Part shown: in pieces, positions 1 through 64,000 of the stretch
Numbering within the stretch: the stretch's first letter is position 1
How the letters are laid out: the number at the start of each line of letters is the position of its first letter
NCBI RefSeq assembly: GCF_988242995.1
Contig: NZ_OZ547043.1
Strand: one strand, 5' to 3'
DNA length: 64,000 nt
Translations under genes and position numbers: made by a program
The notes under the pieces: generated by a model
What the model saw: only the letters and a program-made list of their open reading frames with translations
Databases searched by the model: none
Told to the model about the DNA's origin: nothing

Positions 1-11528: not shown

Positions 11529-11963
11529 TTACAGCCTCTGTAACGGATTATCAGCCCTGGCATCTTCCGACGGCACCTCCTGCCGCCCCCACGCCCTGCT
11601 GTATACCCCGGTACCGCAGCGTGGGCAGCACTTTTCCCCCTCATAATCTTCGTCACACATCACACAAAACCACTTTCTCACCTTCACCGTATAATCCGGA
11701 ACCGTCATGCCCTGCAGATGCAAACGACGGGCCTCTTTCTCCGCCGGGTCAAGCCAGGTACATCGCAGCAGGATTTTTTCAGCGACAGTCATCTGGTCAT
11801 GTTCAAACCACGGTGGTTGTCCGTCATTGCCCCGCTGAAGTGTTAACGGGCATCCACAGGACACACAGCACAAAACGTCCTGTCGGTTGTGCTTCGCAGC
11901 TTCTTTCGCCGTAACAAAATGGCCTTTGCTGTCATTCGCCATATAACAGTTCAGAATTCGCAT
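11529..11963 (-). CDS. Cys-rich putative zinc-ribbon protein (paralogue of the upstream gene)
   Basis: Start placed at ATG 11963, preceded by AGGAGG; shares the pattern CxxCG…PWFEH…CxxC…C…CxxCG with the 11951-12358 product. Confidence 0.5.
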   Translation of the reverse strand: MRILNCYMANDSKGHFVTAKEAAKHNRQDVLCCVSCGCPLTLQRGNDGQPPWFEHDQMTVAEKILLRCTWLDPAEKEARRLHLQGMTVPDYTVKVRKWFCVMCDEDYEGEKCCPRCGTGVYSRAWGRQEVPSEDARADNPLQRL

Positions 11964-12358
11964 ATTTCCTCCTGAGTTGTCCGGGGAATACTGAATCCTC
12001 CGGTCTGGCAGTGTGTGCAGTACTGCTCCCCATAATAATCGTGGTGACATTGTCTGCAGTGCCAGCTGGCTTTACGCACCACGGGTAAGGCATCCGGTAC
12101 GAATTGCTGCAGACGTTTAATCAACTGTATTTCTCTGCGCTCCGGCCTGACATAAGGGCACTGTTGACCGTGCTCTGTCAGCCTGTCGTCAGTGTGTTCA
12201 AACCAGGGAAGTTCAGTGTCGTATTGCGGATGGTATCTGAGTGCACTGCCACACAAGTGGCAGGTGTAGTGAGCATAAGGTGCGGCCTGTGCAGTACGGG
12301 CGCCCGTCAGACGTCCGTTGCTATCAAGAGCGATAAAGGATTTTGCGTACATAGTCAT
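11951..12358 (-). CDS. Cys-rich putative zinc-ribbon protein
   Basis: 135-aa ORF with a GAGGA Shine-Dalgarno; motifs CHLCGS…PWFEH…CRQCHHDYYGEQYCTHC; its stop overlaps the start of the downstream paralogue by 13 nt. Confidence 0.5.
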   Translation of the reverse strand: MTMYAKSFIALDSNGRLTGARTAQAAPYAHYTCHLCGSALRYHPQYDTELPWFEHTDDRLTEHGQQCPYVRPERREIQLIKRLQQFVPDALPVVRKASWHCRQCHHDYYGEQYCTHCQTGGFSIPRTTQEEICEF

Positions 12359-12611
12359 ATTCCTCAGCCGCCAGACGACACGCAGGCAACAGCCGTCCCG
12401 GTACGGGCAGCGTGGTCAGGGTGTGAATGGCGGTTCAGTTAAAATCTGGACTGGAGTTTGGGTAAAGCAGGCTGGTTGCTGTTACAGCACTGTGGTTGTC
12501 ACACAATGGAACACTGACGTAAAAAACAGTCAGTGGACGAGTGGATACATCGTTGCCGCCAGACAACAACCCATACTTTTGGTTTGCCGGATATTGGCGC
12601 GCCAGTCGTGC

Positions 12612-13181
12612 TCAACTCCGGCTACAGCCAAAATTGCGCTCACCGGTGCAGTGAGCTTTGGTATGCTCCTTCGCCAGATAGTCAGCACGTTCCAGCACTT
12701 GCTGAAAGCCGGTGTCATCATTACGCGCCAGCCACACCGCCGGCCAGGCCGGAAAATGCACCAGCGTGGCATGGCACCCGACATCCACTCCCAGGGCACT
12801 GCACCACGCCTGTTTAATCATCCCGGCCAGAGACTCCGGAGCGCGGTAATCACCGGCACGACACCAGGTATCCCGGTTGACCAGCAGCATCAGGTGATAG
12901 TGTTTTTTACCTTTGAACTCCCCAAACTCCCGGGCCCAGACGTAATGCAGGGTTGTGGGATGCACGCGTTTACCTTCCCGATGCTTACGTTTCTGGTAAG
13001 CGTCGATTCGGGCTTTCAGGGCATTGATGAAGCGGGATATCACAGCTGCGTCCGTTGCTGCCGGTACATCCGGGAGACGCAGGTCAACCCGCAATGCCGT
13101 CAGGCGGGGATGAACATTCAGTGCGTGCCGCACCGTCTCACGAATACGTTGCTGCCAGAAGGGGTTGTATTTGTAGGTCAT
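12612..13181 (-). CDS. YagK/YfjJ-family (inovirus Gp2-like) protein
   Basis: Start placed at ATG 13181 (MTYKYNPFWQQRIRET…), preceded by GGAG; family assignment from memory of prophage-remnant proteins. Confidence 0.55.
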   Translation of the reverse strand: MTYKYNPFWQQRIRETVRHALNVHPRLTALRVDLRLPDVPAATDAAVISRFINALKARIDAYQKRKHREGKRVHPTTLHYVWAREFGEFKGKKHYHLMLLVNRDTWCRAGDYRAPESLAGMIKQAWCSALGVDVGCHATLVHFPAWPAVWLARNDDTGFQQVLERADYLAKEHTKAHCTGERNFGCSRS

Positions 13182-14927
13182 GGTTAAATCTCCGTATGGT
13201 TCATACGGAATAACCACGTCGTAAAAAATGCGCAGAGTCCCTGAGGTGACCTCCGGCAGGACACTGTCTCAGGCACTCTGTGATAACCCGAACGGTCGTC
13301 TCCGGACTGGCGGTTGAATTTTCAGCGTCGTTTTTTAATGTAAAAAACCGGTTACGGGTAAGGCTGTGAGGAGGGAGTTATGGTGATACGCAAAAAGAAG
13401 TGCAGGGACTGTGGAAACGCGATTACTAATAATACAGAGCCTGTTTAAGATTCTGTGTAAATGCCTTGTCTCAGACGTGACCGTCCAGGCGGTCACCGAA
13501 CTCGATAATAAAGCGGCTCATTGCCATTCGCCAGTCCTTCAACGGCATCGTCCAGTGTGTTGCCCGTATTGTGGTTCTGTCGACCCCTTCGGCTACTACC
13601 GGAATACAGACCGTATCGTTACCATACTGCTGGCGCTGATTATTGTGGTCCTGCTGACTACTGTCAGCGTCAGTGTGTGTATACTGTGTAGCTGGTGAGA
13701 TAACGGTTCATGTATCCCCTGAGCTGACAGTGTACCGTGTATATTAAGCGTAACCGACAGGTTCTCCTTCATACCATATTAAATTTTCCAGGTATTGCCG
13801 CTGCCTTATTTCGTCCCATACAGGAAAACTCATCTGGGTTTCTGACAAATACGCGAAACTCACAGCCCCTCAATATCAACCACACGTTGTAAGCCGGTAA
13901 TACCTGAAAATCAGCCTATTACCGCCCACGCCTCCGGCACCATTCCCTTTTGATTTCGAATTCTTTGTTGTCGCTATACCGCTTAATGTTCCCGGTCCTC
14001 CGGTGCAGATAACACCGGAGTCATCGTAGCGCTGCTTCAATATTAAGGTGACATATTTCCAGACGGAAGCCGGCGCGCGATCGTAAAGTTTGTTCATTGT
14101 CAGTTCTGCCAGCCGGTTGTCAACGGCAGAGTTAAAGGCTTCCAGCTCCGCAAGGGTAAGTTTATAACGCGTGTGGGAATTCACTTTTCCCGCGTCTCCT
14201 GACGTATTACGGGCTGCCACTTACCTGGTGTCCCGCAATACAGCCTTAGTGTTCCGTTATCGGGGATCCGGACGCACCGCAACAACCGGGGAAGTATTTC
14301 TGGTTTAGAGCAGTGTCAAGAGGGATTTCTCAGCCCCTCACTCACCGGCTCAGTCTCAGGGCAGGAGCATTAATACGCTCAGTTCATGTCTTATACAGGA
14401 ATGGGCACAGGGGGAGCTGGCGTGTCACTGCTGATTTTACGCATCAGCGTTCATGTATCTGCACTCTGATACATGAACGATTCACAGCGCTCTGTTACCG
14501 GAGAGATTTACTCTCTTAGCTTACTCTGGCAAATCCTTTACGTTACTCTCTGATGACTTCTTATATTTATAATACCAATCAGACAGCCTTATCCCATCGG
14601 TGATATCAGTCTCCTCCTCGCCAGGAACGGGCTGACTCACTGTAACCACCTCCGAAAACAACTCTGCAATTATCAGAACGCCTGCTTCTCTCCCTGTCCT
14701 CACGAAAACTATCCCCTCTTTATCGCGCGTGCGTGCGGAAGCATCTTTTCGCAACAACCACCCGGTATACCGGTACGGCTCAGCCACCGCAACCTCCCCG
14801 TTTATCTCCTGGCGGTCACATTCCCGATTATTTTTTACGTTTCTCCCCGGTTGTTATGCCGGTGAAGGTGGCGCGCTGTTTTCATGACCACACCGGCTGG
14901 TTTAACAACATCCGGAGGAACATTCTC

Positions 14928-15134
14928 ATGGCTACCCCAGTTTCACTGATGGATGACCAGATGGTCGACATGGCATTTCTCACTCAACTGACCGGCCTGA
15001 CAGATAAGTGGTTTTACAGGCTCATCAGGGATGGGGCCTTTCCGGCTACCATCAAGCTGGGCCGCAGCTCCCGCTGGCTGAAAAGTGAAGTGGAAGCCTG
15101 GCTACAGGCGCGTATTGCACAGCCCCGCCCGTAA
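14928..15134 (+). CDS. alpA: AlpA-family phage/island transcriptional regulator
   Basis: 68-aa product from internal ATG 14928 (MATPVSLMDDQMVDMAFLTQLTGLTDKWFYRLIRDGAFP…EVEAWL) with a helix-turn-helix typical of AlpA. Confidence 0.75.
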   Translation: MATPVSLMDDQMVDMAFLTQLTGLTDKWFYRLIRDGAFPATIKLGRSSRWLKSEVEAWLQARIAQPRP

Positions 15135-15228
15135 TTTCTGACCGTTATCCGTTCACCCGCAGCAGACGTAATCCCCGGCCTGCCGGCGGCATTCTGCTGC
15201 CTGTTATATCCCCGTGAGGAATATGAAA

Positions 15229-15831
15229 ATGAAACAACAGTATCAGACCCGCTACGAATGGCTCCACGAAAGCTACCAGAAATGGCTGACCGGCTTCACC
15301 CGGCACGCCGTATCCTGGGGCGTGTGTCATCCGAATATCTACTACTTCCATAATCTGACGCCCGGTTGGGTGTCATTCAATGGTGAAAAACCGGAGATTG
15401 CCATCGTACCCCAGAGCCTGCACCGGCTGATTTATGGCCCTGACAAACGGGCCACGCCGCCCCTGGATGATGATCTGATTGTGAATTTATGCACCAGTGA
15501 ACATCTGCTGGTTCATCATCCGATGCTGGAAGGCATTCTCCTGTCTGAATGTGAACGTCTGAGGCAGCGTTCTCTGGCAAATAAACTGATCAGCCTCTTC
15601 CGTCAGTTTGGTGGCACGGAGTTGCGCCTCAAACTGGTCTGGCTTTGCTGGCTTGATTTAATGACCGGAAACAGCCTTGAAGACTGGAAAGAGAACCTGA
15701 AACGGAAATCAGAAAAAGAGCTGGAGGAATGGATCATCAACCGTCAGAGGCAGAGCGCAGCACTGACGGATCTGATGGATCAGTACGTGCTCCTGGCATA
15801 CCGCACAACGGTTGACGATAGCCGCAACTGA
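15229..15831 (+). CDS. Hypothetical protein (possible HNH-like motif)
   Basis: ORF just downstream of alpA; start at ATG 15229 with GAGGA upstream; segment CHPNIYYFHNL…FNGEKPEIAIVPQSLHRLIYG loosely resembles an HNH nuclease core. Confidence 0.5.
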   Translation: MKQQYQTRYEWLHESYQKWLTGFTRHAVSWGVCHPNIYYFHNLTPGWVSFNGEKPEIAIVPQSLHRLIYGPDKRATPPLDDDLIVNLCTSEHLLVHHPMLEGILLSECERLRQRSLANKLISLFRQFGGTELRLKLVWLCWLDLMTGNSLEDWKENLKRKSEKELEEWIINRQRQSAALTDLMDQYVLLAYRTTVDDSRN

Positions 15832-17031
15832 TGCCGGTTGCTTCCGGAAGGTGTGACAAAATACGGAAATGATGATGCTCCCGGCCCCGCATGCTCACCT
15901 GCAGAGCGTGTTCGTCGTCATCATACTGAGCCATGACGGGCGTCTTAAGGGCATCCTGTCATTGCTGAGCAGGCAACACCACCAGAGGAGCCACGGACAG
16001 GGATGTTCTTTACAGCCCGATACACGCCAGGTTCTCAGCAGACTGAATGTGCAGGTGCGGTTATTCACCAGAAATGGCATGCTGCGGTACATACCCATCC
16101 TGGTGACAATATGTACGTGGCGACAGCGATCCCGGCACTGTGGAAGAGACTCACTCAGCCTGCAGGATATTCTTTCCGGCATCCGGGAATGTCCGCCTGA
16201 ATGCAAACAGGATGATATTTGAATCCGTAATACTGTTCTTTCATCATAAATAATTTATGCAGATACAGTTAACCGTTACAGTAGCCGGTTTGTTTTACCG
16301 GGAAATAATATCCGTCAGACTGATACCGGAACATATCTGAAACACGTTATGATGTTTTGTTATCAGAAATGTTGTATATTCTTATCCGTGGCGACAGTTT
16401 AATGCCCTCTGGTATCACCTGATAATGTATATCCTGCGATGATTCGTTATATTTACGGGACACGCCTCTTTTCATTGTGCTCCTTTTCAGACTTCATTTT
16501 CCGTAAGTGTTCCCCGGCATAAAGGAGGTACCTTTCTGGCGTTTATAACTCTCTTTATCGGTGACGCCGGTAATACAGGGAATACCACACCGACAAACGA
16601 GGTATTAACAGACGATATTTCAGTGTCCATAATTTTTCTGTCCGGTTAAATAACGTCAGTCTGCTGCCCTCTGACTGTAATCATCAAAGCCGGAATGCAT
16701 ACCGGGTTACAACGTAAAAAAAGTGATGCTGGCCCCCGGTGCAGCTGGCGGGCGAAACATGTTTACCTTTCAATACCCCCTGTCTGCAGTCTCCACTCTT
16801 CCATCCTCTTAAGCTACGTCGGCCACATGAGTGCACTTCCATGATAACAGGTATTCCTGTCAGCATAACGAAGCCGGTTACCTTCCCTTCCTCCTGCATT
16901 TCCTGTCAGAATGACTATACAGCGCGCAGATTGCCTTTTTATTGACCATCTTAATATACCATTATAAACTTCTTTTTATCATATTATTATCACCTTATTA
17001 TGTTTAATTTTTAAGCAGCCGGAGAAAGAGG

Positions 17032-17949
17032 ATGGTTCAGAAAATTTTGTCGGATAAGGTTATGAATGAAAGAACAAATGCGTATTACTCTTATTATCTT
17101 GGAGAGCGTAATATCTCCGTACTGCCCCTTAATGTTTATGATCCCCCGGAACGTTTTATCGCTTACATAAAAAAAAACAGAGAAAATCTGAACATCACAC
17201 TTTCAGATTTTGAACTTGAACAAATCATTTCTGGTATGCGTCTGAAGGCACTGGCCTCCCTGGTGCCCCTGGAAAAAATATCCTGGATCGCGGGCAGTGA
17301 ACGCGCATGCTTATTTTCCTGGTATCTGTTGATGCAGTTTATCCAGAATAACAGGACAAAAATAAGCGCAGACTTGCTTCAAAAGAATAAACTGTATCTT
17401 AAAGAAGAGTATTTAGAAGGGAATGCCTTCCCGTCGGACTCATCGACACAGTTCAGACAAATACTCAGAGTTCTCGATATTCTTTCTGATAAGAATTTGC
17501 GGGATGAGTGGATAATCCAGACCAAAGACAGATGGATACGGGCATTTAAATCAAAGAGTCCTTTCAGTTACCTCCTCCCGGAGAACGAACATGAATGCAT
17601 ATGGACATGGAATTATTTGAAGGGAAAAAATATTGCACTGGAAAAACTGGCCAGTTTTCCTGATTCTGCTGATATTTACCACGCAATTCACCTTTCATTT
17701 GACATATGGGTTACCTGTCCACTCACCTCACCTGACGATATAAAAAATTTCAGAAACAGTTTCAATAAGGCCAAGGCGCAGCGCAAGTACAAAAAAATGC
17801 AGGAAGATAAAGTCAATGTACAGTTTTTTCTTGACGCAGAAACCAGGGCGCAGCTCAAAGAATTATCGAGGGTCAGAAGACTCAGTACCGGCGAAATGCT
17901 GCATGACCTGATTGTTGAAGAGTATAAAAGGTACCGACATTCCAGATAA
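17032..17949 (+). CDS. Hypothetical protein in an AT-rich segment (orphan island cargo)
   Basis: 305-aa ORF with GGAG upstream; visibly AT-rich codon usage unlike its neighbours; C-terminus (TRAQLKELSRVRRLSTGEMLHDLIVEEYKRY) looks like a ribbon-helix-helix DNA-binding element. Confidence 0.55.
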   Translation: MVQKILSDKVMNERTNAYYSYYLGERNISVLPLNVYDPPERFIAYIKKNRENLNITLSDFELEQIISGMRLKALASLVPLEKISWIAGSERACLFSWYLLMQFIQNNRTKISADLLQKNKLYLKEEYLEGNAFPSDSSTQFRQILRVLDILSDKNLRDEWIIQTKDRWIRAFKSKSPFSYLLPENEHECIWTWNYLKGKNIALEKLASFPDSADIYHAIHLSFDIWVTCPLTSPDDIKNFRNSFNKAKAQRKYKKMQEDKVNVQFFLDAETRAQLKELSRVRRLSTGEMLHDLIVEEYKRYRHSR

Positions 17950-18033
17950 TTTCAGACATATATTATCTCCGTGAGTCCCCCGCCACCTTTCCGGTGTGCG
18001 GGGGTTTTGTCTTTTTTCACCGGGAATACATGT

Positions 18034-18906
18034 ATGAATCCGTCTGATGCCATTGAGGCAATTGAAAAACCGCTTTCCGCCCTGCCTTACTCACTTTCCC
18101 GTCACATCCTGGAACATCTGCGCAAACTCACCCGTCACGAACCCGTGATTGGCATTATGGGGAAAAGCGGGGCCGGTAAATCCTCACTCTGTAATGCACT
18201 GTTTCAGGGGGAGGTCACCCCGGTCAGTGATGTTCACGCCGGCACCCGGGAAGTGCGGCGCTTCCGTCTGAGTGGACATGGTCACAGCATGGTTATCACT
18301 GACCTGCCCGGGGTGGGCGAGAGCCGGGACAGGGATGCAGAGTATGAAGCCCTGTACCGTGACATTCTGCCTGAACTTGACCTGGTACTGTGGCTGATTA
18401 AAGCCGATGACCGTGCCCTGTCTGTGGATGAGTATTTCTGGCGACACATCCTGCACCGGGGACATCAGCAGGTGCTGTTTGTGGTGACGCAGGCCGACAA
18501 AACGGAGCCCTGCCATGAATGGGATATGGCCGGCATTCAGCCTTCTCCCGCACAGGCACAGAACATTCGTGAGAAAACAGATGCGGTATTCCGGCTGTTC
18601 CGGCCCGTACATCCGGTTGTGGCCGTATCGGCCTGCACCGGCTGGGAACTGGATACGCTGGTCAGTGCGCTCATGACAGCGCTTCCCGACCATGCCGCCA
18701 GTCCCCTGATGACCCGCCTGCAGGACGAGCTGCGCACGGAATCTGTCCGGTCTCAGGCCCGTGAACAGTTTACCGGTGCGGTGGACCGGATATTTGACAC
18801 GGCGGAGAGCGTCTGCATTGCCTCTGTTGCCCGTACGGTTCTGCGCGCCGTCCGTGACACGGTGGTCTCTGTTGCCCGCGCTGTATGGAACTGGATTTTC
18901 TTCTGA
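18034..18906 (+). CDS. YeeP/YfjP/YkfA-family GTPase
   Basis: P-loop GIMGKSGAGKSSLCNALF; start placed at ATG 18034 (MNPSDAIEAIEK…); resembles the GTPases of E. coli cryptic prophages CP4-44, CP4-57 and CP4-6. Confidence 0.8.
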   Translation: MNPSDAIEAIEKPLSALPYSLSRHILEHLRKLTRHEPVIGIMGKSGAGKSSLCNALFQGEVTPVSDVHAGTREVRRFRLSGHGHSMVITDLPGVGESRDRDAEYEALYRDILPELDLVLWLIKADDRALSVDEYFWRHILHRGHQQVLFVVTQADKTEPCHEWDMAGIQPSPAQAQNIREKTDAVFRLFRPVHPVVAVSACTGWELDTLVSALMTALPDHAASPLMTRLQDELRTESVRSQAREQFTGAVDRIFDTAESVCIASVARTVLRAVRDTVVSVARAVWNWIFF

Positions 18907-19024
18907 ACAGTCTGCCAGGGAAATGCCTGATAACATTACGTTAACCAACTGAAAACATGACACAAACACCTCATGCTCCTCCTGTTTCTCTTGCGTGACC
19001 GCCTTGCAATCAATAGAATAAAAC

Positions 19025-19060
19025 GATCGATAAAACAGGTATCGATCGTTACTATCGATC
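19025..19060. promoter_or_regulatory. Antigen 43 phase-variation switch: three clustered GATC (Dam) sites in the flu regulatory region
   Basis: GATC at 19025-19028, 19044-19047 and 19057-19060, each within a cGATCg context, about 220-250 bp upstream of the flu start; matches the known OxyR/Dam switch architecture. Confidence 0.7.
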
Positions 19061-19218
19061 GTTTATAGTGGTTAATGGTCTGCGAAAAGGCAGCTGAATC
19101 TCTTCATCATGCAGAACGGAATTGCACACAACGGACTGATACTTCTCTGGCGGATGAGAGAGGGGAAGCATTTATGCCCGGGAAAAACCACTTTATCTGA
19201 CCATGCTGTTTTGTACCT

Positions 19219-19252
19219 GCCGGTATCCACATTTGTGGGTACCGGCTTTTTT
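19219..19252 (+). promoter_or_regulatory. Stem-loop plus T-run in the flu 5' leader (possible attenuator)
   Basis: gccggtatccac-attt-gtgggtaccggc followed by TTTTTT, 25 nt upstream of the flu ATG. Confidence 0.4.
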
Positions 19253-19277
19253 ATTCACCCTCTGTAAGGAAAAGCTG

Positions 19278-50888: not shown

Positions 50889-52067
50889 TTATTTCCTCCG
50901 CAACGTTACGCCGCCGGAAACCACATCACCCTCTTTCTGTAACGCGTCCTGTTGCACAACATAATCTGCCGCCAGTGCGCTACGCAGTTTGTCGAAGCTG
51001 GCAAAGTTTGCAGCCCGTAGCTGAAGGTGAAGCGTCTGGCGTTTTTGATCAAAGGTGAAACCACGCATTTCGATGTCGGTAAGTGACGCTGATTTCAGGG
51101 TACTGGCGATCGCTGACAATTCTGCGAGCAGCCGGGTATCGTCGGCCTGTGGGCGATATTTTTTCAGCGCCATCGTCACCTGAGAGCGTAAATTCACAAT
51201 CCGCTTCTGCTCCGGGAACAACGTTAAGAACTGTTTCTCCGCCTGGGTGCGGCTTTGCGCCACCTGTTCGCTGACGCTCCATAACGTCACGCCCCGTTCC
51301 ACTGCCAGCGCAACCAGAATCAGCAATATCGGCAGAATCATCACCCGCCAGCGCGCCCACTGTTTTCGGTAGCTGACCCGAGGCTGCCACGGCCCTGTTA
51401 GCAGATTCCCGTACGGTTCGCCATAAATGGTAATGGCGGGCAGAGCCGTAACGGTCAGGCGTTCAGCATCTGGGCCAGCCCATGCAGATAGTTCTTCCGG
51501 TGCGATTCCGACCACGGTTAGCGAAAGCGGTAAATTCTGCTCATTGAGCTGTGCGCGGAACATGACCGGAGCCAGCGCCCGCTCGGCGCTCCATCCCCGG
51601 CATTCATCGATGCGGCAGATAACCCGTTGCGCATCGCCAGCCATAAACCCACAAGGAATGGACATCCAGTCCGGCGCGACGGTAGCGCGGGTGATGCCGT
51701 TTGCCTGCAACCACTGCGCAATGTTGCGCATATGCTGTTGGTGAATCACTGCTACGGTTGCCAGTTGCTGGTCGATTTTCAACGGGGCGAAATGCAGTTC
51801 ATCGATATCCTGGTTCAGCTCTTCTTCCAGTAAGGCGGGCAGAATAGTCGGTATCTGCTTGCGGGCGACATCAGGCAGTTCAACCTGCCAGACGCTGATC
51901 CATTCGCCGGGAATGTAGAGTCGAATCGCATCAGTTTGCAGCCATTGCTGGAGCTGTTCGTTGTCAACGTCAGACCAGATGCCGTGCTCCACGTCGGTGG
52001 TACGGTGCTGCCAACGGATGGGATCGGAGGCGCAAAGCGGGATAAAAATCTCAAGCATGGAACTCAC
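50889..52067 (-). CDS. gspL: Type II secretion system protein L
   Basis: 392-aa ORF between gspK and gspM. Confidence 0.8.
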   Translation of the reverse strand: MSSMLEIFIPLCASDPIRWQHRTTDVEHGIWSDVDNEQLQQWLQTDAIRLYIPGEWISVWQVELPDVARKQIPTILPALLEEELNQDIDELHFAPLKIDQQLATVAVIHQQHMRNIAQWLQANGITRATVAPDWMSIPCGFMAGDAQRVICRIDECRGWSAERALAPVMFRAQLNEQNLPLSLTVVGIAPEELSAWAGPDAERLTVTALPAITIYGEPYGNLLTGPWQPRVSYRKQWARWRVMILPILLILVALAVERGVTLWSVSEQVAQSRTQAEKQFLTLFPEQKRIVNLRSQVTMALKKYRPQADDTRLLAELSAIASTLKSASLTDIEMRGFTFDQKRQTLHLQLRAANFASFDKLRSALAADYVVQQDALQKEGDVVSGGVTLRRK

Positions 52068-53041
52068 TCACTTTCTCCTGTCTGATGCCAGAGAACAGAA
52101 AAGTGTTGTGGGCCCATGCGGACAATTAACGAATTCATCGTCAGTTCAATCTCATTCACGGTGATATCTGAACGCAGCCAGAAGTAATTGCTGTCCACGC
52201 TCAGGACGGTTTTTAGCTGTTTTTTAGTACGCTCATCGACGTCAGCAAGTAGCGGCTGCGCAAGAAACTGATCGACATCTTCCCAGCCTTTCGCCGGACG
52301 TTGTTGTAATAACGCCCGCGCCTGAACAGGGCTTAACCACGGGTCAAACAGCGCCTCAAGAATCACACTTTGCGTGACGTCTAAGGTATTGATGTTGATT
52401 TGCTGGCGGGTCATCGGCAGCGCACAGACCAGCGGTTTCAGTTTTTGATAAAGTCCGGCGTCCATTCCCTGCACCACGCGCATCTCGCTGATATCAGCCA
52501 GCGGTTGATTGGCAGCGTAAAACGGCACCGAACGGGCGAGATACTCGCTGTCTTCACGGCCCAGACGCGTCTGCACGCTGCGGTCTTCGTCAATAAACTC
52601 CCACAGGCTTTCGGCTATCAGTTCGGCCCGATAAGCAGGCACATTGAGGCGTGATATCAGGGCAATCAGTTGTTGTACCGCAATAGGACGCGACGCCGTC
52701 GTCGGCTGAGCGAGGGCATTCAGGTTAAAGCAGGCCTGGGCGTCACGCAGAGTGACGGCGATTTGCCCCTGCGGCAGTGGGAAAAAACGAGGGCCGGAAG
52801 CCCACGGCTGCGCCAGATGCACGCGCTTTTCATTTTTCAGGCTCAGACTGAGCGCGCTCAGCGCCAGGCTTTCCGCACTGGCGCTGTACCACAGCGCCTG
52901 CTGGTACTCCTGCTGGCTGCGCGTTCGCCCAAGTTGTTGCTGCATTCGCCCGGAAAGCGTGATGGTCACCAGCATCATAACCGCCAGCAATACCAGCACC
53001 ACGACCAGTGCCATTCCGCGTTTTGGTGGTGAGGTGATCAT
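52064..53041 (-). CDS. gspK: Type II secretion system minor pseudopilin K
   Basis: 325-aa ORF with an N-terminal hydrophobic pseudopilin-like segment; overlaps gspJ and gspL. Confidence 0.8.
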   Translation of the reverse strand: MITSPPKRGMALVVVLVLLAVMMLVTITLSGRMQQQLGRTRSQQEYQQALWYSASAESLALSALSLSLKNEKRVHLAQPWASGPRFFPLPQGQIAVTLRDAQACFNLNALAQPTTASRPIAVQQLIALISRLNVPAYRAELIAESLWEFIDEDRSVQTRLGREDSEYLARSVPFYAANQPLADISEMRVVQGMDAGLYQKLKPLVCALPMTRQQININTLDVTQSVILEALFDPWLSPVQARALLQQRPAKGWEDVDQFLAQPLLADVDERTKKQLKTVLSVDSNYFWLRSDITVNEIELTMNSLIVRMGPQHFSVLWHQTGESE

Positions 53042-53643
53042 GATAATTGCGGCCCGCGTAACAACCAGATGCGTTCAATTTCGCCCCACTGCGGCGAATG
53101 CAGGGTTATGCGTACCGCCACGGGGATCGCCTGTACTGACGACCAGCTCTCCTGCCAGCGCATACCATCATAGAACTGCAAACGAAGCGAATCCGCCGGA
53201 ATCAACTTTTGCATTGTCGGCTTCACGCTGCCTGCTGCGTCGGTCAGCGGCCAGGCTAACCGTTCGAGATAACCGTCATGAATGCGGTAACCGACGGTGA
53301 GCAGATTACTGCGCGGCAGACGCATCAACGGGTTAACCACGCCGCCACGCACAAAGCGCATCCCTTCACTCTCAGACGCCAGCACGCCAGGGCCAGCCAG
53401 TAACGCTGGTTCACGCTGGCCCTGATCGCCTCTTACCGGACGCGGCATCATTTGTGTCAGATCGTGGGTCAGAAAACTCATCGTTTGCTGCATGAGGTTT
53501 AGTTTTTGATCGTGTCCGGCGACGGCGCTATTCACGCGTGTGACGCCGTTAGTCACCTGCTGCGCCATCAGTGCCAGCGAGGCAAAAATGGCTATCGCCA
53601 CCAGCATTTCCAGTAACGTGAAACCAGCGCGAGTCCTTCTCAC
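53038..53643 (-). CDS. gspJ: Type II secretion system minor pseudopilin J
   Basis: N-terminal prepilin motif GFTLLEMLVAIAIF. Confidence 0.8.
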   Translation of the reverse strand: MRRTRAGFTLLEMLVAIAIFASLALMAQQVTNGVTRVNSAVAGHDQKLNLMQQTMSFLTHDLTQMMPRPVRGDQGQREPALLAGPGVLASESEGMRFVRGGVVNPLMRLPRSNLLTVGYRIHDGYLERLAWPLTDAAGSVKPTMQKLIPADSLRLQFYDGMRWQESWSSVQAIPVAVRITLHSPQWGEIERIWLLRGPQLS

Positions 53644-54011
53644 TGTTGGCCTCCCACGGCGCTAAACCAGGCGCGTCGTGACTGAATCACCGACGAAAAG
53701 TCTTCGTGACGGCTGACTTCAATATCCACGGCCTGGAGCAGCGCGTTGCCTGTACTCAGCGGTGTGGTTCGCCAGTACCAGCGGCTTCCTGCCATATCGC
53801 TCTCGCCCTGGTGGCTGACCGCCCGCTGCTCGCGGGTCATCAGGTAGAGCAGCGCAGTCTGGTTTTCAGCCACCCAGCCCGCTACCGTTTTTTCCTCAAG
53901 AACGTGCTGATTACTCAGCGCGCCGCTGGCAATCTGTAACACCGCCGTGGCAGCCAGCGCAAAAATCGCCAGCGCGAGCATCACTTCCAGCAAGGTAAAT
54001 CCACGCTTCAT
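53640..54011 (-). CDS. gspI: Type II secretion system minor pseudopilin I
   Basis: N-terminal prepilin motif GFTLLEVMLALAIF. Confidence 0.8.
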   Translation of the reverse strand: MKRGFTLLEVMLALAIFALAATAVLQIASGALSNQHVLEEKTVAGWVAENQTALLYLMTREQRAVSHQGESDMAGSRWYWRTTPLSTGNALLQAVDIEVSRHEDFSSVIQSRRAWFSAVGGQQ

Positions 54012-54571
54012 GGCATCCTCTCATCACATTGACTGAGGGATAACACGCCATCGTGTGCCAGTTTTACCGCCCAACATGCGTTTTGCGCCGCCGAGTAGAA
54101 GCGCAGCGTAAACGGCGTGGCGGGTTCAAAAGGCGAAAAACGGATCTGCGGCGTCTTCTTTTTCGCCTCTTTTTGCAGCTCCAGTTCAATATCGTGCAGC
54201 GTCAGGCGACGACGCTGCAGCTCCAGCGCATACTCCTTCTGCCAGATATCACTGCCGGGTTGTAACAGCACCTGCACCTGTTTTGGCACCGTAACCTGTG
54301 CCGATAACCGGGTCGCAGAAACGGGCAGCCACTGCCCGTGACGACGCTGCATAAACTGATAGCCAGGCGGGTCGATTAGTACACCGAGTGTTTGCCCTTC
54401 GATCACTGCCCTGTCCTTAAACTGCGCAAAGCGAGTCAGAAAATCCTGCGCCGCTTTTTTCGCGGGCGATTCAGAATCGGTCGCAAACGTCTGTACCACG
54501 CCCGCACTGGCAAGGCCGATAAGGAAAATCACCAGCATGATTTCCAGAAGTGTGAATCCGCGTTCAGGCAC
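54008..54571 (-). CDS. gspH: Type II secretion system minor pseudopilin H
   Basis: N-terminal prepilin motif GFTLLEIMLVIFLIG. Confidence 0.8.
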   Translation of the reverse strand: MPERGFTLLEIMLVIFLIGLASAGVVQTFATDSESPAKKAAQDFLTRFAQFKDRAVIEGQTLGVLIDPPGYQFMQRRHGQWLPVSATRLSAQVTVPKQVQVLLQPGSDIWQKEYALELQRRRLTLHDIELELQKEAKKKTPQIRFSPFEPATPFTLRFYSAAQNACWAVKLAHDGVLSLSQCDERMP

Positions 54572-54574
54572 TGA

Positions 54575-55030
54575 TTACTGAAACTCCTGCAAATTCCAGT
54601 TACCGATATCTGCGCCAGCGCCCTCCCCGTTTTCCTGACCATCTGCCCCCAGGGTATAAACATCAAACAGTCCTTTTTCACCCGGGCTGAGATACTGATA
54701 ATCATTGCCCCACGGATCTTTTGGCAGTCGTTTAATGTATCCACCGGTACGGTAGTTGCGGGAGTCCGCCATATTGGCCGGTTGCTGGATCAGCGCCTCA
54801 AGCCCCTGCTCGGTAGTCGGATAACGCCCGTTATCCAGTCGGTACATATCCAGCGCATTCTCCAGCGCCACGATATCGCTGATGGCTTTTTGCCGATCGG
54901 CTTTCTCTTTGTTGCCCAGCAGGTTAGGCACCACCAGACTTGCCAGGACGCCAAGAATAACAATAACCACCATCACTTCCAGCAGGGTAAAACCTGCCCG
55001 TGGTTTTTGTGTGCGGGATAACGAATTCAT
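54575..55030 (-). CDS. gspG: Type II secretion system major pseudopilin G
   Basis: Start placed at internal ATG 55030 (MNSLSRTQKPRAGFTLLEVMVVIVILG…); classic type IV pilin-like N-terminus. Confidence 0.85.
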   Translation of the reverse strand: MNSLSRTQKPRAGFTLLEVMVVIVILGVLASLVVPNLLGNKEKADRQKAISDIVALENALDMYRLDNGRYPTTEQGLEALIQQPANMADSRNYRTGGYIKRLPKDPWGNDYQYLSPGEKGLFDVYTLGADGQENGEGAGADIGNWNLQEFQ

Positions 55031-55046
55031 GTGATAACTCCGTAAA

Positions 55047-56270
55047 TTACATTCCAACCATATTGTTCAGTTGTAGCATCGGCTCGAGGATGGCGATGAC
55101 GATAAACAGCACCACGCCCGCCATCATCACCACCAGAGCAGGCTCAAACAGCCCTAACGCCAGCCCCACCCGGGTATCAAATTCCCGTTCCTGGTTGACT
55201 GCGGCCTGTTCAAGCATGGTTTCCAGTTCACCGCTCTGTTCGCCGGAGGCGATCATGTACAGCATCATCGGCGGGAACAGGCGCAACTCCGCCAGCGCGG
55301 CGCGCAAGCTGCTTCCTTCGCGGACGCGATCTGCCGCCAGCAGCAGTTGTTGCTCGACATAACGATTTGCCGACACGGCGGCGGCGGTCTGAATGCCTTC
55401 CAGCAGCGGAACACTGCTGGCGGTGAGGATGCTTAATGTGCGGGAAAAACGCGCCGTATTCAGTCCGCGCGCAACACGCCCCGTCACGGGCAAACGCAGC
55501 AAGGTTTTATCCCAGCGCAGGCGCATCGCAGGATTTTTGAGTAGCCGTTGCCCCAGCACCAGAAGCCCCAGAAAACCCGCCAGCCAGTACACGCCGCTGG
55601 CCTGTAACGCGTCGCTCATAGCGATGAGCATTCGGGTGGAGGCGGGTAGCGCGTGTCCGAGATGATCAAACTGTTCGATAATTTTCGGCACTACTGCCGT
55701 CAGCAAAATAGTGACCACGCCCGTTGCCACCACCAGCAGAACCAGCGGGTAGAGCATGGCCTGCAGCAGGCGTGATTTCAGACGCTGCCGCTGTTCGGTG
55801 TAATCCGCCAGGCGATTGAGCACCACGTCGAGATGTCCGGATTTTTCTCCGGCAGCGACCATCGAACAAAACAGGGAATCAAAGACGCGGGGATGTTCGC
55901 GCAGGCTGTCCGACAGGGTATAGCCTTCCTGAATCCGACTGCGCAGCGCCATTCCGAGGCTTTTCACATGCAGTTTTTCACTTTGCTCACTGACCGCCTG
56001 TAAGCAGGTTTCCAACGGCATTGCTGCCTGCACCAGCGTTGCCAGTTGGCGCGTGAACAGCGCCAAATCTGCCGCCGCCACGCGACGATGTGCGTGCCGC
56101 CGACGCTGCAACATCCCCCCTGACGAAGTATTCATCCGGGCTTCAATATGCACGGGGATAAGCTCTTTACCGCGCAACAACTGGCGGGCATGACGCGCGG
56201 AATCCGCCTCAATCATACCTTTGGTTTTGCGACCATTACGCTCCAGCGCCTGATAGTAAAACAGTGCCAT
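55047..56270 (-). CDS. gspF: Type II secretion system inner-membrane platform protein F
   Basis: 407-aa polytopic membrane protein in the conserved position. Confidence 0.85.
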   Translation of the reverse strand: MALFYYQALERNGRKTKGMIEADSARHARQLLRGKELIPVHIEARMNTSSGGMLQRRRHAHRRVAAADLALFTRQLATLVQAAMPLETCLQAVSEQSEKLHVKSLGMALRSRIQEGYTLSDSLREHPRVFDSLFCSMVAAGEKSGHLDVVLNRLADYTEQRQRLKSRLLQAMLYPLVLLVVATGVVTILLTAVVPKIIEQFDHLGHALPASTRMLIAMSDALQASGVYWLAGFLGLLVLGQRLLKNPAMRLRWDKTLLRLPVTGRVARGLNTARFSRTLSILTASSVPLLEGIQTAAAVSANRYVEQQLLLAADRVREGSSLRAALAELRLFPPMMLYMIASGEQSGELETMLEQAAVNQEREFDTRVGLALGLFEPALVVMMAGVVLFIVIAILEPMLQLNNMVGM

Positions 56271-57763
56271 TACGCCTCCATGGTTACCCGCAGAACTTCA
56301 TCGAGAGAGGTTTCTCCGGCGAGCACTTTCTCAATGCCGTTGCTGCGGATGCCCGCAGAGTGTTGCCGGACATAACGTTCCAGCTCCAGTTCCCCGGCCT
56401 GACGGTGGATCAAATCACGCAATGTGGCGTCCACCACAATCAGCTCATGGATGGCAGTACGTCCGCGAAAACCTTTGTGATTACAGGCGGGGCAGCCCTG
56501 CGGATGGTACAGCGTGACGGTACGCGCATCGGTAATCCCCAGCAGTCGTTTTTCTTCGTCAGTGGCAGGCGCGGACTGGCGGCAGTCGGTACACAGCGTG
56601 CGAACCAGTCGCTGCGCCATCACGCCCGTCAGACTGGAAGAGAGCAGGAAAGGCCCCACGCCCATATCCTGCAAACGCGTGATCGCCCCCACCGCCGTGT
56701 TGGTATGCAGCGTGGAAAGGACCAGGTGCCCTGTAAGCGATGCCTGGACGGCAATTTCTGCGGTTTCGGTATCGCGGATTTCACCGACCATCACCACATC
56801 CGGGTCCTGACGCAAAATCGCGCGCAGGCCACGGGCGAAGGTCATGCCGACGCGGGTGTTAACCTGCGTCTGACCGATCCCTTCAATCATGTATTCGATA
56901 GGGTCTTCAACCGTGAGAATGTTACGCGAGTGGTTGTTCAGCTCCTGCAATCCAGCATACAGCGTGGTGCTTTTGCCGGAACCCGTCGGCCCCGTCACCA
57001 GAAAGATGCCGTGCGGTTTGTGTAACAGCTGGCGCAACTGCGCAGTCAGTTCGTGACTTAAACCCAGACGCTCCAGCGTCAGGCGGGCCTGGTTTTTGTC
57101 CAGCAGTCGCAGCACCACGCGCTCGCCCCAGGCAGAAGGCATGGTGGAGACACGCACGTCAATCGCCCGACCGCCCAGCAGCAACGCAATACGGCCATCC
57201 TGCGGTACGCGCTTTTCGGCGATATCCAGTCGCGCCATCACCTTGATACGCGACACCAGCAGCGAGGCCAGTTTACGACCGGGGCGCAACATTTCATGTA
57301 ATGTGCCGTCAACACGAAAACGGATCACCAGACTCTTTTCAAACGTCTCAATGTGGATATCCGAAGCGCCTTCTTTGATTGCCTCTGCCAGCATGGCGTT
57401 GATCAGTTTGATGATCGGCGCATCGTCGTCACTTTCCAGCAGATCTTCCGTTTCCGGCAGTTCTTCAGCGAGGGTAAAAAAGTCCTCGGCGGAACCGAGA
57501 TCTTCCATCAGCTGGCGAGCTTCGGAAGAGTCCCGCTGCCAGACCGCATTCAGCCGCTGTTCAAATTCGGCCTCGTCGATTTGCCGCAGCGTAAAGGGCG
57601 CGTTCAGCCCCCGTTGTAGCTCCTGCAAAACAGAGAGCGACAACGGATGAACATGGAGGATCTCCAGCGACGCTTCGCACCATGCCACCAGGCTAAACCG
57701 ACGGCTGAAACTGTAGGGCAGACGCACGGTGTTAGCGGTGGTTTCCTGTGCTACAGGCACCAT
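56270..57763 (-). CDS. gspE: Type II secretion system ATPase E
   Basis: 497-aa ORF with Walker A GPTGSGKS and a Cys cluster (CxxC…CxxC). Confidence 0.9.
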
Positions 57764-59823
57764 TAACGCGTTCTCCCGGCATTGAGGAACGCGCGTACTT
57801 CCGGCGGTAAGGCCTGATTTTGCGCTGGCAATATCGGCTGCGCGGTGTGCGGCATCAGGCTTAAGCCTTGCTCATCGCGGTAGATTTGCTCAGCGCGCAT
57901 GTAGTTATATTTGCGCTGCGACACGCCGTCTGCCGCCATACCGTCACGCAAAATGGTCGGGCGGATAAACACCATCAGGTTACGTTTTTCTTTTTTATCC
58001 GCCGTCGATTTAAACAGGTTACCAATCAACGGGATATCACCCAGCAGCGGCACTTTCGCCACGCTTTCTCCCGCCTGGTCGTCCATCAGACCGCCAAGCA
58101 CGATCAGCTCACCATCGTTAGCCAGCACGGTGGTTTTCAGTTTGCGCTCGCCAAACACGACATCGAGGCTGGTCTGCCCTTCCACTTTCGAGACTTCCTG
58201 CTCAATCACCATCTGTACCGCGTTACCTTCATTAATCTGCGGCGTGACTTTCAGCATGATGCCGACTTTTTTCCTCTCTACCGTATTGAAAGGATTGCTG
58301 TTATTGGAGCCAACGGTAGATCCAGTTAATACCGGAACGTCCTGGCCCACCATGAAGAAGGCTTCCTGGTTGTCCAGCGTGGTGATACTCGGCGTGGAGA
58401 GCACGTTCGAGCTGGAGTCGTTTTTGACCGCCTGTACCAGCGCCATCCAGTCGCCTTTCACCACGCCAACCGCCGTACCGCTAAAGCCAGAAAGAAGCTG
58501 AGCAAGCGTGGAGAGATCGCCGTTAGTATCCGGATTTATGGTGGTAGCACCGTTTTCACTGATCACCGTCGAGCCTTTCTGCGGTTTTGCCTGAGAAATC
58601 GCTGCGCCCAGCGTACCGATAGGGATCTGCGTACCGTTAGCAAACTGCATTAATCCGGCATCTTTCGACGCCCACTGCACGCCGAAGTTGATATTGCTGC
58701 CTTCAGCAACTTCCACGATTAACGCCTCGACATGCACCTGAGCACGGCGAATATCCAGTTGTTCAATCACGCTTTGCAGCGACTGCATGATGTCCTGCGG
58801 CGCGGTAACAATCAGGGCATTACTGTGTTTGCTGGCGGCGATGGAGACAACCTCACGCCCGCTACCGACCGTGCCTTCCGCCTCTTCTTTAGCCGCCGTG
58901 AGCGTGCCGCTGACCTGCTTCAGCACATCGACCAGATCTTCGGCTTTGCTGTATTTGAGATAGAAAACCTGGCTGTTGCCGCTGCGTTCCATTTCTGAGT
59001 CCAGCCGACGGATCAGGCGGCGCATTTTGTCCCGCGTGGCGGGATCACCACTGACAATCACACTGTTGGTGCGTTCATCGGCGACAATTTGAGATTTCAG
59101 CGTTGCTGGCTGGTTCTCGCCGCTGTTTTTGGTCAGGCTTTCCAGCACGCGGGCGATTTCCGAAGCCGAGGCGTTATCCAGCGGGATCACCTCTTCAGTG
59201 CGATTACCCGCGTGATCCACGCGCTGGATCACTTCCGTCAGGCGCTCCACGACGGAGGCGCGTCCGGTGAGCATAATTACGTTGGAGGGATCGTAGTTAA
59301 CTACGTTTCCAGACCCCGCGCTGTCGATCATCTGGCGCAGGATCGGTGCCAGCTCGCGGACCGACACATTACGTACCGGCACTACTTTGGTGACCATTTC
59401 ATCGCCCGCGTAGTTGTCGCTACCTTCACCGACCAACGGCAGTGGCTCGACTTTCGCGGCGCTGGATTTCACCACCTTCAGCACGTCGTTTTCCATCGGT
59501 ACGACGGCATACCCCTGTGCTTCCAGCAGGTTAAGGAATAGCTGGTAATACTGGCGTTCATTGAGCGGGGTCATGGTGCGAATACTCACTTTCCCCTGTA
59601 CGCCCGGCCCCATAATGATGGTTTTATTAAGGTTAGCGCCGACGGTTTCGATGAACGATTTCAGGTCGGTATCTTTAAAATTAGCGGTGAAAGTGGCTTC
59701 TTCCGCCCAGACCGGTGAACTGCATAATGCCGCTGCCAGCACCAGCGGCAGTAAACGCTTTTTTGTTTTGAGGCCAGTTGTCTTCTTACGCCAGACCGAC
59801 AACGTAATATCACGCCAAAACAC
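57763..59823 (-). CDS. gspD: Type II secretion system secretin D
   Basis: 686-aa ORF with a signal peptide and a secretin-like C-terminal domain. Confidence 0.85.
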
Positions 59824-59852
59824 GATGAATGATTCTCCTGGATTAAATGCGG

Positions 59853-60812
59853 TTAGCGCAGCGCGATGGAAATGTCGTGGCGCGCACCCTTGCGTAAAAC
59901 CGTAAGTTGAATGGAATCCATTGAAGGTAACTGCCGCATCAGAGCAATCATTGCTCGTGGATCAGTGAAATCCTGCTGATTGAGCGCAATGGCGATATCG
60001 CCTTCCCTGAAACCGCTGGCATCGAACAGAGAACGATCTGCCCCCGGCTTCACTGCATAACCGACAATTCCCTCCTTACGCACAGGCGTAAGCTGGATAT
60101 AGTTAAAAATTTTCTGCGGATCTTTCGCCAGTGCCTGACGCACGGCAGTCGGAATCTCAACTGGCGCACTGACAGCAGGTTCAGCAACAGCTTGTTTTGC
60201 TTCGTCACTGACAGCTTTTTTGTTGGTCACGGCTACGGTGGAACGCTCCTCTTCTGCCAGGCTCAGGCGCTCTATTTTTCCCTGATAGCGCAGCATCACA
60301 TGGTCGCGATTGATTTCCTCAATCACTGCGTTGTGCGAACCAAGCCGTTCCCCCTGCAAATAGACCTGCTGTTTGCCACCTTCTTCAATAACCGCGCCAG
60401 GTCTGGCACCAAAGGCGATCCCGCGCAGCACCACATTAAGACGTGTTTCTGCCACAGGCACAGGTTCAGGTTGTTTTACCGGTGCGGCGACGGGCTGATA
60501 TTTGCCAAACCAGTTTTGCTGGCTGATTAATTGCACGTCATTTTTATCGAACGTTTTTGCATCTGCACGGGGCGGTTTATTCGCCGATGGGGAAACCGCC
60601 GTATATTCCGCAGAAAAGGAGAAATAGCGCCAGAGTGAATGCGCCACTTTTGCAGAAATAATAAGCAGCATCAGCCAGAACATCGCGCGTACAATTTTTC
60701 GCAGATGCTCTTTGTCTGTATTAAGAGATTGTCTCTGGTTAAGAGTGTGACGAATTTTTGTCAGCCATTGAATGAGATAAATTCGTGCGTCACGAAAAAC
60801 AACCCGCGCCAA
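59853..60812 (-). CDS. gspC: Type II secretion system protein C
   Basis: 319-aa ORF with an N-terminal membrane anchor and a C-terminal PDZ-like region; first gene of the gspC-M block. Confidence 0.75.
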   Translation of the reverse strand: MARVVFRDARIYLIQWLTKIRHTLNQRQSLNTDKEHLRKIVRAMFWLMLLIISAKVAHSLWRYFSFSAEYTAVSPSANKPPRADAKTFDKNDVQLISQQNWFGKYQPVAAPVKQPEPVPVAETRLNVVLRGIAFGARPGAVIEEGGKQQVYLQGERLGSHNAVIEEINRDHVMLRYQGKIERLSLAEEERSTVAVTNKKAVSDEAKQAVAEPAVSAPVEIPTAVRQALAKDPQKIFNYIQLTPVRKEGIVGYAVKPGADRSLFDASGFREGDIAIALNQQDFTDPRAMIALMRQLPSMDSIQLTVLRKGARHDISIALR

Positions 60813-60829
60813 TTTATATCTACCCGACG

Positions 60830-61231
60830 TTATGCTTTGACTATTCCACAGGTGGTACGATCCAGTTTCCGCTGATACTGGTTACCTGTACGTGTATCAT
60901 TAATCGTTATGCTGTAATTAATTCCCTCGGTAATCATTAATTTCACCGTCGGGTCAGCGCACATTTGTCGTTGATAGCTGGTTAAAAAGGCATCAGGCGT
61001 CTGCGTGGTCTGAGCACCCGCTTCGCTGATAATGGTCATTTTTACCGTCGTGCCGCTACTTTGCGCCAGCACTAAGGTATATGCCGCAGATTTAATCGGC
61101 AGGTTTTGGCTGATATTTTGCGCCTGTTTTTTCGCCAGTAAACTGGCATTTTCATTATGGCTGGCACAGCCACTTAATAATCCCAACAATAGCGATATTA
61201 ATACCCTCCCTGGCATTTGTTTTATCGACAT
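60830..61231 (-). CDS. yghG: Lipoprotein YghG (T2SS pilotin AspS-like)
   Basis: 133-aa ORF with a lipoprotein signal peptide (LLGLLSGCAS lipobox). Confidence 0.75.
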   Translation of the reverse strand: MSIKQMPGRVLISLLLGLLSGCASHNENASLLAKKQAQNISQNLPIKSAAYTLVLAQSSGTTVKMTIISEAGAQTTQTPDAFLTSYQRQMCADPTVKLMITEGINYSITINDTRTGNQYQRKLDRTTCGIVKA

Positions 61232-61296
61232 GGTAAATAATCTCTAAGGTTATTAATAAGAGTAAAAATGTCACTTCGATAATGACGTGGTTATCA

Positions 61297-62106
61297 TTAA
61301 AACAATGCCTGTAGATAAAGTGTTGCTATACCGCCCAGACTTAAACACGGTCCAAAAGGCAGTGTGGTTGATCCTCTTTTTGTAATAACGGCATATATCA
61401 GGCCGCAGCATGAGGCGATTAAAGCAACGTTGGGCAGTGATAACGCCCCCACCCAGCCACCTAAAGCGGCGAAGAGTAATACATCGCCCATGCCTAATGC
61501 TTCTTTACGCAGAACTATTCCGGCTATCCAGCGCAGGGAGTAAAAAGTGATAAATCCCACCAGTACGCCGGTAACTGCGTCTTGTAGCGTGAGCGGACTC
61601 TGCTGGACCCATGCCGCAATCAGCCCGGTCCACAATACGCCCTGAGTAAAAACATCGGGCAGCCATTGGTTATCGAGGTCAATGATGCTCGCGGCAATCA
61701 GCCAGGCGGATAATATCATCACCGCCAGCCCCCATCCACTTTCTGGCCACACCAGACTCGCCAGCAAAAAAGCGAGTGCCGTCAATAACTCCACCAGCGG
61801 ATAACGCTTGCTGATTTTCGCCTGACAGTCGCGGCAGCGCCCTTTGAGCATCAGCCAGGAGAGCAGCGGAATATTGTCACGAACGCGGATAGTCTGCTGG
61901 CAATGCGGACAGTGCGAGCGTGGCAGCGCCAGGCTTATTTTTGACTGCGCACTCGGCATTTCACCGTGAAACTCCGCCATTTGTTGGCGCAGCATGATGG
62001 GGTAACGCCAAATCACCACATTCAAAAAACTGCCGATAATCAATCCTCCGACGGTAGCCAGGACGGGCATCGCCGCGGGGTATTGCTGAAAAACATCAAA
62101 AAGCAT
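61297..62106 (-). CDS. pppA: Prepilin peptidase (A24 family)
   Basis: 269-aa polytopic membrane protein with an N-terminal Cys pair (CPHCQ…CRDC) typical of prepilin peptidases. Confidence 0.8.
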
Positions 62107-62253
62107 GGTTAAAGGTTGTTTGTTGTAATTTGCCGGATGCGGGCCTGCGGGTGTATGCCATATGGCTTTCCTCCAGGCCCGATAAGCTGGCGCAACCCGG
62201 TGCGCCTTATTTCATGCCGGATGCGGCGTGAACGCCTTATCCGGCATACAGGA

Positions 62254-64000: not shown

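Follow-up and report, generated by a model that had tools for sequence, protein, structure and literature searches.

Small accessory proteins are encoded beside HUH initiators and relaxases, as with the relaxosome accessory factors and with filamentous-phage gene X and gene V downstream of gene II. Zinc-finger modules are also found within the HUH polypeptide itself, in the IS91-family transposases and in Helitron Rep. Here, we describe two small zinc-ribbon genes, ZnA and ZnB, that lie next to a gene of the YagK/YfjJ family in a 64,000-nucleotide stretch of DNA (hereafter the window; contig NZ_OZ547043.1 of RefSeq assembly GCF_988242995.1). They resemble the HUH accessory proteins in being small, in the same orientation and directly 3' of an HUH-type nuclease gene, and the YagK family is annotated as the "inovirus Gp2 family" and gives weak REP_ORF2-G2P matches. 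However, ZnA and ZnB have neither sequence nor fold similarity to those accessory proteins. The zinc modules are encoded as proteins of their own at nearly all loci, unlike those of the IS91-family transposases and Helitron Rep, and the YagK-like domain to which one of them is fused lacks the HUH and Tyr motifs.

The family is already named in Pfam and RefSeq, and as a sequence feature the pair is ordinary; the operon context, the A/B orthology, the fusion and a leader go beyond the available family descriptions. A literature search on DUF3279/DUF7828/PF11682 and on YagK/YfjJ returned no functional study and no mention of the Zn family, and a paper on the evolution of pheV islands does not mention the Zn-pair genes.

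The ZnA/ZnB pair and its protein family

The pair is laid out as follows.

11529..11963, minus strand: ZnB, 144 aa, identical to RefSeq WP_001221615.1 (ORF list, annotation, Pfam)
11951..12352, minus strand: ZnA, 133 aa, identical to RefSeq WP_000270986.1, paralogue of ZnB (ORF list, annotation)
11951..11973, minus strand: junction, with AGGAGG at 11973..11968 within the ZnA 3' end, the ZnB ATG at 11963..11961 and the ZnA TGA at 11953..11951

Both sets of coordinates agree with how RefSeq annotates an E. coli chromosome of 99.9% identity. The first-pass annotation had described two adjacent minus-strand genes of common Cys-rich architecture, with a 13-nt overlap of the ZnA stop and the ZnB start and a Shine-Dalgarno sequence at each gene. 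The overlap is exactly as claimed, and the two Shine-Dalgarno sequences are AGGAGG, 4 nt 5' of the ZnB ATG, and GAGGA, 8 nt 5' of the ZnA ATG at 12352. A second in-frame ATG lies 6 nt upstream of the annotated ZnA start, at 12358, and position 12352 was retained because of its Shine-Dalgarno spacing and the alignment of orthologues. The junction ATGCGnnTnCTGA, with GAGG 5' of it, is kept across genera (the window itself, W, and loci L003, L007, L008, L011, L013, L014, L022 and L023). This conserved overlap with an internal Shine-Dalgarno sequence fits translational coupling of ZnA and ZnB.

The two proteins share the arrangement CxxC…WFEH…C followed by a CxxC…CxxC ribbon. ZnA carries C31-x2-C34-G, PWFEH (H53), C65 and C99-x2-C102…C112-x2-C115-QTG; the corresponding ZnB elements are C33-x2-C36-G, PWFEH (H55), C68 and C100-x2-C103…C113-x2-C116-GTG. 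Their alignment (BLASTP, 32% identity over 125 aa, E 4e-16) and the same two Pfam domains, far above threshold in both, argue that the shared motifs are not chance matches. DUF7828 (PF25165; gathering threshold 25.7 bits) scored 108.1 bits for ZnA and 105.8 bits for ZnB, and Zn_ribbon_11 (PF11682, formerly DUF3279; threshold 24 bits) scored 35.3 and 66.4 bits, respectively. In ZnB these domains span residues 4-89 and 93-128, and both were matched in 35/35 diverse relatives. The first-pass annotation had recognised neither the family nor its function; the family itself is a recognisable one. RefSeq names WP_000270986.1 a "putative zinc ribbon protein" and WP_001221615.1 a "zinc-ribbon domain-containing protein"; the window proteins do not differ from these entries at any residue, and each entry is present on more than 1,000 contigs.

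Each protein is predicted to contain an N-terminal DUF7828 Cys2-His-Cys site (CxxC…WFEH…C) and a C-terminal Cys4 zinc ribbon. Zinc would be held by C31/C34/H53/C65 and C99/C102/C112/C115 in ZnA, and by C33/C36/H55/C68 and C100/C103/C113/C116 in ZnB. In ZnB numbering, C33, C36, F53, H55, C100, C103, C113 and C116 are invariant across the family and C68 is nearly so. The AF2 model of ZnB is confident (pLDDT 88.6), and the C-terminal region has the two CxxC knuckles on beta-hairpins and the Cys4 site of a zinc ribbon. Searches of ZnA and ZnB against NCBIfam, PADLOC and PHROGs returned nothing useful, and a PDB sequence search with Zn-family and YagK1 profiles gave chance matches only.

The nearest described resemblance of the N-terminal site is to CoiA_N (PF25164; related DUF7830), which has a small zinc-finger pattern of the CxxC…His type. 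HMM similarity to CoiA_N is weak and recurrent, appearing in 11/35 Zn-family members with a best E of 6.9e-5, and it falls below threshold for ZnB (12.7 versus 26.3 bits, E 0.092) and is without a match for ZnA. CoiA has a central PD-(D/E)XK nuclease domain, whereas ZnA and ZnB have none by Pfam and NCBIfam, are fully covered by their two zinc domains and add the C-terminal ribbon. CoiA is encoded among competence genes, whereas the Zn pair lies in a genomic island.

The pair had been read as a tandem duplication with coupled translation. The proteins are true paralogues, and the overlap is kept as coupling would have it, but the duplication is neither local nor recent: the A-type and B-type orthologues of many Enterobacterales genera fall into distinct clades, and the duplication is, on this sequence evidence, ancient. 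Values of dN/dS were 0.16-0.3 for ZnA and 0.07-0.2 for ZnB (0.16 and 0.07, respectively, within E. coli between the window and locus L003). Both are therefore real genes under purifying selection. Of 5,426 complete E. coli genomes, about 3,800 contain DNA of the pair; the copy number per genome has a median of 2 and reaches 7, and copies are intact in about 3,000 complete genomes. A tblastn search of 50,697 phage records gave no match to the module. The K-12 CP4-44 pseudogenes yoeG and yoeH were considered as possible remnants and set aside, as they show no similarity. The A-type protein of C. amalonaticus and Pseudocitrobacter is without its ribbon. B genes are broken in some lineages, and truncated or chimeric entries are frequent among the database records of the family.

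A YagK-linked module in the island backbone

The surroundings of the pair comprise the following features.

6647..6722, plus strand: tRNA-Phe, which with the integrase marks the attachment end of the island (annotation)
6920..8185, plus strand: P4-type tyrosine integrase (annotation)
8978..11266, minus strand: IS66-family element (tnpA/B/C) with terminal inverted repeats GTAAGCGTACAGC
12512..12535, minus strand: inverted repeat CACTGAC-N10-GTCAGTG, 3' of the YagK1 stop (sequence)
12612..13181, minus strand: YagK1, 189 aa, YagK/YfjJ family, "inovirus Gp2 family protein" WP_000221555.1 (PF11726, E 4.9e-48)
14928..15134, plus strand: alpA-type HTH regulator of the island, divergently oriented

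The host island is an E. coli pheV genomic island. The first-pass annotation had placed the pair beside an IS66 terminus, next to a YagK/YfjJ-family gene and reversed relative to the integrase and alpA, and these points hold: the end of an IS66-family element lies 263 nt from the ZnB stop, the YagK assignment is supported by the PF11726 match, and the integrase and alpA are on the plus strand. The pair was also said to lie upstream of the YagK-like gene; by direction of transcription it is downstream (3') of it. The IS66 element has no matching target-site duplication and occupies the place that YagK2 and DUF2913 hold in relatives, and homology to the IS-free locus L003 stops at 11360.

YagK1 is predicted to be a nuclease of the HUH superfamily, of the Rep-like type in which the HUH motif precedes the tyrosine. 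Its HUH motif, H94-Y-H96, is invariant in 22 diverse sequences and lies on a predicted strand (residues 94-102). In Y168-x2-K171, both Y168 and K171 are invariant, and the accompanying predicted helix (residues 156-170) is C-terminal to the HUH motif, the Rep-type order. The predicted fold is that of an HUH nuclease. The protein is basic (pI 9.8), and its Pfam match to REP_ORF2-G2P is weak.

Among 28 loci that were fetched via the Zn proteins or the leader and had enough upstream sequence, 26 carry a same-strand YagK-family ORF just upstream of the pair. The other two are L002, which has a deletion, and L020, which is rearranged. Enterobacter and Serratia loci reached from the opposite direction, through YagK1 homologues, also have the Zn pair, and Salmonella has a diverged Zn-like pair at the same position. 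In relatives the operon is fuller, and this form is taken to be the ancestral one: YagK1–AlpA–(mini zinc ribbon)–leader–ZnA–ZnB–YagK2–DUF2913. Here an additional alpA copy lies within the YagK1-Zn operon, and YagK2 has lost both catalytic motifs. The window version is reduced to YagK1–leader–ZnA–ZnB and ends near the IS66 element. A counterpart similar to the inverted repeat behind YagK1 is present in the Mixta locus L022. A physical association is seen in P0163, a single 454-aa ORF that joins a Zn protein to a YagK-homologous domain (hhalign probability 87%, E 4e-6) with degenerate HUH and Tyr motifs.

The pair and the YagK-like gene are parts of a conserved operon-like module, and the cargo next to the pair varies among loci. 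In AlpA-type tRNA-integrated enterobacterial islands the Zn pair is part of the conserved backbone and not of the cargo. For comparable Pseudomonas islands, a preprint counts AlpA and an "inovirus Gp2-like" protein among the genes that probably form the core (10.1101/2024.08.29.610337).

The leader upstream of ZnA

A further conserved element precedes ZnA.

12368..12433, minus strand: 66-nt leader directly 5' of the ZnA Shine-Dalgarno sequence, conserved, with a predicted stem-loop (alignments)

The covariance model R1 matched here with 96 bits (E 1e-23), spanning 12345..12435. Pair counts reached 92.9% paired versus 23-44% in slid controls in a model-fitted alignment that includes two more divergent sequences; because it comes only from that alignment, the support for the structure is moderate. 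RNAalifold on 13 leaders gave no net covariation term (+0.56), and Rfam covariance models run over 11200..15300 on both strands gave no match at E ≤ 1. The leader is single-copy in the window, and an IMG/VR scan for variants recovered E. coli-like copies and one chance match only. It tracks the A-type gene, even where only A remnants are left (L006, L012 and L015), and is absent at YagK1 loci without A (L004, L018 and L029). An HUH nick site or origin was set aside as its identity, given that it tracks the A-type gene and not YagK1. It was also considered as a sigma-70 promoter, for which a consensus scan performed no better than on shuffles; the same was true of a scan for a terminator 3' of ZnB. 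The leader is possibly an undescribed cis-regulatory RNA.

Possible functions of the pair

Our tentative preference, at less than even confidence, is that ZnA and ZnB form a pair that depends on zinc and assists or regulates the HUH nuclease module in the island backbone. Since the stop/start overlap would couple their translation, the two proteins would be made together and would probably work as a hetero-oligomer. As an accessory or regulatory subunit, such a complex would serve the YagK nuclease module; its binding partner might be nucleic acid or the (pseudo)nuclease, and in this way it would direct or restrain nicking of the island DNA while the excised island replicates or is mobilised. 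The leader would be the likely control point for expression of the pair. No nick site or origin was identified, and we infer the partnership with YagK from synteny and one fusion; synteny and a fusion from a single contig indicate linkage rather than mechanism. Counting against an accessory role are the near-neutral pI of both proteins (6.7 and 6.9), unlike typical DNA-binding proteins, and the loss of the A-type ribbon in C. amalonaticus and Pseudocitrobacter. So does the wider family: most YagK-family genes, K-12 yagK and yfjJ among them, are not known to have Zn partners, and the pair is therefore dispensable for YagK function in general.

Rather doubtful is the proposal that the pair regulates island genes through zinc fingers, at the transcriptional or post-transcriptional level, acting with or downstream of AlpA and without a direct part in YagK catalysis; autoregulation through their own leader or control of the integrase and other backbone genes would be examples. 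The Zn genes directly follow an AlpA-family regulator in the canonical operon, the ZnA start is exactly where the strongly conserved, apparently structured leader is found, the leader tracks the A-type gene rather than YagK1, a weak similarity to the CoiA zinc finger recurs, and nucleic-acid binding is common among zinc ribbons. However, the near-neutral pI weighs here as well, Pfam and NCBIfam find no HTH or other known regulatory domain in either protein, and no target site was identified, the leader occurring just once in the window. Regulators alone would also leave unexplained why linkage to YagK-family genes is so strict on both sides and why a Zn protein is fused to a YagK-like domain.

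YagK1–ZnA–ZnB could instead be accessory cargo with no housekeeping part in the island, serving in anti-phage defence (an HUH effector with zinc-ribbon sensors), in anti-defence or as a toxin-antitoxin-like addiction pair. An overlapping pair of small genes beside a nuclease gene is a layout like that of defence or toxin-antitoxin loci, and defence genes adjoin YagK-family genes in some islands, with an AAA_15/AAA_21 ATPase upstream in Enterobacter. The AbpAB defence genes are yfjK and yfjL, and in K-12 they lie on either side of yfjJ. The gene yfjJ is named in the paper on AbpAB (PMC10732053). Cargo status nevertheless seems very unlikely: the only match in PADLOC-DB v2 is PDC-S64, to ZnB and not significant (E 0.063), with none for ZnA or YagK1; Pfam, NCBIfam and PADLOC show no toxin or antitoxin domain in ZnA or ZnB, which are mutual paralogues, atypical for toxin-antitoxin pairs; and the module is absent from the phage records, occurs in several copies per genome and is kept while adjacent cargo changes. 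Least probable, and hardly credible to us, is that the Zn genes are decaying remnants, no longer expressed or useful, of a once-functional module, which in E. coli has lost its internal AlpA, mini zinc ribbon, YagK2 and DUF2913. The window does contain a shorter version than the canonical operon, next to an IS66 element that lacks a target duplication, truncated or chimeric entries are frequent, and some lineages have broken B or ribbon-less A genes. Against this stand the low within-E. coli dN/dS of both genes, the intact zinc ligands, Shine-Dalgarno sequences and leader, and the number of complete genomes with intact copies.

The accessory-pair reading can be extended to a bolder and unlikely one, in which the operon would be an unrecognised, self-encoded HUH-nuclease DNA-processing machine of the very common non-conjugative tRNA-integrated enterobacterial islands. 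It would act as a Rep-like initiator or a non-canonical relaxase, with sites recognised or licensed by a ZnA/ZnB heteromer whose synthesis a new structured RNA leader would gate. If true, this would explain replication after excision or the mobilisation of "immobile" pathogenicity islands. The analysis places an uncharacterised zinc-ribbon family in the backbone of islands that bear capsule, adhesin and toxin genes in most E. coli, and it ties the pair to a predicted HUH nuclease, an AlpA regulator and a catalytically dead nuclease paralogue.

The zinc-ribbon pair and its island setting

The two zinc-ribbon genes, ZnA and ZnB, lie in a window that represents a genomic island at pheV (tRNA-Phe), carrying a P4-type integrase, alpA, Ag43, YeeS/YeeT and CbeA/CbtA-type genes; a group-2 capsule cluster with an adjoining T2SS is also present.

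Features around the zinc-ribbon pair, genes being defined from ORFs and sequence
8978..11266, IS66-family element, end 263 nt from ZnB
11529..11963, minus strand, ZnB, 144 aa
11951..12352, minus strand, ZnA, 133 aa
12433..12368, minus strand, conserved 66-nt leader directly 5' of the ZnA Shine-Dalgarno sequence
12345..12435, covariance-model match of the leader
12512..12535, minus strand, inverted repeat CACTGAC-N10-GTCAGTG between the YagK1 stop and the leader
12612..13181, minus strand, YagK1, a YagK/YfjJ-family gene, 189 aa
12318..13187, plus strand, 289-aa ORF antisense to YagK1 and the leader

The first-pass annotation had described adjacent minus-strand paralogues sharing motifs, a stop/start overlap, Shine-Dalgarno sequences before both genes and a nearby IS66 terminus, all of which were upheld. 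ZnA and ZnB align over 125 residues with 32% identity (E 4e-16), 13 nt are shared by the ZnA stop and ZnB start, and the start codons are preceded by GAGGA at 8 nt (ZnA, ATG at 12352) and AGGAGG at 4 nt (ZnB). The YagK/YfjJ-like neighbor was likewise found; the pair, earlier placed upstream of it, is transcriptionally downstream. Exactly the same coordinates are annotated in the 99.9% identical E. coli chromosome NZ_CP145099.1, where ZnB is named "zinc-ribbon domain-containing protein", ZnA "putative zinc ribbon protein" and YagK1 "inovirus Gp2 family protein". The adjacent element of the IS66 family is bounded by perfect 13-bp terminal repeats (GTAAGCGTACAGC) despite non-matching flanks (CTTTATAT vs CACTATTT) without a target duplication, which suggests an IS-associated deletion or rearrangement beside the module. 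Another IS66-family element (ISEc22-like) is located at about 30.4-32.8 kb. The inverted repeat is not terminator-like, and a similar sequence occurs in the Mixta locus L022. RefSeq does not annotate the antisense ORF, which is most probably a spurious shadow ORF.

The family had gone unrecognized in the first pass; both proteins belong by match to two Pfam families, DUF7828 (E ~1e-31) in the N-terminal part and Zn_ribbon_11 (formerly DUF3279) behind it. Searches of NCBIfam, PADLOC and PHROGs added nothing, and no mention of the family was found in any paper. Assignment to CoiA was rejected because of a sub-threshold score and the absence of the nuclease domain, and assignment to known defense or toxin-antitoxin components was also rejected. 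When 1.84 billion cluster representatives were searched exhaustively with a profile, only 275 clusters reached E <= 1e-3, so the family is small, and the context was enterobacterial for every member whose source was traced. Among 35 diverse members, C33, C36, F53, H55, C100, C103, C113 and C116 (ZnB numbering) are invariant and C68, W98, G109 and G119 nearly so; these conserved Cys/His residues predict a Cys4 ribbon preceded by an N-terminal domain with a Cys2-His-Cys site.

Several relatives vary this architecture. In the 238-aa protein P0072 two DUF7828 domains are fused in tandem and a single zinc ribbon follows them, perhaps a naturally occurring covalent "A-B" form, which would be consistent with heteromer formation. 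The A-type (ZnA-orthologous) proteins of Pseudocitrobacter and Citrobacter amalonaticus (L016 5612..6010; L017 5609..6010) still have the N-terminal zinc site but no longer the cysteines of the C-terminal ribbon, and their genes overlap B by 10 nt, not 13. In Salmonella enterica L036, a diverged, Zn-like pair with the same motifs (5743..6156 and 6201..6473) occupies the Zn position after YagK1 and AlpA. One protein shows CxxC…H…C plus WxCxxC…YGxKxCxxC and the other has the N-domain only, without a ribbon; neither has a precomputed Pfam match, so the family is wider than Pfam matches indicate.

Age, selection and distribution

The A-type then B-type order was observed in Siccibacter, Superficieibacter, Yokenella, Mixta, Tenebrionibacter, Rosenbergiella, Trabulsiella, Pseudocitrobacter, Citrobacter amalonaticus, Enterobacter, Serratia, metagenomes and a Klebsiella IncFIB/HI1B plasmid. 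In a neighbor-joining tree the proteins fall into separate clades A and B and a divergent clade B', and loci with one Zn gene have type B or B'; at least one of these loci, Raoultella L006, retains a truncated A remnant. Pairwise dN/dS ranges from 0.16 to 0.3 for ZnA and from 0.07 to 0.2 for ZnB (0.16 and 0.07 within E. coli, between the window and the IS-free locus L003). Nine loci keep the junction ATGCGnnTnCTGA with GAGG upstream, another two overlap by 10 nt, and in two the genes are separated. On the basis of the A/B clades, dN/dS and junction conservation across loci, the duplication is judged to be much older than E. coli and the overlap a maintained feature. The proposed tandem duplication stands as paralogy, with an origin long before E. 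coli. The overlap agrees with translational coupling and equimolar production without proving them.

DNA of the pair was detected in 3,821 of 5,426 complete E. coli genomes (2,985 with >=80% coverage), at a median of 2 and a maximum of 7 places per genome, nearly all chromosomal. Only 32 of 72,556 plasmid records contained it, and it was not found in 50,697 phage records. The cargo beside the module differs from locus to locus, so in its behavior the module belongs to the island backbone rather than to the cargo. In Pseudomonas islands, AlpA and an "inovirus Gp2-like" protein are among the likely core functions (preprint 10.1101/2024.08.29.610337). E. coli-identical copies also occur in assemblies labelled as unrelated taxa (L005 and L020, "Collinsella sp." MAG; "Veillonella sp."; "Pseudomonas aeruginosa"), most likely through binning or assembly contamination.

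The YagK operon and the leader

Across 22 diverse YagK1 sequences, E85, H94, H96, W126, Y168 and K171 are invariant. H94/H96 and Y168/K171 correspond to an HUH motif followed by YxxK, and YagK1 is predicted to be an HUH nuclease. Of the 28 loci fetched through Zn proteins or the leader with enough upstream sequence, all but L002 (deletion) and L020 (rearranged), hence 26, carry a YagK-family ORF immediately upstream on the same strand. On the basis of the PGAP annotation of the Klebsiella plasmid, and as also seen in Enterobacter, the canonical order is YagK1, AlpA-family regulator, ZnA, ZnB, a second YagK-family protein, YagK2 (PF27752 UCP030791), and DUF2913. Between the internal AlpA and ZnA lies a conserved mini zinc-ribbon ORF of ~44 aa (…RWKCPRCRRQYCGARPCPVCFR…), absent from the PGAP annotation of the Klebsiella plasmid locus L033.

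Mini zinc-ribbon ORFs, and YagK2 genes ("inovirus-type Gp2 protein") directly 3' of ZnB, in related loci
L007, mini-ribbon ~5290..5425; YagK2 6496..7044
L008, mini-ribbon 1033..1314; YagK2 2353..2901
L012, mini-ribbon 4180..4332
L013, YagK2 6426..7061
L014, YagK2 6336..7040
L023, mini-ribbon 5171..5452; YagK2 6496..7044
L033, YagK2 9493..10059, DUF2913 gene next
L034, YagK2 6151..6717, DUF2913 gene next

Deletion has removed the internal AlpA and mini-ribbon from the window and from Mixta L022, and in the window the IS66 element stands where relatives have YagK2 and DUF2913, both of which are missing. Because the downstream proteins have lost both HxH and YxxK, YagK2 is likely a pseudo-nuclease. 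P0163, a single 454-aa ORF (L004 2797..4161) encoded after AlpA and a 350-aa YagK, is a fusion of a Zn protein with a YagK-homologous domain at its C-terminal end (hhalign probability 87%, E 4e-6, 134 columns) with degenerate catalytic motifs, "YFLH" replacing "HYH". As its sole source is one Logan contig, an assembly artefact is possible.

The opposite-strand genes directly upstream of YagK1 vary between loci and include an AAA_15/AAA_21 (OLD/Gabija-like) ATPase in Enterobacter (L034 1929..3755) and a protein with a weak RepB-RCR_reg match in Salmonella (L036 987..1805) and Serratia (L038 1..712). This side may border a cargo or defense hotspot.

The leader, present once in the window, is nearly invariant between genera whose coding-region dS is near 1. 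A covariance model built from 13 sequences placed it before every A-type gene searched. The model also recognized diverged forms at two loci of Trabulsiella and at the Raoultella locus with the A remnant, and gave no match in the A-less loci L004, L018 and L029. In the model-fitted alignment, 92.9% of cells pair vs 23-44% in slid controls, with both-sided changes at six pairs; RNAalifold, applied to the alignment before fitting, showed no net covariation, and a stem-loop is therefore plausible, not established. An Rfam search gave no match. Since the element tracks ZnA rather than YagK1, a nick site was set aside, and the leader reads as an expression-control element for ZnA-ZnB, possibly a cis-regulatory RNA or operator not yet described.

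Possible function of ZnA and ZnB

The data show two constrained paralogues, each with two conserved Cys/His ligand clusters, whose genes overlap in a conserved manner and stand in obligate synteny with the gene of a predicted HUH nuclease; in relatives a degenerate paralogue of the nuclease follows downstream, and one fusion protein carries a domain of that kind. We tentatively infer that ZnA and ZnB would be made together and would jointly serve the YagK module as an accessory or regulatory factor that depends on zinc. After AlpA-controlled excision, the module would process island DNA, by Rep-like initiation or non-canonical relaxase-type nicking. Against this model stand the neutral pI of the proteins (ZnA 6.7, ZnB 6.9), the lack of a structural analogue and the many YagK genes without Zn partners. 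Regulation of island genes by ZnA/ZnB, through the leader or with AlpA, seems unlikely, and a role as a defense, anti-defense or toxin-antitoxin-like accessory system is very doubtful. That the genes are decaying remnants is highly improbable and is contradicted by the low dN/dS and intact ligands.

IS91 and Helitron enzymes contain built-in zinc modules. ZnA and ZnB may act like these modules, or like the accessory subunits of HUH initiators and relaxases, by analogy rather than homology. Databases already list the gene pair, which is extremely common. We found no description of the operon anatomy, the putatively catalytically dead YagK2, the fusion or the leader, and these features are hypothesis-generating rather than surprising by themselves.

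Follow-up and report, generated by a model that had tools for sequence, protein, structure and literature searches.

The window analysed here, a stretch of 64,000 nucleotides from contig NZ_OZ547043.1 of RefSeq assembly GCF_988242995.1, contains between positions 13200 and 14927 about 1.7 kb in which the list of open reading frames (ORFs) shows only short ORFs, flanked by two genes of a genomic island:

12612-13181, minus strand: YagK-like gene of the inovirus Gp2 family (Pfam PF11726, YagK_YfjJ_C, E = 6e-48; also called by PGAP), the left border
14928-15134, plus strand: alpA-like gene for an AlpA/excisionase-type HTH protein (Pfam PF05930, Phage_AlpA, 35.1 bits against a cut-off of 21), the right border

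The YagK-like and alpA operons are divergently transcribed and the 1.7 kb are the spacer between them. The alpA-like product also has a PHROG match to excisionase/transcriptional regulator, and its gene displays a dN/dS of 0.04-0.24. A contig search with the YagK-like protein, aimed at other species, returned only two short contigs, both resembling E. coli contamination. The surrounding island is also in decay, the annotation of an identical record showing a fragment of the integrase besides IS66, IS110 and ISEc47 elements. As stated in the preliminary description of this DNA, base composition is ordinary (GC 0.46-0.53, usual for E. coli), and its view that no convincing genes lie here is borne out to the extent that there is no intact, evolutionarily conserved protein gene in 13200-14927. 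RefSeq, however, already annotates the locus in records that are 100% identical, where PGAP has two calls on the minus strand, a Hha/YmoA pseudogene (14047-14220) and the hypothetical protein WP_000840364.1 (14521-14787). The same description had found neither recognisable domains nor good ribosome-binding sites, and in this it was mistaken: a 114-aa ORF (13876-14220, minus strand) carries an HHA domain (PF05321, E = 7.6e-17, 61.8 bits against a cut-off of 25), and a strong Shine-Dalgarno sequence precedes both the ATG at 13380 and the GTG at 14787.

The closest counterpart discussed here is found in enteroaggregative E. coli (EAEC) 042 (locus L027), whose spacer differs from that of the window by nine substitutions over 1628 shared bases and by one 118-bp insertion in the window. 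Gene order is common to both from an IS66 element to Ag43, and in 042 it runs IS66, two zinc-ribbon genes, a Gp2-family gene, a 66-aa hypothetical protein, a 58-aa Hha/YmoA protein, an 88-aa hypothetical protein, an alpA-like HTH protein, a GTPase and Ag43. Among the genes listed for 042 is an ag43 copy, EC042_4803 (Prieto et al., 2016; PMC4864382), seven genes past hha3 (EC042_4796), which fits this layout. Of the two hha3 primers, whose sequences were taken from the supplementary table of the same study (PMC4864382), one matches the window exactly at 14179-14198 and the other matches at 14045-14066 with a single mismatch, which is a base of the hha3 stop codon, while the hha2 reverse primer has three mismatches. 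Islands of the flu-yeeR type have been linked to hha2/hha3 and are repressed by H-NS/Hha (Bernabeu et al., 2019; PMC6480617). Taken together, the shared gene order, the nearly identical spacer, the primer matches and the position of EC042_4803 identify the window copy as the hha3 locus of a flu-yeeR (CP4-44-like) island. Judged by these alignments, positions 13200-14927 are thus the hha3 locus in an Ag43 genomic island already described for EAEC 042. The two copies are alike in island, gene order, sequence, the 58 hha3 codons, primer matches and the presence of Ag43 downstream; they are unlike in that the window lacks the hha3 stop codon and carries a 118-bp IS1414 scar, whereas in 042 neither of the affected genes is broken. 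The locus is a known and ordinary one, here slightly more decayed. By megablast, 4251 of the 5426 complete E. coli genomes searched have the 1.7 kb in whole or in part, and the median genome has it in two places.

The first of the two broken genes lies on the YagK-like side of the spacer, in three pieces:

13380-13436, plus strand: 5′ fragment (19 codons) of a zinc-ribbon gene, with Shine-Dalgarno GAGGAGG, recognised by alignment to four, then 12, related loci and 042
13437-13554, minus strand: IS1414 scar (IS256 family), 118 bp from the very end of the element, recognised by identity to the ends of annotated IS1414/IS256-family transposase genes
13555-13698, plus strand: 3′ fragment of the same gene (47 codons and stop), recognised by alignment with related loci

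A single split gene accordingly accounts for both ORF 13380-13448 (22 aa) and ORF 13411-13698 (95 aa), which are its two halves. Its Shine-Dalgarno sequence (GAGGAGGGAGTT, read from the sequence) precedes the ATG at 13380, and reading from this codon enters the IS scar, where the frame is shifted and a premature stop is met (TAA, 13446-13448). In related copies there is, some 200 bp away from where the YagK-like gene starts, an uninterrupted gene of 64-66 codons whose product consists of MVIRKKKCRDCGNAITHNTVCCPYCGSVDPFGYYRNTDR followed by a hydrophobic tail; a single ORF of this length with both the CxxC...CCPYCG motif and a C-terminal hydrophobic helix is absent from the window. The gene is intact in 11 of the 14 related loci fetched (L003-L006, L010-L018 and 042), the exceptions being deletions in L017 and L018 and a frameshifted C-terminus in L014. 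Once the scar is removed, the protein reconstructed from the window differs from that of 042 only by H17N. Across the family, the CxxC...CCPYCG cysteine pairs are conserved while the tail is divergent yet hydrophobic, and ORF length is kept. Its dN/dS of 0.45-0.53, at dS of up to 0.86, indicates that the gene evolves as protein-coding, and the overall pattern is, on these comparisons, that of a real, fast-evolving small protein gene. Members of the family (WP_001297900.1, WP_001297219.1) occur only in Escherichia, Shigella, Salmonella and Klebsiella. No Pfam model exists for the family, and the names given to its proteins are only ‘hypothetical’ or ‘zinc-ribbon domain-containing’.

The likeness of the insert to IS1414 is high (97.5-99% identity over the 118 bp to the transposase-distal end of annotated copies) and is limited to a terminal fragment, made up of the final 34 bp of the element and the final 84 nt (about 28 codons) of its transposase gene, as placed via locus L007. 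Neither a complete transposase gene, nor a second inverted repeat, nor a target-site duplication accompanies this remnant, and alignment shows that the scar flanks are contiguous in the uninterrupted gene, without duplication. Since no target duplication is left, the bulk of the IS would have been deleted after insertion. None of the 13 related loci has the scar. Its junction occurs in only 57 of the 5426 genomes, so that this is a recent, lineage-specific lesion. The opposite polarity, in which the insert would be ancestral and the intact gene a derived deletion, is so far contradicted by the 97-99% identity to IS1414.

The second broken gene is on the opposite strand and is continued by an extension of its own frame:

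14047-14220, minus strand: hha3-type Hha/YmoA paralogue, now a pseudogene (Pfam HHA; PGAP pseudogene; hha3 primer matches; 042 locus WP_001344112.1)
13876-14046, minus strand: read-through extension of hha3 (56 codons) following loss of the stop, a sequence that in other alleles simply flanks hha on the 3′ side

All 58 Hha3 codons are identical in the window and in E. coli 042. What has changed is the stop codon at 14044-14046, TGA in 042 and TTA here (C at base 14045 in 042 being replaced by A in the window), so that the stop found directly after the C-terminal ...VWKYVT/FIR is absent from the window copy, and PGAP labels this type of hha3 as ‘incomplete; missing C-terminus’. The protein is also short at its other end, the HHA profile being covered at positions 14-57 only, with the first ~13 missing as in 042 Hha3, and it scores 63.7 bits against the NCBIfam Hha model (NF008191), below the cut-off of 90, which an intact 74-aa relative passes with 93.3 bits. 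Full-length island paralogues of 70-74 aa exist (L004, L013 and L017; P0198 and P0205), whereas the allele family shared by the window and 042 lacks the first part of the gene, the 042 protein being 58 aa long and its GTG start corresponding to window position 14220. An N-terminal deletion of hha as a lesion specific to the window was therefore rejected, for the 58-aa form is the published hha3 of 042, and the loss of the stop codon alone is the window-specific lesion. The suspicion that this DNA may be decayed coding sequence is thereby confirmed for two genes, the zinc-ribbon gene with its IS1414 remnant and hha3 with its lost stop. An intact gene can be rebuilt by homology in the relatives, 042 having both, but not in the window itself.

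Within the Hha/YmoA family (Hha, YdgT/Cnu and the paralogues of plasmids and islands), the window copy has a clear HHA domain and resides, like its relatives, in H-NS/Hha-repressed acquired DNA; it differs in lacking the N-terminal part and the stop codon and in falling under the NCBIfam cut-off. Binding to the N-terminal domain of H-NS and co-repression of acquired genes are reported for Hha, and also for hha2/hha3 mutants in 042 (PMC4864382), and hha, hha2 and hha3 all modulate one ag43 copy (Prieto et al., 2016; PMC4864382). In 042, expression of hha3 falls well below that of hha and hha2 (PMC4864382). Hha3 covers the HHA profile incompletely, and its function is uncertain even when the gene is intact.

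The third ORF of some length is found closer to alpA:

14521-14787, minus strand: 88-aa ORF, hypothetical protein WP_000840364.1 in the PGAP annotation, which probably does not represent a true gene

It bears on a reading that we regard as very improbable, namely that the locus reflects missing annotation and not decay, with both the 88-aa ORF and the read-through form of Hha3 (114 aa) being real functional products. WP_000840364.1 is called by PGAP in identical records as well as in 042, where the ORF is identical; it has a GGGGAGG sequence 5 nt before the GTG start at 14787, the frame stays open in many alleles, the protein belongs to a 623-member cluster, and numerous genomes have homologous ORF calls of 77-88 aa. 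Against its being a gene, variable columns are spread evenly over the three codon positions of the 88-aa ORF (27/27/31), as compared with 11/8/27 for alpA, other alleles carry frameshifting indels of 2 bp and 13 bp within it, and the best-conserved DNA block, AACTCTGCAATTATCAGAACG, is read in two different frames by the homologous ORF calls (VLIIAELF versus RSDNCRV). Moreover, the ORF has no match in Pfam, NCBIfam or PHROG, and annotations of it are limited to alleles of 99% identity or more, with none in any allele of 96% or less. Its candidacy as a real gene, which the existence of divergent 85-aa homologues had favoured, was rejected after alignment and codon-position analysis. The even variation, the frame switches, the indels and the missing family match together argue that the DNA is conserved for a reason other than the 88-aa protein, and the ORF is probably a spurious call, antisense to the alpA leader. 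For the other product, the 114-aa ORF does keep all 58 Hha3 residues, so that a read-through protein containing the whole of Hha3 could possibly still be active, and gene finders do call read-through forms (P0183, 102 aa). Against this, PGAP treats the gene as a pseudogene, and the extension is untranslated 3′ flank in every other allele.

The remainder of the spacer consists of non-coding DNA with the following features:

13179-13218, minus strand: leader hairpin of the YagK-like gene, predicted to pair the Shine-Dalgarno sequence ACGGAG and the AUG (13181-13179)
13223-13280, minus strand: terminator-like element upstream of the YagK-like gene, a hairpin (13233-13280) followed after a 4-nt gap by U6 (13223-13228)
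14430-14480, no strand assigned: two adjacent hairpins, with GCTGAT...ATCAGC and a perfect 12-bp palindrome, CGTTCATGTATC...GATACATGAACG (z = -6.2 and -4.0)
14562-14927, plus strand: conserved non-coding module of 366 bp upstream of alpA, defined by a conservation profile and found in 3205 of 5426 genomes
14839-14921, plus strand: predicted alpA leader hairpin of 83 nt, in which GUUUCUCC (14839-14846) pairs with the Shine-Dalgarno sequence GGAGGAAC (14914-14921)

In a conservation profile over 13 loci, the flanking genes are matched or exceeded by two blocks, 13182-13380 and 14562-14927. The alpA module displays 77-100% identity in the 3205 genomes in which it is present, and its mean pairwise identity in 30-nt bins is 0.70-0.98, the last ~100 nt matching the conservation of alpA coding DNA. 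At its start the module is AT-rich, with a perfect TATAAT at 14568-14573, and its most highly conserved parts are 14652-14681 and 14802-14927. A scan for sigma-70 promoters and terminators gave counts not above those of shuffled sequences and no convincing promoter for either operon. The 12-bp palindrome in the middle of the spacer is not conserved, being imperfect in L003, L005, L006 and L010-12.

Folding predictions place the ribosome-binding sites of both operons in hairpins. On the YagK-like side, the leader (13170-13300, minus strand) has a minimum free energy of -53.5 kcal/mol (z = -6.3), and all pairs of the 13179-13218 hairpin are invariant in ten loci, a 5-nt insertion in three loci falling within the loop. 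The terminator candidate upstream of it is stable and mostly conserved, and its hairpin displays one compensatory change (G-C to A-U in L004). On the other side, z for the alpA hairpin is -2.7 in the window, -4.0 in L004 and -3.5 in L017, and the alpA Shine-Dalgarno sequence is paired with a probability of 1.00 in the predicted fold, a value equalled by just 1-3 of 200 shuffled leaders. Its pairs are invariant, without compensatory covariation. An in-frame upstream ATG at 14856, which would yield a 92-aa AlpA, was rejected as the start: it has no Shine-Dalgarno sequence and opens a 25-codon uORF in the other allele type. Of the two non-coding roles envisaged in the preliminary description, a regulatory element is plausible for the YagK-like leader and the alpA module, on the strength of their conservation and predicted stable hairpins, while an unannotated small RNA finds no support, as Rfam 15 covariance models gave no match at E ≤ 1 (11000-17000) or even at E ≤ 10 (13100-15000).

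These folds invite a more ambitious scenario, in which the two leaders would form a cis-regulatory RNA system, sharing ATTTTTTACG and acting as an RNA-level switch for the island's AlpA/Gp2 module; a possible form, by analogy, would be AlpA-dependent read-through of the leader terminator combined with opening of the hairpins that occlude the ribosome-binding sites. Beyond the conservation and stability of the leader blocks, this would be in keeping with an inverted pair, CGTAAAAAAT/ATTTTTTACG, found across the YagK and alpA leaders, with the terminator-like hairpin and U6 upstream of the YagK-like gene, and with the finding that P. aeruginosa AlpA is an antiterminator acting at leader terminators (PMC7969949, PMC9371919). 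The window resembles that system in possessing an AlpA-family gene, and the terminator-like hairpin in the leader of the neighbouring operon is a candidate for the terminator. Plasmids of Plesiomonas, Klebsiella, Moellerella, Salmonella and E. coli moreover have AlpA-family genes next to genes of the Gp2 and zinc-ribbon types, and this persistent linkage, which extends to five other genera, suggests a functional module. However, in addition to the blank Rfam result, covariation is almost absent, the U-tract lies 4 nt off the stem, half of the terminator-like hairpin is missing in L017 and a simple terminator scan is negative. The fold of the whole 366-nt alpA leader is not unusually stable either (z = -0.7), and the idea that occlusion of the Shine-Dalgarno sequence is general to divergent AlpA loci (Plesiomonas, Klebsiella, Moellerella, Salmonella) was dropped, since 51-103 of 200 shuffles were as good and this leader feature did not generalise statistically. 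The switch would, besides, account for the edges of the 1.7 kb and not for its middle. We therefore consider it unlikely, and equally doubt that the two folded leaders, each preceded by ATTTTTTACG, represent an undescribed RNA control circuit for the AlpA/Gp2/zinc-ribbon module of Enterobacterales islands and plasmids.

A role in silencing is suggested by CP4-type elements. In the CP4-type prophage CP4So of Shewanella, H-NS silences the alpA promoter (PMC5148205), and by analogy the region upstream of alpA in the window is likely to be an H-NS/Hha target. As in the alpA regions of E. coli CP4-57 and of CP4So, the PF05930 gene lies in an island repressed by H-NS/Hha and is preceded by a long, AT-containing region that is conserved. 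The window AlpA itself is presumably only distantly related to K-12 AlpA. A difference from CP4-type prophages is that the integrase of the window island is a fragment, so that control of excision may be moot.

The explanation that very probably accounts best for the locus is that it separates the YagK-like operon from the alpA operon and holds two broken small genes, with the remainder being regulatory DNA. In the intact state there would have been a gene for a 66-aa zinc-ribbon membrane protein on the plus strand and the Hha paralogue hha3 on the minus strand, and intact Hha-family proteins would join H-NS to silence island genes such as ag43, as the literature on their relatives suggests (PMC4864382, PMC6480617). 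A copy of IS1414 would have inserted at codon 19/20 of the zinc-ribbon gene and then been deleted down to its terminal 118 bp, producing the frameshift and premature stop, while one C-to-A change would have removed the hha3 stop and extended the frame by 56 codons. Going by their predicted folds, the leader hairpins would bury the ribosome-binding sites of both operons and probably keep translation low until some signal opens them. The terminator-like hairpin before the YagK-like gene could perhaps be bypassed by AlpA, as in P. aeruginosa, although this is speculative. The 88-aa ORF would most likely be an accident of the conserved non-coding alpA module, read on the opposite strand.

The chief value of this analysis lies in annotation hygiene: an apparent gap turns out to consist of two broken small genes, missed or mis-called by gene finders, and of regulatory DNA. 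There is a practical corollary for the published hha3 PCR, which has been put forward as a ‘virulence indicator’. Judging by the primer matches, it should also amplify the stop-less allele, giving a 154-bp product with one mismatch at the 5′ end of the reverse primer, so that PCR positivity would not prove the presence of an intact gene. The 66-aa zinc-ribbon membrane protein, for its part, is widespread and uncharacterised and evolves as a protein-coding gene, and the alpA and YagK leaders would represent cheap targets for work on the silencing of the Ag43 island.

An ATG upstream of alpA (window 14856-14930) was kept in 15 of the 15 loci checked, with two outcomes depending on the allele. 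In alleles of the window type, it shares the alpA reading frame, and a protein starting there would have 92 aa; the other type has two 1-nt insertions, which make it the start of a 25-codon uORF, the TGA of which overlaps the alpA ATG (ATGA). No Shine-Dalgarno sequence was found ahead of this upstream ATG (window 14856-14930).

The leaders of alpA and of the YagK-like gene share CGTAAAAAAT and ATTTTTTACG, a perfect inverted pair at window 13220-13229 and 14830-14839, an arrangement that places AUUUUUUACG directly ahead of the start-site hairpin in both leaders when each is read in the direction of its gene. A GTAA-N4-TTAC-like A/T tract, similar to the leader motif and found in either orientation, lies ~90-100 nt 5' of alpA in divergent AlpA loci.

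The region upstream of alpA also varies in its repeats, which are found at the following positions.

L010:~2750-2760, L011:~2750-2765 and L012:~2750-2775 (window ~14752-14762): poly-C tract
L013-L018, ~10-60 nt ahead of the TATAAT block (window ~14520-14560): direct repeats CTCATGT(A/G)TTTGATCT

The poly-C tract differs in length among otherwise near-identical copies (7, 13 and 20 C in L010, L011 and L012, respectively), which could reflect slipped-strand variation or a sequencing artefact. Its window counterpart (~14752-14762) reads CAACCACCC, and in the related locus L003 the site is occupied by the IS110-family element ISEc20. The direct repeats, present in one or two copies, lie just 5' of the AT-rich block in alleles with a full-length hha; in their place, the window-type allele has three copies of GTTCATGTAT (at 13706, 14449 and, inverted, 14468). 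Both sets may be operator-like sites.

Beyond hha3, a GC-rich hairpin is found ~20 nt downstream of the former stop codon.

Window 14003-14027, minus strand: hairpin CUCCGGUG-UUAUCUG-CACCGGAG

It has no U-tract, is also kept in L004, L006, L015 and L016, and may be where the hha transcript ends, or a stabiliser.

The left end of the island (window ~7200-11200) is heavily degraded according to the annotation of the identical record (L001:1-3996), which lists the following within this interval.

Window ~7200-11200: tyrosine recombinase fragment, N-terminus missing
Window ~7200-11200: IS110 fragment
Window ~7200-11200: ISEc47
Window ~7200-11200: complete IS66 (tnpA, tnpB and tnpC)

This fits an island that is immobile and decaying.

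Two short contigs from assemblies outside the enterobacteria, one of 683 bp from Paenibacillus tengchongensis (L008) and one of 2199 bp from a Collinsella MAG (L009), encode proteins with 94-96% identity to the YagK-like protein of E. coli, most likely because these assemblies are contaminated with E. coli. Plasmids (L019-L025) of Plesiomonas, Klebsiella, Moellerella, Salmonella and E. coli carry AlpA-family genes that share 44-75% identity with the window AlpA, and inovirus Gp2-type and zinc-ribbon genes directly adjoin them, mostly co-directionally. The set therefore moves as a module, and this AlpA, Gp2 and zinc-ribbon module extends well past E. coli islands.

Follow-up and report, generated by a model that had tools for sequence, protein, structure and literature searches.

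Predicted Dam/OxyR switch and IsrC-type leader terminator in front of an island-borne antigen 43 gene

The switch that governs the antigen 43 (Ag43) gene of Escherichia coli K-12, agn43 (flu), was reportedly dissected in the studies of Henderson & Owen (1999), Haagmans & van der Woude (2000), Waldron (2002) and Wallecha (2002). At agn43, the OxyR site of the promoter overlaps three GATC sites, for which OxyR competes with Dam; OxyR bound to the unmethylated sites represses transcription and blocks Dam, which yields the OFF state, whereas methylation bars OxyR and yields the ON state, and both states are heritable, with switching at about 1e-3 per generation (PMC3764049, PMC4872104, PMC13337833, PMC2909390). 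Salmonella gtr, opvAB and phage Mu mom likewise carry GATC inside OxyR half-sites, so that methylation and binding are mutually exclusive (PMC2909390, PMC4856963). Those switches differ from the one described below in that four GATCs lie upstream of the promoter in two alternative OxyR sites, and in that OxyR serves there as both activator and repressor, whereas a single repressor site would lie here over the transcription start (PMC2909390). A second element of the K-12 locus is an RNA: the ncRNA isrC (b4435), as annotated in RefSeq, begins at the G of the first GATC site (GATC-I) and extends to the T-run of a hairpin 27 nt before flu. The IsrC entry in PMC5811629 reads "flu gene attenuation", and a passage in PMC5389530, citing Wallecha et al. 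2014 (J Bacteriol 196:2728), calls the control of flu by IsrC "antitermination". According to these secondary citations, a short RNA reportedly ends at the hairpin in K-12 cells, and its termination restricts flu.

The window analyzed here is a stretch of 64,000 nucleotides of contig NZ_OZ547043.1, in which an intact Ag43/Cah-family autotransporter adhesin gene of 948 aa occupies 19278..22124 (plus strand). The 948-aa ORF matched NCBIfam NF033177 (auto_Ag43) at equivalog level, with 1992.5 bits against a cut-off of 1200 and over profile positions 1–948 of 948. In a RefSeq genome whose intergenic region is 100% identical, an Ag43 gene is annotated at this place and, to its left, a gene labeled "GTPase family protein"; the latter corresponds to 18034..18906 (plus strand) of the window, a YeeP-like GTPase family gene that gave only weak matches, all to GTPase families, in NCBIfam and was present beside Ag43 in all fetched alleles. 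The start of the Ag43 CDS in RefSeq is the base equivalent to 19278, in agreement with a Shine-Dalgarno sequence, AAGGA, at 19266–19270 and the start codon ATG at 19278–19280 (both plus strand). The surrounding block, TAAGGAAA.GCTGATG, was kept in all 10 aligned alleles, with a single A/T difference in two ST131-type rows. An in-frame ATG at 19203, with which the Ag43 ORF begins in the ORF list, was rejected as the start codon because it is unconserved.

Elsewhere in the window are speC, a tRNA-Phe gene (6647–6722), an integrase gene (6920–8185), a kps capsule cluster with a JUMPstart element, and a type II secretion cluster. The Ag43 copy thus sits on a genomic island at a tRNA-Phe gene, next to kps, and the gene order suggests that this tRNA gene is pheV. 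The JUMPstart element (Rfam, 53.6 bits; 49324–49362, minus strand) overlaps the beginning of the kpsM-like ORF, which is listed with a TTG start codon, and its position is approximately that expected for a group 2 capsule cluster. Directly downstream of Ag43, an 838-aa ORF (22245–24761) had no match in NCBIfam, is called "hypothetical protein" in RefSeq, and is dense in GATC, unlike its neighbors; in other strains this slot is occupied by a "dynamin family protein" gene or by yeeR.

For comparison, alleles were fetched across the identity range of two genome-wide searches, and 10 were aligned. The leaders fell into two classes, with L001 (K-12 MG1655) and L009–L011 in one and L003–L007 in the other. 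Among 5426 complete E. coli genomes, 3445 had the class of the window at no less than 80% query coverage and 1832 had the K-12 class by the same measure, so that the leader studied in K-12 represents the minority class in E. coli. Elements conserved in both classes were TCTCTTG at the −35 position, TAGAAT, the GATC boxes, TACCTGCCGGTATCCAC-loop-GTGGRTACCGGCTTTTTTATTCACCCTC, and the block around the start codon described above.

The three Dam sites upstream of the gene are GATC-I (19025–19028), GATC-II (19044–19047) and GATC-III (19057–19060), together spanning 19025..19060. Each lies in a CGATCG hexamer (at 19024, 19043 and 19056), exactly as the initial annotation had reported, and GATC-II and GATC-III are each embedded in ATCGATCG. 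The annotation had further equated the trio with the known Dam-methylation/OxyR switch. This identification held up, since the spacing of 19 and 13 bp, the TAGAAT hexamer and the ATCGATCG boxes are all shared with K-12 (sites at 1818, 1837 and 1850 in the MG1655 locus). An alignment with the K-12 agn43 regulatory region, which had been proposed as a check, placed the GATC boxes in register, both in an ungapped comparison and in the 10-allele alignment, and all three sites were present in 9 of the 10 alleles. A pairwise MAFFT alignment with K-12 was discarded; it misaligned the GATC boxes by way of a 13-nt gap, and the register was apparent from the ungapped and 10-sequence alignments.

Clustering of plain GATC sites carries little weight by itself. 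The trio spans 32 bp and is the joint-tightest GATC triple in the window, and with 206 sites in 64 kb about one triple within 32 bp is expected by chance (P of at least one, 0.6). The window has 13 CGATCG sites, and for 3 of them to lie so close together, within 32 bp, is a rarer event (P about 2e-4). The plain clustering is not significant alone; homology to the K-12 switch settles the identity of the element. A second GATC triple, also of 32 bp, is located at 33892–33924 inside a kpsF-like ORF (33568–34587) and fits the chance rate of about one per window.

The putative −35 hexamer of the promoter is TTGCGT (18991..18996, plus strand), which agrees with the consensus at 3 of 6 positions and is separated by a 17-bp spacer from the −10 hexamer TAGAAT (19014..19019, plus strand). 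It aligns with K-12 TTGTCC in the invariant TCTCTTG block, and by this homology it would function as the −35 element. A consensus promoter scan of the control region reported no promoter, as the −35 is too weak, and the promoter is therefore recognizable only through alignment to K-12. TAGAAT was kept in 9 of the 10 aligned alleles, in both leader classes, the variant being TAGAGT in strain LP5-1. It ends 5 nt before the G of GATC-I, as in K-12, where that G is the annotated 5′ end of isrC. By analogy with K-12, transcription would start at 19025. Wallecha et al. (2002) are said to have placed the transcription start at the G of the upstream GATC, which agrees with the isrC annotation. The GATC trio is accordingly located at and just after the presumed start, inside the transcribed leader and not upstream of the promoter, and would form the core of an OxyR-binding region at roughly 19009–19066.

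Scoring against the OxyR consensus, ATAGnTnnnAnCTAT-N7-ATAGnTnnnAnCTAT, gave 13/20 in two registers here and 14/20 in K-12, so that the register is ambiguous and the score does not discriminate; scores of 13/20 or higher were reached at just 16 of about 128,000 positions of the window. The best K-12 register (−2 to +35; 14/20 in K-12) gave 10/20 here by hand count. Binding of OxyR at these GATC sites is plausible. Besides the TTGCGT/TTGTCC difference at −35, the locus departs from K-12 agn43 in several respects: GATC-I reads CGATCG where K-12 has CGATCA, the 7 bp between GATC-I and GATC-II are entirely different (AAACAGG against TCTATTT), the 2 bp between GATC-II and GATC-III differ, the gene class is 948 aa rather than 1039 aa, and the gene resides on a tRNA-Phe island by kps rather than in the CP4-44 prophage. 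The two loci are alike in their YeeP-like GTPase left neighbor and in the gene family downstream.

Closer to the window is cah of Shiga-toxin E. coli. Its leader belongs to the same class, the 371-bp intergenic region being 90% identical, and the allele likewise has three GATCs (−252, −233 and −220), the same terminator and a gene of the 948/949-aa class. It differs in its central leader, with a 1-nt indel, and in its downstream neighbor, which in the cah allele is a dynamin-family gene.

Two natural variants of the control region were found. In L006 (strain LP5-1, about 3718–3737), GATC-I has become AATC and the −10 hexamer TAGAGT, which leaves two switch GATC sites. In L008 (STEC2018-553, 2279–3700), an IS3-family element directly precedes the final part of the leader (approximately 100 nt); it has eliminated the promoter together with the three GATCs of the switch, and the terminator hairpin and an intact Ag43 gene have been kept. 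L008 may represent a natural escape from control by Dam and OxyR.

Such partial losses, the weak −35 hexamer, the divergent interval between GATC-I and GATC-II and the ambiguous OxyR score would all suit a degenerate switch in the window, locked ON or OFF or with a dead promoter, of which the GATC trio is a relic. We regard this as very unlikely, because all three sites, the two ATCGATCG boxes and the full-length ORF have been preserved, and this regulatory type occurs at 95–100% identity in thousands of genomes before intact genes, the STEC cah allele included. The comparisons instead support the presence of a homologue of the agn43-type Dam/OxyR switch in front of this Ag43-family gene, and by homology with K-12 this Ag43 copy is probably phase-variable.

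Downstream of the switch, the initial annotation had described a strong stem-loop followed by a T-run just before the start codon, and the terminator scan recovered precisely this feature at 19219..19252 (plus strand). The predicted intrinsic terminator consists of a 12-bp stem (19219–19230/19235–19246) with 8 G-C pairs, the loop ATTT and the T-run TTTTTT (19247–19252), which ends 25 nt before the ATG. Folded as RNA, the hairpin had a free energy of −23.5 kcal/mol (z = −5.2), and none of 200 shuffles folded as well. Its position is that of the 3′ end of annotated K-12 isrC, just upstream of the flu ribosome-binding site.

The Rfam family IS102 (RF00124) matched 19023–19259 over model positions 1–206 of 206, with 74.6 bits against a gathering score of 46 (E = 1e-12), and this was the sole such match in the window. 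The match points to an IsrC/IS102-type leader RNA at 19025..19252 (plus strand), about 228 nt long if terminated, as the homologue of the 195-nt K-12 isrC. Like IsrC, it would start at GATC-I and bear a 5′ stem-loop (19043..19061, plus strand) formed by the GATC-II and GATC-III boxes (CGAUCG/CGAUCG), which appears in the Rfam consensus structure and in folds of both leader classes. This stem-loop, which any two copies of a palindrome would form, was paired in all 10 alleles with zero variation. The two hairpins together comprise 18 pairs, all of which form in 10 of 10 alleles, with a change from U.G to U-A in the terminator as the sole substitution; with stems so invariant, no covariation was found in the two leader hairpins among the 10 alleles. 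The terminator, its U-run and the downstream ATTCACCCTC are essentially identical to those of K-12 (46 of 49 positions), and the RNA ends 25–27 nt before the ATG at both loci. These data support the assignment of the leader hairpin as a homologue of the IsrC terminator, and by the same homology this Ag43 copy would be subject to attenuation.

That the GATC cluster and the hairpin are mere chance features has in its favor the expectation of about one plain GATC triple in a window of this size. Against it stand the CGATCG statistic, the z-score of the hairpin, the positional conservation of both features across diverged alleles and their match to a curated RNA family. The RF00124 match, the 10-allele alignment and the CGATCG statistic refute a chance origin, whose probability we consider negligible.

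The resemblance to IsrC ends in the middle of the RNA. The central leader segment (19067..19210, plus strand) is class-specific, with 34% identity to K-12 and 84% to the cah allele, whereas the modules that flank it are 92–98% identical and the terminator block of the window is 94% identical to that of K-12. With these 144 nt so different from K-12 and large insertions in the model alignment, the similarity in sequence does not extend through the body of the IS102-type RNA. Membership in IS102 nevertheless stands, because the full-length score exceeds the gathering score, and the divergent body marks a distinct leader subclass. Both classes passed the RF00124 threshold, with 71–77 bits for the class of the window and 252–258 bits for the K-12 class; the central part, which is unrelated to that of K-12 and exceeds it by about 33 nt (RNA lengths 228 and 195 nt), explains why the leader in the window scored 74.6 bits and K-12-type leaders about 250. 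Also absent here is GCCGGACCTCCGGC, a short complementary segment upstream of the K-12 terminator. No conserved ORFs were found inside 19067..19210.

The divergence of the central body bears on the proposal that the hairpin mainly defines a free-standing, IsrC-like sRNA that acts in trans and whose effect on flu is incidental. In K-12 the terminated product is indeed annotated as a small RNA gene, the Rfam class is "Gene; sRNA", and cyoD has been put forward as a target, a speculation from IntaRNA prediction alone (PMC13168525). However, 34% identity between classes would be unexpected in the body of an sRNA with a conserved seed; the parts that are conserved are cis elements, namely the DNA-level switch and the terminator with the Shine-Dalgarno sequence; and the literature searched contained no function for IsrC beyond flu attenuation. 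An sRNA acting in trans is therefore distinctly unlikely, and we favor a leader that acts in cis.

How a cis-acting terminator might be passed was considered for this leader class. No conserved leader peptide was found, as the ORFs from 19075, 19109 and 19203 are broken, through loss of the frame or of the start codon, both in the cah allele and in leaders of the K-12 type, and a translation-coupled leader-peptide attenuator was rejected since no conserved leader ORF lies over the terminator or antiterminator. In partial-transcript folding, 19068–19079 paired with the 5′ arm of the terminator, with a gain of only 3–7 kcal/mol. The duplex was no better than that of shuffled leaders (163 of 300 shuffles were as good for the window and 189 of 300 for cah), and an RNA antiterminator in the leader class of the window was rejected on the ground of this chance-level pairing. 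In K-12-type leaders, complementarity to the 5′ arm exceeded chance only marginally, as 8 of 300 and 15 of 300 shuffles were as good. It follows that, if read-through is regulated in the class of the window, the signal is not an obvious RNA switch.

These results leave some room for a terminator that is a constitutive, unregulated partial stop, with fixed low read-through and no antitermination, which blocks transcription from the GTPase gene and keeps the OFF state tight. The lack of a conserved leader peptide and the chance-level pairing of the 5′ arm would be expected of such a stop; in addition, the hairpin is downstream of every possible upstream promoter, and it was retained in L008, where IS3 has replaced the switch. 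The passage in the secondary source PMC5389530 that speaks of "antitermination" argues against it, as do the complementary segment of K-12-type leaders, which exceeds chance only marginally (the 8 of 300 case), and the consideration that a protein- or translation-dependent mechanism would be invisible in sequence. We rate a constitutive stop as possible but, on the whole, doubtful. Alternatively, the central segment (19067–19210) could carry class-specific read-through control, for example where a protein or a small RNA binds to it. This idea is tentative and rather unlikely; if it were true, the commoner, island-borne Ag43/Cah alleles would be attenuated otherwise than in the K-12 paradigm.

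As a whole, this information leads us to conclude, with considerable confidence, that 18991–19277 is a standard antigen 43 control region of two layers, a Dam/OxyR switch and a leader terminator. The conclusion is based on homology at the sequence level, on elements conserved among alleles, on the match to the covariance model and on RNA folding predictions. What is carried over from work on K-12, and would apply here by analogy, is that OxyR binds, that expression is phase-variable, where transcription starts and that it terminates at the hairpin. In the model that we propose, a sigma-70 promoter (−35 TTGCGT, −10 TAGAAT) would start transcription at or next to GATC-I (19025), and the three GATC sites would lie within the OxyR operator. 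If OxyR occupied the unmethylated sites after replication, both transcription and Dam would be blocked, which would give a heritable OFF state; if Dam methylated the sites first, OxyR would be excluded and the promoter would stay ON. Transcripts of ON cells would begin with a 253-nt untranslated leader, the last part of which is the terminator (19219–19252), 25 nt before the ATG. Because this terminator is strong, a large share of the transcripts should be IsrC-like RNAs that stop here at about 228 nt; Ag43 would be encoded by read-through transcripts only.

Both the switch and the leader terminator are already established knowledge, and the window holds an ordinary copy in the commoner leader variant. 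The value of the comparison is for annotation, in that the Ag43 gene of the island is to be treated as phase-variable and leader-attenuated. Among the matches listed, the 371-bp intergenic region was unannotated in the RefSeq genomes that carry it in full, and it could be given two labels, one for the IsrC/IS102-type RNA and one for the Dam/OxyR switch. A search of the literature for methylome reports of unmethylated sites at pathogenic agn43 alleles yielded nothing usable. For a gene that is phase-variable and leader-attenuated, differences in expression between single-colony cultures are to be expected, and the pitfall that single colonies present with phase-variable Ag43 has been described (PMC3764049).

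In E. coli Nissle, a "massive increase" of the 948-aa Ag43c was reported after plasmid curing, with a mechanism that was called elusive, and the strains compared were grown from single colonies (PMC11056357). Given cultures of this kind, ordinary phase variation of this allele class would be a possible alternative explanation for the rise in Ag43c.

The DNA around the switch is poor in GATC. No GATC occurs in the Ag43 ORF, where 6.5–9 would be expected (about 8 on dinucleotide content, 6.5 when synonymous codons are shuffled), and none of 1000 shuffles reached zero. The ORF was likewise GATC-free in 10 of the 11 alleles examined, K-12 flu and cah included; the passenger-domain halves of the examined alleles were 73–98% identical. 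GATC-free blocks lie at 17290–19024 (1.7 kb), 19058–22159 (3.1 kb) and 25409–30532 (5.1 kb), and the block 22160–25405 is dense, with 27 sites. GATC-free stretches of at least 1 kb are typical of mobile elements, GI-pheV included (PMC4659465), and the GATC-free ORF was rejected as a novelty since this mobile-element pattern had already been described there. The GATC-free flanks might have been selected to isolate the switch from neighboring Dam/SeqA activity. We treat the poverty in GATC as a general property of mobile DNA, with a small chance of a tie to the switch. Other tetranucleotides are also biased in the Ag43 ORF (19278–22124): CCGG is enriched three-fold (47 against 15.6 expected), and TCGA (0 against 6.3) and CTAG (0 against 4.7) are absent, a bias that probably reflects the repetitive Gly/Thr-rich codons of the passenger domain.
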